The translations under genes and the position numbers were made by a program. Source: Nitrospiraceae bacterium (GTDB lineage: Bacteria; Nitrospirota; Nitrospiria; Nitrospirales; Nitrospiraceae). Taken from it: a DNA stretch of 64,000 nt. Of this stretch, positions 1 to 64,000 are shown in pieces. The notes beneath the pieces were generated by a model, which saw only the letters and a list, made by a program, of their open reading frames with translations, was not told where the DNA came from and did no database searches. How positions within the stretch are numbered: position 1 is the first letter of the stretch; every line of letters begins with the position of its first letter. Location: the NCBI GenBank assembly GCA_041743755.1, contig JBGTMB010000152.1, forward strand, positions 13,379 to 77,378, in the 5' to 3' direction.

Positions 1-1254
1 GCGTGCCCCACCAGGATCAAGCCTGTCACCGATCGATGCCGATCTGGTTCCACCGTGGCACACCACTTGAAACTCATCCAATCGAAGCTGAACATGCTGA
101 TCGCCATCCCCCACCGCATAGGAGTGACCGGACTGAAGCGCCTCGAGAAGACCGGCCGCTGTCCGTTCTTTCACCCAGAACACCGTCACAAGACGATGCA
201 AGTCCTTCCCCGCATCCGTGAATCCATGAAACCCCAGTTCCCCGATCAGCACAGGGGGCGAGCGCTGTTCACTGGCGGGCAATTGGAGCAACCGGTCCCA
301 CAATTCACCTGGCTTCACGCCTGTTCGTCCATCCTGATAGAGCCCCCCAAAACCGGTATACCCCGTCGTCTGTAGCAACGACTCAAGATGGGGCTCCGTC
401 TTAACGGTAACAGTTCCCAACGGGCCAGCAGCATATTCATGAAAGTCTCGCGCTTCTGTCATTGACCAAAAAACAAGCCCACCCTTCGCCCTCACATCGT
501 CGATCAGGGCCTGATAGGGACGATACCCTAACCGATCATCATATGAACTAAACGCAGGCTGGCTTAGTGGCCAGGCATTCGCCACCAGCGCCACCGCGAG
601 AACGATCAGCACACAGGCGATAGCCCGCCGGAGCGATCGCCGATCGGGATCACGCCTGAACGACCTCCACAACCAGACGGCTGGAATAGCCAACAACATC
701 GGCACACCATTCACGGCTCCTCGCCAATCGAATGTGTAGGAGAATGGATTCCCGCTCGCAGGAAGGGATCGGTATTCATCCGGCTTGGTCAGACCGATCA
801 CCAGAAGATTGCGTTGAGCATTATGCATCGTCAACGTTCGATCCAGAATCGAGCCAGTCCAATAGTAATAGGGGGCAACCTCGACCCCGGGTAGGATGAT
901 CAGCTTCGGGTGACGGCTCTGCGCGGCCACGATCTCGTCCAAGTACCGTTCGATTCCATATTCCAACACAGAGGGAAAACTGACGTGTTGTTTTAAAAGA
1001 CCCGGCAACGGCCACAGTCCATACTCATAACGCAGAGAAAAATTGTCGGTCAGAATCAGCGCATCCAGGCCGAGTTCTTCCGCCCGTTCAGCCAACGCTT
1101 CAATAGTCAATTCACCGGTGCTGGCAGAACTATGAACATGTACCGTAGCCAGCACCTGCTGTCGCGCTTCGGATGCCTGTGCTCTCACATCGAAACCTGG
1201 CAAAAATGACGCCATGATCACGAACGACAGTATCCATCGATAGGTACGATTCAT
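1..1254 (-). CDS. PHP-like (HxH motif) membrane-associated protein, partial (C-terminus lies beyond window start)
   Basis: Absent from the ORF track because it runs off the window edge. Manual minus-strand translation from the ATG at 1252-1254 stays open for 418 codons to position 1. The N-terminus MNRTYRWILSFVIMASFLPGFDVRAQA looks like a signal peptide. ATVHVHSSASTGELTIEALAERAEELGLDALILTDN resembles the start of PHP-family phosphoesterases. There is an internal hydrophobic segment, AIACVLIVLAVALVANAW. Confidence 0.6.
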   Translation of the reverse strand, partial: MNRTYRWILSFVIMASFLPGFDVRAQASEARQQVLATVHVHSSASTGELTIEALAERAEELGLDALILTDNFSLRYEYGLWPLPGLLKQHVSFPSVLEYGIERYLDEIVAAQSRHPKLIILPGVEVAPYYYWTGSILDRTLTMHNAQRNLLVIGLTKPDEYRSLPASGNPFSYTFDWRGAVNGVPMLLAIPAVWLWRSFRRDPDRRSLRRAIACVLIVLAVALVANAWPLSQPAFSSYDDRLGYRPYQALIDDVRAKGGLVFWSMTEARDFHEYAAGPLGTVTVKTEPHLESLLQTTGYTGFGGLYQDGRTGVKPGELWDRLLQLPASEQRSPPVLIGELGFHGFTDAGKDLHRLVTVFWVKERTAAGLLEALQSGHSYAVGDGDQHVQLRLDEFQVVCHGGTRSASIGDRLDPGGAR

Positions 1255-1267
1255 CTCTTCCATATTC

Positions 1268-3691
1268 TTACCCGCGAGCACTGAGCGCCTCTGCAAAAAT
1301 TGATTCAATCACGCGAACCATAGAACGCGAACCATATCGGCTGTCTACGCTACGGCTCGCAGCCAGGCCTAATTGCCTAGCCCAATCCGGCCGATCGAGT
1401 AATCGCCGTATGGCATCCGCCAACGCTTCGGCATTACCAGGAGGCACCAGTAAACCAGTGTGCTCGTGGCTGATGACGGCCGGAATGCCCCCGACACGGG
1501 AGGCAATCACCGGCAACCCGGCTGCCATGGCTTCGACCAGCGCACGCCCCATCCCTTCATTGAGCGAAGGCAACACAAACAGATCCATCCCGACCAGACA
1601 GGCTTCGACGTCATCCCTGTGACCCAGGAAATGCACCGCATCGAGGATTCCAGCCAATTCCGCCTGCTGCAGAAGTGCGTCATGCCGATCTCCACTCCCG
1701 ACGATCACGAGATGGAGGGAGGGGAAGTCCTTTTTCAATTTGGAGACAGCTTCGATCAGGTATTTGTGGCCTTTAATATCGGTGAGCCATCCGACCGACC
1801 CGACGATCAACGCATCCGGTGGACAGCCAAACCACTCCGGCTGTTGTTTCCCCTGAGCCCTCGCCAGTCCAAACCGCTCGCGATCGATCCCGCTCGGTAC
1901 CACAGCAAACCGGTCGGCTTTACCGACATGATGATTGAGATGATCCTGTCGTTCCGCGTCCGTCAGCGCAATCAGTCGATCCGTCATCGCACCCAGCACC
2001 CGTTCGATCTGAAGAAACAGCCAGGATCGGGTTGGACCAAAATGTCCGTAAAACACATGGCCGTGCGGCGTGTGGACGATGACTGGGACCTTCGCGATCC
2101 AAGCCGCCACTCGTCCTAACACACCGGCCTTCGATGTATGGGTATGGACCAATGCCGGCCGCTCTTGCCAGAACAGGCGCGTCAATTGCCACAGGGCTTG
2201 CATATCTTTCAGTAGATGAACCTCTCTTGTCAGGGAAGGAAGCAGCATCCAGCGAACATCTGCTTTCTCAAGTCGCCGGCAATTCTCTTCAGTTGCAACC
2301 TGCCCGCCTTGCGCATCCCAACGACCTGGATACCCGGTAACCACCAGCAGCTCGAACTGGGCACGATCATGACCGAGAGCGGTCAGCATCGTGTTCTGTG
2401 CAGACCCGCCATAGTCCAGCCGCGTAATCACATGAATCACCTTCTTCGCTCCGGACGACTCACGTGATAGAGCCGGTCTGTTTTTCGACAAACGCACGAA
2501 TAGTTGATCAAGATCTGCCGTATGCGCTGCCCAATTATATCGCTGCTCCACCACCGCGCGACCTTTCTTTGACAAGCGCTCTCGCTCGCCTGGTTGACTG
2601 CGAAACCGCATTAATATCAGCCGTAATGTTTTTGCGAGAGACGCCGCGTCGGTTCCTTCCGCGACAAACAGCGGATCAACCCTGCTCAACACTTCAGGGA
2701 TCGCACCGACCGGCGTCCCCATCACCGGCGTACCGCAGGCTAACGCCTCGACCGTCACCAAGCCGAACCCTTCGAGTCGTAGCGTTGGCATCACGACTAA
2801 ATCGGAAGCCTGGTAGTACTTCGCCAATTGATCCTCCGGCACAAATCCGAGCAACCTGACTGCATCGTGTAATCCCTTGCTGGAAATGTGTTCTTCTAAT
2901 CGCGAGCGTAGTTGGCCATCTCCACCAATGAGAAGGAGAAGGTCTCGCTGCTCGTCTCCAAGCATCGTCATGGCTTCGAGAAGATGCTCTAACCCCATTC
3001 GAGGCACCAGATTGCGAACCGTAAACAAAACCGTACGATTCTCCGGCAATTTGAGTTCCCGTCTGATCTCGTTCCGATCATGCGGCGGGTAGAACATGGC
3101 CGGATCGGCTGCGCCGGGAACCACGGTAATGGACTTCGGAGTGATGCCGTGCGTGGCTATAACTTGCTGCTTCATGAATTCGCTCAAGACGATCACATGA
3201 TGACAGCGGCGGAGCACCATGCGTTCAATCCAGCGCCGGGCGCGCACGCTCAGCCGCCGTCTGGCCCGTTCATGCGTTGTCGCAGCCCGCTCTGCTCTGG
3301 TGAGATATTCCTCGTGCGCGAATGAATGACAGACATAGACCCAGCGATTGACCTTCCCGTAGCGGAACAGAATCGGGCCAAGACCGGCCAGTGATTGATG
3401 AATCATAGCGACATCGACCGACGAACCCTGCATCGTGAGATCAAATGCCCGAAGAGAATTTTGCACTGAAGACCAGACAAAGGCCGGCTCGCTGGTTCGT
3501 TTGACGGAATACCGCCGTTCCCTCACACTTCCGATCGATAGGTCGGCCTCTGCAGACTCAAAGGGAGCCCGCGCGACCACGCGCACATGATGGCCTAGCT
3601 TGGCGAGCCCCAACGCTTGTTGCCGGAGCACTCGCTCAGCGCCACCGATAACCTGTTCGACCGTGACTTCTGCGAGCAAGACAACGTTCAT
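1268..3691 (-). CDS. Two-module glycosyltransferase (tandem GT-B / GT4-like domains fused)
   Basis: From the ORF 1268..3823. The likely start is the internal ATG at 3691 (MNVVLLAEV...), which forms an ATGA overlap with the asnB-like stop at 3688. Each half carries a GT4-type C-terminal motif: EGFGLVTVEALACGTPVMGTPVGAIPEV and NEGMGRALVEAMAAGLPVIASRVGGIPAVI. Confidence 0.8.
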   Translation of the reverse strand: MNVVLLAEVTVEQVIGGAERVLRQQALGLAKLGHHVRVVARAPFESAEADLSIGSVRERRYSVKRTSEPAFVWSSVQNSLRAFDLTMQGSSVDVAMIHQSLAGLGPILFRYGKVNRWVYVCHSFAHEEYLTRAERAATTHERARRRLSVRARRWIERMVLRRCHHVIVLSEFMKQQVIATHGITPKSITVVPGAADPAMFYPPHDRNEIRRELKLPENRTVLFTVRNLVPRMGLEHLLEAMTMLGDEQRDLLLLIGGDGQLRSRLEEHISSKGLHDAVRLLGFVPEDQLAKYYQASDLVVMPTLRLEGFGLVTVEALACGTPVMGTPVGAIPEVLSRVDPLFVAEGTDAASLAKTLRLILMRFRSQPGERERLSKKGRAVVEQRYNWAAHTADLDQLFVRLSKNRPALSRESSGAKKVIHVITRLDYGGSAQNTMLTALGHDRAQFELLVVTGYPGRWDAQGGQVATEENCRRLEKADVRWMLLPSLTREVHLLKDMQALWQLTRLFWQERPALVHTHTSKAGVLGRVAAWIAKVPVIVHTPHGHVFYGHFGPTRSWLFLQIERVLGAMTDRLIALTDAERQDHLNHHVGKADRFAVVPSGIDRERFGLARAQGKQQPEWFGCPPDALIVGSVGWLTDIKGHKYLIEAVSKLKKDFPSLHLVIVGSGDRHDALLQQAELAGILDAVHFLGHRDDVEACLVGMDLFVLPSLNEGMGRALVEAMAAGLPVIASRVGGIPAVISHEHTGLLVPPGNAEALADAIRRLLDRPDWARQLGLAASRSVDSRYGSRSMVRVIESIFAEALSARG

Positions 3692-5622
3692 GCCGCGCCT
3701 ACTCTCATTGGATAGGAGGAAACAGACTGTGCTATCTGCCCATGCCACAATTCCAACACCATGAGCGCATAGAGCTGATCCGTAAAGTTCCGCCGCCCGC
3801 TGTGATGCTCTGCAAGCAGCCACTGCACGTAGGCAGGATTGACGTAACCTCGACGGCGTATGGTCTCATCAGAAAGCAAATCACGACTCATCTCGCGCAG
3901 GTCTTCTCTCAGCCATCGTGTGAGCGGCAGCATGAAACCGCGCTTCTTGGCTGCGACAATGCTTTCAGGCAACATGCCTTGCAGCGAAGACCGCATAAAT
4001 CCTTTTAACTTCCATCCATGAAACTTTGTCGAAGCAGACAACGAACAGGCAAAGGCCAACAGACGGTGATCGCAGAAAGGGACACGCAGTTCAAGCGAAT
4101 GGACCATGCTCATCCGATCGCCCATCCGCAATAAATCGTCCGGCAAATAGGTCTGTAAATCAACACCCATTGCACGATCAGATGGGTCGCAAGAGGGCCA
4201 TTCTTGAAAGAAGTCTCGGACACGGTGAAGGGAAACATTATCGGCCACAGCAGCCCGGAGTGCCTCGGCATACACCGGCGCATCCCATCCTGCCGGTTGA
4301 AATGTCGTCCAGCGGAGGTATTGCTCACCTAACGGACGATGGCCGTCCAGGAGAAATCGTTTGATGCGGCCACGAACCTCATGGCCTCCTGCGCCATCCG
4401 ACAGACCGGACACAGCGCGAGATGCAATCCATGAACGCATCCCCACAGGAAGCGATGCATAGCGAGCCGCAGCCCGTAGCCCAAGATAGCGAGGATAGCC
4501 GCCGAAGAGTTCATCGCCGCCGATGCCGGATAGCGCAACCGTCACAGACCGTCTGGCCACCTCAGATACCAGATACGTAGGAATGGCCGAAGAGTCTGCA
4601 AACGGTTCTCCCATCCCAGCTACCACGCGAGGAAGCAGCGAGACCACATCGGGTCGCAGCACGGCTTCTGTATGGTCCGTCCCGAAGTGTGTCGCGAGGA
4701 GCCGGGCGGCTTTGAGCTCATTGTATGATTGGTCTTCCGGCGCCTCGTACCCGATGGAAAACGTTTTGATTGACCCAGGAATCACCTCGCGCATGCAAGC
4801 CAAGATCGACGCAGAGTCCAACCCACCGGACAGGAACAAGCCAAGCGGCACGTCACTGAGTAGATGCGCCTGCACGGAATCACGCAACATGCTCAGAAAG
4901 CGCGCTCGTTGGTCGCCCAGCGGAGGCGCAACCTGATTACCCAGCGCCTCCGCAGGACGATAATAGCGCCAAAACTCCAAACGACCCCGCACAATCTTAA
5001 GCGCCTCCCCAGGTTGAAGCTGATGAACACCTTCAACGATCGATTCGGGGCCAGGCACATAGAGTAGCGATAGGAAGTCAGCGATGGCCTGTGGACGAAT
5101 AGTCCAATTCGGCAGTCCTTCTAGCAATGACGGAAGTTCTGAAGAAAAGACCACACGCTGATCAGCACCCACGTTGCCGGGTAGAGCAGCGTAGTAGAGA
5201 GGTTTGATCCCCAAGCGATCGCGAACCAGCAACACGAGATCCCGCTCTCGGTCCCATATGGCGTAGGCAAACATTCCACGCAACCGGTAAACCGCTTCCG
5301 GCCCCTCCTCTTCGTACAAATGCACCAGAATTTCAGTATCGCAATGGGACTGGAAGCGATGGCCTTTCTTGATCAGCTCTGCGCGAAGTTCACGATAGTT
5401 GTAGATCTCTCCATTCATCACTGCCCAGATAGTGCCAGTCTCGTTTCGAACCGGTTGATGCCCGCCGGCAGGATCAATCACACGCAATCGCCGCACTCCA
5501 AAGGCCATACCTACGTCGTGATGAGTGCCTTCCTCGTCCGGCCCTCGATGGACAAGCCGATCGAGCATCCGGTCAAGGAGAACCGGATCGTTATCCCCCA
5601 CGAGGCCGCAAATACCACACAT
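3688..5622 (-). CDS. asnB: Asparagine synthase (glutamine-hydrolysing) family amidotransferase, polysaccharide-locus type
   Basis: 644 aa. It has the N-terminal MCGICG Ntn-Cys nucleophile and the LSGGLDSA PP-loop, typical AsnB architecture. It is embedded in a glycan locus. Confidence 0.9.
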   Translation of the reverse strand: MCGICGLVGDNDPVLLDRMLDRLVHRGPDEEGTHHDVGMAFGVRRLRVIDPAGGHQPVRNETGTIWAVMNGEIYNYRELRAELIKKGHRFQSHCDTEILVHLYEEEGPEAVYRLRGMFAYAIWDRERDLVLLVRDRLGIKPLYYAALPGNVGADQRVVFSSELPSLLEGLPNWTIRPQAIADFLSLLYVPGPESIVEGVHQLQPGEALKIVRGRLEFWRYYRPAEALGNQVAPPLGDQRARFLSMLRDSVQAHLLSDVPLGLFLSGGLDSASILACMREVIPGSIKTFSIGYEAPEDQSYNELKAARLLATHFGTDHTEAVLRPDVVSLLPRVVAGMGEPFADSSAIPTYLVSEVARRSVTVALSGIGGDELFGGYPRYLGLRAAARYASLPVGMRSWIASRAVSGLSDGAGGHEVRGRIKRFLLDGHRPLGEQYLRWTTFQPAGWDAPVYAEALRAAVADNVSLHRVRDFFQEWPSCDPSDRAMGVDLQTYLPDDLLRMGDRMSMVHSLELRVPFCDHRLLAFACSLSASTKFHGWKLKGFMRSSLQGMLPESIVAAKKRGFMLPLTRWLREDLREMSRDLLSDETIRRRGYVNPAYVQWLLAEHHSGRRNFTDQLYALMVLELWHGQIAQSVSSYPMRVGAA

Positions 5623-5647
5623 GAAATAGCCACTCCAAAAGAACGTA

Positions 5648-5899
5648 CTACCGGCTCTTCTCTATCAAGACTCGCTCTCGTCGTTCATACTCCTCCCGCT
5701 CCTTCTGATGACGGGGCGACACCTCCTGCGGCGGCACATCGACCGGCTCATACCGGATATGTTTGGCAGATCCCACTGACGTAAATAATGACCGCACTCC
5801 AAACGTGGCTACTGCGGCAAGCAGGCAGAGCACAACGACCATGCCCAAAAATCTGATTGCACGCCGCCCACGGAGAGTGAACCAATGGGATCGACTCAT
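5648..5899 (-). CDS. Small single-pass membrane protein, unknown function
   Basis: 83 aa with a hydrophobic stretch, FLGMVVVLCLLAAVATFGV. Its start forms an ATGA overlap (5896-5899) with the upstream methyltransferase stop, suggesting translational coupling. Confidence 0.5.
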   Translation of the reverse strand: MSRSHWFTLRGRRAIRFLGMVVVLCLLAAVATFGVRSLFTSVGSAKHIRYEPVDVPPQEVSPRHQKEREEYERRERVLIEKSR

Positions 5900-6786
5900 G
5901 GCGATCCCTCGCTCCGTTGAGCAATAAGCTCAAATGAAGGGGCCCACACCGTGCGCCCACCTGTCACCTTATAAAGCACCTCCGCGTAGGACCAGAAGGC
6001 CTTCGCACCAATCTGCCATTTGAGTCGACTCATCCACGGGTTCACAGACGTAAGAGGCCCTCGACTTGGAACCGAGTTATAGATCGCGATGGTATCCAGT
6101 CCGACTCCCCTCAGCAGCCAACGGAGCGCTTGAGGCGAATACAGAAAGAGATGGAACGCTTGATCATAGCGAGATCCCACCCATCGGGTTGGCACTCGCA
6201 TCGGGAGATGAAACGCCCCGTTGGTTGCTCTGATGACGACAAGACCCGATGGCGTCAATGCGCTTGCGACCTGCCGTAAGAGGCTCACCGGATTTGTCAC
6301 CGTTTCGAGTACGTTCACAAGGGTGATCACGTCGAATGGTTCGTAATCGACAGATCGCTCCAAGCAATCAGCTGGAAGCACCGTCAGCTGACGACGAGCC
6401 GCGCGCGCAGCTGCTTTCCTCGACAATTCCAGGCCATAGCATGTCCATCCTGCCGACTGGCAGAGCGACAAAAATGCGCCGTCGCCACAGCCGACATCAA
6501 GCAGCCGACCGGGAGGTTGCCGGTACAGGCCAAGACGTCGCACGACACTCTCAAACACCGGGTGGCGATCTGGCGACGCCTCGGCCTCGCCATAGGCCTC
6601 GTCGTAGTCCTCCCGGTAAAACTGCTCGACCATGGTCCCCAACGGGCGAGGATTCAGAAACACAAGCTCACAGTCAGGGCAACGCACATACCGCCTGGTC
6701 GGAGTCTGAAACACATCGACCGGCATTGCCTGACTGCCACACGGACAAACAATCTGTTCTGTCTCTGGCATGTCTACCTGCTTCAC
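5896..6786 (-). CDS. Class I SAM-dependent methyltransferase with N-terminal 4-Cys zinc ribbon
   Basis: 296 aa. SAM motif I is LLDVGCGDGAF. The N-terminal CPCG...CPDC arrangement looks like a zinc ribbon. Confidence 0.8.
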   Translation of the reverse strand: MKQVDMPETEQIVCPCGSQAMPVDVFQTPTRRYVRCPDCELVFLNPRPLGTMVEQFYREDYDEAYGEAEASPDRHPVFESVVRRLGLYRQPPGRLLDVGCGDGAFLSLCQSAGWTCYGLELSRKAAARAARRQLTVLPADCLERSVDYEPFDVITLVNVLETVTNPVSLLRQVASALTPSGLVVIRATNGAFHLPMRVPTRWVGSRYDQAFHLFLYSPQALRWLLRGVGLDTIAIYNSVPSRGPLTSVNPWMSRLKWQIGAKAFWSYAEVLYKVTGGRTVWAPSFELIAQRSEGSP

Positions 6787-7946
6787 GCTGCCATCCGTTT
6801 CTCAATGGGTACCCGAATGCCCGCGTCGTGTAACGCCGCATCAAAGATCGCCGTCGTATTCCCAACCATACGGTCCACCGTAAACCGCTCTCGAACCAGA
6901 GCTCGCCCTTCTGCCCCCATCCTCAAGGCTGCGATTGGATCACTCAGCACTTCTCGAATAGCCACCATCAGCGCATGAGGATCTCGCGCCGGCACGAGGA
7001 ATCCAGTTTTGTGGTCTTCAATCAACTCTGGGATCCCGTTGACCCGTGACGCGACCACAGGACAGCCCATAGCCAATGCCTCTAACAACACAAACGGAAA
7101 CCCTTCGGACAGTGACGGCAGCACGACGACATCCGCAGCAGCCAGAATGTCGGCAATGTCCTCACGGACCCCTAGAAAGCAACAGGACCGTTCGACAGCA
7201 AGTTTAACTGCCAGGCGCTGCAGGTGCTCACGAAGCTCACCATCTCCCACAAACACACAAAACAGGTTCGGCCATGACTTGATCAAGTTTGGAAGCGCCT
7301 GTAGCAAAAAACAATGCCCCTTTGCTTCAGCCAACCGGGCAATCATGACCAATACCGGTCCCGATACAATGCCAAGCTCCTCCCTGACTTTCTGACGATT
7401 CGACTGCGAAGGAAAAGCTGACGGATCTACACCGTTATAAACCGTCTGAATCCGTGCTGCGGCAGCCGGGGATTCCTCTACCAGATCGCGACGATTGGAG
7501 TCCGAGACACAGATGATCCGATGAGCAAGCGGGAGCGTCAGACGTAGTGCCGTGATATAGAACCATCGTGTCAGTGAACAGACCTCGTAGTCTTTCAGTG
7601 AATTATGGACTGTCGAGATAATGACCGGGACCCCAGCCAGACGTCCCGCAATGCGTCCATAAAAGTTCGCCCTGGCACCGTGCGTTTGGAGAATCGTCAC
7701 TCGTTCCCGCCGAAGCAAACGGGTCAATCGCCAGAGCGCAACGGGGTTGAACAGCGGCGCCAAGTGGACGAGGTGTGTCTCCACTCCGCGCTCTTTCATA
7801 CGCCCTACGAACGGACCAGGCTCAGGGCAGATCAGCATCGCGCGATATTGCGTACGGTCGAGACGGTCAAAGAGCAGTTCCAAATACCGTTCACCGCCTC
7901 CATAGGCCGAAGACCCGGCCAGTTCTGCAAGGACGACCGGTGTCAT
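6783..7946 (-). CDS. Glycosyltransferase family 4
   Basis: From the ORF 6783..8015. The preferred start is the ATG at 7946 (MTPVVLAEL...), which gives an ATGA overlap with the upstream stop at 7943. GT4 motifs are present: GGGERY near the N-terminus and SEGFPFVLLEALAMGCPVVASRVNGIPE. Confidence 0.85.
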   Translation of the reverse strand: MTPVVLAELAGSSAYGGGERYLELLFDRLDRTQYRAMLICPEPGPFVGRMKERGVETHLVHLAPLFNPVALWRLTRLLRRERVTILQTHGARANFYGRIAGRLAGVPVIISTVHNSLKDYEVCSLTRWFYITALRLTLPLAHRIICVSDSNRRDLVEESPAAAARIQTVYNGVDPSAFPSQSNRQKVREELGIVSGPVLVMIARLAEAKGHCFLLQALPNLIKSWPNLFCVFVGDGELREHLQRLAVKLAVERSCCFLGVREDIADILAAADVVVLPSLSEGFPFVLLEALAMGCPVVASRVNGIPELIEDHKTGFLVPARDPHALMVAIREVLSDPIAALRMGAEGRALVRERFTVDRMVGNTTAIFDAALHDAGIRVPIEKRMAA

Positions 7947-8785
7947 GGTTTTCTCCCGAGAATCAATAAGCTCCCGCGCAAGTGTGGAATAAGATAGAAC
8001 GGCACCTTGGCCCAATCGATCACGCTCTGCCGAGCAGTCTGTTGACAGTCTTGGGTGTCCTCGCCCAGAAAAAACCGCGACTGTGCGATCTCAAACCCAA
8101 CATGGCATAGCATCTCTGCTAGCTCGTGCATCGCATATTCACGTGCGTGAGGACGCCATTCATCGTTGGGATCATTATATCCTGGAGGGGCTAGCCGATC
8201 ATTGGGCGATCGACCAATCAACAGCTTGAAGATATTGCCGATGCGAGTGACATTGGGCGTCGTGATTACAAGATGGCCGCCGGACTTCAAAATTCTGTAG
8301 GCCTCTGACATTAAATGAAATGGGGAGGTGAGGTGCTCAACGATCTCCAACGCAAACACGAGTTCCACGGAATGGTCGGATAACGGCACTGTGTCCCGAT
8401 ACCCTTTGGAAGCAAATTGTTGCCCGGCTGGGTCGAGGTTGACGGTGAGAATCTCGACATCGGCATCCTGTTTCATGAACTGCACGAACTCGGGACTGGC
8501 CATCAGGCCAGCACCGAACAGACGCGCCGCTTTCGTCGGCTGGAGCCCACGCGAGAGACGTAACAGACTGCCCGGGAAGGGACCAAAATCCACGATCGTC
8601 TGGGGTCCATCGGGCAATCGCTGCAATCCGCTTCGAAGCGCCACATGGAGACGATCTCGACATTTCAAGGCATGATTCATCGGCGTGGTGAAGCGTGAAT
8701 CTTGCGCTCCAAACGTCTCATACTGAGAAGGTCGGTAGGCGCGGATGAGTCGATTGAATTCGTGCCTGGTCAGTTGGTATGCCAC
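7943..8785 (-). CDS. SAM-dependent methyltransferase (type 11-like)
   Basis: 280 aa. It contains IVDFGPFPGS (a degenerate motif I) and ALEIVEHLTSP...GGHLVITTPN, typical of the class I methyltransferase fold. Confidence 0.7.
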   Translation of the reverse strand: MAYQLTRHEFNRLIRAYRPSQYETFGAQDSRFTTPMNHALKCRDRLHVALRSGLQRLPDGPQTIVDFGPFPGSLLRLSRGLQPTKAARLFGAGLMASPEFVQFMKQDADVEILTVNLDPAGQQFASKGYRDTVPLSDHSVELVFALEIVEHLTSPFHLMSEAYRILKSGGHLVITTPNVTRIGNIFKLLIGRSPNDRLAPPGYNDPNDEWRPHAREYAMHELAEMLCHVGFEIAQSRFFLGEDTQDCQQTARQSVIDWAKVPFYLIPHLRGSLLILGRKP

Positions 8786-8789
8786 GACC

Positions 8790-9452
8790 TCACGGTTTCC
8801 TTCCTACAATCAGCAGCGTATCACTGAGCAATGTAAAGTGGAGCTGACTAAGTCGATTGAATCGTTGGCGCAGGCCTGTAAGCTGCACGACCTGTAAACC
8901 AGCTTTCCGTATGAGCTGCGCGAGGAGAGATGCGCTGAACGAATGGAGGTGGCGAGAATCGGCAGTCACGGAAGGCACCTGACCGCTCAATGCTTGGACA
9001 CGGAACCGCCAAAACGCGACGTTCGGAACGGTCAGCAAGATATGGCCGCCATGCCTGAGAACACGAGTAAATTCCTCCAGGACACGATCCGGCATGATCA
9101 AATGCTCGATCACTTCGCTCGCAATGACCAGATCGAAACTCTCGTCTGGTTCCGGCAAGACTTCACAATTGAGGTCGACACAGTACTGCCGATCGAGTCC
9201 TTCACTTCGAGTGAGAGCCGCGGTAGACACATCACAACCATGAATGACGACATCGAGACCCTTCGCTCGGATGGCCCTTGCCAGTCGACCGTCTCCGAAC
9301 CCTACATCCAAGATCTTTCTCGCACCTAGCAGGTGGACCACCCTGCTGATCTGATCGTACCGGCGTACACCGGCAAACGCCGTTGCCTCGGCTTTCCACC
9401 CATTCCATTCATCATCGTACTGTTCGCGTTGGTCGACGCTGATCCGATTCAT
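8790..9452 (-). CDS. Class I SAM-dependent methyltransferase
   Basis: 220 aa with ILDVGFGDGRL (motif I) and ASEVIEHL...GGHILLTVPN. Confidence 0.8.
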   Translation of the reverse strand: MNRISVDQREQYDDEWNGWKAEATAFAGVRRYDQISRVVHLLGARKILDVGFGDGRLARAIRAKGLDVVIHGCDVSTAALTRSEGLDRQYCVDLNCEVLPEPDESFDLVIASEVIEHLIMPDRVLEEFTRVLRHGGHILLTVPNVAFWRFRVQALSGQVPSVTADSRHLHSFSASLLAQLIRKAGLQVVQLTGLRQRFNRLSQLHFTLLSDTLLIVGRKP

Positions 9453-9533
9453 TGACCGCCCACACCTTTCTTCAGACCGAACACAAACACACCGATTCCG
9501 CTACACTGGATTACGGCCTTTCCCAGATACCAC

Positions 9534-10517
9534 CTATCCTCCGACTGAATAGGCGGCATGGCCTTTACAATGCTGTTGTCCCACCCATACGCGCCATAAC
9601 ATCGCCTTCAACTTCTCCATCTGCTGATAACGATCGGAACGACCTGAGCAGGCAGCCTTGAAGATTTTTGCGAGCACTCCCCCTCCTATCCACGCTTTCA
9701 TGATGAACCGCTCGAGCCACCAGAAATGTTTCTCGACATAGAGTATCCGGCTGAGCTCCCACTGCACATTGAGTTGATCTCGATGCTCCACACTACTGCG
9801 TCCGATCAAATGAACGACTTCACAGTCCGCCGCATGCCATACACGATAGCCTCGTTGATGAATCCGGCGACACAAATCGACGTCTTCGAAATACATAAAA
9901 AACCGACTATCGAATCCCCCCATGTGTTCGAATAATCCCTTCCGCACCATAAGACAGGCGCCGTTCGCCCACTCCACATCTTGCGAGACCGTAAAGTCTA
10001 GTTCAACATCGTGACCGACCACACGTTTAATGATCGTTGGAACCCAGGGCGAATAGCGGAGATGATCGCGGACCGAAGGAAAGGGAAAGCAAGACTGCAG
10101 CACTTGCCCGGCTTTATCGCATTGGAGACAACTTACGGCCCCAATATCGGGCTGCATGTCCAAACATGCCACCATCCTGGAAAGCGTGCAGGCTCTCATC
10201 ACTGTGTCACTGTTCAGAAAGAGCACGTGCCGGCCTCTGCCGATTTCGACAGCTTGGTTACACGCTTTGGCATAGCCGCCGTTGTCTTGATTCGCAATCA
10301 CCCTTGTCCGAGGGAACTGGGCCCGTACGGCAGCGGCGCTACCATCACTGGATGCGTTATCGATCACGATCAGTTCATACTCCACGTCTTTCGTCATCTC
10401 CTGAATAGATTGTAGACAGGCCAGCAACAAATCCCGCGTGTTGTAGCTGATGATGGCGATCGTGAGGTCCACGGAATATCGACTCCTATTGTTTGACTGC
10501 GCTGAGCATGAGCTCAT
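9534..10517 (-). CDS. Glycosyltransferase family 2
   Basis: From the ORF 9534..10616. The GT2 signature is LTIAIISYNTRDLLLACLQSI...VIDNASSDGS, with a DxD-like FLNSD. The start is uncertain; I chose the ATG at 10517 (MSSCSAQ...) to limit overlap with the upstream gene. Confidence 0.8.
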   Translation of the reverse strand: MSSCSAQSNNRSRYSVDLTIAIISYNTRDLLLACLQSIQEMTKDVEYELIVIDNASSDGSAAAVRAQFPRTRVIANQDNGGYAKACNQAVEIGRGRHVLFLNSDTVMRACTLSRMVACLDMQPDIGAVSCLQCDKAGQVLQSCFPFPSVRDHLRYSPWVPTIIKRVVGHDVELDFTVSQDVEWANGACLMVRKGLFEHMGGFDSRFFMYFEDVDLCRRIHQRGYRVWHAADCEVVHLIGRSSVEHRDQLNVQWELSRILYVEKHFWWLERFIMKAWIGGGVLAKIFKAACSGRSDRYQQMEKLKAMLWRVWVGQQHCKGHAAYSVGG

Positions 10518-11544
10518 TGCCGGCCCACCGCCAGAATGGCAAGAGCCCTCGTTCGAGCCGATGGAGCCCTCGAGCGACCGGGCCAGCATCGCAGGGCTGC
10601 AAGTTGCCGCGCGCATGTCCCTGGCGACGGATCCGCAGGCTCTTTTCGTAGTTCACATGGGAGAGGAATGGCCGTGTCAATACACGCTCGACACGAAACC
10701 CTGCCCGCTCCACACAGGCCTGCAACGTGTTCGGGGTAAACAACCACAAATGCCTCGGAGGCTCCAACGCCATCCAATCCTCCTTAAACAGCCGACTCAT
10801 AAGGCCCGCCATATTGGGGGTCGTGACAACTAGGCGCCCGCCGTCTTGCAACACCCGATGGCACTCACGCAAATGGGCCAACGGATCGGGAACATGTTCA
10901 ATGGCATGCACCATCGTCACGACAGCGATACTGCGGTCAGATAGTCCAGATGTTTCCAACGTCCCCACTTTCACAGGCACCTCATAATTCTCGTGCGCGA
11001 TCCGGGCAGCCTGAGGGGACGGATCGATCCCCATAACCCTCCACCCCAGCGCTTTCATCGCTGAAAGATAGCCACCCGCTCCGCAACCGATATCCAGAAG
11101 CGTCCCACCTTCGACAAAGGGAGGACAGAGTTCATCGCGTCCATATCGTGCGCGGTTTTGCAGCGCAGGAATCTGGCCGAGAATACGCCCCCCCACCGAA
11201 GCCCACCACTCATCCCGTTTAAACCGGGTGTAGCCGAAAATCTCACTCAGAATCAGCCCGCGCATCACATCCCGAACCCCAGCTGCCGGTCGAATTGGCG
11301 CCTCGCCCAGCGCTCCTCCCTCATGCGGTTCATAGTCGTCCGGATAGCATTTCGGAATCTCATCAATCGTCGGTCGTGGGCTTTCCCACACCAGTCCGCA
11401 GCTGGAACAGCGGGCAAAGCCAAACTCGCCTTCAACTGAATAGAGACGGTCGTGCAGTCCACGAAATAACGTTTCCCCGGGCGTACCACAGAGCAAACAC
11501 AGAACAGCTTCTTCCGTCCTTAGTGTCGGCATGTCACCACACAC
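10486..11544 (-). CDS. Class I SAM-dependent methyltransferase with N-terminal CxxC...CxxC zinc ribbon
   Basis: 352 aa. It has CLLCG...CSSCG at the N-terminus, motif I LLDIGCGAGGY, and MVHAIEHVPDP...GGRLVVTTPN. It looks like a paralog of the 5896..6786 product. Confidence 0.8.
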   Translation of the reverse strand: MCGDMPTLRTEEAVLCLLCGTPGETLFRGLHDRLYSVEGEFGFARCSSCGLVWESPRPTIDEIPKCYPDDYEPHEGGALGEAPIRPAAGVRDVMRGLILSEIFGYTRFKRDEWWASVGGRILGQIPALQNRARYGRDELCPPFVEGGTLLDIGCGAGGYLSAMKALGWRVMGIDPSPQAARIAHENYEVPVKVGTLETSGLSDRSIAVVTMVHAIEHVPDPLAHLRECHRVLQDGGRLVVTTPNMAGLMSRLFKEDWMALEPPRHLWLFTPNTLQACVERAGFRVERVLTRPFLSHVNYEKSLRIRRQGHARGNLQPCDAGPVARGLHRLERGLLPFWRWAGNELMLSAVKQ

Positions 11545-12602
11545 GACATCAGGTCTGGGTTCATGCCTTTGGGATAATGAAAGGCCTCTTGGCCAATGGC
11601 CAGTTGCACGCGTTTGGCTAACTCATTCCTCCACCATTTCAGCGAGCGACGGCCCAATAGCACCTTCCCCAATCCTCCTCCAAGCACCAGCAAGGAATTG
11701 ACGGTCAGAATCAGCCACAATGTTCCGGCACACAGAAGCCCTTCATGCTTTCGATAATAGCGAACAAGTCCTATCAAACTATCGATGATCCCCTGATCGG
11801 GCAATTTACATACTCCACCTGCGCCTCCATGATGCATGACCTCAGCCTCCGGTAGCAGGAATAGCCGATGTCCGTGATCGTACAACCACCGGCACAGGTC
11901 CACATCGTTGTAAAAAATGGGAAACTGCTCGTCGAACAACAACGGCATAAGAATGGATCGTCTCAGCATCAAGCACGCCGCTGGTGGTTGCTCAACCTCC
12001 GTCATGCTTTCAAATGGCTCATCGTGCATATAGAAGGCTCGAAGCCATCGATTGCCCGGGAATAAATTCCTCAATATCGTCTCGGAGAACAACACGTACC
12101 GCCAACGAGGCAACCGTTTGTGATAGCGCTGCACCGTCCCGTCAAGATTTCGTAAGACCGCCGTCACTCCCGCCCGCTGGAGATCAGCATCGAGAAACTG
12201 CACCATGTGCTCAATCGATCCGGGTCCCACCTCTGTATCTGGATTCAACAGCAGCACATAGCGCCCTTGTACTCGTTGATAGGCTTGATTGTTGGCTCGA
12301 GCGAAGCCGACATTCTCGGAGTTTTTGAGCAATTCGACCCATGGAAATTCTTCCGCCACAAGAAGGGCACTGCCGTCGCTCGATCCGTTATCCACCACAA
12401 GTATCTGTGCACGGACGCCTCCTATTCCCCTGGCAATCGCCTGCAGACAACAGCGCAGCAAGTCCCGTGTATTCCAATTCACAATGATGATTGAGACGTC
12501 CAATCCGTTTCCTTGGTACACCGAAGACCCCCCCCGATTAGGCGCTCCACAATGTCCGCAGGCGAGGATACTCTCGCGCCCAGAGATACCATCCGTAGAC
12601 AC
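11520..12602 (-). CDS. Glycosyltransferase family 2
   Basis: 360 aa with VSIIIVNWNTRDLLRCCLQAI...VVDNGSSDGS and LLLNPDTEV (DxD-like). The start is uncertain because the ORF overlaps the flippase 3' end by about 65 nt. Confidence 0.8.
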   Translation of the reverse strand: MSTDGISGRESILACGHCGAPNRGGSSVYQGNGLDVSIIIVNWNTRDLLRCCLQAIARGIGGVRAQILVVDNGSSDGSALLVAEEFPWVELLKNSENVGFARANNQAYQRVQGRYVLLLNPDTEVGPGSIEHMVQFLDADLQRAGVTAVLRNLDGTVQRYHKRLPRWRYVLFSETILRNLFPGNRWLRAFYMHDEPFESMTEVEQPPAACLMLRRSILMPLLFDEQFPIFYNDVDLCRWLYDHGHRLFLLPEAEVMHHGGAGGVCKLPDQGIIDSLIGLVRYYRKHEGLLCAGTLWLILTVNSLLVLGGGLGKVLLGRRSLKWWRNELAKRVQLAIGQEAFHYPKGMNPDLMSCVVTCRH

Positions 12603-14028
12603 TGATACCGGTAAGCACGCATATCACCGCCGGCCACTGCTCCATTCTCATCGAGGGAACCGCATAGCCGAGCAATAGACCGAGCACAACAATCGCCGCC
12701 AGCCCTCCCGCCCATCGTAATGGTCCAAACGCCGGCCAGGCTTCATGTCCCAACAGCTGAACCGTCGCTCTGACATGCAGAACAAGACCGATCACGAATG
12801 TCAGCGTGATTGTCAAAGCCGCCCCGACAAGTCCCCATATCATCGTGAACGGAATCACCATCAAGACGTAGCACGCACACATCACAGCCCAGATTTTGGT
12901 TTGCAATTCAGGATGGTTTGCCCCGCAGTGAAACGCAGCCATCACACTGCAGAACGCTGCGGCAATCGCAAACAAACAGAGGACTCGCAATGGATCGATC
13001 GCAGCGGTCCAAGCTGGGCCGAAGACAAACGGAACAAGATACGGCGCAAGGGTTGCTGTCGCCAATGCGCTCGGCACAATGACCATCCCAGTGAGGCCCA
13101 TTTGTAGACTCAAGGCACGCATCGCTCCAGGCCGATCCTTCTGTAACATGGCATACGTGGGCAAACTGATTTGAGAGATTACGCTCATAGCCCTAATGCC
13201 GATCATGATCGGAATCGCCATAGCGACTTGATAGTGGCCTAACGCTGTGACTCCGTACAGACGCCCTACTACGAGATCTCCTCCACTCATAACCGTGAAA
13301 AGAAACCATCCTGTGAAATTCTGATATCGCCCATAGTTCCAGAGACTCTGCAATGATGCGCGATTAAGCGACCATCCGATGCGGCACGGTGCAATCCAAT
13401 ACGACAGAATCGCCGCGAATAAGAACGCGACCAGCTGCCCGCCCAATAATGCCCATGCGCTTTGCCACCACCAGGCCAAACCGATCGTGACGCAGGATTC
13501 AAGCACACGGCGACTGAGATCAAACGACACCCGTTTCCTAAGATCCAGCTTCTTCAGCAATACAAACAACTCCGGGCTCTGTACAGACTGCAAAAGAATT
13601 CCCACGGTGTGAACACGAAGAAATAGCCCGAGTTCGGGAATCTGCATTCCGGTCGCAATCACATCGGCCAGACCCCAGAGACCGATTGCCAGTACAATTC
13701 CTCTGATGATCGACAAGGTCCACGCGACGCGAAGATCTTCCTCATTGACATTCGGCTTCGCAATGACTGCCGGCTCTAGCCCCAGCTCAGAAAAGGCCTG
13801 AACTGCAAGCAGGATGGCAGCGGATGCCATCATTAATCCAAAATCGCCTGGCACCAGCAATCGCGCCAGAACAACAAGCTGGAGAAGCGCAATCCCCTTC
13901 TCAACAGCAAATCCAGCGAGCGCCCATCCTCCGGCCTGCAGGACACGATGACGGATTCTCATGGATCCGGAAATCGGCTCATCGTGACCATCCGGACGGA
14001 TCTGGTCTTGAATCGACGGCACATTCAT
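12538..14028 (-). CDS. wzx: Polysaccharide/oligosaccharide flippase (MOP/Wzx family)
   Basis: About 496 aa and highly hydrophobic with multiple spans, which is Polysacc_synt-like architecture. The ATG at 14026-14028 forms an ATGA overlap with the stop of the upstream GT4 (14028-14030). The track's first codon at 14037 is GTG. Confidence 0.8.
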   Translation of the reverse strand: MNVPSIQDQIRPDGHDEPISGSMRIRHRVLQAGGWALAGFAVEKGIALLQLVVLARLLVPGDFGLMMASAAILLAVQAFSELGLEPAVIAKPNVNEEDLRVAWTLSIIRGIVLAIGLWGLADVIATGMQIPELGLFLRVHTVGILLQSVQSPELFVLLKKLDLRKRVSFDLSRRVLESCVTIGLAWWWQSAWALLGGQLVAFLFAAILSYWIAPCRIGWSLNRASLQSLWNYGRYQNFTGWFLFTVMSGGDLVVGRLYGVTALGHYQVAMAIPIMIGIRAMSVISQISLPTYAMLQKDRPGAMRALSLQMGLTGMVIVPSALATATLAPYLVPFVFGPAWTAAIDPLRVLCLFAIAAAFCSVMAAFHCGANHPELQTKIWAVMCACYVLMVIPFTMIWGLVGAALTITLTFVIGLVLHVRATVQLLGHEAWPAFGPLRWAGGLAAIVVLGLLLGYAVPSMRMEQWPAVICVLTGISVYGWYLWAREYPRLRTLWSA

Positions 14029-15224
14029 CAGGCACACACCCGGTCACGTACATATTCAGCCGCCGCCACCTTGCACACCTGTTCCAGTTCCATCGCTCTC
14101 GCGTCCCACGTATGAGAGTGCACAACAGCCACACGTCCGGCTTGCCCCATCTTCCTCGCCAAGGCAGGGTCCCGGAGTACGCGAAGCACGACCTCGGCGA
14201 GCCCCACCGAGTCCTCTTCCGTCACAGAAATCCCGGCACCCAACCTCTCCACTGTATCGCCATAGCCCTCGCCGGCCGTCGCAACCACAGGCCTCGCGCA
14301 AGCCAAATATTCCCAGAGCTTCATCGAATCACCAGGATAGAATCGGACCGATCGATGGAGAACCACACACACATCGCTTGCCCCGATCCACCACGGTACT
14401 TCATCAAATGGCACTCGCCCCACAAACGATACGGCTTCTTCAAGACCGCGTTCACGCACCATCGTTTGAAGCGCTGGTCTTGTATGACCGTCGCCGACAA
14501 GCAGAAGCTTGGCAGCTGGGCATTCACGGTGGACTATCGTCATGGCATCGACAAGGGTATCGAGTCCATGCCATGGGAAAAATCCCCCGACAAATCCGAT
14601 GTACTGTCCATTACGGTCAAGCCCAAGTCGGTGACAGGCTTCTTCCTTGCGACGTGGCGAACAGACGGAAGGATCGACACCGTTTCGAACCACATGGCAT
14701 CGACCAGACACAACGCCCCACTCTCGTTGCATCCAAAAAGGAATTTCATGACACACACTGACAAGCGCCTGAGCTCGCGTCACCGACATCCGCAGGATTC
14801 CTTGAATCGAGTTGCGGATGGGTGTCCATCCCCACAAGCCTGTCAATTCTTCTCCCCCCAATCCATTGACAAATAACACGTACGGGCACCGCATCAGGCC
14901 TGCGCAGATCAAGGGAGCGGCCTGACCCGGCGAATCAAACCACAGCATAACGTCCGGTTTCTGCCGCCACATAGTCCACAGCAACGCAATCGCCGAACCA
15001 ACCAGATAAGCCCATGGCCTTATCACCGGCAAGTGAGGAACCCATACCCACACCCCCCGCGCACCGATTAATGCGGTGTCATTTCTCATCTCAGCAGTCG
15101 GCCTCGGCGCCACGATCCGCAGCTCATGCCCTCGAACCGCAAGCGCGCGCACGAATCCCACGACCTGCCGAGCCCCCCCTCCGGCGACCCCAAGATCCTC
15201 GTCACAAAAGATCAGAATATTCAT
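14028..15224 (-). CDS. Glycosyltransferase family 4
   Basis: 398 aa. The N-terminus MNILIFCDEDLGVAGGGARQV and the C-terminal ...CARPVVATAGEGYGDTVE indicate a GT-B fold. Confidence 0.85.
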   Translation of the reverse strand: MNILIFCDEDLGVAGGGARQVVGFVRALAVRGHELRIVAPRPTAEMRNDTALIGARGVWVWVPHLPVIRPWAYLVGSAIALLWTMWRQKPDVMLWFDSPGQAAPLICAGLMRCPYVLFVNGLGGEELTGLWGWTPIRNSIQGILRMSVTRAQALVSVCHEIPFWMQREWGVVSGRCHVVRNGVDPSVCSPRRKEEACHRLGLDRNGQYIGFVGGFFPWHGLDTLVDAMTIVHRECPAAKLLLVGDGHTRPALQTMVRERGLEEAVSFVGRVPFDEVPWWIGASDVCVVLHRSVRFYPGDSMKLWEYLACARPVVATAGEGYGDTVERLGAGISVTEEDSVGLAEVVLRVLRDPALARKMGQAGRVAVVHSHTWDARAMELEQVCKVAAAEYVRDRVCA

Positions 15225-15239
15225 GGCGCGGACTGTGCC

Positions 15240-16142
15240 TTATGAAGCGGCGTGCAGCGGAATGTGGTTCTGTGAAACGACTGAGCCCCTATTCTCCGCC
15301 GAGCGTTGCCAGAAGGCCCCAGTCCAATCGATCTGATGAATCTGATCGGTAATCCCTCGTGCCCGACGAAAATCTTCGATGGCGGCGCGACAAGTCGGTA
15401 ACCCGTAATCATCGACGATGATAAATCCCCCCGGCGACACCTTGTGATACAAGGCGGACAATGCGTCCATCGTCGACTCATACAAATCACCATCGAGCCT
15501 CAAGACTGCCAATCGATTAATCGGCGCACACGGTAGCGTGTCGCGAAACCAGCCCGGCAGAAATGCCACCTGCTCATCCAGCAGCCCATATCGGGAAAAA
15601 TTGGCCTTCACCTCTTCTAACGAAATTGCCAACTCTTGATAGGTCCACAGCGTGTCACCGCGATCGACCGGGTACCGGGCTGGATCAGGCTGTGGTAACC
15701 CACAAAAGGAATCAGCTAACCAGACCTTTCTTGAACAATCACCATAGGCTTTTAATACCGCACGCATAAAAATCGACGATCCACCACGCCAGACTCCGGT
15801 TTCAATCAGATCTCCCGGCACAGCATCTCGAATCACCGATGTCACACAATGTTGGAGATTATCCAACCGCTTCAACCCAACCATCGTCTCTGCTTCAATC
15901 GGCCAATCACGGCCCTCCTGCCTCGCGTCTGTTCGATCCGGTTCAGTTTTTACAACTTCCAACTGCACCTGATGCAACAGCGATTGAACCGGTTTCAATG
16001 CAAGCTTCCGCCAACCGCTGAGCGACGTCATCGGCCGATATCTCTCTCTCCAAAGCATCCGCGTCAGACATTGCTTCATCAATTGCAAATACAATTCCTC
16101 AGGGATAGTCCCGCCTCTTTCACCCGGCGCAAGCTGACTCAT
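15240..16142 (-). CDS. TylF/MycF-family (macrocin-O-methyltransferase-like) SAM-dependent O-methyltransferase
   Basis: 300 aa. GDLIETGVWRGGSSIFMRAVL and LRLDGDLYEST are hallmark motifs of the Methyltransf_24/TylF family. Confidence 0.8.
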   Translation of the reverse strand: MSQLAPGERGGTIPEELYLQLMKQCLTRMLWRERYRPMTSLSGWRKLALKPVQSLLHQVQLEVVKTEPDRTDARQEGRDWPIEAETMVGLKRLDNLQHCVTSVIRDAVPGDLIETGVWRGGSSIFMRAVLKAYGDCSRKVWLADSFCGLPQPDPARYPVDRGDTLWTYQELAISLEEVKANFSRYGLLDEQVAFLPGWFRDTLPCAPINRLAVLRLDGDLYESTMDALSALYHKVSPGGFIIVDDYGLPTCRAAIEDFRRARGITDQIHQIDWTGAFWQRSAENRGSVVSQNHIPLHAAS

Positions 16143-16157
16143 AATCTTCCACCTCTT

Positions 16158-17345
16158 TTATTTACTGGCCATAATCCGGTGCCGATCAGGATCATGTGGA
16201 ATGATCGGTCGAACCAGGTCACGTAACGCGCGAACGATTGCATGCCATCCAAACCGCTGCTCGACAAACACGCGACCTTCACGCCCCAATCGGTATGCTT
16301 CATCAGGACGTGCCAACAAGTCCAAGACAGCTTCTGCCAGCGCATCGATCTGATCAGGCTGAACCAGTACGACCCCATTCGCGCGAGAAAACAGCGCATT
16401 GACCGATGGAATAGCGCTCGCGACGACAGGCCTACCGCAAGCTAGATAGTCAAACAGCTTCACCGGTGATGTTTCACCTCGATCACCACAAAAGGGCGCG
16501 ACACACACGTCCATAGCGCCAATCCATGTGGGAACACGGGTGTATTCGACTCGACCGGCCCAGGTTATCCAAGGAGTAAGACCTCGCTGTGTTGCCTGCT
16601 CAACAAGCGCTGCCGCCTGTTCTCCTTCCCCGATCATGAGCAATCGTGTCGAGGGACGGCGAGCATGGATGCGCGCAAATGCCTCCAACAAGGTTGCTAA
16701 ACCTTGATACCGATAAAAACTCCCGACAAACCCGATGTATTGGCACGCAGGGTCTAACTGTTCTTCTTGCCTGCACAGACTCATTTCCTTGGGTCTAAAC
16801 ACCTCTGTATCCGACCCGCTCGGCAACACGACCACACGATCAGCCTGCACACCGTACTGTGATCGCACAAGGCTGCCTAGCCCATTTGTCAGCACCACCA
16901 CTCGATCGCACCGGCGTAGCGCAAAAGCTGCCAAGGCATGAGTCATCCAACTTCTCAACCCGCTTGCGCCCCATGGAGGAACCGGCTCTCCATTGACCTC
17001 ACAGATGCATTGCGCTCCAAACAGTCTCGCGAGCAACAGCGGGTGAGGACTTTCCATCCACCGGTAATACACGACGTCTGGCCTTGACCAACAGGCTCGC
17101 ACGAAGCCGATGACGGAAGATAAAACCGCGTAGGAAATCGGACGCAAGACTGACCACGGAAGGAGCGGGATCGATGCAATTGAAAACCCTCGCTGAAGCA
17201 ACGAGGATCGATAGCGTGGAGGAAAGACTGTCACGCTGTCGCCATGTCCTGCAAGCTGTCGCGCCAATGCCCAGAGACGAACGAGCCCTACCGGATCGGA
17301 TGGTGCATCCGGCTCATACCAGTAACAAAAGACAAACCACCTCAT
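16158..17345 (-). CDS. Glycosyltransferase family 4/1
   Basis: From the ORF 16158..17426. The preferred ATG is at 17345 (MRWFVFCYWYEP...), giving an ATGA overlap with the upstream stop at 17342. C-terminal ...CGRPVVASAIPSVNAL indicates a GT-B fold. Confidence 0.8.
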   Translation of the reverse strand: MRWFVFCYWYEPDAPSDPVGLVRLWALARQLAGHGDSVTVFPPRYRSSLLQRGFSIASIPLLPWSVLRPISYAVLSSVIGFVRACWSRPDVVYYRWMESPHPLLLARLFGAQCICEVNGEPVPPWGASGLRSWMTHALAAFALRRCDRVVVLTNGLGSLVRSQYGVQADRVVVLPSGSDTEVFRPKEMSLCRQEEQLDPACQYIGFVGSFYRYQGLATLLEAFARIHARRPSTRLLMIGEGEQAAALVEQATQRGLTPWITWAGRVEYTRVPTWIGAMDVCVAPFCGDRGETSPVKLFDYLACGRPVVASAIPSVNALFSRANGVVLVQPDQIDALAEAVLDLLARPDEAYRLGREGRVFVEQRFGWHAIVRALRDLVRPIIPHDPDRHRIMASK

Positions 17346-18724
17346 ACGGGCACCCGGTGAGTGGCAGGGTTTGTCTGGGTCGCTGTCAGACGTGGCAAGA
17401 TCATGACGAGCCCCGCGCACAGCCAAAATGGCTCCATGATCCGAATGATAATGAAGGTGTTGGCTCCGATGCCGTGCGCAAGCATGGCCACCATACCGAG
17501 CAGCAACCCGTGGGCCAATCCCTTACAAAATGGGTCCTGTTCAGCAAGAAAGGTCTCGCGTGCGCGCCGCCACAAGCGGACAATCAGAAAGATGAATGCG
17601 ACAAGGCCGGCGAGACCCGTTTCTCCGAGGATCTTGACGTATTGCGCGTCCGCCCAAGCGTAGCCGGTGACACCGCGTCCGATCAGAGGATTATGCAGCC
17701 AATCTTTCAGCACATACTGCCAAGAACGCAGCCGCTCAGTCGTGGAGAGATCCAACCCCACTTGTCCCACTGTGATCTCGCCCCCATATTGACGTCCAAA
17801 GAACGTCTCGTTGACTCGATCCTTCACATTAGTAGGCGCGGCAAATGGGAGTACGATCGCGAGTAGGAGCATAAACGCGAGCACACCGGGTCGCCGCCAT
17901 TGCGTCGAGGCCACAGCCAGCATCAACACACCAGCTGCCAGATAGGACGAGCGAGAGAGAGTGGCCATGAGAGCCAGACTGATGAACCCGATAAGAAGGG
18001 CGAGCACAACTCGAATCGGTCCGGACTTCAAGTGAAGGAAGAGTCCCGTGACAATCGCCATGATAAAGACTAGGTATCCACCGAGTGTATTCGGTTCGCC
18101 GCTTTCCCCTTCAAACGGCGCGCTCGCCCGTTGCCCGCTTGGAATCTGAACGATCGCATACACACTGATTACGAAACAGATGGCTAGTAACGCAGTCACC
18201 AGACTGACAACCTGTCGTTTAGTGGACACATGGTTGACAACCATAAAAAACACAAAAAAGTATTCAAAGTATTTCAGAATAAAAAAGAAGCCCGTCAGCG
18301 GACGGACGCGACCGGCTATGACACCGACTAGCGTCGCAAGCACACAGACCAGCATGTAATACACGATGGGCCGATTGATCGGTGTCTCACGAAAGAGGGC
18401 CAGATCGCGATAGATGATCGTCTTGACCAACCAGCTAAATCCGATGATTGCGAGCAAGATATCGTCTACACGCAACGAGAGCTCTCGAACCCCGACACCT
18501 CTCCCGTCTACTCGCCCAACTGCAATTTCCGGAGAGAGCAACATAGAACCGATCAGCAGGAAGAGAGATGCGGGAACCGACGTGAAGGCCACCAACACGA
18601 TGAGAAAACCAAAAACGACCTGCAACCCTATCGTTGGAGTCGCGAGCGTGAGGCCGAGTGCGAGCACGGCGGCCAACACTGAAACGATGACGGCATCTTG
18701 AGGTTTCACCATCGACGCATGCAT
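17342..18724 (-). CDS. O-antigen ligase / Wzy-like polymerase family membrane protein
   Basis: 460 aa polytopic membrane protein with a Wzy_C-like segment, LATLSRSSYLAAGVLMLAV. It lies between GTs and the co-polymerase gene. Confidence 0.75.
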   Translation of the reverse strand: MHASMVKPQDAVIVSVLAAVLALGLTLATPTIGLQVVFGFLIVLVAFTSVPASLFLLIGSMLLSPEIAVGRVDGRGVGVRELSLRVDDILLAIIGFSWLVKTIIYRDLALFRETPINRPIVYYMLVCVLATLVGVIAGRVRPLTGFFFILKYFEYFFVFFMVVNHVSTKRQVVSLVTALLAICFVISVYAIVQIPSGQRASAPFEGESGEPNTLGGYLVFIMAIVTGLFLHLKSGPIRVVLALLIGFISLALMATLSRSSYLAAGVLMLAVASTQWRRPGVLAFMLLLAIVLPFAAPTNVKDRVNETFFGRQYGGEITVGQVGLDLSTTERLRSWQYVLKDWLHNPLIGRGVTGYAWADAQYVKILGETGLAGLVAFIFLIVRLWRRARETFLAEQDPFCKGLAHGLLLGMVAMLAHGIGANTFIIIRIMEPFWLCAGLVMILPRLTATQTNPATHRVPV

Positions 18725-18748
18725 GGAAAGTCAACTCCTCCTGCCGCG

Positions 18749-20887
18749 TCAGCGATATTCGTACCGATAGACACCGTAATCCGATGCGACCTCGGATTTC
18801 ACGTTTGTCAAGACAATGCCCATCACATTGGCCTGCGCATGGTCCAGGAGGAATTTTGCGCGCTTGAGAGCATTCCGACCGATCCGTCCGACTTGGTAGA
18901 CCAAAATCGTCCCGTCGACACGTGAGCTGAACGCCACCGCATCTGTAACCGGGAGAATGGGAGGAGTATCAAAGAGGACGAGATCGTATTCCTCGTTCAT
19001 CTCATTCACGAACGCCTTGATCTTATTCATGTTGAGGAACTCGTTCGGATTACCGATCTCTGATCCGCTGGTCAAGATATGCAGGTTGTCCAATCCCGGC
19101 GTGCTCATCACTCGATCTACCCCCATGGGCCCGAGCATTAAATCCGTCGTAGACCGTACGTGGCTGCGCCACGACGTACTGCCCACCAAGGCATCGGCCA
19201 GACCGGGAGCTCGCTCGAGGCCTAGCCGCTGATGCACAATCGGCCGTCGAAGGTCTGCGTCGACGAGCAAGACTCGTTGTCCTTCCTGAGCGAGCGTAAT
19301 CGCCAAATTGGTGACGCAGGTGCTCTTGCCTTCTCCAAGTCCCGCGCTGGTAAAGAGGATCGATTTGACCTTCTTGTCCATACTGGCGAATTGAATGTTC
19401 GTCCGTAACGACCGCAGACTTTCTGACAGGACAGACTTCGGATCGATCAGGCAAATGAGTTTTGAAAAATTTTCCACAGTCGATGCAGAGGCATCGGCTG
19501 GAAGAGCCGCGCGGGCGGCAGCCTCCATTTCCTTACCGTCGAACTGCGGAATGACACCAAGGACCGGCACCTTCAGAAACTCTTCGACCCCTTCGATGGT
19601 GCCGATCGATGTATCGAACGATTCGCGCGCAAAGGCGATGACGATTCCGAGAAAGACCCCCATGAGAGAGCCCACCATGAGATTCAGCGCCGTATTGGGT
19701 GCATTGATCGGATCCCTGGGCATGATCGCCGGCGCAATAATCGTCACTTCTTCAATCCGTTCCGCACTTTTGATCTGCAGTTCTTGAAGTTTTCCCTTGA
19801 GTGTCGCTAATAAATCCGCGTTGATTTTCACATCGCGCTCAAGGCGGCTCATCTGTATCGCCGCTCGCGGGAACTGAAAATACCGATCCCGATAGCGATT
19901 GCGCTGATCCATGAGAGCGGCTTCCCGATCTTGCATGGTTTTGAGCTTCGCTCGGAGCTCTAGAATCATCTCGGCTCTGACGTTATCGATCTTATTCTGC
20001 TGCTCACGGACTTGTGGATGATCCGTCGTATAGTTGATCAGAAGGGTGTTCCGTTCCTGAATGAGATCAAGGAGGCGCTGATTCAAGACCGTCAGCAGCG
20101 CATACGGCTCCTCGGTGAAGATCCGGCCAGGTTGATCTCCGACCACCGCATCGCTTCGGCTCAGCACTAAGATCTGCCGTTCTCCCTCTGCTCGCTTTCG
20201 CACCACCTCGTTGTACTGGTCTTCCAATCTGGTGAATGTCTCCAGAGCAGCGCGGGCCTCATCCGTCAAAAAGACCTGCCCCTCACGCTCCCGAAACACC
20301 CTCAACGCATCTTCAGCAGCATTCAACTGCTTCTCGAGCTCAGCCAGCTGTTCCTCAACAAACCGTCTTGATTCCATGACGAGACGGTTCCGAGTCATGA
20401 TGTTTTCCAGCCGATAGGCAGCGGCGACTGAATTGGCTGTCTTCTCTGCCGTCTCCGGTTGATCCGAGGTCGCTGTGATACGAATGATATTCGTATCACC
20501 TTCGCGCTGCGTCTTGATTTCCTGACCGAGGTTATACACGGTGTTGAGATACGTGGCCAATCGCTTCTCTTCCGGCGTTACATTTTCAGGGACTCGGCCT
20601 AACTCTATCGCCACACGCTCCATCACAGGGAACCCACGAATAAATTCGGTCTGCGAGTTGAGGTCGTTGGCGTTTGAAAAAGACATGGTCTCAATCAACT
20701 GTTGGGCCACAGTGTTCGTTCGGTCGAACTTCACCCGCGCAGACGCTTCATACAGCGGACTCGGCTTGAATATTTCTGAAAACAGGAACGTGAACAACAG
20801 GACGAGCCCTGTCGCGAGCAAAATAAGATACTTCCGTTTCTTAACGATCAACCAATAGTCGATAACGTTGAGTTCGTATTGGGCCAT
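18749..20887 (-). CDS. Polysaccharide co-polymerase (GumC/Wzz-like) fused to BY-type tyrosine autokinase
   Basis: 712 aa. It has an N-terminal TM plus a long coiled-coil periplasmic region. The C-terminal P-loop domain carries Walker A TSAGLGEGKST, Walker A' LLVDADLRRP and Walker B LVLFDTPP. The tail YGVYRYEYR is Tyr-containing. Confidence 0.85.
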   Translation of the reverse strand: MAQYELNVIDYWLIVKKRKYLILLATGLVLLFTFLFSEIFKPSPLYEASARVKFDRTNTVAQQLIETMSFSNANDLNSQTEFIRGFPVMERVAIELGRVPENVTPEEKRLATYLNTVYNLGQEIKTQREGDTNIIRITATSDQPETAEKTANSVAAAYRLENIMTRNRLVMESRRFVEEQLAELEKQLNAAEDALRVFREREGQVFLTDEARAALETFTRLEDQYNEVVRKRAEGERQILVLSRSDAVVGDQPGRIFTEEPYALLTVLNQRLLDLIQERNTLLINYTTDHPQVREQQNKIDNVRAEMILELRAKLKTMQDREAALMDQRNRYRDRYFQFPRAAIQMSRLERDVKINADLLATLKGKLQELQIKSAERIEEVTIIAPAIMPRDPINAPNTALNLMVGSLMGVFLGIVIAFARESFDTSIGTIEGVEEFLKVPVLGVIPQFDGKEMEAAARAALPADASASTVENFSKLICLIDPKSVLSESLRSLRTNIQFASMDKKVKSILFTSAGLGEGKSTCVTNLAITLAQEGQRVLLVDADLRRPIVHQRLGLERAPGLADALVGSTSWRSHVRSTTDLMLGPMGVDRVMSTPGLDNLHILTSGSEIGNPNEFLNMNKIKAFVNEMNEEYDLVLFDTPPILPVTDAVAFSSRVDGTILVYQVGRIGRNALKRAKFLLDHAQANVMGIVLTNVKSEVASDYGVYRYEYR

Positions 20888-20928
20888 ATAGGGTCAGCGT
20901 CCTTCTCTCGTTTCGATTCCGACGAGCA

Positions 20929-21714
20929 TTACTTCAGCAATGCGGGAAGAATAAACGCCGGGTAGAGCGGTACGATCGCGGTCGAAATAATCGGCATAAT
21001 TTTCTTGGAAGCTTCGGCAGCATCGCCCAAATGTTCGCGCGGCACAAAGACGATGTCGTTTTCCTCCAACGATATGTTCCTGCTTAAATCGCCATAAGTA
21101 AATGCGCGTGCGAGATCGGCCATCAATATATGCGGTTTTGCGAGGTCGCCTCCTCGAATCACCCGAACTTCCTCCATCAATGCTGTTTCCTGATACATAT
21201 CGGCTGCGGTTAGCGCTTGCAGCACGGTCATATGCCTCGGCATGGGTACCATCCCCGGCTTCTTCACATCCCCGAATACAAAGACTCGTTTGACCTTCAA
21301 GACTTTTTTCTTCAGCAGGACCTGCACACGCGGTTTGCGCATATACGGTATGGCCGCTTCCTCAACACGGGATTCTGCTACCGCGGCGGTGACACCACCG
21401 ACATCCACCTCCATAAATCCGATAGATACCCTTCCATTCTCCCGAACGACACTGGAAAACTTCTCGTCGCCTGCACCGCGGCGAATCACCACCTCGAGTG
21501 TGTCCCCCGATTCGATGGGCGTTTCCGAAGTCGGAACGGTTTCATCGGCATAGACGTCGCCCTTCAGCAAAGGTGGGACCACTGTTCCAGAGTGACTGAT
21601 GGCTGATGGCGGCAAAGACGAGTTGGCCGGATTGTGGCATCCCAAAAGCGGTCCGCAAAGAACCACACCCGTACCCAGAAGACCGATGAAGAGTCGTGGT
21701 ATTAGCTGTCGCAC
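20929..21714 (-). CDS. Polysaccharide export protein (Wza-like, Poly_export + SLBB)
   Basis: 261 aa. It has an N-terminal signal/lipobox-like LLGC, and GDTLEVVI...V...G.V...G (Poly_export-like). It sits next to the BY-kinase gene. Confidence 0.8.
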   Translation of the reverse strand: MRQLIPRLFIGLLGTGVVLCGPLLGCHNPANSSLPPSAISHSGTVVPPLLKGDVYADETVPTSETPIESGDTLEVVIRRGAGDEKFSSVVRENGRVSIGFMEVDVGGVTAAVAESRVEEAAIPYMRKPRVQVLLKKKVLKVKRVFVFGDVKKPGMVPMPRHMTVLQALTAADMYQETALMEEVRVIRGGDLAKPHILMADLARAFTYGDLSRNISLEENDIVFVPREHLGDAAEASKKIMPIISTAIVPLYPAFILPALLK

Positions 21715-21753
21715 AGCCTCATCTCCTAAAGTTTTACTGCGCTCAACCGATAG

Positions 21754-22746
21754 TCAACCGATGGGCACCACTTCTACAATGTGTAGGGATGTCTCAGTCC
21801 GCAAATCCACCGTCTTCGACACCGGTGCATGACCCGATTGCAAGAGTCGCAAGATTGGACGCAGCGGGTACTGCCGATTCAACTGAGACACAACTCCGGT
21901 TTCGCCGGTGTTCAGACGAACAGTCGTGCCTAACGGATAGATCGAGAGTTGTTCAACCAATGCTTTTAGAAGATGATGCGGAAACACCGGCTTGCCGCTT
22001 ACAAGCAATGTGCGAATCGCCTGATGGGGTGACCTGCCACGTCGATAGGGCCGTGAATTCATCAGGGCATCAAACACATCGGCCAGTCCGATGATAAGAG
22101 CCATCTCATCGATATGATCCCCAGTTAACCTTCCAGGATACCCGCTCCCATCCATTCGTTCATGTTCTTGGAGAATCACCCTCCCCACCCATGAATAGGA
22201 TGCTCCAACTTCCTCAACCAGGCGGGATCCATGCTGTGGATGCTCCCGCATAATCCGAACTTCCTCTTCTGTTAACGCGGAAGCCGCGTACAGCAGAGAG
22301 TCCGGCAGGACAAACATGCCGAGATCGTGCAGCAATCCCGCTAACGCAATTTGTTCAAGCTTTTCAGGCTCATATCTGAGCGCCTCTCCAATCTTCACAC
22401 TGACGATCGCAACATTCACCGCATTGGTGACAAGAAAGTCTCCCACATCGCGCTGGAGAACCCTCTCAAGCAGTTGATCATTGGTTCGAAGAGACGTGAC
22501 AATACCGGCTGCAAGGCTTACTACGTCATCGATCACCCACGGCTGCCTGGTCTGAACCACTTGCTTGATTCCTTGAATGACATGGCCTGCACGTTGATAC
22601 CAATCATTCTCAGTGACAGACTGTGGACGTGTGGGAGTTGGATGGGAAAGCCCTGCCGGCCTCATGGAGAGAGCATGGTTTTTCGCATCAGGATTAGCGG
22701 ATTCGTGGCTCGACTGTCCCTGAATAAGATCGGTTAACCGTGTCAC
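21754..22746 (-). CDS. HD-GYP domain phosphodiesterase (putative c-di-GMP hydrolase)
   Basis: 330 aa with LAGLLHDLGM (the HD motif) and HERMDGSGYPGRL (the GYP signature). Confidence 0.85.
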   Translation of the reverse strand: MTRLTDLIQGQSSHESANPDAKNHALSMRPAGLSHPTPTRPQSVTENDWYQRAGHVIQGIKQVVQTRQPWVIDDVVSLAAGIVTSLRTNDQLLERVLQRDVGDFLVTNAVNVAIVSVKIGEALRYEPEKLEQIALAGLLHDLGMFVLPDSLLYAASALTEEEVRIMREHPQHGSRLVEEVGASYSWVGRVILQEHERMDGSGYPGRLTGDHIDEMALIIGLADVFDALMNSRPYRRGRSPHQAIRTLLVSGKPVFPHHLLKALVEQLSIYPLGTTVRLNTGETGVVSQLNRQYPLRPILRLLQSGHAPVSKTVDLRTETSLHIVEVVPIG

Positions 22747-22790
22747 AGCTCCTCAAGCCTTTCTGTACATGATCGGGCTCTTACAACCTG

Positions 22791-22976
22791 CTACCGACTA
22801 CTGACACGCTTCGCGCTTGGAACAGAGGGCGCAGGGTTCTCCTCCATTTTGGCAAACTCCCGTTCCAACATAGCCCTGATGAAACCGCTAGTTGTGTATC
22901 CTTGCTGTTTCAGATTATCGAGTTGGGTTTTGAGGTTCACCGGTAACTGAATCACGATCCGTACGAGATGTGGCAT
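22791..22976 (-). CDS. Ribbon-helix-helix (CopG/Arc-like) small DNA-binding protein
   Basis: 61 aa. The N-terminal beta-strand-like VRIVIQLPVNLKTQL is followed by the helices GYTTSGFIRAMLEREF, an RHH pattern. It lies 44 nt upstream of the HD-GYP gene. Confidence 0.6.
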   Translation of the reverse strand: MPHLVRIVIQLPVNLKTQLDNLKQQGYTTSGFIRAMLEREFAKMEENPAPSVPSAKRVSSR

Positions 22977-23023
22977 ATCATGTGTTTCCTAAGAATTTGT
23001 CTGGTACATGCTAAGGCAAGTAT

Positions 23024-23046
23024 AGGCATATGCACATGCTATGCCT
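23024..23046. promoter_or_regulatory. Inverted repeat AGGCATA-N9-TATGCCT, flanked by direct repeats ACATGCTA; candidate operator upstream of the RHH gene
   Basis: Read directly: aggcata tgcacatgc tatgcct at 23024-23046. ACATGCTA recurs at about 23006 and about 23033. The region is AT-rich and lies about 50-70 nt upstream of the RHH start at 22976. Confidence 0.3.
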
Positions 23047-23238
23047 TGATGTCAGATGATGAAAACTGAGTAAACTTGGAGACTTATGCTATCGGGGCTT
23101 CACTACTGGGAGGGAGATTGACGAATTTCGACTTGCAGACACTTGAAATGTGCACTCGCTCATGTTCCTGTATTCTGCACCTAAGTAACAGCGGTAGCGG
23201 GTAAACACGCTGGCCTGCATGATCCTGCGAAACAGCAA

Positions 23239-25788
23239 TTAATGGCCGTCACGCCACTGTTGCCATATCCGGATCCAGTTTGCCTTCTCACAAGGCAACA
23301 GGCACGAGACACTGTTGGTTGGCTGAAGCACCAAGTCACTCGCTCGATGCACGTGAAGTGTGTCACCGGATGCTCTTCCGGTAAACCAAACCCCTCCGTC
23401 TTGATCGGTCCGTAACACCATACTGCCCTCCGACTTATATGCATCCAGAACAGCATCGGCGGGGTGCCTGTAGGAATTATGGCGCCCTGCCGAAAATACG
23501 GCATACTGAGGATGTAGTGATGCCACCCAGGTATAATTCAACGAGCTCACAGCCCCATGGTGCGGGACCTTGAGAACATCGACCGGACTGTGAAACGGTG
23601 AGCGTGACATCCGCGACAAACCAGTGTGTTCGACATCCGCGGCGAAGAGCATCGTATGATTGCCACACGTCAGACGCGTGACCACAGAACGATTGTTCAA
23701 CGCCTGCCCCCCCGCATGACTTTCGTGAGACGGCATTGTAAGGTACCCATCTATCTTTGGATTGAGGACCACCAACCGACAGGGACCGGATGATACGATC
23801 TCCTGTCCTTCACTGACAACCCCTTCTTGGAGTCCTTGACTCGCTAATGATTCCTGCAAACGTCGATAAAACAATTCCTCACGAGTCTCTCCAGATCCCC
23901 AATACTGTTTCACAACAAAATGTCGGACCACCCAGGCAAGGCCTCCGACATGATCAAGTTGAGGATGTGTGCCGATCACCTGGTCAATAGTGCGAATGCC
24001 TCGATTCCAAAGAAATGGAGCTACCACCGCTCGACCCATGTCGAATCGTTCATACGTCGCTCCCCCGTCGATCAATACCACCTGTCCATCGGGCAGCTCG
24101 ATCACCGCGCTATCGCCTTGCCCGACGTCGAGAAACGTGACGCGAAAGTCATCTCCGTCAAGAAACATCCGTGGAGACCATGCCCACCACAATAATACCA
24201 ATAGGACACCGGCACTCACTGTCCACCGGAATGCCCTACCACCCACTCGCTGCCAGAGCAGAGTGAGGCAGCCATAAAATAGGACCATGGTGAACACTGA
24301 AGGGGCCGCAACATGCCATTCCCCTCCAGAGAGCATGGATATCCAGCGGATCGCCATCACAAAGCAGTCAAGCATCCACTGATTCAATGTCGCCAGGGGC
24401 AGTATGGCTCCCCCTATCGCAATCTCCCACACGGCAGACACCAGGCCAATCGGAACGAGCAAGATTCCCATCACAGGAACGGCCACTACATTGGTGAAAA
24501 GACCGAGCCACGGCAGTTGATAGAAATAGTATGCAACAAGAGGAAGGGTCAGCAAGGTCACGACGCCGCTCATGACGATCGAGTCTCTCCCCCACCGGAT
24601 GCAAGTTCTCACATACGATGGTTTAACTGATTCGTTCAGCAATTCTTCCTGGTCAACCACCGTCTGACGAGAGAGCCATCCAGCCATTGCGATGACGGAC
24701 AAAAAGGAGAGCTGAAAGGAGATATCAAATAGCGCCTGAGGATCATGCAGCAATATCACCACTGCTGCGGCAGAGAGGGCATGAAAGAGCCGGCGCTCCT
24801 GACCAAGCCAAATCGCACTCAGCCCAACAGTTACCATCAACAACGATCGAATCGTAGCAAGTTCAGCTCCGGCCAGGCAGGCGTAGCCAGCGACCGGAAG
24901 AAGCGTGCAGAGAGCCGCTATGCGAGTCGGTGTGATTTTCCGAGACACTGCAAGAAGCCAATCGGAAGGCAACAAAATCGTTGTCCATCTGACAAGCGAG
25001 AAAATGAGCAGCGCGACGAGACCCAAGTGGCTCCCTGAAATAGAAAGGAGATGGACTGTCCCAGTCGTCATAAACTGATCACGGAGCTCCGGGTCCAAAT
25101 ATCCTCGATCACCGATGATGATACCCGTATACAATCCGAGTGCAGGCTGTGAAAGAGTCTGCACTGCAGCGAGACGAATATTGCTTCTCCACTGATCGAA
25201 TAGAGTCCAAATCGCCCACCAGGCATGCGCATACCCCGACTCAAGAAACTGCACCGCATTCGGTCCAGTCACTGTAGCGATTGCATCAATCCCTTGGCGC
25301 TCAAGATACACCCCATAACTAAATCCGCCAGGGTTCAGTGACCCGCTCGGACGTCGCACGATCGCCCGAAAGCCAACCCGATCACCTTGAAAGAATACTC
25401 GTTCAGGTGTGCGCCATGTCAGCCGTATATGCCTAGATGGTGCCGATGCAACTGGATTGTCCGACCTGATGATCATGACCAGGCGATCGGGCGCTTGTTG
25501 CACAGGCGCCACAATACGGCCAGTGACTTCGATCGTTGCATCGGAAGGATCCTCGGCTATTGGAGCATGGGCAGTCAGATTGACGACCATCAACCAATAG
25601 AGCACTCCAACTAAGAGTATTCCGTAATGCCACGTAACCTTTGGAACGGATACGCGATTGAATTGTTCCAGGGCGACCGCACCTAACCCAATAAGGAGGA
25701 GTAGGAAGGAGGTGACGAGGGGAAAGTAGGGGATCTGTGATCCGACCAAGAGCCCGGTAATGAAGGCGACGGTGAGGGACGGCAGCAT
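23239..25788 (-). CDS. comEC: DNA internalisation-related competence protein ComEC/Rec2 (with C-terminal metallo-beta-lactamase domain)
   Basis: 849 aa. It has a polytopic competence domain. The C-terminal MBL motifs are FLDVGQGDSAV, GTHPQLDHVGG and VLKVPHHGA. Confidence 0.9.
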   Translation of the reverse strand: MLPSLTVAFITGLLVGSQIPYFPLVTSFLLLLIGLGAVALEQFNRVSVPKVTWHYGILLVGVLYWLMVVNLTAHAPIAEDPSDATIEVTGRIVAPVQQAPDRLVMIIRSDNPVASAPSRHIRLTWRTPERVFFQGDRVGFRAIVRRPSGSLNPGGFSYGVYLERQGIDAIATVTGPNAVQFLESGYAHAWWAIWTLFDQWRSNIRLAAVQTLSQPALGLYTGIIIGDRGYLDPELRDQFMTTGTVHLLSISGSHLGLVALLIFSLVRWTTILLPSDWLLAVSRKITPTRIAALCTLLPVAGYACLAGAELATIRSLLMVTVGLSAIWLGQERRLFHALSAAAVVILLHDPQALFDISFQLSFLSVIAMAGWLSRQTVVDQEELLNESVKPSYVRTCIRWGRDSIVMSGVVTLLTLPLVAYYFYQLPWLGLFTNVVAVPVMGILLVPIGLVSAVWEIAIGGAILPLATLNQWMLDCFVMAIRWISMLSGGEWHVAAPSVFTMVLFYGCLTLLWQRVGGRAFRWTVSAGVLLVLLWWAWSPRMFLDGDDFRVTFLDVGQGDSAVIELPDGQVVLIDGGATYERFDMGRAVVAPFLWNRGIRTIDQVIGTHPQLDHVGGLAWVVRHFVVKQYWGSGETREELFYRRLQESLASQGLQEGVVSEGQEIVSSGPCRLVVLNPKIDGYLTMPSHESHAGGQALNNRSVVTRLTCGNHTMLFAADVEHTGLSRMSRSPFHSPVDVLKVPHHGAVSSLNYTWVASLHPQYAVFSAGRHNSYRHPADAVLDAYKSEGSMVLRTDQDGGVWFTGRASGDTLHVHRASDLVLQPTNSVSCLLPCEKANWIRIWQQWRDGH

Positions 25789-25815
25789 AAGCCTCCCTCA
25801 ATGGAGGGTGACACC

Positions 25816-27165
25816 TTAACCCAAATGAACCTTAATCACGTCTACAAGATGATTGGCTACCTCACGAATCTGATCATCACGCTCACCCTCGACCATCACT
25901 CGTAAGAGCGGTTCCGTTCCGGAATATCGCACCAACACACGCCCACTGCCGTTCAGACGCTGTTCACTTTCATGGATCGCACGTTGGAGTTCTGGAACCG
26001 TGTCGAGAATCGGTTTCTGGGCGACCTTCACATTGAGTAATACTTGTGGCACCGCCGTCATGGATTTGGCCAGCTCAGACATAGGCTGTCCTGTGCGTTT
26101 CATGAGGGACAAGACTTGCAACGCCGAAATCAACCCGTCACCGGTCGTATTATGGTCCAGGAAAATGAAATGTCCTGACTGTTCTCCCCCGAAGCTATAG
26201 CCATCGGCTGACATCCGTTCAAGTACATACCTATCACCGACGGCAGTCCGCACGAGGGCGATACCCGCTTTCGTCATGGCCAACTCCAATCCGAAGTTGC
26301 TCATGACAGTCCCCACGATCGTCTGCTTTGTGAGCTTCCCTTGGCGATGAAGATCGAGCGCCAACATCGCCATAATATGATCGCCGTCCACGATGCGGCC
26401 CTGTTCGCAGACGAAGATGGCGCGATCAGCATCCCCGTCCAGCGCTACCCCGAGTTGTGCCCCCTGCTCGAGAACTGCCTTCTGCAGCAATTGGGGATGG
26501 ACCGCGCCACAGCCGGCATTGATATTCATCCCGTCCGGTTTATTGGCGATCACTTCGACTTTTGCCCCAAGTTCACGCAACACCGTCGGCGCAACCTTGT
26601 AGGCTGCACCATTTGCGCAATCGACCACCACTTTGATCCCCTGGAAGTCCAACTCTCGCGGAAGAGACCGTTTGACAAACTCGATGTACCGCCCCTCGGC
26701 ATCGTCGATACGATAGGCTTTCCCAATGGCATCTGCGGTCGGCCTTAGATGAGCGATCTCATTTGAGACGATGAGGCCTTCGATGCGAAGCTCCAATTCA
26801 TCAGGTAATTTAAACCCATCGTTGGAAAAAAACTTGATGCCGTTATCCTGGTAGGGATTGTGCGAGGCTGAGATCATGACCCCCGCATCGGCACGAAGGC
26901 TCCTTGTCAAGAATGCAATGGCGGGCGTCGGCATAGGACCGACCAGCAACACATCAACACCCATCGAGCAAATCCCGGAGGTCAATGCTGATTCCAACAT
27001 ATAGCCGGAGATGCGGGTGTCCTTGCCGATGACAATCTGATGGCGCCCGGATCGACGCATAAACAAATGTGCTGCGGCTCGGCCCAGCTGCATCGCCATT
27101 TCGCTGGTCATTGGATCAAGGTTCGCAACCCCTCTGACCCCATCGGTACCGAACAGTTTACGCAT
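25816..27165 (-). CDS. glmM: Phosphoglucosamine mutase
   Basis: 449 aa with [12 protein letters not shown], the phosphoserine loop [10 protein letters not shown] and the Mg site DGDADR. Confidence 0.95.
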
Positions 27166-28027
27166 GTTGTGCTTTCATGGAAATGGTCGGCTGCCGACTA
27201 ATCGCCGCGGCAACCTCCACCACATCTTTCATGGCTTTCACGTCGTGCACGCGAAGGATTCCAGCTCCTCGATCTACCGAAATTGCGACTGCGGCCGCCG
27301 TGGCCCATTGGCGTTCCTGAACCTGACGGCCTACGAGCTGACCAAGAAACGCCTTCCGTGAGACACCAACCATCACGGGACATTGAAACTGCTCGAAGCA
27401 GCATAGTTGGGCTAACAGCGTAAGATTATGTTCCAGTAGCTTACCAAATCCGATGCCTGGATCAAGAATGATTTGTCTTCGTACAATGCCATGTGCCATC
27501 GCAAAACGGATTCGTTCCTCAAAAAACTCTGAGACCTCGGCAGACACATTGTCGTAACATGGAGCCAGCTGCATGGTACGCGGGGTACCATGCATATGCA
27601 TCAAAACGATTCCAGCCCCCGTTCCGGCGATCACATCTACCATGGCAGGATCACCGCGCAACGCGGTGACGTCGTTCACAAGAACCGCCCCGGAATCAAG
27701 CGCTGCACGCGCGACCGCGGCCTTTGAGGTATCGATTGAAATGGGAACAGACACAGCCTTTGCCACCGCGGTCACGACAGGAATCGCACGACGACACTCT
27801 TCTACCTCGGTTACAACATCGGCGCCAGGGCGTGTCGATTCTGCCCCGATATCCAACAGGTCGGCCCCTTCTTCTACTAATTGAATGGCATGCGCAACAG
27901 CAGCCGCTGTATCCAAAAAACGGCCACCATCGAAGAATGAATCAGGCGTCACATTTACTACGCCCATAATCAATGGTCTACCAGGGAATTCTATCAGCCG
28001 ATCTTTTGCCTGTCGTGTCACTATCAT
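27158..28027 (-). CDS. folP: Dihydropteroate synthase
   Basis: 289 aa with [15 protein letters not shown] and [10 protein letters not shown]. It overlaps the glmM start by 8 nt. Confidence 0.95.
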
Positions 28028-28221
28028 AGATTCTCACATCGCACAGCATGTTAAGAGACTGAAGAGACCGTCGTGTGTGCTATACCTCTGCCTAGCTGGT
28101 TGGTATAGCACACAACGCATCACGTGCGAGAAAGACTCCCTTCTCGCACGTCGTCTTTTAGATATACTGCCCCGTGATACCAATGCCCTGAAATGGCATC
28201 ACGGGAGCAGCGATACGAAAG

Positions 28222-30033
28222 TTAGGCAGGAACAGGCTGAGATGGGGACTGCATCAGAATCTGATCGATATCGGACCCGTCGAGTACTTCTTTCTCTAAG
28301 AGTGCTTCCGCCAAACGCTTCAAACTGGCCATGTTGTCCGTGAGCAACCGCTTCGCCCGCTCATAGTTTTCCGTCACAAGACGCCTGACTTCCTGATCGA
28401 TCTCCATGGCGATTTGATCGCTGAAGTCTCGTTGGCTCCCCATTTCCCGCCCAAGAAAAACCTGTTCGTTTTGCTTGCCAAACGTCAGAGGACCCATCTT
28501 TTCGCTCATGCCCCATTCACAAACCATCTTTCGCGCAAGATCGGTCGCCCGCTCTATGTCGTTTCCCGCCCCCGTCGTCATCTCATTCAAGACCAACTCT
28601 TCCGCCACACGGCCTCCCATAAGGATGGCAAGCTGGTTCAGCAAGTAGCCCTTCGAGTAACCGTGCCGGTCATCGGTAGGGAGCTGCATCGTGACACCCA
28701 ATGCGCGGCCTCGAGGAATAATGGTTACCTTGTGTACGGGATCCGTTCCGGGAAGCAGCTTGGCGATCAGCGTGTGCCCGGCTTCATGATAAGCCGTCGT
28801 CTTTTTCTCCTCGTCGCTCAAGAACATACTTTTTCGCTCAGCCCCCATCAGCACCTTATCTTTAGCCATCTCAAAGTCGATGACTTCTACTTCTTTTTTG
28901 TTGAGTCTCGCAGCCCAGAGTGCCGCTTCATTGACCAAGTTTTCAAGATCGGCACCTGAAAATCCCGGAGTGCCGCGCGCGATTTTTTCCAACTCCACAT
29001 TCGCTGCAATCGGAACTTTCTTTGTATGCACCTGGAGAACCTCGACACGACCCCGCATATCCGGTCGATTCACCACGACTTGCCGATCAAACCGCCCCGG
29101 TCTGAGCAAGGCAGGGTCGAGGACATCCGGCCGGTTAGTCGCAGCAACCAAGATCACACCTTCTGTCGTATCAAACCCATCCATCTCGACGAGCAATTGA
29201 TTGAGCGTCTGTTCACGCTCATCATGACCTCCACCCAACCCTGCTCCACGAAGTCGGCCAACGGCATCGATTTCGTCGATAAAAATAATGCAGGGCGCAT
29301 GTTTCTTCCCCTGCTCGAAAAGGTCACGAACACGAGACGCGCCGACGCCCACAAACATTTCAACGAAGTCCGATCCACTAATACTGAAAAATGGCACATT
29401 GGCTTCGCCGGCAATGGCCTTCGCCAATAGTGTTTTCCCTGTGCCTGGAGGGCCAACGATCAACACGCCTTTGGGAATACGTCCACCGAGCTTTTGGAAC
29501 TTGCGAGGATCTTTAAGAAACTCGATGATTTCAAGCACTTCATTCTTGGCTTCTTCAACACCAGCTACGTCGGCGAACAATACTTTTTTACGCTCCTCTG
29601 TTAGCAAACGAGCTTTGCTCTTACCGAACGACATAGCCTTGTTGCCACCCAGCTGCATTTGGCGCATCAAGAAGAACCACAACCCCAGGAACAGGACAAA
29701 CGGCCCCCAGGTCACAAGGAACGTAATGTACCAAGGACTTTCGTCTGGCGGTTTCGCCTCGATCTGCACACCCTTGTCCCGTAAAACCTGCACTAATTCA
29801 GGATATTCCACCGAATAGGTTCGAATACGAGTTTTATCTTTCAGGATGGCGCTGATGTGACTGGACTTGATGATGACACGCTCAACATCGCCCTTATCGA
29901 GTTTCGTCATGAACTCACTAAAAATCACATCTTCTTCCGGCTCGTGGTGCGGCACGCTAAATAGGTTGAACAACAAAATCATGAAGAGGCCGACGACAAC
30001 CCAGAAAAGTATATTCTTTGTCCTGGAATTCAT
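28222..30033 (-). CDS. ftsH: ATP-dependent zinc metalloprotease FtsH
   Basis: 603 aa with [18 protein letters not shown] (Walker A), IIFIDEID (Walker B) and the HEAGH zinc motif. Confidence 0.97.
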
Positions 30034-30134
30034 CCAGATCTCCTTGTGGATGGCACGCGTATGGTCAGAACAACCATCAACGTGATTGATGTTACCACAG
30101 GTGCCTTCATACTGACAACCGTGAGATCGAAGTC

Positions 30135-30683
30135 TTACTCGTGATCTCCCTCCATATCCAGGACAGCCAGATACGGAAGGTTCCGGTACTTCTGCTGATA
30201 ATCGAGTCCATACCCCACGACATACTTATCGGGAATTTTGAACCCCACATAATCAATGGTGACATTGATCACTCGCCGTTCTGGCTTACTCAACAAGGTG
30301 CACACTTTAATCGACCGAGGTTTTTTTTTCGCCAACGTCTTGACCAAGTATTGAGCCGTAAGCCCGGAATCGACGATGTCCTCCACCAGCAACACATCTT
30401 TCCCTGTAATGTCCTCGGTCAACTCAGTCACCATTCTAACCGTTTTCACCTTGCTTGATGATTTTGTCTGAGATCCTTCACTCGTCACCATCAGAAAATC
30501 CACTCGTATGGGAATTCTAATTGCGCGAGCCAAATCGGCATAGAACGCATAGGCTCCCTTCAATACTCCCACCAAAACACAATCCATTCCAGTATAATCT
30601 GTTGTGATCTGTTTGCCCAACTCACGAATCCGAGCACGCATTTCTTCTTGTGTCACGATCGGTCGACCGAAGATCCGTTCCAT
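30135..30683 (-). CDS. hpt: Hypoxanthine phosphoribosyltransferase
   Basis: 182 aa with the PRPP-binding motif [13 protein letters not shown]. Confidence 0.93.
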
Positions 30684-30689
30684 AACTCC

Positions 30690-32174
30690 CTACTCCCTCT
30701 CTCCCGCCCGGTTGTACACCGAGACAACCAAACACCGTGTCGTCCCGCGACGAACGGCAAAACGCTCGTCCTGCCGCATCCCTACCACCCAGAGGATCCC
30801 CTCAGGCGCTACTAATAGCGGAACCTTCGCCCGTCCAGGACGAGCCACTTTCTGATCAGTAAAGAAGTCTTGCACCTTCTTGCTCTTCCCCTTCATCCCG
30901 TAAGGAACAAATCGGTCGCCAGCCTGCCATGCGCGAACGACCAAGGGCTCAGAAAACAGGTCGGCATCGAACAGTGCCACACCGTGAGAAAAAATCTTCC
31001 CTAGCTCATCGGCAGCGCCAAGAGTCATACGTTGTACATGAATTTCCTGATTCGTTCCAGCCCATGAGACCCTTGAAGGCACCGAAACCATATGTACCGC
31101 GCTCTTATTTTGGTCGACATCAACCGGATGGCTGCAATCTCTCCTTGCACCTGGGCTAAATTGCACCACCCCCTGATCCAGCGTCACGAGGACCTGCTTC
31201 AATGGCAGCCGAGCCCCGCTCTTCTCCTTGAGAAAGACGCGCCGAACTGATTCCACGACCGAAAAACTGCTCGCGCGCCCCTCTTCGTCGTAGGTCCGTA
31301 AGATGGATCGAATCAGACGCCGCTGAAGTGCAACCGGCAACTCGACGAAGGCTCGATGATCGACTCGCTGCACACCATGCGACTCACGGTTGACCAGTGC
31401 TTTCACAAGGGTACCTGTGACATCTTCCAAGAAATGTTCGTCTTCTCGTAGCAAATCCGCTTGCCGCTGCAGGACACGGACGGCAGTTGGCACCAACTGT
31501 GTGAGAACAGGGAACAGTTCCTTCCTGATTCGATTGCGATGATAGACTGGCTTTTCATTGCTCGAATCACGCCGATAGGTCAGCCCTTCATGATCCAAAT
31601 ACGCGAGCACTTCTTTACGGGAGGCTGCGAGAAGAGGTCGAATAATCCCGTCTTTACGAGCGTACGACATTCCTGCTAACCCGGTCATGCCGGCCCCTCT
31701 CAATAACCACATGAGCACCGTTTCAGCCTGGTCATTGGCAGTATGACCCACCGCAATGCGGTCGGCCCCTAGTTCGTGAGCCATGTGTTTCATGAAGTCA
31801 TATCGCGCGTCACGTGCTGCAGCTTGAAGCGACAATCCCTGCCTCCGCTTGGCCAACGAGGGGCGATGGATGACAAGATTCAACTGTCGTTCATGGCAAA
31901 AGGTGTTCACAAATGATTCATCGCCGTCGGACTCCGCTCCGCGCAGCCCGAAGTTACAATGGATGACCGTCAACGTGAGCCGCCAGGAGGGGGCCAGGCG
32001 ATGGAGGAGTGACAGCAACGCGATCGAGTCCGGCCCGCCTGACACTGCTACCAATAGGTGATGACCGGGAACGAACAGCTGATGCTGTCGCACGGTTCGA
32101 ACAAATTGAGCCAACAACGTCGGCCGTGTGGTGGGTCTAGATTGCGACCTCATGATTGTCGCTTCGGCGGCCAA
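30690..32174 (-). CDS. tilS: tRNA(Ile)-lysidine synthase
   Basis: 494 aa with the PP-loop LVAVSGGPDS. The tilS-hpt-ftsH synteny is widespread in bacteria. Confidence 0.9.
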   Translation of the reverse strand: MAAEATIMRSQSRPTTRPTLLAQFVRTVRQHQLFVPGHHLLVAVSGGPDSIALLSLLHRLAPSWRLTLTVIHCNFGLRGAESDGDESFVNTFCHERQLNLVIHRPSLAKRRQGLSLQAAARDARYDFMKHMAHELGADRIAVGHTANDQAETVLMWLLRGAGMTGLAGMSYARKDGIIRPLLAASRKEVLAYLDHEGLTYRRDSSNEKPVYHRNRIRKELFPVLTQLVPTAVRVLQRQADLLREDEHFLEDVTGTLVKALVNRESHGVQRVDHRAFVELPVALQRRLIRSILRTYDEEGRASSFSVVESVRRVFLKEKSGARLPLKQVLVTLDQGVVQFSPGARRDCSHPVDVDQNKSAVHMVSVPSRVSWAGTNQEIHVQRMTLGAADELGKIFSHGVALFDADLFSEPLVVRAWQAGDRFVPYGMKGKSKKVQDFFTDQKVARPGRAKVPLLVAPEGILWVVGMRQDERFAVRRGTTRCLVVSVYNRAGERE

Positions 32175-32176
32175 GA

Positions 32177-33121
32177 TTACCGCACTCCCTGCGAAAACCG
32201 CCGCAAGCTGCTGCGTGCCTGCTCCACATCACAAGCAATTTGTTGTGAGAGCTCATCCACAGAGGCAAAGATCTGATCGCCGCGTAACCGCATCACAAAT
32301 TGCACGGTGATCTGCTGGCCATAGAGATCGCAGGTTTGATCCAATAGATTGACTTCGATCAGCCGCTCGCCTGCGCCAAAGGTCGGCCTCGTCCCGATGT
32401 ACGCGATCGCATCATGGATCTGAGGCCCAAAGACCGTCCGCGCCGCATAGACGCCATCAGGCGGGACAACACGGTCGTCGGGGACGCGCACATTGGCCGT
32501 GGGCCAGCCCATTGCCTGTCCCTGTTGCGTCCCCCGCACCACCGTACCGCGAATTCCATAGGTGCGCCCAAGCAATGCGGTAGCCCGCTCCATTTCTCCC
32601 GCTTGAATAAGTCGGCGAATCCTGCTCGAACTCACCACGTCACCGTCACACATTATCGGGGGCATGGGATGAACTCGGAATCCATGCTGCTCGCCAAGAT
32701 GCACGAGGTCATCAATACGACCTTTCCGGCCCTTCCCAAACGCAAAGTGATTCCCCACAAATAGTTCAGACAAGGCAAGAGATCGGTGCAGGATGTCTGC
32801 CGCAAATTGACCGGGACTCATCGCTGCAAAAGTGGGAGTAAACTCCAAGAAGACCACTTCGTCTATCCCTGCGTCTTCGAAGAGCGCCAGTTTTTCTTCT
32901 AGGGTGGTGAGAAAGCGAAGATCGACATGCGGTGCGAGGATTTTGACCGGATGCGGCTCGAAGGTTAGCACGAGTGCTGTACCCTGTACCTTCCGCGCGG
33001 TCTCGACCACCGTCTGCAGTAGCGCGCGATGACCCAGGTGGTGGCCATCGAAATTACCGATCGTGGCGACTGGATAGGGACGTGGACATTGCCCATACAG
33101 CCCACGCGTCACTTTCAACAT
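32177..33121 (-). CDS. ribF: Bifunctional riboflavin kinase / FMN adenylyltransferase
   Basis: 314 aa with IGNFDGHHLGH and a C-terminal riboflavin kinase segment, GIRGTVVRGTQQGQAMGWPTAN. Confidence 0.93.
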   Translation of the reverse strand: MLKVTRGLYGQCPRPYPVATIGNFDGHHLGHRALLQTVVETARKVQGTALVLTFEPHPVKILAPHVDLRFLTTLEEKLALFEDAGIDEVVFLEFTPTFAAMSPGQFAADILHRSLALSELFVGNHFAFGKGRKGRIDDLVHLGEQHGFRVHPMPPIMCDGDVVSSSRIRRLIQAGEMERATALLGRTYGIRGTVVRGTQQGQAMGWPTANVRVPDDRVVPPDGVYAARTVFGPQIHDAIAYIGTRPTFGAGERLIEVNLLDQTCDLYGQQITVQFVMRLRGDQIFASVDELSQQIACDVEQARSSLRRFSQGVR

Positions 33122-33126
33122 CGTCG

Positions 33127-34098
33127 TCAGCGGAGGAGACGCGCAGCGTCTTTGGCAAAATAGGTCAGAATAAGATCTGCACCGGCCCGCTTAATCGAGA
33201 GCAACGATTCCATCATCGCGCGCGATTCGTCGAGCCAGCCTGCGTTGGCGGCCGCTTTGATCATGCTGTATTCTCCACTCACTTGATAGGCTGCCACCGG
33301 CAATAACATCTGCGTTCTGGCAGCGGCAATGATATCGAGATATGGCAACGCCGGTTTCACCATAATGATGTCCGCCCCTTCTTCGACATCGAGCGCGATT
33401 TCCCGAAGTGCTTCACGGCGATTGGCAGGATCCATCTGGTAGGATTGCCGATCGCCGAATTGAGGACTTGAAAACGCCGCGTCCCGAAACGGTGCATAAA
33501 AGCAGGATGCAAACTTTGCAGCATAGGCCATAATCGGCAATTCTGGAAAACCCGCCTGATCCAGATCCGCCCGGATCGCCCCCACCCGCCCGTCCATCAT
33601 ATCGGACGGAGCCACCATGTCGGCGCCGGCTTGCGCGTGGGTCCTCGCCATGGCACACAGACACTCCAGCGTTTCGTCGTTGAGAATGCGTCCATCCTTG
33701 ACGATACCGCAATGGCCATGACCGGTATATTCATCGATGCAGACATCGGTCACAACCAATAGCTCCGGCACCTGGTTCTTGACCGCTTTGACGGCCCGCT
33801 GCACGATGCCGTTCGGATCAAACCCCGAACTCCCTCGATCATCTTTCCGGTCGGGAACCCCAAAGAGGATGATGCCAGGAATCCCCAAAGCCGCAATCTC
33901 ACCAGCCTCTTTCACCAACAGATCGACTGAAAGACGGAACTGCCCCGGCATCGACGCAATCTCCTCCCGCCGGTCTCGCCCTTCGACAACGAACAACGGA
34001 TAGATCAAGTCGGACGGAGCCAGGTGCGTCTCCCGCACCATACGACGAAAGGTCTCATGCTGCCGCAGCCTCCGTAGGCGCTGTATTGGGAAAGCCAT
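33127..34098 (-). CDS. hemB: Porphobilinogen synthase (delta-aminolevulinate dehydratase)
   Basis: 323 aa with [14 protein letters not shown] and the active-site lysine context [13 protein letters not shown]. Confidence 0.95.
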
Positions 34099-34102
34099 CG
34101 GA

Positions 34103-34495
34103 TCACTTCCTCGGGAGATTCGTCAAGAACAACACGAGATCGCGCACAGAAATCAGACCGACTAATTTGCCATCCTGCGTCACGCCAAGATGGCGGATAT
34201 GCGTTTTGGCCATCAGATCGTTGGCATCTAAGAGCGTCTTATTCTCCTCGATCGTCATGATAGGGGCCGACATCACTTGCTCAACCGTCGTCTTGTGGAT
34301 ATCGGCTCCTGTCGCGACCACACGCCGGACCATATCGGTATCCGTGAGGATACCGATGATCTCCTTTCCATTTGTCACGAACAGGCTACCGATGCCACGA
34401 TCGCGCATGATCCGTGCTGCAGTCTGCGCATCCATATCCCGCTCTACTGTCACAAACTTCTCTCTTGGAACCATGAACGACTTGACTGCGACCAT
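34103..34495 (-). CDS. CBS-domain pair protein
   Basis: 130 aa with two CBS repeats, ...[20 protein letters not shown] and [22 protein letters not shown]. Confidence 0.8.
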
Positions 34496-34548
34496 AACAA
34501 GACCCTCCCTTCGCTAAAGCATCCCATTGCCCTGCCGTCTACATCGAA

Positions 34549-36114
34549 CTAACTGCGCGTGGAAACAGTAACGCGTGCCCCTTTCTGAAAATACTTCACA
34601 ATCATTTCGGCCAGTGCCGGCACCGTATTCTCAGCCGGCATGACCGTGACCGTTAATCCATACTCTTCTGCCGTGCGTGCCGTAATGGGCCCGATACACG
34701 CCACCACCACCTCTTCAAGCAGAGATTTCACCGGGTTTCGTCCTCCAAAGACTTCCACAAAATTTCGGACGGTGGAGGAACTCGTGAATGTCACCACTGC
34801 CACCCGCCCATCGTGAAACTGTTGCGTCAATGAGGCAACATCCACCGCCGGGGAGATCGTGCGATAGACGGGAATCACATCGACAGTTGCCCCTAATTCA
34901 CGCAACTGTTCCGGCAAGATTTCGCGCGCAACTTCGGCACGTGGGATCAAGACACGGCTCCCACGAATCCCTAGATCAGTCAATGCGGCGATAATTCCCT
35001 CCGCCTGAAATTCGGTTGGAATGATATCCGGTGTCAGCCCATACGTTTCCAGTTCCTGCGCAGTTCTCGGTCCAATGGCGCACAGTCGAAGATTCGCCAA
35101 CGCACGCGCATCCTTCCCCGCAGCACGAAGCCGATCCATGAAGGGCCTTACCCCATTCACGCTGGTAAAAATGAGCCACTGATAGGTATTGAGACGAGTC
35201 ACCGCGCCATCAATCGCCTGCCAACTGGCTGGAGGCACGATTTGAATCGTCGGAACTTCAATCGGCTCTGCACCATAGGCCGCCAGTAATTGGGAAAATT
35301 CTCTCGCTTGCTCCCGTGCGCGAGTCAGCACGATTCGTTTCCCAAAGAGCGGCTTCGTTTCAAACCAATTGAGCTGTTCTCGCAACCGCACGACTTCACC
35401 CACGACGATGACGGTAGGCGGTTCAAGATGGGCCGCTTCTGCTTTTGCGACAATATCGCCCAATGTCCCCACAATTGTTTCTTGATCGGCTTTGGTCCCC
35501 CACCGAATCGCGGCGACCGGCTGGTTCGGCGACCGTCCTTCTGACAGGAGCCGTGTGACGATCGCGGGAAGATTCTTCATGCCCATCATGAAGACAAGGG
35601 TCCCAGATGTGCTGGCCAACTTCGGCCATTCCAACTGAGTTTCCGGCTTAGTAGGATCTTCATGGCCGGTGACAAACGTCACCGTGGATGCCAATGTACG
35701 ATGGGTCACCGGAATGCCTGCATAGGCAGGAACCGCGACTGCGGCCGTCACACCAGGCACAATCTCAAACTCGATCCCTGCGGCCGCGACGGCTTCTGCC
35801 TCTTCTCCACCGCGGCCAAAGACAAACGGGTCGCCCCCTTTGAGTCGAACGACCACATGTCCCTCTTTCGCACGTTCAATGAGCAATCGATTGATATCGG
35901 TTTGGTCTTGATACTGTCCGCGTCCCCGTCGACCCACATAAATACGTTGCGCCGACGGTGGAGCATACTGTAATAGGGCCGGATTGGCGAGAAAATCGTA
36001 CAGGACGACATCGGCCGTTTCAAGGCATTCCTTCCCTTTCAGTGTCAACAGTCCGGGATCGCCTGGTCCTGCTCCGACCAAGTAGACCTTCCCTGTTTTA
36101 TTCACTGTCGTCAT
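34549..36114 (-). CDS. cobA-hemD: Fused uroporphyrinogen-III C-methyltransferase / uroporphyrinogen-III synthase
   Basis: 521 aa. The N-terminal SUMT domain has VYLVGAGPGDPGLLTLKG. The C-terminal half is HemD-like (IVLTRAREQ..., LIFTSVNGV). Confidence 0.9.
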   Translation of the reverse strand: MTTVNKTGKVYLVGAGPGDPGLLTLKGKECLETADVVLYDFLANPALLQYAPPSAQRIYVGRRGRGQYQDQTDINRLLIERAKEGHVVVRLKGGDPFVFGRGGEEAEAVAAAGIEFEIVPGVTAAVAVPAYAGIPVTHRTLASTVTFVTGHEDPTKPETQLEWPKLASTSGTLVFMMGMKNLPAIVTRLLSEGRSPNQPVAAIRWGTKADQETIVGTLGDIVAKAEAAHLEPPTVIVVGEVVRLREQLNWFETKPLFGKRIVLTRAREQAREFSQLLAAYGAEPIEVPTIQIVPPASWQAIDGAVTRLNTYQWLIFTSVNGVRPFMDRLRAAGKDARALANLRLCAIGPRTAQELETYGLTPDIIPTEFQAEGIIAALTDLGIRGSRVLIPRAEVAREILPEQLRELGATVDVIPVYRTISPAVDVASLTQQFHDGRVAVVTFTSSSTVRNFVEVFGGRNPVKSLLEEVVVACIGPITARTAEEYGLTVTVMPAENTVPALAEMIVKYFQKGARVTVSTRS

Positions 36115-37073
36115 GTCGCTCCATAGATCGCTTGGAGTATTCTATCCCCACCACGTGAGAGCAGGCGTTCCGCGAGTTGGGTGCCGATCGACTCCGGATC
36201 CTCAATGGTGCCTTCAGCCGCATCACGAAGAAGCTCTTTCCCGTCCACGCTGGAGACCAATCCTTCCAGTCTTACTCCTGCCCCCGCTACAGTTGCATGT
36301 GCCGCGATCGGCACCTGGCAGCCTCCTTGGAGCCGATGGAGCAAGGCGCGTTCGGCAAGGACGGCCGTCTTGCTCGGCGCATGGTTCAAGCCACTCAACA
36401 GAGCACGAATGAAGACATCCTCTTGCCGGCCCTCGATGCCCAGCGCCCCCTGACCTATGGCAGGCAAACAAATCTGCGGCGAAAGATATTCTGTAATCTC
36501 ATGTGCCCAGGCCAATCGTCGAAGCCCCGCTGCAGCCAGTATGATCGCGTCGAATTGTCCCTCACGTAATTTCTTCAGACGGGTGTCCAGATTCCCGCGC
36601 AACATGGCGATTGCAAGGTCTGGTCTCGCATACAAAAACTGTGATTGGCGGCGCAGACTACTGGTGCCGATCCGAGCGCCACGAGGAAGATCCTTGAACG
36701 ACCACCCGTCACGACTGATCAACGCATCCCGTGGATCCTCGCGAGGCGGCACACAGAGAATCTCCAATCCCTCGGGCAATTCTGTGGGCACATCTTTCAT
36801 ACTATGCACGGCCAGATCAATCTCACCGCTCAAGAGCGCTTCCTCAATCTCTTTCACAAACAGTCCCTTCCCGCCAATTTGGGCTAACGGGACGTCCAAA
36901 ATCTTATCTCCCGAAGTTTGTATCCTCCGCAGGGTGACCGACACATGCGGGGCCAGTGCGTGCAATTGCGCCTGCACCCACTCGCTCTGTTGCACCGCGA
37001 GCTTGCTCCCGCGCGTTCCCAGCACGACGGTGGATCGTTCCTCACCGACTTGTGACATCGCTCCCTTCACCAA
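36111..37073 (-). CDS. hemC: Hydroxymethylbilane synthase (porphobilinogen deaminase)
   Basis: 320 aa with LGTRGSKLAVQQ, VHSMKDVP and the cofactor Cys context LQGGCQVPIA. It has an ATGA-type overlap with cobA-hemD (36111-36114). Confidence 0.93.
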   Translation of the reverse strand: MVKGAMSQVGEERSTVVLGTRGSKLAVQQSEWVQAQLHALAPHVSVTLRRIQTSGDKILDVPLAQIGGKGLFVKEIEEALLSGEIDLAVHSMKDVPTELPEGLEILCVPPREDPRDALISRDGWSFKDLPRGARIGTSSLRRQSQFLYARPDLAIAMLRGNLDTRLKKLREGQFDAIILAAAGLRRLAWAHEITEYLSPQICLPAIGQGALGIEGRQEDVFIRALLSGLNHAPSKTAVLAERALLHRLQGGCQVPIAAHATVAGAGVRLEGLVSSVDGKELLRDAAEGTIEDPESIGTQLAERLLSRGGDRILQAIYGAT

Positions 37074-37100
37074 CTCACCTCCCGATCACGAACAGTATGC

Positions 37101-38492
37101 TCAATGACGTGGCATCTCCGAGCCAGTCCTTGGAGTCACCTCTTCAGCATCCTGGATACCGTCATGTGACGGATGACAGGTCTCCGACTCAGATGAAGGG
37201 CTCCCGTTGACGTTGGGACCGGAAGAATCTCCGAGGCCGAAGAATCGCCGGGCGGCTTCGACAAAGGCGGCTCCCTCCGAGGAATTCACCTCAGCCTTCA
37301 GCGTCACCATCGTATTGTGAATCAGCTTATTGACAATGGACGACGCCATCGCCTCGACCAATTCACGTTCCGTCGAGGACAAATGTGCCAATCTCCCCAA
37401 GGTCTTGTCGATCTCAGATCTTTTAATCTCATCAATCCGAGCGCGGAGCGCCACAATGGTGGGAGTCACTTCAAGCGATTGAAGCCATTGCCGCACGACC
37501 CCAACTTCATCCATCACCATCCGCTCGGCTTTCTCAGCCTCATTGAGGCGCTCCCCGCGATTCCGTTCAACCCGCGTCTTTAAATCATCGATGTCGAACA
37601 GGAAGGCGTTATCCACATGCCGCACCGCCGGATCAATATTACGCGGGACCGAAATGTCGATCAGAAACATCGGACGGTTCATCCGTTGGTTAACCGAATG
37701 CTGCACATCGTCCTCGCTCACAAGATAATGCGCGGCACCGGTCGACACTAATACAATATCGGCAGTGGCCATATCCTCCCGAAATTCCTCAAAAGGAACC
37801 GCGGTACCACCAAACCGATTGGCCAATTCCACTGCATGTTGAGGACTTCTGGTCGTCACCCGCACATGCCGAACACCACTGGCAATGAAATGTCGTGCGG
37901 CTAACTTTGCCATTTCCCCTGCTCCCACCAACAGCACGGTCTTCTCAGTTAAGTCTGAAAAAATCTTCTTGGCCAATTCGACTGCCGCGTAGCTTACCGA
38001 CACCGCCATTTCGGAAATTTTCGTTTCCGTCCGCACACGTTTGGCGACGGAAATCGCTTTCTTCATCACTTTGTTCAGAATGATGCCGGTGGACTTGTTC
38101 GTCAGCGCAACCTCGAAGGCCTCTTTGATCTGGCCCAGAATCTGCGATTCACCGATGATCATAGAGTCGAGACTGGAGGCGACCCGAAACAAATGGCCAA
38201 GTGCCCGATCCCCCTCATGCCAGTACAGATGAGGAGTCAATTGCTCTGAGGAGAGCGAGAGGTGGGCATCCGCCAGGAAATCCTGAATTCGTCCATACCC
38301 AGACTCGATCTCATCAACCACGGCATAGACCTCAACCCTGTTGCACGTCGACAGCAACACCCCTTCTCGCACTCCTTGATACGAACACAGGCGACCCAAT
38401 GCTTCACCCATCCGGCTTTCGGGAATCGCCAGCTTCTCGCGGATTTCGACTGGGGCGGTCTTATGGCTCAAACCGACGACGACGATATGCAT
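37101..38492 (-). CDS. hemA: Glutamyl-tRNA reductase
   Basis: From the ORF 37101..38555. The preferred ATG is at 38492 (MHIVVVGLSHKTAPVEIREK...), one nt after the upstream stop. The active-site context is LSTCNRVE and the NADPH motif is LLVGAGEMA. Confidence 0.93.
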   Translation of the reverse strand: MHIVVVGLSHKTAPVEIREKLAIPESRMGEALGRLCSYQGVREGVLLSTCNRVEVYAVVDEIESGYGRIQDFLADAHLSLSSEQLTPHLYWHEGDRALGHLFRVASSLDSMIIGESQILGQIKEAFEVALTNKSTGIILNKVMKKAISVAKRVRTETKISEMAVSVSYAAVELAKKIFSDLTEKTVLLVGAGEMAKLAARHFIASGVRHVRVTTRSPQHAVELANRFGGTAVPFEEFREDMATADIVLVSTGAAHYLVSEDDVQHSVNQRMNRPMFLIDISVPRNIDPAVRHVDNAFLFDIDDLKTRVERNRGERLNEAEKAERMVMDEVGVVRQWLQSLEVTPTIVALRARIDEIKRSEIDKTLGRLAHLSSTERELVEAMASSIVNKLIHNTMVTLKAEVNSSEGAAFVEAARRFFGLGDSSGPNVNGSPSSESETCHPSHDGIQDAEEVTPRTGSEMPRH

Positions 38493-38493
38493 A

Positions 38494-39297
38494 TCACGAC
38501 ACCGGTCCGTGACTCTTGAGGACCACACCGATGAGAGTGAGAATAACACCGGCAAACCCGATAATCGTCAAATATGCCGCCCGTTTGGCTCTCCAGCCCA
38601 CGGTCAGGCGTCCGGTCAATACGACAAAATAGAACACCCATGTCGCAAGCGCCCAGACTTGCTCGGGGTTCCAGTTCACATACGAACCCCGAGAAAACTC
38701 GGCGGAGAGCGCACCGGTAATGATGCCGAGCGTGAGGAGGGGAAAACCCGTCACAATCGACCGTTGATTCAGATTGTCGAGGAAATCCAGGGCAGGTAAC
38801 TTAGAGTAGAGGACATTGAACCGTTTAGACTTGAGAAGTCCGTCTTGAATCAGATACATGACACCAGCGACAAAGGCGACGGCAAATCCCACGGTACCAA
38901 GCATGCTCAGCGTGACATGGACCCACAGCGTTCCAAACACCGGAGTCAGCGTCGGAACTGCCTCCGGTAACGCGGCAGCAGAGACTAGCGAGAGCAGGGC
39001 CAGCGGAACGATAAACGAGCCGAGCACATGCAGATGATGGCGAAACTCCACGGCAAGGAATACCAGGATCAGCATCCAGGAGAAAAACGACAGGGCTTCA
39101 TGGAATCCAGGCGACGAGATGTCTGTCACCCCGACCATCCCTGCACCCAATGCAATGGTATGTGCGGCAAACCCGGTCGCGGTCATACCCAGCGAGATAT
39201 TTGCCAGGACTTCAGACGGCCAGAGCAGATAGACCAGAAAGGAAACGGTGGCCGCAAAATACAAGGCCATCGTCACCACAAAGAACATGGCGGCCAT
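38494..39297 (-). CDS. Cytochrome c assembly (CcsA-family) membrane protein, HemX-like position upstream of hemA
   Basis: 267 aa polytopic protein with a Trp-rich segment, GSYVNWNPEQVWALATW. Its adjacency to hemA recalls the Bacillus hemA-hemX arrangement. Confidence 0.8.
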   Translation of the reverse strand: MAAMFFVVTMALYFAATVSFLVYLLWPSEVLANISLGMTATGFAAHTIALGAGMVGVTDISSPGFHEALSFFSWMLILVFLAVEFRHHLHVLGSFIVPLALLSLVSAAALPEAVPTLTPVFGTLWVHVTLSMLGTVGFAVAFVAGVMYLIQDGLLKSKRFNVLYSKLPALDFLDNLNQRSIVTGFPLLTLGIITGALSAEFSRGSYVNWNPEQVWALATWVFYFVVLTGRLTVGWRAKRAAYLTIIGFAGVILTLIGVVLKSHGPVS

Positions 39298-39394
39298 AGA
39301 GGGCTATCCTCTCAACTTTTCAGGACAAACAGACGACATTAAGCTGTGGATTATATCGATGGCGCGAGAGGGGAGTCAACCAAACGATCGTGTA

Positions 39395-40174
39395 ATGAGA
39401 GGCCGAACAATCATCACTCGTTCCATCGGTACCCTCTATGTCGTCAGTACACCGATCGGCCACCCAGACGACATCACTCTTCGGGCCCTTGCTACATTGC
39501 GCCACGTCAGGATTGTTGCATCAGAAAGCCCTCGCGTGACCCAGGCGCTCTTGGCGCATCATAAGATTACAGCAACCATCACCAGCTACGGCCCGATCAA
39601 TCTCCATGAGAAAATGCCGCTCCTTCTCCATCGGTTGATGCAGGGACAGGATGTCGCGCTGGTCTCAGATAATGGCACTCCAGTCATCTATGATCCAGGC
39701 AGCCTACTTGTGGCTGCTGCCCATCAAGCAGGAATCCCGGTCAAGGCCATCCCAGGTCCTTCTACCCTCACGGCCGCGACGGCGATCTCCGGGTTTTCCG
39801 GCGATGCCATTATCTTTGAGGGACGCCTCCCCAGAACCGGCCGTGCACTCACGCAACATCTGTCCCAACTCCAACATGAACGCAGCACCCTCGTCTTCTA
39901 TGTGGAACCAAAAACCCTTGCGCGGCTCCTGAACATTCTGGCACAGGTACTCCCCGCCAGACAGGTAGCCATCGCAATAGATCTCACAACGTCTAAAGAA
40001 ACCGTGTTGCGAGGGGTGCCGAGTGCGCTGCGTGATCAGATCGGACTTGTGGCAAAGGATTCTGCGGTGACAGTCGTTATCGAAGGAAAGAGGATGGGAT
40101 CGCGCACAGGCAACGATACGCAGAAGGGACCTCTGCGCTACTCATCTTCGCGGCGTCGAATACGCACTCGATAG
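39395..40174 (+). CDS. rsmI: 16S rRNA (cytidine1402-2'-O)-methyltransferase
   Basis: From the ORF 39248..40174. The conserved N-terminus GTLYVVSTPIGHPDDITLRAL places the likely start at the ATG at 39395 (MRGRTII...). An ATG at 39359 is an alternative. Confidence 0.85.
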   Translation: MRGRTIITRSIGTLYVVSTPIGHPDDITLRALATLRHVRIVASESPRVTQALLAHHKITATITSYGPINLHEKMPLLLHRLMQGQDVALVSDNGTPVIYDPGSLLVAAAHQAGIPVKAIPGPSTLTAATAISGFSGDAIIFEGRLPRTGRALTQHLSQLQHERSTLVFYVEPKTLARLLNILAQVLPARQVAIAIDLTTSKETVLRGVPSALRDQIGLVAKDSAVTVVIEGKRMGSRTGNDTQKGPLRYSSSRRRIRTR

Positions 40175-40425
40175 AATTCTTGAACCCGATCTTGTGAAAG
40201 GACCGTGTGCCCCTCATTACTGACGCTCAGGGGGACATTTCGAATGGGGTCGCCATCGTCCAAGAGCACTGAAAGAATCTGCCCTTGCTCCATCGCTTCG
40301 AGCTTTAACTTGGTTTTGACAAAGTTATAGGGACAAATCACTCCCCGTAAATCCAACTCGGTATCTGGCTCGCGAGTCACTGTTGTAGGGTCCTCTCCTC
40401 CCAAGTTTTTCTCCTTCTCGTTCAT
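40138..40425 (-). CDS. TusA/SirA-like sulfur-carrier domain protein
   Basis: From the ORF 40138..40509. The likely start is at 40425 (MNEKEK...). LDLRGVICPYNFVKTKLKLEAM resembles the TusA CPxP-type motif. Its 3' end overlaps the convergent rsmI 3' end by 37 nt. Confidence 0.7.
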   Translation of the reverse strand: MNEKEKNLGGEDPTTVTREPDTELDLRGVICPYNFVKTKLKLEAMEQGQILSVLLDDGDPIRNVPLSVSNEGHTVLSQDRVQEFYRVRIRRREDE

Positions 40426-40518
40426 CTTGGCAATTCGCCGCACGAGTCCGCTGGCAAGTCTAGCAAGGAGTCGGCATCCTCGCAAGCAGGGTACCGGATA
40501 TGACCACACGGTGAGCGC

Positions 40519-40546
40519 AAAAAAAGGGGCAGCAAGACGCTGCCCC
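40519..40546 (-). terminator. Rho-independent terminator after the secreted-protein gene
   Basis: On the minus strand, GGGGCAGC-gtctt-GCTGCCCC (an 8-bp GC stem at 40526-40546) is followed by a 7-nt U tract (plus-strand A run at 40519-40525). It lies 37 nt downstream of the stop at 40583. Confidence 0.6.
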
Positions 40547-40582
40547 TTCCATTCTGCTAGACGCTTGCGAATGTGTCTCGAA

Positions 40583-41323
40583 TTAGTTCATGCCCTTGAC
40601 CAAGTTTGGCTTGGTGTAGTCCGTTCCGTAGTCTGACTTGTTGCCGACTCCATTGCCCCATCCCGGCTGTGGTTCGCACTGCCAGCAGGGAGCGGAACCG
40701 GTGTATTCACCTACCGGGCTGGTGATGCCGGAATCGATCTTTCCTGGAAGAACAGAGCCACTAATGCCACCGGTGGTGGAACCACTGTTCGTTTCGATCC
40801 CACGCTCGCTCCTAGGATCCGGGTGTTGCCCAAGTCCGCCGAAACCAGCAAGCTTCTCATTGCCACGAATGACGATAACCTCACGGACAATTTTACGACC
40901 TGTGCCGAATGGCTGGCTCGCACTTGTTTCCTCAATTGCCTGAATAGCCACGTCGTCACCAGACGCTAAAACACGAAGCTGATCGTAATTCGTCTTGTCA
41001 TCAAAATATACCGTACGGTAGTTCATCGCGCCACCACCTGCACGGCCCTCATCGTGAGAGCTTCCACCCATCTCTAGCCACATTTTTTTGGCTGTCAGAT
41101 CGAATCCAATTACACGACCAAACATGCTTTCGTTCTGCGACAACCGGTCGAGAAGCTGGGTTCTATCGTAGGTGTTCACGCGAGGACTCGTCCCGGACAC
41201 ATCGCCAACCCCTTCGCCCACACCCATGCCGGATTGGTTAGACTGCAATCGCTCTTGAGCGATTGCCATACTTGCGGCGCCGACAAAAATAATTGCCGCC
41301 CCCAGTGCCAACACGTTACGCAT
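40583..41323 (-). CDS. Secreted protein of unknown function
   Basis: From the ORF 40583..41380. The likely start is at 41323 (MRNVLALGAAIIFVGAASMAIAQE, a signal peptide). The mature part is Gly/Ser-rich. I do not recognise a family. Confidence 0.6.
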   Translation of the reverse strand: MRNVLALGAAIIFVGAASMAIAQERLQSNQSGMGVGEGVGDVSGTSPRVNTYDRTQLLDRLSQNESMFGRVIGFDLTAKKMWLEMGGSSHDEGRAGGGAMNYRTVYFDDKTNYDQLRVLASGDDVAIQAIEETSASQPFGTGRKIVREVIVIRGNEKLAGFGGLGQHPDPRSERGIETNSGSTTGGISGSVLPGKIDSGITSPVGEYTGSAPCWQCEPQPGWGNGVGNKSDYGTDYTKPNLVKGMN

Positions 41324-41567
41324 GTGCTGCCTCCTCGGTAAGATTTTGAGAATGAAAGAATGTAGTGCCGTGGCCGACACGAAGATGAGACGATCTATAT
41401 CTATGAGATTTTTTCATCACCCTAATGCCCGCGAACTATAGGCTACCCATTTTCACAAGTCAACTGATCTTCTACAGAATCTGATGTCCTTCCGCGCTCT
41501 GCATCATCCGATTATCGTCCAACTCCGATACACATTCCTACCATACCAACCACACACTATGAACCGA

Positions 41568-41654
41568 TGGTGCCCAGAGGGAGGGTCGAACTCCCACTCT
41601 CTTGCGAGAACCGGATTTTGAGTCCGGCGCGTCTGCCAGTTCCGCCATCCGGGC
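41568..41654 (-). tRNA. tRNA-Leu (anticodon CAA), 87 nt with long variable arm and encoded CCA
   Basis: The reverse complement reads GCCCGGATGGCGGAACTGGCAGACGCGCCGGACTCAAAATCCGGTTCTCGCAAGAGAGTGGGAGTTCGACCCTCCCTCTGGGCACCA. The anticodon stem CCGGA/TCCGG carries the loop CTCAAAA (CAA). The T-arm is GGGAGTTCGACCCTCCC. The acceptor GCCCGGA pairs with TCTGGGC. Confidence 0.9.
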
Positions 41655-41793
41655 ATACACGTTCCAGTCGAATCTTCTTAGCACGAAGCCATAGGCGGGT
41701 CAATCTGCGCCCTCTTTATATTCGCACGACAGCAGTGTTACAATTCTTCTCCAATACTCATCTCATAACTGCACTCGGAAGGAATCTCACATT

Positions 41794-42072
41794 ATGGCAG
41801 ATGTTCAATGCGTCACGTGTGGGCAAGCGGGAGAAACCATCACCGACCCTCTCTTCATGGGAAAGCTTGAATCCGAGATCAAATCCAAAGTCTGCAAGCC
41901 CTGCTGGAAGAAATGGGAAGGCATGCGGGTGATGGTCATCAACGAGTATCAGGTCAATCTGGGGGAAGAAAGTGGCAGAGACCTCGTGAAGAAGCAGATG
42001 AAGGCCTTTCTCAAACTTGGAGAGCAAACGGATACCGGGAAACTCGATCAGAACTATCGCCCGCCCGCCTAG
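41794..42072 (+). CDS. yggX: Fe(2+)-trafficking / oxidative-damage protection protein (YggX family)
   Basis: 92 aa. MADVQCVTCGQAGE...KVCKPCWKKWEGMRVMVINEYQVNL matches the YggX-type pattern. Confidence 0.8.
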   Translation: MADVQCVTCGQAGETITDPLFMGKLESEIKSKVCKPCWKKWEGMRVMVINEYQVNLGEESGRDLVKKQMKAFLKLGEQTDTGKLDQNYRPPA

Positions 42073-42273
42073 ACCCAAACGGTTTTGCGCGGGCAAGAGA
42101 ACTTCCGACTAGGCTTGTATTGGCGAGTCGTCTCTGAATTTCTCCTGCGATCTCGCAGGCTTCGTTGACAGGCCGACTTCTGAAATGCTAGATTTCATCG
42201 GTTTCGATCCATCCATGATAATCGACATCTCGTCACAACTCGTTACGGAGAGAGACGGGGTAAGGGCTGGTTC

Positions 42274-42729
42274 ATGATTACACAGATGCATGTTAAAGGG
42301 TTGATGTTCGACCCCTATAATAACGCCTACATCGTGGTGCTACGTGACGAAGAGCATTCCGACATGCTCCCCATTTGGGTCGGCAAGTCAGAGGCCGGCG
42401 CAATCAGCATGTCGCTGGAAAATGTGACGCCTCCCCGACCGATGACACACGACTTCATGATGTCATTCCTTGATGCCTTCAATGCAAAAGTCATCAGCGT
42501 GGTCATTACAGATCTGTCAGAGCATACCTATTTTTCGAAAATCCACCTGATGTATGAAGATTCAGAATACACGGTCGACGCCAGGCCTAGCGATGCGATT
42601 GCACTAGCACTCCGGAGCAATGCGCCGGTATTTGCGAATAATTCCGTCATCACCAAACAGAGTTCCGAAGAGCTTGAACAGTGGCTGGAAAATCTTAAAC
42701 CGGAAGATTTTGGAAAACTAGACTCCTGA
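42274..42729 (+). CDS. Bifunctional nuclease (BFN/DUF151) family protein, copy 1
   Basis: 151 aa with LPIWVGKSEAGAISMSLENVTPPRPMTHDF...[13 protein letters not shown], the DUF151 signature. Confidence 0.8.
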   Translation: MITQMHVKGLMFDPYNNAYIVVLRDEEHSDMLPIWVGKSEAGAISMSLENVTPPRPMTHDFMMSFLDAFNAKVISVVITDLSEHTYFSKIHLMYEDSEYTVDARPSDAIALALRSNAPVFANNSVITKQSSEELEQWLENLKPEDFGKLDS

Positions 42730-42746
42730 GTCCGCACGACAGAATT

Positions 42747-43244
42747 ATGGATACCGTCGATCAACCCAACGAACAAAGCTTGGTAGAATACCGGGTGGAT
42801 CGTATCCTGGAAGAGGCCAACACCGATACGAGGATTGTCGTCTTAGCACGTCAGGACGGCGTCCTTGACACATTTCCGATTTGGGTCGGAGCGGCAGAAG
42901 GTAATGCCATTAAATTAGCGCTCGATACCATGATCACACCACGGCCCATGAGCCATGATTTGATCAAGAGTTTTGCTGAACACTTGAATATCACAATCCA
43001 ACGCGTCGTCATTACGGACGTCAAGAGCAGTACGTATTATGCGACAGTGCATGTCGCGAACAAAGGCCTGGAAAGGACCATCGATTCCCGACCCAGCGAT
43101 GCGATCGCGTTGGCTCTTCGGGCGCCTTGCCCGATTTACATCACCCAAGACGTGTTGAAGCGGAGGAGTACGACGAATCTCGACGCCTGGCTGGCAAAGC
43201 TGGAGTCGAAAGATATCGGCGCGCCGGAAGTGCAAGAAACTTAA
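42747..43244 (+). CDS. Bifunctional nuclease (BFN/DUF151) family protein, copy 2
   Basis: 165 aa with [30 protein letters not shown]...[13 protein letters not shown]. It is a clear paralog of the preceding gene. Confidence 0.8.
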
Positions 43245-43275
43245 GTCACTCGATCGTGAAAGAACGGAGAGAACA

Positions 43276-43704
43276 ATGTTGAGCTACATGCAAAAACCTT
43301 TAGACGTGCAGGAAAAGTGGTACCTCGTGGATGCGGAGGGAAAAACGCTGGGCCGATTAGCAGCCCGAGTCGCCGGAATGTTGCGCGGCAAACACCGGCC
43401 GACCTTTACCCCCCATGTGGACATGGGTGACCATATCGTCATCGTGAATGCGGAGAAGATTCATCTGACCGGCAACAAAATGGTCGCGAAACTCTATCGT
43501 CGCCATAGCGGCTTTCCTGGTGGACTTAAAACTGCAACCGCGCAGCACGTCTTCCGGAAGGATCCGACAGAACTCTTGACTAAAGCGATCGAAGGGATGC
43601 TTCCAAAAAACCCGCTGGGGAATCATATGGCGAAGAAGCTCCGCGTCTACGTCGGTCCCACCCATCCGCATCAGGCGCAACAGCCGGAACCCATTACCCT
43701 GTAG
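43276..43704 (+). CDS. rplM: 50S ribosomal protein L13
   Basis: 142 aa with [16 protein letters not shown]... and IVIVNAEKI. Confidence 0.97.
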
Positions 43705-43737
43705 ACACCACACAGACGAAGAAGGAGATATCTAAGC

Positions 43738-44130
43738 ATGGCAGTAGCAACTCAATATGCAACCGGACGACGAAAGTGCGCCATTGCGAGAGCCTGGGTC
43801 ACAGGGAGGGCAGGAGATATCACGATCAATGAACAACCGATCGAGAAGGCATTCCCGCGGCTGACCCTGCGGCAGATTATTCAGTTCCCGCTCGAAATTG
43901 GCGGTGTCATGGGGCAGTACTCGATCAAGGCCACGGTGCAAGGTGGCGGGCAGGTTGGACAAGCCGGCGCCCTGCGTCATGCCATTGCACGCGCGTTGGT
44001 AGAGCTCAACCAACCCCTGCGTACACCCCTCAAGAAGGAAGGCTTGCTGACCCGCGATTCGCGCGTCAAAGAGCGGAAAAAGTACGGACAGAAGGGTGCA
44101 AGAAAGCGGTTCCAGTACTCAAAACGATAA
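43738..44130 (+). CDS. rpsI: 30S ribosomal protein S9
   Basis: 130 aa with GGGQVGQAGALRHAIARAL and the C-terminal KKYGQKGARKRFQYSKR. Confidence 0.97.
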   Translation: MAVATQYATGRRKCAIARAWVTGRAGDITINEQPIEKAFPRLTLRQIIQFPLEIGGVMGQYSIKATVQGGGQVGQAGALRHAIARALVELNQPLRTPLKKEGLLTRDSRVKERKKYGQKGARKRFQYSKR

Positions 44131-44155
44131 ACATCGGAGCCACAGTCAGAAAAAG

Positions 44156-44182
44156 GGAAGGCTCCACGCCTTCCTTTTTTTT
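44156..44182 (+). terminator. Rho-independent terminator after rplM-rpsI
   Basis: GGAAGGC-tccac-GCCTTCC (44156-44174) is followed by eight T (44175-44182) and preceded by an A run, so it is potentially bidirectional. Confidence 0.7.
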
Positions 44183-44213
44183 GTGCCCGTGGCACACATG
44201 GCAGGTGATACAG

Positions 44214-45287
44214 ATGAAAAAAGTACGCGTCACAATCGCAGGGGCCAGTGGATATGCTGGAGCAGAACTCGTTCGCTTGGCAGCCCTCCACCCGCACTTC
44301 GATCTCCACGCTGTCACATCAGAGAAATCCGCCGGGGTTCCCGTGGCAACGGTCTTCCCGAGTCTGGCTGGACTCGTCTCTCTCTCTTTTCAAGCGCTCT
44401 CACCCGAAGCCTTGGCAGAACAGGCAGATGCGGTCTTCTTAGCCCTTCCCCATACTAAATCGTTAGAGCCGGTTTCCGCCTGTCTCAAAACCGGCAAACT
44501 GGTGGTGGACCTCAGCGCCGATTACCGACTCACGGATCCTGCCGTCTATGAACAATGGTATAAAACACCGCATGCCTACCCGGACTTGCTGAAGGATGCC
44601 GTCTACGGACTTCCGGAATTACATCGTGCTGCCATTGCCAAGGCGAGACTCGTCGCGTCGCCAGGCTGTTACCCAACGGCAGCGGTTCTACAATTGGCGC
44701 CATTGTTCGCCCGGGATCTTGTACAACCGCACACCGTCGTCATCGATGCGAAGTCCGGCGTGTCTGGAGCTGGGCGAAGCCCGGCTCTCCCCTACCATTT
44801 CCCTGAAGCCCATGAATCCTTAGAGCCCTACAAAATCGGAGGGCACCGCCACATTCCTGAAATAGAACAAGAACTCGGGGGGTTGCTTCAACGCGCCTCT
44901 CACCCATCGGACACAGTGGCCGCACAGCCGATCGTCACATTCACCCCGCACCTCGTCCCGATGAACCGTGGCATCTTGAGCACCGCCTACTGCAAACTGA
45001 AGAGTCCGATGTCGCTACCGGACCTGCGCGCGTTGTATCGAGACTTTTACAAAGGTGAGCGGTTCGTCAGGTTCCAGGAAGAGACCGTTCCGAATCCGCG
45101 CTACATCAAGGGCTCTAACTATTGCGACATCGGCGTCTACCTCGATTCCCGCTCAGGATCGGTCATTACGGTGGCGGCGCTGGATAATTTAGTGAAAGGC
45201 GCGGCAGGCCAAGCGATTCAAGCCATGAACCTCATGCTGGGATTTCCTGAGGAGACGGGTTTAACGGCTCCCGCCGCCTACCCTTAA
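44214..45287 (+). CDS. argC: N-acetyl-gamma-glutamyl-phosphate reductase
   Basis: From the ORF 44181..45287. The likely start is at 44214 (MKKVRVTIAGASGYAGAELVRL), downstream of the rpsI terminator. The active-site context is SPGCYPTA. Confidence 0.93.
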   Translation: MKKVRVTIAGASGYAGAELVRLAALHPHFDLHAVTSEKSAGVPVATVFPSLAGLVSLSFQALSPEALAEQADAVFLALPHTKSLEPVSACLKTGKLVVDLSADYRLTDPAVYEQWYKTPHAYPDLLKDAVYGLPELHRAAIAKARLVASPGCYPTAAVLQLAPLFARDLVQPHTVVIDAKSGVSGAGRSPALPYHFPEAHESLEPYKIGGHRHIPEIEQELGGLLQRASHPSDTVAAQPIVTFTPHLVPMNRGILSTAYCKLKSPMSLPDLRALYRDFYKGERFVRFQEETVPNPRYIKGSNYCDIGVYLDSRSGSVITVAALDNLVKGAAGQAIQAMNLMLGFPEETGLTAPAAYP

Positions 45288-45547
45288 GCAGGATGCTGAA
45301 AAAGGAGATGGGGTAGCTGGGACGATCCCCTTGCTCGCGCAACGCGCGGCTTGAGAAAGCCCTCGTTGGACGCGCGCAGTTGGAATCATCCCAGCCACCC
45401 CTTACAAAAAGGATAGTTCGCTTCGGCCTTGTTTGGGAAAAGGCGCGTCACTGGGCAAAAAGTCTGTCTTGGCAGACTCAGGGCAGGTGGGTGAAATAAC
45501 CACCTGGGTTGGGCGGGTGAGAAGTCCGGCCTTTTTGAGCATCCTGC
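45288..45547 (+). repeat. Composite type-1 (T1) palindromic element: T1 termini enclosing a different ~220-bp core that contains a type-2 (T2) repeat
   Basis: The left end GCAGGATGCTGAAAAAGG (45288-) and right end CGGCCTTTTTGAGCATCCTGC (-45547) are inverted repeats matching the T1 copies at 46797, 54877 and 57632. The element fills the argC-argJ spacer. Confidence 0.75.
45310..45401. repeat. Type-2 (T2) palindromic repeat, copy a (nested in the composite T1 element)
   Basis: The termini GGGGTAGCTGGGACGATCC... and ...GGAATCATCCCAGCCACCCC are inverted repeats. The core CTTGCTCGCGCAACGCGCGG...CTCGTTGGACGCGCGCAG is shared with copies at 47036 and 47174. Confidence 0.7.
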
Positions 45548-45573
45548 ATAGATCAATATATATTCTCTCGATT

Positions 45574-46797
45574 ATGGCTAAAAAATTACCAACACCATCT
45601 CCACGCCGTGGAGTTACCGCACCGCAGGGATTTCGTGCAGCCGGCATCCATTGCGGGATCAAGAAGCCAGGCTTGCTCGACCTCGCGCTTGTTGTCTCAG
45701 AACAGAGCGGTCCCATCGCAGGGGTCTTCACGAAAAATCAGGTGGTCGCAGCGCCGGTCATTGTCGATCGCTTGCACTTACGCCAGGGAATCGGACGGAC
45801 CATTCTCGTCAACAGCGGCAACGCGAACGCCTGTACTGGCGCCAAGGGATTGGCCGCCGCAAAGAAGACTGCCACCGTACTTGCACGCCACATGGGAGTT
45901 CCCTCGCAACACGTATTCATCGGTTCTACAGGTGTGATCGGTCGTGCGTTACCGGTCGATCAAATCATCAAAGGCATCCCGAAACTGGTTGCTCAACTCA
46001 CCGACCATGGAGGCCCGGATGCTGCTCGGGCAATCATGACGACCGACCTGCGCCCGAAGTCCATTGCCCTCCAGGACACCATCGGTGGTCGTTTGATTAC
46101 CATCGGGGGAATGGCCAAGGGCTCTGGAATGATCCACCCCAACATGGCCACGATGCTGGCCTATTTCACCACGGACGCGTCAATCACGAAGAGCGCCCTC
46201 CAACGGGCTCTCAGTCTCGCGGCCGACGAGTCATTCAACTGCATTTCGGTCGATGGAGATACGAGCACGAACGACACGGTCCTGTGCTTGGCGAACGGTA
46301 TGGCTCGGAACCGCACCATCAAAGAAGGCACCCCCGCCTTTCAGCGATTCCTCCTACTCCTGACAGAAGCCTGCCAATCACTCGCGCTGGCAATTTGTCG
46401 CGATGGTGAAGGTGTCACGAAGGTGGTAAACATCGAGGTGGCCGGAGCAGCCACAGTGGCCCAGGCACGGCAGGTCGCCCACACCATCGCCACATCAAAT
46501 CTGGTAAAGACCGCCCTGTTCGGCGAAGATGCCAATTGGGGTCGTGTGATGGCGGCAATCGGACGAGCCGGGGTTCCGATTACTCCGTCAAAGCTGAATG
46601 TCTCGTTCGGCGGGGTTCCAATGGTAAAAAAAGGTATGGGACTCGGGCTCGCTGCTGAAGCCCGCATCGCAAAAGTCTTTCGCCAGAAAGAATTTACGAT
46701 CGCCGTAGGACTAGGACAAGGCCGCCACAAAGCGCACATCTGGACAACCGATCTGTCGTTCGACTATATCCGCATCAACGCAAGCTACCGATCTTAG
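45574..46797 (+). CDS. argJ: Bifunctional ornithine acetyltransferase / N-acetylglutamate synthase
   Basis: From the ORF 45433..46797. The likely start is at 45574 (MAKKLPTPSPRRGVTAPQGFRAAGIHCGIKK), because the upstream part of the ORF lies inside the repeat element. The autoprocessing site context is ATMLAYFTTDA. Confidence 0.93.
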   Translation: MAKKLPTPSPRRGVTAPQGFRAAGIHCGIKKPGLLDLALVVSEQSGPIAGVFTKNQVVAAPVIVDRLHLRQGIGRTILVNSGNANACTGAKGLAAAKKTATVLARHMGVPSQHVFIGSTGVIGRALPVDQIIKGIPKLVAQLTDHGGPDAARAIMTTDLRPKSIALQDTIGGRLITIGGMAKGSGMIHPNMATMLAYFTTDASITKSALQRALSLAADESFNCISVDGDTSTNDTVLCLANGMARNRTIKEGTPAFQRFLLLLTEACQSLALAICRDGEGVTKVVNIEVAGAATVAQARQVAHTIATSNLVKTALFGEDANWGRVMAAIGRAGVPITPSKLNVSFGGVPMVKKGMGLGLAAEARIAKVFRQKEFTIAVGLGQGRHKAHIWTTDLSFDYIRINASYRS

Positions 46798-46921
46798 CGG
46801 ATGCTGAAAAATCCCGTCAGCATCGTTCTCGCATCGCTCAGATCCTCAACGTACCCCAGAGGGTACGCCTCCGGTCTTCGCTCGCTGCGGCCTTGCTGAA
46901 CGGCCTTTTTGAGCATCCTGC
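46797..46921 (+). repeat. Type-1 (T1) ~124-bp MITE/REP-like palindromic element
   Basis: GCGGATGCTGAAAAATCCCGTCAGCATCGTTCTCGCATCGCTCAG...CGCTCGCTGCGGCCTTGCTGAACGGCCTTTTTGAGCATCCTGC. It has ~17-21 bp terminal inverted repeats and starts at the last base of the argJ stop codon. Confidence 0.8.
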
Positions 46922-47035
46922 GACTATTGAGGCGTCAGTACCAACTGTAGTATTTCAGGGCAAGGCGCGATCGCCTCTTTCCTGAACCAACCCACCGCCT
47001 AGCTGACTGGTGAACCTGAATCAAGAGAGACGAGA

Positions 47036-47126
47036 GGGGAAGTCTGGTCGTCCTCCTGCTCGCGGAACGCGCACGATAGGAATGTGCTCGTTCAACGCGC
47101 GCAATCGAGGATCAACCAGGCTACCC
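47036..47126. repeat. Type-2 (T2) palindromic repeat, copy b
   Basis: GGGGAAGTCTGGTCGTCCTC CTGCTCGCGGAACGCGCACG...GCTCGTTCAACGCGCGCAA..GAGGATCAACCAGGCTACCC. The termini are inverted repeats and the core is shared with 45310-45401. Confidence 0.65.
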
Positions 47127-47173
47127 TTGAAAATGAAATGTGAGATTAGGATAACGCCTACGATGAAGGGGAT

Positions 47174-47270
47174 GGAAGGGGCACCCATATTGGTCTTGTG
47201 CTTCCGGAACGCGCGCCCTAAGAAGGGCCTCGTTCGACGGCCTCACCTAGACCAACACAGGTGCCCTTCC
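47174..47270. repeat. Type-2 (T2)-related palindromic repeat, copy c
   Basis: The termini are GGAAGGGGCACCCATATTGGTCT and AGACCAACACAGGTGCCCTTCC. The core CTTCCGGAACGCGCGCCC...GGGCCTCGTTCGACGG is related to copies a and b. Confidence 0.6.
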
Positions 47271-47499
47271 GTATGGGAGGAGGTAGGCTTACAAACACCC
47301 TCGCCCTCTTCTGTGCAGATGATTTATTGCGAGGAAAAGCGTATTCTTTGACACCATTAATTTCCCAGCCCCAGTCTATCCAAGATTAGACTGACCGGAA
47401 AAAACAGAGAAGACTCGGTCTCCAGATAAATAAATATATGACCGCTAGACCTCATCTCACTTCTCTGTTTGAAGCTTTTTAGCTGAAAGGAATACACCC

Positions 47500-48093
47500 A
47501 TGGCCGAAGAAGACCATGCCATTAGCGCAGAAGTTCTGCAGCAAGTTATTGCGGCACTCTCGAAGGCGGAACCCACTAGCCGCTCAAAAATTCTTCAGAC
47601 CGCTGCGACTTTCTTCGAAATCAGACCAGTTGTCGTCTCCAGTGCTTCTTCTCTTTCGCAACAATCCAAACCTTCCGGAGAATTCTCAGAAGACCGCTCA
47701 ATATCTCCCAAAGTTTTCATCCATGACAAGGCTCCACAAACAGACATTGAGAGAGTAACCTGTTTAGCCTACTATCTTACTCACTATAGAGCGACCCCCC
47801 ATTTCAAGACCCTAGACATAAGCAAGCTAAATACAGACGCAGCACAGGTGAAGTTTTCGAATGCTGCTTGGTCTGTAGAAAATGCTGCCAAGAAAGGACT
47901 CCTCGTCCCCGCCCCTCAGGGCCATAAACAAATTAGCTCTTTTGGAGAGAAATTTGTTCTTGCCCTACCAAATCGAGATGCTGCAAAGGGGGTACTAGCC
48001 AACATTCGCAAGAAGCGGCCAACGAAGAAAGCGGACAGTTCAAATGGCCCTGAAATTTCCACCGAAGAATCCATTGAGGATTCTCTCATCTAA
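47500..48093 (+). CDS. Hypothetical protein (orphan; first gene of AT-rich three-gene cassette)
   Basis: 197 aa, ATG preceded by GAAAGGA. It has an N-terminal helical segment, a Ser-rich linker (VVSSASSLSQQSKPS) and a C-terminal part with a possible winged-helix pattern (KKGLLVPAPQGHKQISSFGEKFVLAL). A basic then acidic tail follows. I do not recognise a family. Spot G+C counts are lower than in the flanks. Confidence 0.7.
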   Translation: MAEEDHAISAEVLQQVIAALSKAEPTSRSKILQTAATFFEIRPVVVSSASSLSQQSKPSGEFSEDRSISPKVFIHDKAPQTDIERVTCLAYYLTHYRATPHFKTLDISKLNTDAAQVKFSNAAWSVENAAKKGLLVPAPQGHKQISSFGEKFVLALPNRDAAKGVLANIRKKRPTKKADSSNGPEISTEESIEDSLI

Positions 48094-48102
48094 AGAAATC
48101 AT

Positions 48103-49098
48103 ATGACTCGACACGCAAAACGCATCGTTATCTACAATCACAAGGGTGGGGTTGGGAAAACCACACTGACTGTAAATATTGCTGCTGCATTTGTCTCTCT
48201 TGGAAAGAGAGTACTTTTGGTCGACTCAGATCCCCAATGCAACCTGACGGCTTATTCGATCGAGAGCAATGTTGTCGATGACCTCTTGGACACATCAGAT
48301 GACGAGAAAAAAGGCCGAACAGTATGGTCGGCGTTAAAGCCTATATCTGAGGGAACAGGGAACGTTAAAACTATCCGGCCCTACGAGTTGTCATCTAACT
48401 TATTTCTACTTCCTGGCGATATTAGGCTATCGGAATTCGAAATGTCTCTTACATCGCTTTGGAGCGAATGTGTCCAACGACGAATTAGAGGTTTTCGTGG
48501 AGTTACAGCACTTAGCTCACTGGTCAGCGATATCGCAAGAAGCCAAGATATAGACTACATATTTTATGATGCAGGGCCCAATATTGGGCCACTGAATAAG
48601 GTTATTCTTCTCGATTGCGACGAATTGATTGTGCCTGCAGCGTGCGATCTATTCTCAGTGAGAGCATTGAAAACGCTTGGCCACACTATGTCCGAATGGA
48701 TAAAGGAATGGGAAATTATTGAAACTCTTGCCCCTGACGATCTCTACCTATTCAATGGCAAACCAAGATTCCTAGGTTATATACCTCAGCGCTTCAGAGT
48801 TTATCGGGGCGAACCATCTGCTGCCTACACATCCTATTTGTCAAAATTGGAGAAGAATGTCGAAAGTGAAATTATCGCAGTACTGCGAAAAATTGATACT
48901 ACTCTGGCCCCAAGGAGCGTATCTGAAACGATGCTAGGGCAGATCCAGGACTTTGGAGCGCTTGCCAATGCGGCTCAAAATGAGGGCGTTCCCTTATGGA
49001 AGGTGCGTGGAGCTGGAAGCAAGGAACTGAAAGAATCTGCGAGGCAAACATTTCTCGCCCTATCAAAACAAATCATTAAGCGGGCGCAGTCCGTGTAA
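48103..49098 (+). CDS. ParA/MinD-like P-loop ATPase (deviant Walker A)
   Basis: 331 aa. It has IVIYNHKGGVGKTTLTVNIAAAF (the KGGxGKT deviant Walker A with signature Lys), LLVDSDPQCNLT (A') and IDYIFYDAGPN (Walker B-like). It starts 9 nt after the preceding stop. Confidence 0.85.
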   Translation: MTRHAKRIVIYNHKGGVGKTTLTVNIAAAFVSLGKRVLLVDSDPQCNLTAYSIESNVVDDLLDTSDDEKKGRTVWSALKPISEGTGNVKTIRPYELSSNLFLLPGDIRLSEFEMSLTSLWSECVQRRIRGFRGVTALSSLVSDIARSQDIDYIFYDAGPNIGPLNKVILLDCDELIVPAACDLFSVRALKTLGHTMSEWIKEWEIIETLAPDDLYLFNGKPRFLGYIPQRFRVYRGEPSAAYTSYLSKLEKNVESEIIAVLRKIDTTLAPRSVSETMLGQIQDFGALANAAQNEGVPLWKVRGAGSKELKESARQTFLALSKQIIKRAQSV

Positions 49099-49102
49099 CC
49101 TA

Positions 49103-49897
49103 ATGAACCGCAAGATTTCCAAAATGGAGGCTGACAGAATCGACGGACTCGTTGCCTTTTATCGAGAGAACCTAGAGCAGTTTAAACGCTTCATGGGATC
49201 CGTGCAGTCTCTTTTCAGTAATGTTGAAGCCTTGACACCCTATGTTCATTCAACAAAATGGCGAATCAAGGATCCTGAGCACTTAAAAGACAAATTGAAA
49301 AGACGGGCCATCCAATGCAAAGAGAACAACGAGAAATTTGAGGTTACAAAAGAGAACCTTTTTGAGAAAGTGACCGATCTCGTCGGTTATCGAATTCTCC
49401 ATCTTCATACAACACAAATTAACAAAATCAACAAAGTCATTTTGGATCTACTCGTGAAAGATGATTATGTCTTAATCGAAGGCCCTATCGCTCGAACATG
49501 GGACAGCGAATCAGAGACTTACTTCAAGAGCATTGGCATCGAGACAAGGGATACCGGAAGAATGTACACGAGTGTTCATTATCTTTTTAAAGCTAATAAA
49601 CGGGCGCTACCCACTTGCGAGCTGCAGGTTAGAACACTTGCAGAGGAGGTGTGGGGAGAAGTAGATCACATGATAAATTACCCTCACCCGTCACACATTA
49701 CTGCGTGCAGAGAGCAAATAAAAGTCCTCGCGCGGGTAACATCAAGCTGCAGCAGATTAGTTGACTCCATTTTTCAATCCTATAATGAGAGTTGCATTCA
49801 GCTACCCATTCAAGAAAAAATAAGGCGCACAAACCCAAACAAGTCTGCCAAGGACAACCGAGCAGTGAAACGTAGTAGGACAAAGCGAAAAAGTTAG
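49103..49897 (+). CDS. Stand-alone RelA/SpoT-homolog synthetase-domain protein (small alarmone synthetase-like nucleotidyltransferase)
   Basis: 264 aa with the RSH synthetase motifs WRIKDPEHLKDKLKRR, VTDLVGYRILHLH, MYTSVHYLF and ELQVRTLAEEVWGEVDH. There is no HD hydrolase domain. The C-terminal tail KSAKDNRAVKRSRTKRKS is Lys/Arg-rich. It starts 4 nt after the ParA-like stop. Confidence 0.85.
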   Translation: MNRKISKMEADRIDGLVAFYRENLEQFKRFMGSVQSLFSNVEALTPYVHSTKWRIKDPEHLKDKLKRRAIQCKENNEKFEVTKENLFEKVTDLVGYRILHLHTTQINKINKVILDLLVKDDYVLIEGPIARTWDSESETYFKSIGIETRDTGRMYTSVHYLFKANKRALPTCELQVRTLAEEVWGEVDHMINYPHPSHITACREQIKVLARVTSSCSRLVDSIFQSYNESCIQLPIQEKIRRTNPNKSAKDNRAVKRSRTKRKS

Positions 49898-50351
49898 AGG
49901 TCTCAGAAGCCCTTCAAGTTCTCCGCTGAGCGGATGCAATCGAAGGGGTGGGCAGAAATGAAGACAAAACAATGGTGTCAGCAGTCTTTCCAATTGCTCT
50001 ATTTGAAGACTTCTCCGACAACCCTCCTTCGCGCAACGGGACTAAACGGCTAATCCATCCACAGCACTAACCCGTCACGCATCCCACGCCTTACCCCTAA
50101 CGCCTCACTTTCACTGACATCAGTTTGACTTCTGACTATGAGAAGGCGCAACATGGCGTCCATTATTCATAAAATACAGAGGTGTATGGTGCCCTCTTGC
50201 TAGTCTCGCCCAATCCAGCTATACAGAATCGATCAAGAATCGAATCGCACCCTCTTGGCAGACTTCGCCATGAGGACGTTGTTGTTTGTGCAACAGTAAC
50301 ACCCATCGACATGATGTCCTGGGTCTTAACCTCATCGAAATGGAGACTGAG

Positions 50352-50576
50352 ATGAAACGACTGGCAACCCTATCGGCCGGACTGATCCTGGGATCGCCCT
50401 CCCTCGCATTGGCGGCGGAACATAGTGCGGGGTACCGGGGTATCGGGCAACTCTACTTCTTCTTCATGGGCGCGATTTTAATCTATGGCGTCTATGACAG
50501 CTTCGGCAAGAAGGCGATGTATGTGATGGCGCCGATCATTGTGATCGGGCTCTATCTGATGTTGCCCGCGGAGTAG
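50352..50576 (+). CDS. Small membrane protein, unknown function
   Basis: From the ORF 50286..50576. The likely start is the ATG at 50352, preceded by GGAG with a 6-nt spacer. MKRLATLSAGLILGSPSLALAAE looks like a signal peptide and is followed by two hydrophobic segments. An intrinsic terminator follows the gene. Confidence 0.45.
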   Translation: MKRLATLSAGLILGSPSLALAAEHSAGYRGIGQLYFFFMGAILIYGVYDSFGKKAMYVMAPIIVIGLYLMLPAE

Positions 50577-50599
50577 ATACCGAGATCAGGATAGGATCC

Positions 50600-50635
50600 A
50601 AAAGACTGGCTCGGCTTAGTCGAGCCAGTCTTTTT
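50600..50635. terminator. Bidirectional intrinsic terminator shared by convergent genes
   Basis: Perfect 14-bp arms AAAAGACTGGCTCG (50600-50613) and CGAGCCAGTCTTTT (50621-50634) flank a 7-nt loop containing the top6A stop codon. A T-run lies on the plus side and an A-run on the other side. Confidence 0.65.
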
Positions 50636-51722
50636 CTTTGAGTTTCCGTGGAAGATATTTTTTCGTGAGGTACTGGAAGTCTTTGTTGGCAAGGGCGTCT
50701 AGTTCGTACTTGAGTCCGCTCGCGAGCATCCGCTTGATCTCAACCTGCCAGGCCGGCTTCTGGAACCACTGATAGTTGAGGAGTTCCTTTGCGCGGGCGA
50801 TGTCCTTCTCGTTCAATTTGATCCCGACGTTACGCGGAAGTTCGTATCGTTCAGGGTCAGCGCTGGAAAGACCGATGAACTTGGCTTTGGGAATCGCCAT
50901 CCGCTGGCTCTCAAAGGCCAGATTAATTGAGCCTTGCTTCACAACGGAATAGATATAGTACCCCCAGGGATCGTTATCGACCAGGACATAGACTGGAAGT
51001 CTATATTCCTCGTGTAATCGCCTGGCCAAGCGGCGCACCCCACGAGGCGGTTGCCCATTGCCCGTCAATAGCACACAGTTATATCGGCGCCAGAATTTAT
51101 CTTCCGAGAGGCGATTCCACTGCGTGCCTTTCTCCACCAACAGTACAAAGTCAGCCGTACAGCGGCGGATCTCCACATATTCGGGCTCGACAATCGACGG
51201 AACCGAGTACCCGCCTTTTCCCAGCTTGGCGCAATCCACACGATCGCCATCGTCACCCAGCACGAGCGGGCCGACGACACTTCCTCCATTTTCTGCGCGT
51301 ACATGTAATTCCTCACGAAGCGCCACGAGCGACACTTCCAGATCTTCGATAATCGGGTCCGATTCGTCCTGGGTGTCGAAGGTATTCTCGTGCGAGTCCT
51401 GAATGGTGTGTTTCGTCCGGTAATAAATCTCTCTGAGCGACGTCGTCAACTCCGCGCGCTGCAATTCGGAGAGGGCATCCGCGACCAACATCGTCTGCAT
51501 GAACTTCTTGGCCATGCCGACGTTGAAAAATGAACGGGCCTGTTTCTTGCTCCCCATTTCGAGCAAACCCTTGCGCGCATTAAAGGCCACGTTCGAGAGC
51601 GCGCGAATCGGGATGGCCATCGTCGGATCTTTTTCACGCTGCGCGGACGCGATCACCATATCGGCCAGCCCGACTAATTTCTTTTCAACAACCCCGTTCT
51701 TTGTGATTTTTGTTTTTGCCAT
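50616..51722 (-). CDS. top6A: DNA topoisomerase VI subunit A (Spo11-like)
   Basis: 368 aa. The catalytic-Tyr context is LREIYYRTKH. The Toprim motifs are LLVEKGT (Glu) and LVDNDPWGYYIY (DxD). Confidence 0.9.
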   Translation of the reverse strand: MAKTKITKNGVVEKKLVGLADMVIASAQREKDPTMAIPIRALSNVAFNARKGLLEMGSKKQARSFFNVGMAKKFMQTMLVADALSELQRAELTTSLREIYYRTKHTIQDSHENTFDTQDESDPIIEDLEVSLVALREELHVRAENGGSVVGPLVLGDDGDRVDCAKLGKGGYSVPSIVEPEYVEIRRCTADFVLLVEKGTQWNRLSEDKFWRRYNCVLLTGNGQPPRGVRRLARRLHEEYRLPVYVLVDNDPWGYYIYSVVKQGSINLAFESQRMAIPKAKFIGLSSADPERYELPRNVGIKLNEKDIARAKELLNYQWFQKPAWQVEIKRMLASGLKYELDALANKDFQYLTKKYLPRKLKEKDWLD

Positions 51723-51730
51723 GCGTCGTC

Positions 51731-53740
51731 CTACTTTTTCTTCCTTGCCAGGGGGACCTTGCGACCGGTACGAACTGCACCTGTCTGTTGCTGTGCCAGC
51801 GCACCATTTTTACGAGTCGATCCGACGGTTGCGACCATGCTTGGCCTTTTCTTCTCAGACTGTGTCTTTGCAGTGTGTCGTGGGTTAGGTGTAGGGGAAG
51901 CCGGCTGCTCCTCGATTGCTATGTCATCGGAAACAGGAGCCGCCAGTGGAGCCTCTCCTTCGATACCTTCCGCTGTGACAATAATGGAATGCGGTAGGCC
52001 CTCCGGCCCGGCGCCGGTCTTGCCGAGCGTTTCATCCGTCTTCATGCCACCGGTTCGTGAAGAAGCAATCTTCTGCAGTTGCGCTTTCAATTTTTCGACG
52101 GACAGCTTCCCACCCTTTAACCTGTTACAGGCTTCGGCGACTTCTTCGATATAGAGTTCGAAAATATTGCGCCGCCGAAATTCGCTCGCTGCTCGCTCGC
52201 GACGTCGCAGAAAAAGTCCAAGCCGCCGCCCACACTCGCGAAGCGCGAGGGTAATCTCTTTATGGATCTCGTCGTACTCCGCGATCGCCTCTTTCGATTC
52301 GCTTGTAAAGGGCACCCAGACGGAAGCAATGTGCACGAAGATAGCCATCGGACCTGCGGGAAGAGCCCCGCGTGATTGGCTCATTCCATAATTGCGCCAG
52401 GTTGTCGCCAGCACCGCCTTGAAAATAGCGCAAGCAGACTGCTGGTAGAGCAGCGGCACCCGGTTGGCATAGCGAATCACGCGCGCGAGTTCTGAATCTC
52501 CTTCTTCCTGCTCCCCTTCTGCCAACGGCATCGCCGGCCTCTCAGGCTTAGCCTCGCTATCCGGAGCTTTGCCAAAGGACAGTCCTGCTTCAATAATGAA
52601 GGGGTTGCCGCGATAGACGGAGGGAGGCCGGCTCACCGCCGTATAGAATTCTCCTTTGATCTGTTTATATAGACCTGAGAGGATGGCCTTTTCGCCGATC
52701 GGGGAGAGGCAATTGGTCGGCGGCGCCATGATCTTTGTCGCTTGAATCGTGCGATAGAGCGTTTCGGCTGTCGCACCGCGAATGTCGCGAGGCTTCGCGC
52801 TGGGCGAAACCTTCGCCATCTTACACATCTCATCCGCGAGCGGAGGCGTCACCCGGCAGAAATCGCTCGACAGAAATCCCGAAAGGGTCTGGCTCTTGGC
52901 CTCATGGAGCATCTTGAGGAACATCCCGAATTCGATACCGTAGGGATGAGGTTTGATTTCCTTCGGCGATGGCGGCAATTCATGATAGGCGCGAGGATAT
53001 TCCTTCGTCTCCCCATCCGGCGATCGATAGATGAGCTTCACATGAGCGTTGGCAATTGACGTCTGCTCGAGATACTCATCCACCGACGCGCGACCCTTCT
53101 GGTAACGGCCTTCGACTTCAATCGCCACCTGTGTGCCACGCGGCTGGTCCCATTCGATCTGTTTGTTCTCATGGACCAGGGGTTCGTTCTTCTTGGTATC
53201 GATCTGCACCTCGAAATAATGGGCCGACGCCTTGGGGCCGATACGCGAAATAATCTTCACCGGTTTGCCGGTCGTCAGTTGACCATACATCCCTGCCGCC
53301 GAAATGCCTATCCCCTGCTGACCGCGACTCATGCGCAAGCGATGGAACTTGGAGCCGTATAACAGTTTTGCAAAGATTTTCGGAATCTGCTGGCGGACGA
53401 TCCCGGGGCCATTATCTGTGACCGTCACTCGGAAGCGCGTGGCCTGACTTGCAGAGAGCTTTGCTGCCGATCCAATAGCCACAACTTCCAGCTGAACTGT
53501 CACCTCAGGAAGAATCCCAGCTTCCTCACAGGCATCCAGGGCGTTATCGACCGCTTCTTTGACGCAAGTCAGCAACGCTTTGCGTGGGTTGTCAAAACCG
53601 AGTAAATGCCGATTCTTGGTGAAGAATTCGGAGACGGAAATCTCGCGCTGCCGCGCGCCCATTTCTACCGCCGTCACTGCCGTAGCTGCACGGGGGGTTG
53701 TATTCTTGGACACGGATGCAAGTGACTTATGCGTGCTCAT
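51731..53740 (-). CDS. top6B: DNA topoisomerase VI subunit B (GHKL ATPase)
   Basis: 669 aa. ISVSEFFTKNRHLLGFDNPRKALLTCVKEAVDNALDACEE is a Bergerat-fold N box. DNGPGI is the G1 box, followed by GQQGIG. It lies 8 nt upstream of top6A and has a ~100-aa low-complexity basic C-terminal tail. Confidence 0.9.
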   Translation of the reverse strand: MSTHKSLASVSKNTTPRAATAVTAVEMGARQREISVSEFFTKNRHLLGFDNPRKALLTCVKEAVDNALDACEEAGILPEVTVQLEVVAIGSAAKLSASQATRFRVTVTDNGPGIVRQQIPKIFAKLLYGSKFHRLRMSRGQQGIGISAAGMYGQLTTGKPVKIISRIGPKASAHYFEVQIDTKKNEPLVHENKQIEWDQPRGTQVAIEVEGRYQKGRASVDEYLEQTSIANAHVKLIYRSPDGETKEYPRAYHELPPSPKEIKPHPYGIEFGMFLKMLHEAKSQTLSGFLSSDFCRVTPPLADEMCKMAKVSPSAKPRDIRGATAETLYRTIQATKIMAPPTNCLSPIGEKAILSGLYKQIKGEFYTAVSRPPSVYRGNPFIIEAGLSFGKAPDSEAKPERPAMPLAEGEQEEGDSELARVIRYANRVPLLYQQSACAIFKAVLATTWRNYGMSQSRGALPAGPMAIFVHIASVWVPFTSESKEAIAEYDEIHKEITLALRECGRRLGLFLRRRERAASEFRRRNIFELYIEEVAEACNRLKGGKLSVEKLKAQLQKIASSRTGGMKTDETLGKTGAGPEGLPHSIIVTAEGIEGEAPLAAPVSDDIAIEEQPASPTPNPRHTAKTQSEKKRPSMVATVGSTRKNGALAQQQTGAVRTGRKVPLARKKK

Positions 53741-54222
53741 TCATCTTCTCCAGTCAGGCGACGACACCGGACAGCTTCAGCATATCATCAATGCCATCTC
53801 GAACGATGGAGATGACACAGCGAACCTCTTCACGGTTGTGAGAGGAGCGGAACGGCACATGGCGGGGTGGTGAAACGGGGAAAACCGCCAACCGGAATGA
53901 GCGGGCAATTAGGGTGGGAGGAGCGCGCACCTACCGAGGACAGCATAGGTACGACGGAGATCTTGGCAGGACTTTAGGCTTCCCGGTCAAGCCGGGCTTG
54001 CACACCATCCCGACGCTCGATCCCCTTATGAACCATATTCCCTCGGGGCGTTAAGCTCCCCCCACAGAGATACGATATTCTTCCGATGCGAGCGAGTCAA
54101 GGATTGACTCACTATGCATGGCCGTAGTCTTCTCCCTCTTCAGAGTCATCGATGAGCTGTTCGAGCTCATGACGTTTGACTGAGCCGAATTTTTTACACG
54201 AGATCCCGAATGGAGAACCCCA

Positions 54223-54849
54223 TTAGCGGAGTTTGAGGATCATGCCATCAAGCTTGGTATCCGTCACAAACTTTTCGAAATTCTTGTTGTACAATTCGTT
54301 GAGCAATTCCTGGGCATCCTCAGGGTCGAACCAGAAAACCTGGTTGGTTCCGACGCCGGTGAGGGTCTCACGGATCTGGCTCCCATCGGCACGATTCTTC
54401 ACTTGGACAGCCATCCGACTTTTCGCGTTCAGGGTCGTTTTGCCGATGCCACTCGTGGCATCCACACCGACATCGATGAGTCTGCCGGTGATGGTCATAT
54501 CTGCCCCTTCGGCTCCAGTCCCTTTGACGACGGTCGCATTCCAACCTTTCCCATTGAGAAAGTCCGCGAACGCCTGTGCTGTCGCCTCGCCAAGCGTGCC
54601 GTTCGGTAGGCTGAAGTGACTCTCCCCACCCCATAGATGATGTCTGATACCAAGGTGCGACCGATCGGTACGATGGTCTTCAAACGGCTGAATCGCGACA
54701 GTCGCGAGACTCATCGACACAGCTTTCCCATCTGCCACGTTCGCGATGGGAACCTTCAGATCGACACGCTCGCCCTTGCCTGCACAGCCAGCGGCTAAGA
54801 TGATCCCTAGAAGCCCGATTCCTAAGATGTGGGTGTGATAGTGCCTCAC
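54223..54849 (-). CDS. Lipoprotein of unknown function
   Basis: From the ORF 54223..54873. An in-frame GTG at 54849 is preceded by AAGGAGG with a 5-nt spacer, whereas the ATG at 54873 has no SD and abuts a T1 repeat. The lipobox is ILAAGC. Confidence 0.7.
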   Translation of the reverse strand: MRHYHTHILGIGLLGIILAAGCAGKGERVDLKVPIANVADGKAVSMSLATVAIQPFEDHRTDRSHLGIRHHLWGGESHFSLPNGTLGEATAQAFADFLNGKGWNATVVKGTGAEGADMTITGRLIDVGVDATSGIGKTTLNAKSRMAVQVKNRADGSQIRETLTGVGTNQVFWFDPEDAQELLNELYNKNFEKFVTDTKLDGMILKLR

Positions 54850-54876
54850 TTCTTCCTCCTTGATGTCCGACATCTA

Positions 54877-55000
54877 GCAGGATGCTGAAAAAGTCCGCCA
54901 GCCTCGTTCTCGCATCGCTCAGAGGCTCAACGTACCGAAGCATACGCCTCGCCTCTTCGCTCGCTGCGGCCTTGCTGGATGGGCTTTTTGAGCATCCTGC
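54877..55000 (+). repeat. Type-1 (T1) MITE/REP-like palindromic element
   Basis: GCAGGATGCTGAAAAAGTCCGCCAGCCTCGTTCTCGCATCGCTCAGAGGCTCAACGTACC...CGCTCGCTGCGGCCTTGCTGGATGGGCTTTTTGAGCATCCTGC. It lies between pal and the lipoprotein gene, in the same orientation as the copy at 46797. Confidence 0.8.
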
Positions 55001-55107
55001 GGTTATTGAGACCTTCGCCCTATCTGAAGTATGTCACCGATGTTATATGGACACACCGAGTTTTTCCGCAGCCTGCTAAAGCGCATGTCCTATGGCGCAC
55101 GCGATGG

Positions 55108-55677
55108 TTATTTTGTCACGAAATGCGCACGACGATTTTGCTGGTAACAGTCTTCGTTTTGCTGCTTGCAGAAGGGTTTGGTTTCTCCATAACTCGTAAT
55201 CTGAAGCTGCGAAGCCTGCGCACCCATGTCTTGGAGATACTTCTTCACCGCGCGCGCCCGTTTTTCACCCAGGACGAGGTTGTACGCCACGGTGCCTCGC
55301 TCATCGCAATGGCCTTCAATCAGCACCGTCTTGCTCCCGTTGGCGCGAAGCCATGCGGCATTGGCGTCCAACACCGGCATCGCATCCTTACGGACGTGAA
55401 AGCGATCGTATTCGAAGAACACATCTCCCAATGCTTGGCTGTCGGGGTCCTGATTCGATGGCAGCGTGAGATTGGATGGTGCGGTGTCTGCTGGCCGCTC
55501 GAATGATCGCTCAAGCGGTATCGGCTTAATCGCATCCGGCTTGATCTCTTCGCTCTTAGTCTGCCCTGCTCGTGAGGCGGCATCCCCTGACGAGGACGAG
55601 ACGTTCTTACCAGCGCACCCAGCGGCTAACACTATCAAGCTGAGGCTCAGACACACGCCGACAACACTTCGATCCAT
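55108..55677 (-). CDS. pal: Peptidoglycan-associated lipoprotein (OmpA-family, Pal-like)
   Basis: 189 aa with the lipobox VLAAGC and the OmpA_C motif VLIEGHCDERGTVAYNLVLGEKRARAVKKYL. A strong SD (AGGAGG) lies 8 nt upstream. Confidence 0.85.
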   Translation of the reverse strand: MDRSVVGVCLSLSLIVLAAGCAGKNVSSSSGDAASRAGQTKSEEIKPDAIKPIPLERSFERPADTAPSNLTLPSNQDPDSQALGDVFFEYDRFHVRKDAMPVLDANAAWLRANGSKTVLIEGHCDERGTVAYNLVLGEKRARAVKKYLQDMGAQASQLQITSYGETKPFCKQQNEDCYQQNRRAHFVTK

Positions 55678-55924
55678 AACATAACCTCCTGTTGTATGAG
55701 TCGCGTCGTTCCATCAGGGTCAGGGCAATCCTGCTCTTGTACCTGGGCCACTTCATCGCGGCATGTCTTTCACATGGATACCAGATTACCGCCCATACTT
55801 ATAGGTGCTCATGGAACATCCGTCAACCCAAAATCGCACCTCACCCCTATTATATGAGTGGGTGCGCAGGCTGTATTCTCACCGGAAGTTGCATCCCTCT
55901 TCAGCTTTCGCTAATGTGCAAGTC

Positions 55925-57559
55925 ATGACCCATTCCCTCGCGCGTTCACTCGTTCTAGCCGGCGCGAGCGGTCTGTTCCTCTCGCTGAGTTTCCCAAATT
56001 CAGACCTCGGACTGTTGGCTTGGGTCGCCCTTGTGCCGTTGCAGTGGGCGTTGGACGGCAAAACCAAAACGCAGGCATTTTGGATCGGGTGGCTATCCGG
56101 CACGATTGCCTTTACAGGCATGATGACCTGGGTGGTCACCGCCATGAACACCTATGGCAAGGTCCCGCTGGTGATCAGCTACGGCCTCATGTTGCTGCTC
56201 ACGGCCTATTTGGGTTTATATGTCGGTCTCTACTCGGCCGGGGCCGTGTGGTTTCGAACGCTGATTCCTCGCTACGGTTTCTTTGTTTTTCCCTGTTTCT
56301 GGGTGACGCTTGAACTGACCAGAACCTATGCGCTGACCGGATTACCGTGGGGCCTCCTCGGCTATTCTCAATATCGTCAGATTGAGATCATACAAATTGC
56401 TGATCACTTGGGCGTCTACGGAGTCTCATTTCTTATTGTGATGGTGAACGTCGCCATCGCTGAATTTTTCTCCTGGCTGATGCCCTTGTTCCGGGGATTC
56501 CGACCTGCCAGGCTCCCTTGGGAACTCGTGGCCATGGCGGCCCTCCTCGTCGCACTCTCGTGGGAGTATGGCCTGGCATCGCTATCTGAAACGCCGTTTT
56601 CCGATATTCCGCGATCGTCCATCAGTGTGGGAGTGGTGCAGCCGAATGTCGATCAAGCGGTCAAATGGGACACCTCCTATCGAGAGGAGACTCTCGCACG
56701 CTTCGATCGACTCACCGAACAACTCGGCCTGGGCACGGATTTGGTGGTGTGGCCGGAAGCGGCAACGCCGTTCGTCTTTGAGCGTGAACCAGTCTATCAG
56801 TTGCAACTTATTGCCATAGCCAATCGAGCCCATGCGCCGATCCTGTTTGGGAGTCCCGCCGTGCGTTTCTACCCGGATCGGCGGCCCTATCTGTTGAACA
56901 GCGCCTACCTCCTCTCCCCCGACGGCCAGGTGTTGGGACGGTACGACAAACAACATCTGGTTCCCTTTGGAGAATATATCCCGCTCAAATCGTCGGTGTT
57001 ATTTTTCCTCGATAAATTGGTGGAAGGGATCGGCGATTTTGAAGCAGGACCCGGTCCAGCAGTCTTGACCTTGACGCCGAAACCCCGCTCTGCAGCAACA
57101 GGCATGACTGGAACCGCACCACGATCGATTAATTTTGGCGTCGCCATCTGCTACGAAGTGATTTTTCCGAACTTGGTACGGCAATTCGCTGCGAATGGGG
57201 CGGAGTTCTTGGTGACCGTCACGAACGATGCCTGGTTCGGCGCCTCGTCGGCAGCCTCGCAGCATTTTTCGATGGTCGTGTTTCGCGCGGTTGAGAATCA
57301 CTTGGCGTTCGCTCGCTCGGCCAACACCGGCATTTCTGGATTCATCGATCCGTTCGGGCGCATCGTCGAAGCCACGCCGACATTTACGGAGCACGCCGTC
57401 AAAGCGACGATTCAGGTCTGGCGCCCGCATACATTTTACAGCCGGTACGGCGATGTGTTTGCCTACGGCTGTGCTATACTCTGCGCGATTTTATTTTTAC
57501 TGGGCATGTTTCGCTCTAAGGGTTCTGAACCGGATGCCATCGCGGCCACTCCTGTCTAG
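55925..57559 (+). CDS. lnt: Apolipoprotein N-acyltransferase
   Basis: From the ORF 55805..57559. The likely start is the ATG at 55925 (MTHSLARSLVLAG...). It has a polytopic N-terminal part and a C-terminal CN-hydrolase domain with WPE and CYEVIFP (catalytic Cys). Confidence 0.9.
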   Translation: MTHSLARSLVLAGASGLFLSLSFPNSDLGLLAWVALVPLQWALDGKTKTQAFWIGWLSGTIAFTGMMTWVVTAMNTYGKVPLVISYGLMLLLTAYLGLYVGLYSAGAVWFRTLIPRYGFFVFPCFWVTLELTRTYALTGLPWGLLGYSQYRQIEIIQIADHLGVYGVSFLIVMVNVAIAEFFSWLMPLFRGFRPARLPWELVAMAALLVALSWEYGLASLSETPFSDIPRSSISVGVVQPNVDQAVKWDTSYREETLARFDRLTEQLGLGTDLVVWPEAATPFVFEREPVYQLQLIAIANRAHAPILFGSPAVRFYPDRRPYLLNSAYLLSPDGQVLGRYDKQHLVPFGEYIPLKSSVLFFLDKLVEGIGDFEAGPGPAVLTLTPKPRSAATGMTGTAPRSINFGVAICYEVIFPNLVRQFAANGAEFLVTVTNDAWFGASSAASQHFSMVVFRAVENHLAFARSANTGISGFIDPFGRIVEATPTFTEHAVKATIQVWRPHTFYSRYGDVFAYGCAILCAILFLLGMFRSKGSEPDAIAATPV

Positions 57560-57631
57560 CAGGTTGAGGAACGATACGGTTCATACGAAAAAGGCCGAAA
57601 CATCGAAGAATGAGGCTGACGGTTCAATAGC

Positions 57632-57755
57632 GCAGGATGCTCAAAAAGGCCGTCCAGCAAGGCCGCAGTGAGCGAAGAGGCGAGGCGTACGCTTCAGTAC
57701 GGTGAGTCTCTGAGCGATACGAGAACGATGCTGGCGGAATTTTTCAGCATCCTGC
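57632..57755 (-). repeat. Type-1 (T1) MITE/REP-like palindromic element, inverted orientation
   Basis: GCAGGATGCTCAAAAAGGCCGTCCAGCAAGGCCGCAGTGAGCGAAGAGG...GAGCGATACGAGAACGATGCTGGCGGAATTTTTCAGCATCCTGC is the reverse complement of the 46797 and 54877 copies. It ends 20 nt before the prfB ATG. Confidence 0.8.
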
Positions 57756-57775
57756 TAGAGAGAAAGGATCGCTCC

Positions 57776-58913
57776 ATGCTGGATGAGATAAAAAATCGCG
57801 TGCAGACCCTCAGGCAATTGGTATCTGAACTACGGGGGCATCTTTGACTTTGCTCGCATGACGGCTGAGTTGGCACATCTGGAGCTACAGACATCGCATC
57901 CGGATTTTTGGAATCACGCGCAGCAGGCCGCTAAGATCGGTCGGAAAAAATCTACGATTGAGCATGACCTCCAGCAATGGCGGGACATTGATGAGACCAT
58001 GAACGATCTGGGCGCGCTACTCGAACTGGCGGAAGAAAGCGAAGATACCGAGATTGTGAAGGAGTTGACGTTCGAGCTAGATCGATTCGAGCCAAAGCTC
58101 GCCGCGCTTCGGCTTGAACTGCTCCTCTCAGGCGAACTAGATCCCAACAATGCGATCGTGGCCATCCATCCAGGCGCCGGCGGGACGGAATCTCAGGATT
58201 GGGCACAGATGCTGCTACGCATGTATGTGCGTTGGGCCGAGGGAAAAAAGTTCAAGGTTGAAACGCTGGATCTGCTCCCAGGAGAAGAAGCGGGGATAAA
58301 AAGCGTCACACTCTCGGTGACAGGAGCCTACGCCTATGGCTACCTCAAAGCCGAAGCAGGCGTCCATCGATTGGTGCGCATTTCACCCTTCGATGCAAAC
58401 AAGCGGCGGCATACCTCATTTGCCTCGGTCTTCGTCTATCCTGAGGTGAATGAAGATATCGATCTCGTGATTGAAGACAAAGACCTTAGAATTGATACCT
58501 TTCGGGCCGGCGGCGCCGGCGGCCAGAATGTAAATAAAGTTGAGACGGCTATCCGCATGACACATCTGCCGACCGGGATTGTGGTGCAGTGTCAAAATGA
58601 ACGATCACAACTTCAGAATCGCAATGGCGCGATGAAGGTATTGAAGGCACGCCTCTATGAACTCGAAGTAAAAAAGAAAGAGGCGGAGTTCAATGCGATC
58701 GTCGGGGAAAAGAAAGATAACGCCTGGGGCAGCCAAATTCGATCGTATGTGTTCCAGCCCTATCAAATGGTCAAAGACCTCCGGACCGGCTACGAAGTGG
58801 GACAGGTAGCCGCCGTCATGGATGGCGATCTAGACGGGTTCATCGAGGCGTATCTGAAAAGGAAAATGGCAAAAGGCGCCATGCAAGAAGCGGTGGAAGA
58901 TCCGCCAGTCTAA
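57776..58913 (+). CDS. prfB: Peptide chain release factor 2 (requires programmed +1 ribosomal frameshift at 57842-57848)
   Basis: Frame 0 is ATG 57776 ...LRGHL then TGA (57845-57847). The +1 frame continues from GAC at 57846 in phase with ORF 57858..58913. The protein has the SPF tripeptide (RISPFD) and the GGQ motif ([10 protein letters not shown]). Confidence 0.92.
57834..57848 (+). promoter_or_regulatory. RF2 autoregulatory +1 frameshift site: internal SD-like GGGGG, spacer, CTT TGA C
   Basis: Read directly as cta cGG GGG cat CTT TGA Ctt. This is the canonical slippery CUU-UGA-C with an upstream Shine-Dalgarno-like element. Confidence 0.9.
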
Positions 58914-58946
58914 CTCCTTGCCCATCGCCTCATACCTGAAACAGCT

Positions 58947-60428
58947 ATGGACGAACTGAACGAGCAGCAACAACAACGCATCAAGAAGCTCGACGCCCTG
59001 CGTGAAGCAGGCGTGGCGCCCTACGGTACGCGATTCGAGGTGAAGGATCGTGCGGGCCAACTGATCAAACTCCATGCGGAGAAACCTAAAGAGGTTTTGG
59101 AAGAGGAAAAGATCTGCTGTACCTTTGCCGGACGCATCGTCGCCCTGCGACGATTCGGCAAAGCAGGTTTCGCCGTATTGCAAGACGGATCTGACCGGCT
59201 GCAGGTCTATCTCAAGAAGGATCACCTCACAGAGCAGGGGTATCGTATTGCCGAACTACTCGACTTGGGCGACTGGATCGGTGTGACCGGCACACTCTTT
59301 CGCACAAAGACCAATGAATTCACCGTCGAAGTCGCACAGCTTACCTTCTTAAGCAAAGCCCTCAGACCGCTTCCGGAAAAATGGCATGGGTTGACGGACG
59401 TGGAAACCCGTTACCGACAGCGCTATGTCGATTTGATCGCGAATCCCGAGATACATGGCATATTCGCCACCCGTAGTAGAATCATCGCCGGTATTCGCGC
59501 CTTCTTGATCGAACGAGGCTTCCTTGAGGTCGAAACGCCGATGATGCATCCGATCCCAGGAGGGGCTGCGGCAAAACCCTTCGTCACCCACCATAATGCC
59601 CTCGGCGTCGATCTCTATCTCCGCATTGCGCCGGAACTCTATTTGAAGCGGCTGATCGTGGGCGGCTTTCCTCGCGTGTTTGAGATTAATCGCAACTTTA
59701 GAAACGAAGGCATCTCGACGATTCACAACCCGGAATTCACGATGCTGGAGTTCTACGTGGCCTATGCCGACTACCAGGACCTGATCGTCCTCACAGAAGA
59801 ACTGGTCTCCTCCTTGGCACAACAGATTTTCGGCAAGACCGTCATCAGCTATCAAGGGAAAGACATCACGCTCACAGCTCCATGGCGCCGCTGGTCGTAT
59901 CACCAGGCGATTCTGGAGGTGAACAACCTCGATGCCTCCGTCCTTCAGGATAAGGAGAAGGCGATTGCGGCGGCCAAAGCGCTCGCCATTTCGGTTGATC
60001 CACAATGGCCACTCTTCAATATCGTGAACGAAATCTTCGAGGAAACCGTCGAACCGAAGCTGATTCAGCCGACCTTTATCACCGACTACCCCATCGATAT
60101 TTCTCCCCTCGCACGGCGCAAGGATTCGAACCCGGAGCTGACCGATCGTTTCGAGCTCTATATTGCCGGCCGGGAAATCGCGAATGCCTTTTCAGAGTTG
60201 AACGATCCATTGGATCAGCGGGGACGGTTCGAAGGACAGGCCGCGCAGCGCGCAGCAGGCGACGAAGAGGCGCATCTGGTCGATGAAGACTTCCTGCGCG
60301 CCTTAGAATACGGTATGCCGCCCACTGCGGGTGAAGGCATCGGCATCGACCGGCTGATCATGCTCTTTACCGACCAAGCGTCGATCCGCGACGTGGTCCT
60401 CTTCCCTCAACTCAGGCCCGAGAAATAA
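58947..60428 (+). CDS. lysS: Lysine--tRNA ligase (class II)
   Basis: 493 aa with FLEVETPMMH (motif 2 region), FRNEGIS and GIGIDRLIMLF (motif 3). The prfB-lysS synteny matches many bacteria. Confidence 0.97.
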   Translation: MDELNEQQQQRIKKLDALREAGVAPYGTRFEVKDRAGQLIKLHAEKPKEVLEEEKICCTFAGRIVALRRFGKAGFAVLQDGSDRLQVYLKKDHLTEQGYRIAELLDLGDWIGVTGTLFRTKTNEFTVEVAQLTFLSKALRPLPEKWHGLTDVETRYRQRYVDLIANPEIHGIFATRSRIIAGIRAFLIERGFLEVETPMMHPIPGGAAAKPFVTHHNALGVDLYLRIAPELYLKRLIVGGFPRVFEINRNFRNEGISTIHNPEFTMLEFYVAYADYQDLIVLTEELVSSLAQQIFGKTVISYQGKDITLTAPWRRWSYHQAILEVNNLDASVLQDKEKAIAAAKALAISVDPQWPLFNIVNEIFEETVEPKLIQPTFITDYPIDISPLARRKDSNPELTDRFELYIAGREIANAFSELNDPLDQRGRFEGQAAQRAAGDEEAHLVDEDFLRALEYGMPPTAGEGIGIDRLIMLFTDQASIRDVVLFPQLRPEK

Positions 60429-60430
60429 CA

Positions 60431-61711
60431 GTGGCCCTTCCCTTCGAAATCTTTGTCGGGTTGCGATATCTGCGCGCCAAGCGCCGGAATCGGACGATCT
60501 CATTGAACACCGTGGTCTCCATTGCCGGAATCACACTCGGCGTGGCGGCACTGATTGGGACGGTCGGCATCATGACCGGATTTAAAGAGGACATTCAGGC
60601 AAAGATTCTTGGGACGACGGCCCACATCATCGTGCAGGATCGGATGAAGGACAGCATGAGCGACTACGATCCCGTCGCCAAGCAAGTCGCAACCGTTCCC
60701 GGTGTCGTCGCGGCAACCCCGTTTGTGCTCAAGCAGGTCTTGCTCACGACCCAGAACGGCGTGCAAGGCATTGTCCTCCGCGGAATTGACCCGCAACGCG
60801 AAGCGACGGTGACGGAGTTGGCCAAAAATCTCTCGACCGGAGAGCTAACTGACCTCAGCAAGCCGATCAAGGTGAAACAGTCACCGGCCGACAATCCCAA
60901 TGGCCCACCAGTCGAGACGGAAAAACCCGGTATCATTCTAGGCAAAGAATTGGCGATGCGGCTCGGCGTCTTTGTCGGTGATACGGTCAATGTGGTGGCC
61001 CCTCCAGCCGGCCCGATCAGTGCGATCGGCATGGTGCCGAAGATCCGCACTTTCGTACTGGTTGCGCTGTTTCAATCCGGCATGTACGAATACGACTCGT
61101 CGTTGGCCTACATCGATCTCGCCGAGGCGCAGAAGTTTTTCAATATGGGGCACACGGTAACGGGCATTGAAATTAAAGTCACGGACGTCTTCCACGCGGA
61201 CGAGACGGCCCGTTCCGTGGAGCAATCGCTCGGCTTCGCCTATGGCGCGCGCGATTGGATGCAGATGAATCGCAATCTATTCTCGGCGCTCAAACTTGAA
61301 AAGACGATGATGTTTTTGCTGTTGGTGTTGATCACCATCGTGGCATCCTTTAACATTGTCAGCACCCTCACCATGATCGTGACAGAAAAGCAAAAAGAGA
61401 TCGCGATCCTCAAGGCGATGGGCGCCACCAGGAAAAGCATCCGGCGCATTTTCATGCTGAACGGATTGATCATCGGTCTGTCCGGAACCGCGATCGGCAT
61501 CCCGCTCGGCTACGCATTTCTATGGCTGATCCAGACATTCTGGACCTTCGATGCATCGGTCTATTACATCTCGCGGATCCCCGTCCACGTCCAAGCAATG
61601 GATGTGCTCCTTGTGGCCGGCTCCGCCATTCTGATCAGCTTCGCCGCTACGGTTTTCCCTTCGCTCCAAGCAGCCAAGCTCGAACCAGTGGCCGCGCTAC
61701 GCTACGAATAA
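60431..61711 (+). CDS. lolC: Lipoprotein-releasing ABC transporter permease (LolC/LolE family)
   Basis: 426 aa, GTG start 2 nt after the lysS stop. FEIFVGLRYLRAKRRNR is the typical LolC/E N-terminus, followed by a MacB-like periplasmic domain and an FtsX C-terminal domain. Confidence 0.9.
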   Translation: MALPFEIFVGLRYLRAKRRNRTISLNTVVSIAGITLGVAALIGTVGIMTGFKEDIQAKILGTTAHIIVQDRMKDSMSDYDPVAKQVATVPGVVAATPFVLKQVLLTTQNGVQGIVLRGIDPQREATVTELAKNLSTGELTDLSKPIKVKQSPADNPNGPPVETEKPGIILGKELAMRLGVFVGDTVNVVAPPAGPISAIGMVPKIRTFVLVALFQSGMYEYDSSLAYIDLAEAQKFFNMGHTVTGIEIKVTDVFHADETARSVEQSLGFAYGARDWMQMNRNLFSALKLEKTMMFLLLVLITIVASFNIVSTLTMIVTEKQKEIAILKAMGATRKSIRRIFMLNGLIIGLSGTAIGIPLGYAFLWLIQTFWTFDASVYYISRIPVHVQAMDVLLVAGSAILISFAATVFPSLQAAKLEPVAALRYE

Positions 61712-61757
61712 TCATGCCGATCCTTTCAGCACATCACTTTCAGTTTGGAGCGTCCTC

Positions 61758-62420
61758 GTGATCACCGTGGCTGGTCTGACCAAATCGTTCCCGATGGGCG
61801 GACAAACCCTCACGGTGCTGAAGGGCGTCAATCTTCAGATTCGGCGCGGGGAATTAATTGCAATCATTGGAGCGTCGGGGGCTGGAAAAAGCACACTGCT
61901 CCACATTATCGGAACGCTCGATCGGCCAACCACAGGGACCGTCCACTTCGATGGCCAGGATATGTTTCACATGTCGGAAGGTGAACAGGCAGACTTCCGG
62001 AACCGGCGCATCGGATTCGTGTTCCAGTTTCATCATCTTCTGCCGGAATTCACGGCGCTCGAAAATGCCTGCATGCCTGCCCTCATTCAGCGCCGAAATC
62101 TGGGAGATATTGAACCGGAAGCCATCACATTGTTGAAGGAAGTCGGATTGGGAGCTCGGTTACATCACAAGCCGGGTGAGTTGTCCGGAGGCGAGCAGCA
62201 ACGAGTGGCGGTCGCACGCGCCCTCTTGCAGAAACCCGACCTCGTGCTGGCTGATGAGCCGACAGGAAACCTTGATACGCACACAGGCGAGGCGCTCTTT
62301 GCCATGTTGCGCGAACTGAACAAGGCCCGCGGAACCACCTTCGTGATCGTCACACACAACGACAAACTGTCTGCTCAGGCCGACCGGATCGTCCACATGC
62401 AGGACGGTCAAATTGTGTAA
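61758..62420 (+). CDS. lolD: Lipoprotein-releasing system ATP-binding protein
   Basis: 220 aa, GTG start with GGAG 7 nt upstream. It has GASGAGKSTLL (Walker A), LSGGEQQRVAVARAL (signature) and LVLADEPTGNLD (Walker B). Confidence 0.92.
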   Translation: MITVAGLTKSFPMGGQTLTVLKGVNLQIRRGELIAIIGASGAGKSTLLHIIGTLDRPTTGTVHFDGQDMFHMSEGEQADFRNRRIGFVFQFHHLLPEFTALENACMPALIQRRNLGDIEPEAITLLKEVGLGARLHHKPGELSGGEQQRVAVARALLQKPDLVLADEPTGNLDTHTGEALFAMLRELNKARGTTFVIVTHNDKLSAQADRIVHMQDGQIV

Positions 62421-62548
62421 CGATCCCTATTGCACCTCACCCTGTTTGTTGTTGTTTACATATAGATGGTAACCCCATCTAACCTTGACGAGAGCGATGT
62501 CATCCAATAGACTCAGCCAGTCTCTCCATGTGCAAGGAGTTGCTCTAG

Positions 62549-63685
62549 ATGTTCGGTTTTCGGTCTCTTCGTGCCGCTGCAATCGTTATAGGCCTGATGA
62601 TTCCTGTCCAAGCGTTGGCCCTGGAGTTCGTCACCGTGGGGCCTCGTGCCATCGGTATGGGTGGAGCCGGCGTGGCCATCACGACAGATTCTTTAGCCAC
62701 CTATTGGAATCCAGCCGGACTCGCAATGACGCAGACCGTTGACGTGAGGATTCAAGGCGGCGGACAGGTGATCGATCGTCTGGGCATCGCCGATGCCATC
62801 CACGACCTCGAAAATCTCGATAGGACCGATATCTCGGCTGCCAATCAAGCGGAGGCCCAAAACATCGCCGATCGAATCAATCGCCCAGGCGCCACGGTAT
62901 CGATCAATGGGTCGGCTGGTCTCTATCTCAAAGGGCATCTGGGCGAGCATGCACTCGGCTTTAATGTTTCTGACGTTGCAACGGGCGGCGGGTTTATGAG
63001 TACCCCGGCAACGGCGACTCTGGCCGGCTCACAAGTGAATTTGACCGGTGAGATGGCCCTGAGAGGGTTAGAGGCGAGGCAAGTGGCGTTTTCCTATGCC
63101 TATGCATTTTCCGATAAAACATTTTCTATCGGGGTGACGGGAAAATTCATTCAAGGCGCCGCGTACAGAGGAAGCACCCTCCTCACCGGAGGAACCGACG
63201 TATCCATTACGGACAACTTTGGGAAAGCCACGCTCTCGACTGCCTTCGGAATCGATGTCGGAGCCATCTACCGCCCATCCTCATGGTTACGCTTCGGCGT
63301 GGTGGCGAAGGATCTCAATCAACCAACTTTTGATGTTCCCGGTGGAGAAGAGCTGAAACTCGGGCCCCAGGTTCGAGGCGGGGTCGCGATCAACCCCTAT
63401 TCTTCGCTGACGTTGACGGCAGATGTCGATGCGACATCAAATAAGACGTTCATTCCAGGCGTGAAGAGCCAGGTCTTGAGTCTCGGAGTCGAGCAAACTA
63501 TCTTTTCTGAATTCATGTCGTTCCGCCTCGGCGCCTTCAAGAATATGAAAGATTCCGGGACACCATTTACCCCTACGGCAGGGTTGGGCTTTCGGCTCTA
63601 TGCCTTCCGTCTCGATGTGGGCGGTGGATATGACTTCCGCGAAGAGGGCGCGCTGGTGTCAGGCTCTGCTTCTTTGACATTCTAA
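62549..63685 (+). CDS. Outer-membrane beta-barrel protein (TraF_2/PorV-like; family assignment uncertain)
   Basis: 378 aa with a signal peptide (...PVQALA). GMGGAGVAITTDSLATYWNPAGLA is typical of PorV/TraF-like barrels. It shows an alternating beta-strand pattern and a C-terminal aromatic residue (SLTF). AAGGAG lies 9 nt upstream. Confidence 0.7.
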   Translation: MFGFRSLRAAAIVIGLMIPVQALALEFVTVGPRAIGMGGAGVAITTDSLATYWNPAGLAMTQTVDVRIQGGGQVIDRLGIADAIHDLENLDRTDISAANQAEAQNIADRINRPGATVSINGSAGLYLKGHLGEHALGFNVSDVATGGGFMSTPATATLAGSQVNLTGEMALRGLEARQVAFSYAYAFSDKTFSIGVTGKFIQGAAYRGSTLLTGGTDVSITDNFGKATLSTAFGIDVGAIYRPSSWLRFGVVAKDLNQPTFDVPGGEELKLGPQVRGGVAINPYSSLTLTADVDATSNKTFIPGVKSQVLSLGVEQTIFSEFMSFRLGAFKNMKDSGTPFTPTAGLGFRLYAFRLDVGGGYDFREEGALVSGSASLTF

Positions 63686-63700
63686 TGGTATACTGAACGT

Positions 63701-64000
63701 ATGATGACTTTTCATTACCTACGACGCGCAGCCTTCTTCTTCCTTATTCCTCTCCTTGTCGCCGGCTGTGGTGGCTTACAAGAGGTCTGGGAAGGGCCTG
63801 GGGCGAAAATGTTCCGGCCTCAAGCGATTGCGGTGCTTCCACCCATGGCGAGCCAATACGACAACGCGCGTGAGGATATTCAAGAAGTCTTGTCCGGCTC
63901 CCTGAACAAAGGCGGCCACATCGAGCGTGTGATGTCTCCTGAAAATGTGACGGATATCTTCCAAGCCTCGAAAGAGGCGTTCGATGCGCTGGTGTTCTAC
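63701..64000 (+). CDS. Lipoprotein of unknown function, partial (continues past window end)
   Basis: Not in the ORF track because there is no stop in the window. Manual translation from the ATG at 63701 gives MMTFHYLRRAAFFFLIPLLVAGCGGLQEVW..., with the lipobox LVAGC. The frame stays open for 100 codons to the window end. Confidence 0.6.
   Translation, partial: MMTFHYLRRAAFFFLIPLLVAGCGGLQEVWEGPGAKMFRPQAIAVLPPMASQYDNAREDIQEVLSGSLNKGGHIERVMSPENVTDIFQASKEAFDALVFY

Follow-up and report, generated by a model that had tools for sequence, protein, structure and literature searches.

A 64,000-nucleotide stretch of a Nitrospiraceae contig (GenBank assembly GCA_041743755.1, JBGTMB010000152.1, positions 13,379 to 77,378 of the forward strand; hereafter the window) encodes a small protein with a RelA/SpoT-type synthetase domain, referred to here as RSH, that ends in a Lys/Arg-rich tail. 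RelP and RelQ, two synthetases of comparable build, are non-toxic, stand-alone housekeeping enzymes. The locus raises the question whether RSH is such a housekeeping synthetase, a toxin whose tail takes part in substrate binding, or one component of a larger system.

Identity and fold of the synthetase

An ATG-started open reading frame was found exactly where the original prediction had placed it (Table 1), and its assignment to the RelA/SpoT-type synthetases was borne out by a Pfam profile search, in which RelA_SpoT (PF04607) matches aa 54-195 (E=4.5e-13; 49.9 bits, gathering score 27). The proposed lack of HD, TGS and ACT domains holds as well: RSH has none of these above the Pfam threshold, and its AlphaFold2 model consists of one domain followed by a disordered tail. 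With a SYNTH domain only, the protein falls in the small alarmone synthetase (SAS) class.

All four synthetase motifs that had been read from the translation are present. In an alignment of 36 family members (48-96% identity), R54, K56, K64, D92, R97, Y155, S157, H159, E173, Q175, R177, T178 and H189 show no variation. Their counterparts in RelP and RelQ are the elements R-x-K, D-x2-G-x-R, Y-x-S-x-H and E-x-Q-x-R-T, to which they align. The motif WRIKDPEHLKDKLKRR aligns to the R-V-K...K element of RelP and would, by homology, bind the ATP phosphates. DLVGYRILHLH aligns to D-I-A-G-I-R of RelP and RelQ, and its aspartate is predicted on the same grounds to bind Mg2+. The G-loop MYTSVHYLF aligns to Y-R-S-L-H of RelP, with Y155 as the putative acceptor-stacking tyrosine. 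The last motif, ELQVRTLAEEVWGEVDH, is invariant in the same 36 sequences at E173, Q175, R177, T178, E181, E182, W184, G185, E186 and H189 and aligns to E-I-Q-I-R-T...W...E-H of RelQ and RelP.

The SYNTH fold is modelled with confidence (mean pLDDT 88.3; AlphaFold2), and RSH is under purifying selection (dN/dS 0.13 against an 82%-identical Nitrospira copy). Chance cannot explain these open reading frame, motif, fold and selection results. Judged from its residues, RSH is a synthetase-only enzyme with an intact active site, predicted to be catalytically competent.

RelQ and RelP (SAS1 and SAS2 of the Firmicutes) are, like RSH, single SYNTH-domain proteins and constitute its best matches, both in PDB profile searches (E=1e-7 to 1e-5) and by fold (Foldseek E about 1e-9; target-normalised TM 0.55-0.74). 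All catalytic motifs of RSH align to them, the C-terminal helix included, at an identity of only 14-20%. The NCBIfam equivalog model for RelQ/YjbM, GTPPhKinYjbM, gives RSH 31 bits, far below its cut-off of 320 bits. Membership of RelQ or RelP is ruled out by this score and by the low identity; RSH thus stands outside these two of the clades (RelQ, RelP and RelV) in which a robust placement had been set as counting against the original prediction. The 2011 RSH tables (Atkinson/Jimmy naming) do not cover the family.

The Lys/Arg-rich tail

About ten Lys/Arg residues had been noted in the last 25 aa of RSH, where we count 11; aa 233-264 hold 12 K/R and 2 D/E in 32 aa. From this composition follows the reading of RSH as a stand-alone toxSAS, in which the tail binds nucleic acid (tRNA, as in FaRel2, PhRel2 and CapRel) or folds back in the manner of CapRel. 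The recurrence of basic composition in the family agrees with such a role, as 81% of the tails of at least 5 aa carry a net charge of at least +3. CapRel is also among the fold matches of RSH (E=3e-6), and the core is mildly basic (pI 8.1-8.5). The tails, however, are not alignable between relatives, range in length from 0 to 133 aa, are absent (at most 4 aa) in 28% of the family members (n=181) and evolve under relaxed constraint (dN/dS 0.48 against 0.087 in the core). Two-gene relatives do without a basic tail altogether, being either tailless (L106) or equipped with a Pro/Ala-rich one (L103). Whether the tail packs on the active site had been posed as a question; in the AlphaFold2 model, it is disordered (block-mean pLDDT 49-62) and docks nowhere. 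The choice of closest relatives points the same way, as a PDB search with the family profile detects RelP and RelQ and no CapRel chain at E below 1, and the Foldseek E-values of RelP and RelQ are three orders of magnitude better than that of CapRel.

It follows from the disorder, the lack of alignability, the absences and the dN/dS that RSH has no CapRel-type folded antitoxin domain, and that the tail cannot be an essential substrate-binding element. Both proposed roles were therefore abandoned: that of a tRNA- or nucleic-acid-binding element, and that of a CapRel-like fused antitoxin or autoinhibitory tail, which is ruled out. The tail is neither a catalytic nor an autoinhibitory domain; it is a dispensable disordered appendage and at most an electrostatic tether. 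The idea that the tail pairs electrostatically with the acidic one of gene 1 (see below) was considered and rejected, as the two show no covariation (rho -0.16, p 0.26). These data count against the proposed role of the tail only. For the core domain, whose pI is compatible with a nucleotide and with a tRNA acceptor alike, a tRNA acceptor is the less probable of the two.

RSH closes a three-gene operon

The neighbourhood of RSH was compared across 80 genomes from more than ten phyla. A gene for a ParA-like ATPase lies directly upstream of RSH in 79 of the 80 loci, and a further gene, here called gene 1, precedes the ATPase gene in 75, four of the five misses being contig ends. The order is thus gene 1, encoding a winged-helix-like protein of 197 aa, followed by the 331-aa ATPase and RSH (Table 1). 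A fourth conserved gene, for example a SAH antitoxin, was not found, as no other neighbour is common to more than five of the 80 loci.

Table 1. Features of the cassette; positions are counted from the first nucleotide of the window
Feature	Position	Strand	Residues (aa)	Remarks
Whole mobile cassette	47227..49906	+		273-bp leader and three genes
Leader, putative promoter region	47227..47499	+		Travels with the cassette, inside the 95% identity block
Gene 1	47500..48093	+	197 aa	Unnamed family
Gene 1 basic patch RKKRPTKK	48007..48030	+	170-177	
ParA-like ATPase	48103..49098	+	331 aa	Pfam AAA_31 (E=6e-30), CbiA (6.7e-17)
Deviant Walker A KGGVGKTT of ParA	48139..48162	+	13-20	
RSH synthetase, putative effector	49103..49897	+	264 aa	SYNTH domain only, ATG start
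RSH motif WRIKDPEHLKDKLKRR	49259..49306	+	53-68	R54, K56, K64 invariant
RSH motif DLVGYRILHLH	49376..49408	+	92-102	D92, R97 invariant, G95 nearly so
RSH G-loop MYTSVHYLF	49562..49588	+	154-162	Y155 to Y160 invariant
RSH motif ELQVRTLAEEVWGEVDH	49619..49669	+	173-189	Carries the putative catalytic glutamate
RSH Lys/Arg-rich tail	49799..49894	+	233-264	Predicted disordered

The three genes are closely spaced, with intergenic gaps of 4-9 bp or overlaps of 4 bp. In the window, the start codon of RSH lies 4 bp past the stop codon of ParA, and 23 of 61 relatives show a 4-bp overlap of ParA and RSH. The three genes co-evolve, as judged by correlated distance matrices of their proteins (Mantel r 0.39-0.55; none of 500 permutations reached the observed values), and each gene is under purifying selection, with dN/dS between 0.08 and 0.13 (0.09 for gene 1, 0.08 for ParA). 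RSH is the last gene of an obligate, tightly coupled three-gene operon. The earlier reading of RSH is upheld for a synthetase without a hydrolase domain and revised for the stand-alone gene, since ParA accompanies it in 79 of the 80 loci; a toxSAS that acts on its own and through its tail is improbable.

The leader is partly conserved in L001 and L007, two relatives of the cassette. It holds no convincing sigma-70 consensus promoter in the right orientation, its upstream conservation is modest, and no Rfam family matches it at E <=1 save for a terminator hairpin that spuriously matches a miRNA model.

The cassette is mobile and patchily distributed

A BLASTN block of 2680 bp that comprises the leader and the three genes is shared with L001-L003 at 95.2% identity, and the flanks of these copies are unrelated to those in the window. 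In Nitrospira RSF3, the same slot between argJ and the topo VI genes is filled by a divergent cassette (66% DNA identity) in inverted orientation. The GC content of the cassette (0.453) is low relative to its host; the flanks have about 0.55, with 0.566 in argJ and 0.53-0.56 in those genes that were annotated by eye as topo VI. A genome scan of 185,579 species representatives confirmed relatives at 139 places, which amounts to a patchy spread. Identities between phyla reach a plateau of 45-56%, and a copy from the Myxococcaceae (56%) is closer than another Nitrospira copy (50%). The chromosomal contexts differ between genomes and contain no replicon genes. One copy resides in an integrative element, and some have decayed through IS insertion. 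More distant ParA and RSH pairs occur in a P2-like prophage, where they separate tail-completion from baseplate genes, and past an endolysin gene. The cassette is a horizontally mobile unit. A search for terminal repeats or att sites at the boundaries of the 2.7-kb unit gave no convincing candidate; the repeats that occur nearby are all short, dispersed and host-specific.

These observations weigh on the reading of RSH as a housekeeping or regulatory synthetase, in which the ParA and the DNA-binding adaptor would tie local (p)ppGpp to chromosome, nucleoid or cell-cycle status. Such a role is in keeping with the proximity of RSH to the non-toxic RelP and RelQ in sequence and fold, with the strong purifying selection on all three genes and with the position of many copies, the present one included, between housekeeping genes. 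It fits poorly with the patchy spread and the identity plateau, with near-identical cassettes in unrelated contexts, with the replacement and inversion in one slot, with the low GC content and with the copies in prophage accessory-gene slots and the integrative element. The ATPase clade is, in addition, shared with SIR2 and HEPN effectors (see below). RelP and RelQ are stand-alone housekeeping genes, whereas RSH is mobile and shares its operon with an ATPase and a winged-helix protein. We regard a housekeeping function as improbable.

Defence genes adjoin a number of cassettes, among them CBASS, type I and II restriction-modification, MADS, Hma, DISARM, AbiE and PDC genes, and a PIN/RHH toxin-antitoxin pair adjoins the cassette in L001. 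Of the proteins that immediately flank the cassettes, roughly 10% match PADLOC, compared with about 4% of a far-end control set, both being rough estimates from family-level counts. The defence-island signal around the cassettes is only moderate. Members of the same RSH clade also occur fused to TPR sensor-like arrays.

The ParA-like ATPase and its clade

Pfam ParA matches the ATPase in addition to the families in Table 1. Its nearest PDB sequence is 3PG5, an 'Uncharacterized protein' (E=1.5e-35, aa 7-206), whereas Soj, ParA and MinD are reached only at about 1e-13 to 1e-9, in the P-loop region. By these matches, the cassette ATPase belongs to a distinct clade related to 3PG5. Residues 11-20 are at least 97% conserved among 70 cassette ParA proteins, and the DPQ (Walker A') and D-x-GP (Walker B) stretches are conserved as well; this conservation of the Walker motifs argues for an active ATPase.

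Full-length relatives of the clade (27-34% identity) have a SIR2_2 gene downstream in an overlapping frame in Salmonella and Vibrio ponticus. The linked SIR2 proteins match the PADLOC models ThsA, Dsr and LmuA at 1e-21 to 1e-12. The Salmonella pair has no megablast match in E. coli chromosomes. In Burkholderia glumae, the relative is partnered with HEPN_RiboL-PSP, and on other replicons with an unknown protein. Plasmid regions that carry a ParA of this clade also hold separate partition-type genes, either a canonical pair (ParA/ParB or ParF/ParG) or a short ParA beside a small ORF that has no annotation. The presence of these separate partition pairs indicates that the cassette clade does not supply the partition ATPase.

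ParA-type ATPases dimerise on ATP and bind DNA non-specifically, and the ParA/MinD machinery is familiar above all from the positioning of DNA and of protein complexes. The cassette could be read as a DNA-partition system, composed of ParA and a small centromere-binding protein, with RSH as passenger cargo. It shares with ParABS a deviant Walker A ATPase (KGGVGKT) and a small partner with a conserved basic peptide, which is formally a type Ib layout. ParABS, however, has centromere repeats, and neither iterated centromere-like repeats nor repeat arrays occur in or near the cassette (positions 46500-50700 of the window). The order of adaptor before ATPase is atypical for a partition system, and the cassette differs from type I ParABS in being chromosomal and in having an obligatory third, enzymatic gene. 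A search of 72,556 plasmids gave no relative of gene 1, and a degraded Caballeronia copy was the only close match to RSH. With the separate partition genes on the plasmid regions described above, a partition system is highly improbable.

Gene 1, a putative DNA-binding adaptor

Gene 1 has no match among the families of Pfam, NCBIfam, PHROG and PADLOC, and none of its 711 homologues contains a Pfam domain. The protein starts with a helical hairpin (aa 2-38), which a linker of variable sequence and disordered structure (aa about 46-65) joins to a winged-helix-like domain (aa about 66-170); a basic patch and an acidic tail follow. Its AlphaFold2 model has a pLDDT of 72, and the fold matches, weak as they are (Foldseek E 0.065 or worse), are all winged-helix: MarR, RovA, DtxR and MCM8-WH. 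Within the basic patch, R170 is invariant and R173 nearly so (36 sequences), and the stretch of 26 residues that follows LPDR has at least +5 net charge in 94% of the loci (n=49). We infer that the patch could serve to stimulate ParA or to contact DNA. That ParA or gene 1 binds DNA is likewise suggested by fold class and charge only.

Proposed function of the cassette

We lean towards the cassette being an ATPase-controlled conflict system in which RSH is the growth-arresting effector, that is, an anti-phage abortive-infection system or a closely related toxin-type module. In this conflict system, the ParA-like ATPase and the winged-helix adaptor would form the regulatory or sensing part, which in the resting state may keep the synthetase inactive or unlicensed. 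A trigger, such as the state of the DNA or nucleoid or a phage factor, would alter the state of the ATPase, upon which RSH would move pyrophosphate from ATP onto an acceptor. Because the core is RelP/RelQ-like, the acceptor would most probably be a purine nucleotide, with (p)ppGpp or (pp)pApp as the product, and less probably the tRNA 3' end; the predicted outcome is a shutdown of growth. A toxSAS-like effector role for RSH is plausible.

The partners could activate RSH or neutralise it as antitoxins, and the decayed copies offer an example of either. In L057, the ParA is destroyed and RSH carries nonsense mutations, one at the codon of the catalytic Tyr, which fits an antitoxin role of the partners. 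In L065 and the Caballeronia copy, the RSH ORF is intact where its partners are lost or damaged, a pattern in line with partners that activate.

The first of these patterns leads to a tripartite toxin-antitoxin or addiction module, in which RSH is constitutively toxic, ParA and/or gene 1 serve as antitoxin, and the module stabilises the mobile DNA that carries it. Gene 1 would then also repress the operon through its winged helix, as in omega-epsilon-zeta or the three-gene FaRel operon. A conserved, tightly coupled gene arrangement was found by Jimmy et al. (2020; PMC7229694) to predict SAS toxicity, and the three genes show such an arrangement. The mobility and low GC content of the cassette and the PIN/RHH pair beside it in L001 also agree with an addiction module. 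A 331-aa ATPase with intact Walker motifs and under strong purifying selection would, in contrast, be atypical as a simple stoichiometric antitoxin, and a ParA clade that also accompanies SIR2 and HEPN shows the pattern of a sensor with its effectors in defence. The intact RSH ORFs in L065 and Caballeronia are at odds with a constitutive toxin. Plasmids are where addiction modules thrive, and the cassette is almost absent from them. An addiction module is, in our estimation, rather unlikely; the toxin-antitoxin and defence readings are nonetheless compatible and not mutually exclusive.

Relation to known systems

The toxSAS group (FaRel, FaRel2, PhRel, PhRel2 and CapRel) resembles the cassette in that SAS genes lie in conserved, tight multi-gene arrangements on mobile DNA, with an association with phages or prophages. 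Alarmone synthesis or tRNA pyrophosphorylation would be a plausible effector activity for both. The partners differ: those of toxSAS are small antitoxins or have SAH or Panacea-type domains, whereas RSH is partnered with the ATPase and the winged-helix protein, and CapRel has a folded C-terminal antitoxin domain that RSH does not have.

PANGU type I combines a YejK-like nucleoid protein, Pag1A, with a GRel toxSAS, Pag1B, and its partner protein activates, rather than neutralises, the toxSAS, which makes pppGpp (bioRxiv 10.64898/2026.04.06.716658). The cassette resembles PANGU in being a mobile module with links to defence genes, in which a SAS effector would be paired with a protein that associates with DNA, putatively so in the cassette. 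PANGU has two genes and a YejK-type sensor, whereas the cassette has three genes, with a ParA-clade ATPase and a winged-helix adaptor. The SAS of PANGU ends in an acidic, DNA-mimic C-terminal domain and RSH in a short, basic, disordered tail. The partner proteins show no evident homology, and neither ParA nor gene 1 matches a nucleoid-associated-protein family in Pfam or NCBIfam.

Several abortive-infection systems couple an ATPase to swappable effectors, namely SIR2-HerA, PARIS (AriAB), Lamassu (LmuB with LmuA) and Septu. The cassette ParA clade resembles them in that one NTPase clade is associated with alternative toxic effectors from adjacent, often overlapping genes. It departs from them in the NTPase, which is of the ParA/MinD type with a deviant Walker A (3PG5-like) and not HerA, ABC/SMC or AAA15/21. 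PADLOC v2.0 gives no meaningful match for RSH or gene 1 and, for ParA, a match to the P-loop segment of PDC-M28B only (E=3.7e-7, aa 3-43). Our literature search returned no description of the trio or of ParA with SIR2 or HEPN; 'ParA' is a poor search word, and a description may have been missed.

More speculatively, the 3PG5-like ParA clade may be the sensor or licensing part of widespread, uncatalogued modular immune systems with swappable effectors (RSH with its winged-helix adaptor, SIR2 or HEPN), and not a partition machinery. Through an ATP- and DNA-dependent cycle, ParA would then report on foreign DNA or on the integrity of the nucleoid, and the effector, once released or activated, would abort the infection. 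We put this proposal forward tentatively, as one that may well prove wrong.

Implications

Taken alone, RSH with its basic tail is the more modest result, namely a real enzyme outside the RelP and RelQ housekeeping clades with a tail that is not conserved. The operon extends this considerably. If the conflict-system reading is true, the combination of a ParA-type ATPase with a DNA-binding adaptor would represent a third type of control for small alarmone synthetases, next to classical antitoxins and the nucleoid-protein activator of PANGU. At 2.7 kb, the cassette is compact and directly clonable. It is common in hard-to-culture soil and freshwater phyla, among them Acidobacteriota, Nitrospirota, Bacteroidota, Planctomycetota and Verrucomicrobiota, whose defence repertoires are poorly charted. 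The ParA/MinD machinery would, moreover, enter the field of bacterial immunity and conflict systems, a view that the swappable RSH, SIR2 and HEPN effectors support.

A conserved three-gene cassette

The RelA/SpoT homologue (RSH) gene has the position, start and size originally predicted. It closes a cluster of three same-strand genes separated by gaps of 9 bp (gene 1/gene 2) and 4 bp (gene 2/gene 3). This operon context, which the original prediction missed, is where the main interest of the finding lies.

Features in the window and in comparison loci (L handles denote comparison loci or contigs)
Feature	Location	Strand	Description
Gene 1	window 47500-48093	+	197 aa, unmatched in all family libraries searched
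Gene 2	window 48103-49098	+	331 aa, ParA-like, Pfam AAA_31 (6e-30), KGGVGKT
Gene 3	window 49103-49897	+	264 aa, RSH, ATG start
Cassette block	window 47227-49906		2,680 bp
Dispersed repeats	window 45325-45380, 46795-46928, 47054-47124, 47197-47239		~40-130 bp, flanking the cassette
Partial inverted repeat copy	window 49911-49958		
Downstream ORF	window 50286-50576	+	96 aa, two hydrophobic stretches
Hairpin	window 50600-50634		terminator-like, strong 16-bp stem
ORF	window 50616-51722	-	368 aa
ORF	window 51731-53740	-	669 aa
argJ/topo VI slot	window 47036-50121; L009 5229-10091		Nitrospira sp. RSF3 (L009)
Decayed cassette	L057 3689-8720		
RelA/SpoT-domain protein	L088 4914-5963		Bacillus anthracis pXO1
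RelA/SpoT-domain protein	L089 4911-5942		Geobacillus plasmid pLDW-1
Cassette in element	L091 4383-16721		
ParA relative + HEPN	L093 3998-5637		Burkholderia glumae plasmid
ParA relative + SIR2_2	L095 2902-5916		Salmonella Infantis megaplasmid
ParA relative + SIR2_2	L099 3998-5853		Vibrio ponticus plasmid
ParA + RSH	L103 6825-8879		
ParA + RSH	L106 6904-8693		P2-like prophage
Solo ParA-clade member	L108 2998-4062		E. coli IncX1 plasmid

The same trio occurs in unrelated surroundings on contigs with close and distant relatives. Scanning a single genome for each species gave 80 loci, spanning Nitrospirota, Acidobacteriota, Myxococcota, Bacteroidota, Proteobacteria, Chloroflexota, Verrucomicrobiota, Planctomycetota, Actinomycetota, Gemmatimonadota, Omnitrophota and others. 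By tblastn, a ParA-like gene lies directly upstream of the RSH gene in 79/80 loci and gene 1 was found in 75/80; four of the five misses are contig ends, and the fifth (L065) has an IS transposase where the partner genes should be. Clustering of all 1,249 flanking ORFs gave no further conserved gene common to more than five loci. In 23 of 61 loci the ParA and RSH genes share a 4-bp overlap, the pairwise-identity matrices of the three proteins correlate (Mantel r 0.39-0.55; observed value reached in 0 of 500 permutations), and dN/dS is 0.08-0.13 for each cassette gene, that is, purifying selection. The cassette is an obligate, co-inherited three-gene module, and we assign a small alarmone synthetase (SAS) to this obligate ParA/winged-helix/SAS cassette with very high confidence.

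The hairpin downstream of the cassette is shared with a convergent gene that was read by eye as topoisomerase VI subunit A; its Rfam mir-14 match is weak and spurious.

Synthetase core and C-terminal tail of the RSH

Residues 54-195 match Pfam RelA_SpoT (E=4.5e-13; 49.9 bits vs a gathering score of 27), and the Pfam search matched no hydrolase or regulatory domain, in agreement with the synthetase-only protein proposed originally. In an alignment of 36 family members (48-96% identity), the core (residues 1 to ~228) is strongly conserved and R54, K56, K64, D92, R97, Y155, S157, H159, E173, Q175, R177, T178 and H189 are invariant. HMMER alignments place these residues on the R-x-K, D-x2-G-x-R, Y-x-S-x-H and E-x-Q-x-R-T...H elements of RelP/RelQ, the catalytic roles of which are established from RelSeq, RelQ and RelP structures. 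With every homology-marked catalytic residue invariant, the four motifs read from the translation are confirmed as intact, and the RSH is predicted to be an intact synthetase.

The AlphaFold2 model is confident (mean pLDDT 88.3). In the PDB, its fold is matched best by RelP and RelQ (E ~1e-9; target-normalised TM reaching 0.74), followed by an exported Streptomyces SAS (~1e-6), CapRel (3e-6) and long Rel enzymes (~1e-4). A RelQ/RelP identity was rejected, as the NCBIfam RelQ/YjbM equivalog scores 31 bits against a cut-off of 320; identity to solved SAS structures is 14-20%, and the protein stands outside the housekeeping enzymes, as had been supposed. By membership, it is an SAS of the RSH superfamily that is neither RelQ/RelP nor CapRel-like nor PANGU (a YejK-like protein with the toxic SAS GRel); it may already bear a subfamily label in the Atkinson database. 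From the RelP/RelQ-like core, including its conserved C-terminal helix, and the family core pI of 8.1, we lean towards synthesis of a nucleotide alarmone. tRNA as acceptor may also be compatible with this core and is less favoured.

The original prediction stressed a Lys/Arg-rich C-terminal tail, suited to a nucleic-acid substrate such as tRNA or equally possibly autoinhibitory. The last 32 residues have block-mean pLDDT values of 49-62 and form no domain in the AlphaFold2 model, and a CapRel-like folded C-terminal domain was rejected on this ground. The stretch that follows the last helix measures 0 to 133 aa (median 14) among 181 family members, is at most 4 aa long in 28% and is not alignable; compared with an 82%-identical Nitrospira copy, dN/dS is 0.087 for the core and 0.48 for the tail. 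The basic composition does recur, with a net charge of +3 or more in 81% of tails of at least 5 aa and a median K+R fraction of 0.35. The basic disordered tail is frequent but dispensable: the finding is real, and the weight placed on its tail was misplaced. No covariation was found between this tail and the acidic tail of gene 1. A role for the RSH tail in tethering the enzyme, either to nucleic acid or to ParA, is conceivable.

The partner proteins

The gene 1 product begins with a helical hairpin (aa 2-38). A linker that is disordered and variable leads from it to a highly conserved domain (aa ~66-170), which is followed by the basic patch RKKRPTKK (R170 invariant) and an acidic tail; in 94% of loci, the region past the LPDR motif has a net charge of at least +5. 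Foldseek matches are each weak (E 0.065 or worse) and uniformly winged-helix DNA-binding domains (MarR, RovA, DtxR, MCM8-WH, Rok). Because of these matches and the pI of 10.2 of the conserved domain, we infer that the protein binds DNA.

The deviant Walker A, A' and B motifs are kept in all 70 ParA-like copies aligned, consistent with an intact ATPase. Among solved structures, the closest relative is 3PG5 (E=1.5e-35 across 200 residues), an entry deposited as uncharacterised; matches to Soj, ParA and MinD are confined to the P-loop region (1e-13 to 1e-9). The protein represents a separate ParA clade.

Full-length relatives with 27-34% identity were found by tblastn in 199 records among 72,556 plasmids. 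On the Salmonella and V. ponticus plasmids, the relative is paired with an overlapping SIR2_2 gene, in Salmonella with a DNA methyltransferase directly upstream, and both SIR2_2 proteins match PADLOC ThsA, Dsr and LmuA-type SIR2 models (1e-21 to 1e-12). In B. glumae, a HEPN_RiboL-PSP gene follows the relative. The clade is shared with SIR2 and HEPN effectors; these three pairs match no PADLOC system model and may be uncatalogued defence systems themselves. Unannotated proteins are encoded next to the relative in B. gladioli and B. pseudomallei, and some clade members are solo. Canonical partition pairs reside in the same plasmid region as a clade member in V. ponticus (ParA/ParB) and on the IncX1 plasmid (ParA/ParG), and the clade member of V. 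campbellii has near it a short ParA gene adjoined by a small unannotated ORF; the clade is therefore an extra paralogue and not the partition ATPase. The solo IncX1 member (355 aa), beside its separate ParA/ParG pair, occurs widely on enterobacterial plasmids, IncX-type and others (~150 records).

Mobility of the cassette

The GC content of the cassette is 0.453, against 0.566 in argJ and 0.53-0.56 in downstream genes. Its block is 95% identical to three contigs (L001-L003) with unrelated flanks, which points to recent transfer. The window's own flanks are syntenic with those of Nitrospira sp. RSF3 at 81-86% identity (argC-argJ on one side, by-eye topoisomerase VI genes on the other), where the same slot holds a divergent, inverted cassette (~66% DNA, 60% RSH identity). 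The slot was probably filled independently or its cassette replaced, which suggests an integration hotspot or a site of cassette replacement. Identities across phyla plateau at 45-56%, and a Myxococcaceae copy (56%) is nearer than another Nitrospira copy (50%).

The window genome itself appears to be Nitrospira. By eye, the adjacent 368- and 669-aa ORFs resemble subunits A (Spo11-like) and B (GHKL ATPase) of topoisomerase VI, and both are part of the synteny with Nitrospira sp. RSF3. Related Nitrospira contigs (L001, L008, L009, L038) contain several copies of the dispersed repeats, which look MITE/REP-type.

Phage cargo, neighbourhood and fusions

IMG/VR holds only six RSH relatives, one of them in a full trio; the other five (34-45% identity) each directly follow a ParA-like gene (27% identity) without gene 1. 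In L106, a ParA+RSH pair lies on the opposite strand between tail-completion/terminator and baseplate V/W/J-type genes, with an endolysin gene nearby (phage genes by PHROG, E=1e-29 to 1e-102). In L103, such a pair without gene 1 comes after an endolysin gene; both pairs thus occupy positions of prophage accessory genes. One cassette copy (L091) lies within an element that has a large serine recombinase at either end, with Vsr, MvaI-BcnI-type restriction enzyme and cytosine methylase genes directly downstream, and a further copy is near patatin and SMODS (CBASS-like) genes. For the 278 proteins encoded no more than two genes away from the cassette, PADLOC matches (E 1e-10 or below) comprised type I, II and IIG restriction-modification, MADS, Hma, DISARM, BrxH, AbiEii and PDC-S01, -S13 and -S36; by a rough estimate from per-family counts, this is ~10% of flanking proteins versus ~4% of 85 far-end controls. 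Many copies, including that of the window, lie among housekeeping genes.

An exhaustive RSH profile search yielded 230 representatives at E 1e-30 or below. Two clade members, P0337 (813 aa) and P0350 (619 aa), are fused to long TPR arrays, a layout that would fit an effector plus sensor. Fusions seen across these two and the further clade members P0309 (474 aa) and P0283 (401 aa) are to TPR arrays, a SAM methyltransferase domain or CBM_3. The RelA/SpoT-domain proteins on pXO1 and pLDW-1 (343-349 aa, ~30% identical to the query) carry an unannotated C-terminal extension of ~110 aa, and each is solo and adjoins a tyrosine recombinase or integrase; they may represent a fused-regulator SAS family on Firmicutes plasmids.

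A candidate conflict system

The varied effectors next to this ParA clade, the prophage-borne pairs, the defence genes nearby and the TPR fusions speak for a role in conflict. We consider it somewhat probable that the cassette acts as a conflict system and that the RSH is its effector; its mechanism would most resemble ATPase-plus-effector abortive-infection systems and toxSAS modules. A toxin-antitoxin module, a reading that overlaps heavily with the former, seems unlikely to us, and decayed copies point both ways on whether the partners are activators or antitoxins. In L057, gene 1 is intact, two different transposase genes interrupt ParA and the RSH has two in-frame stops, one replacing the catalytic G-loop Tyr codon; in L065 the RSH ORF is intact and the IS element lies upstream of it, and on a Caballeronia megaplasmid ParA is damaged, gene 1 absent and RSH intact.

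No PADLOC v2.0 system model matched any of the three cassette proteins, and a literature search, in which 'ParA' is a hard term, turned up no account of an SAS linked to ParA, nor of this clade paired with SIR2 or HEPN. Recent catalogues may list the cassette under another name.

ParA-type ATPases form dimers in response to ATP and bind DNA without sequence specificity; their ATPase activity is stimulated by short basic peptides in partner proteins. A functional precedent for a partner-controlled SAS is PANGU, although the cassette does not belong to it by membership: there, a chromosome-bound YejK-like protein freed upon phage-induced genome degradation activates GRel, which makes pppGpp with no tRNA labelling (bioRxiv 10.64898/2026.04.06.716658). 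In the conflict system that we favour, the ParA-like ATPase and the adaptor would control the synthetase, and a trigger tied to DNA state or a phage factor would license pyrophosphate transfer, leading to growth arrest.
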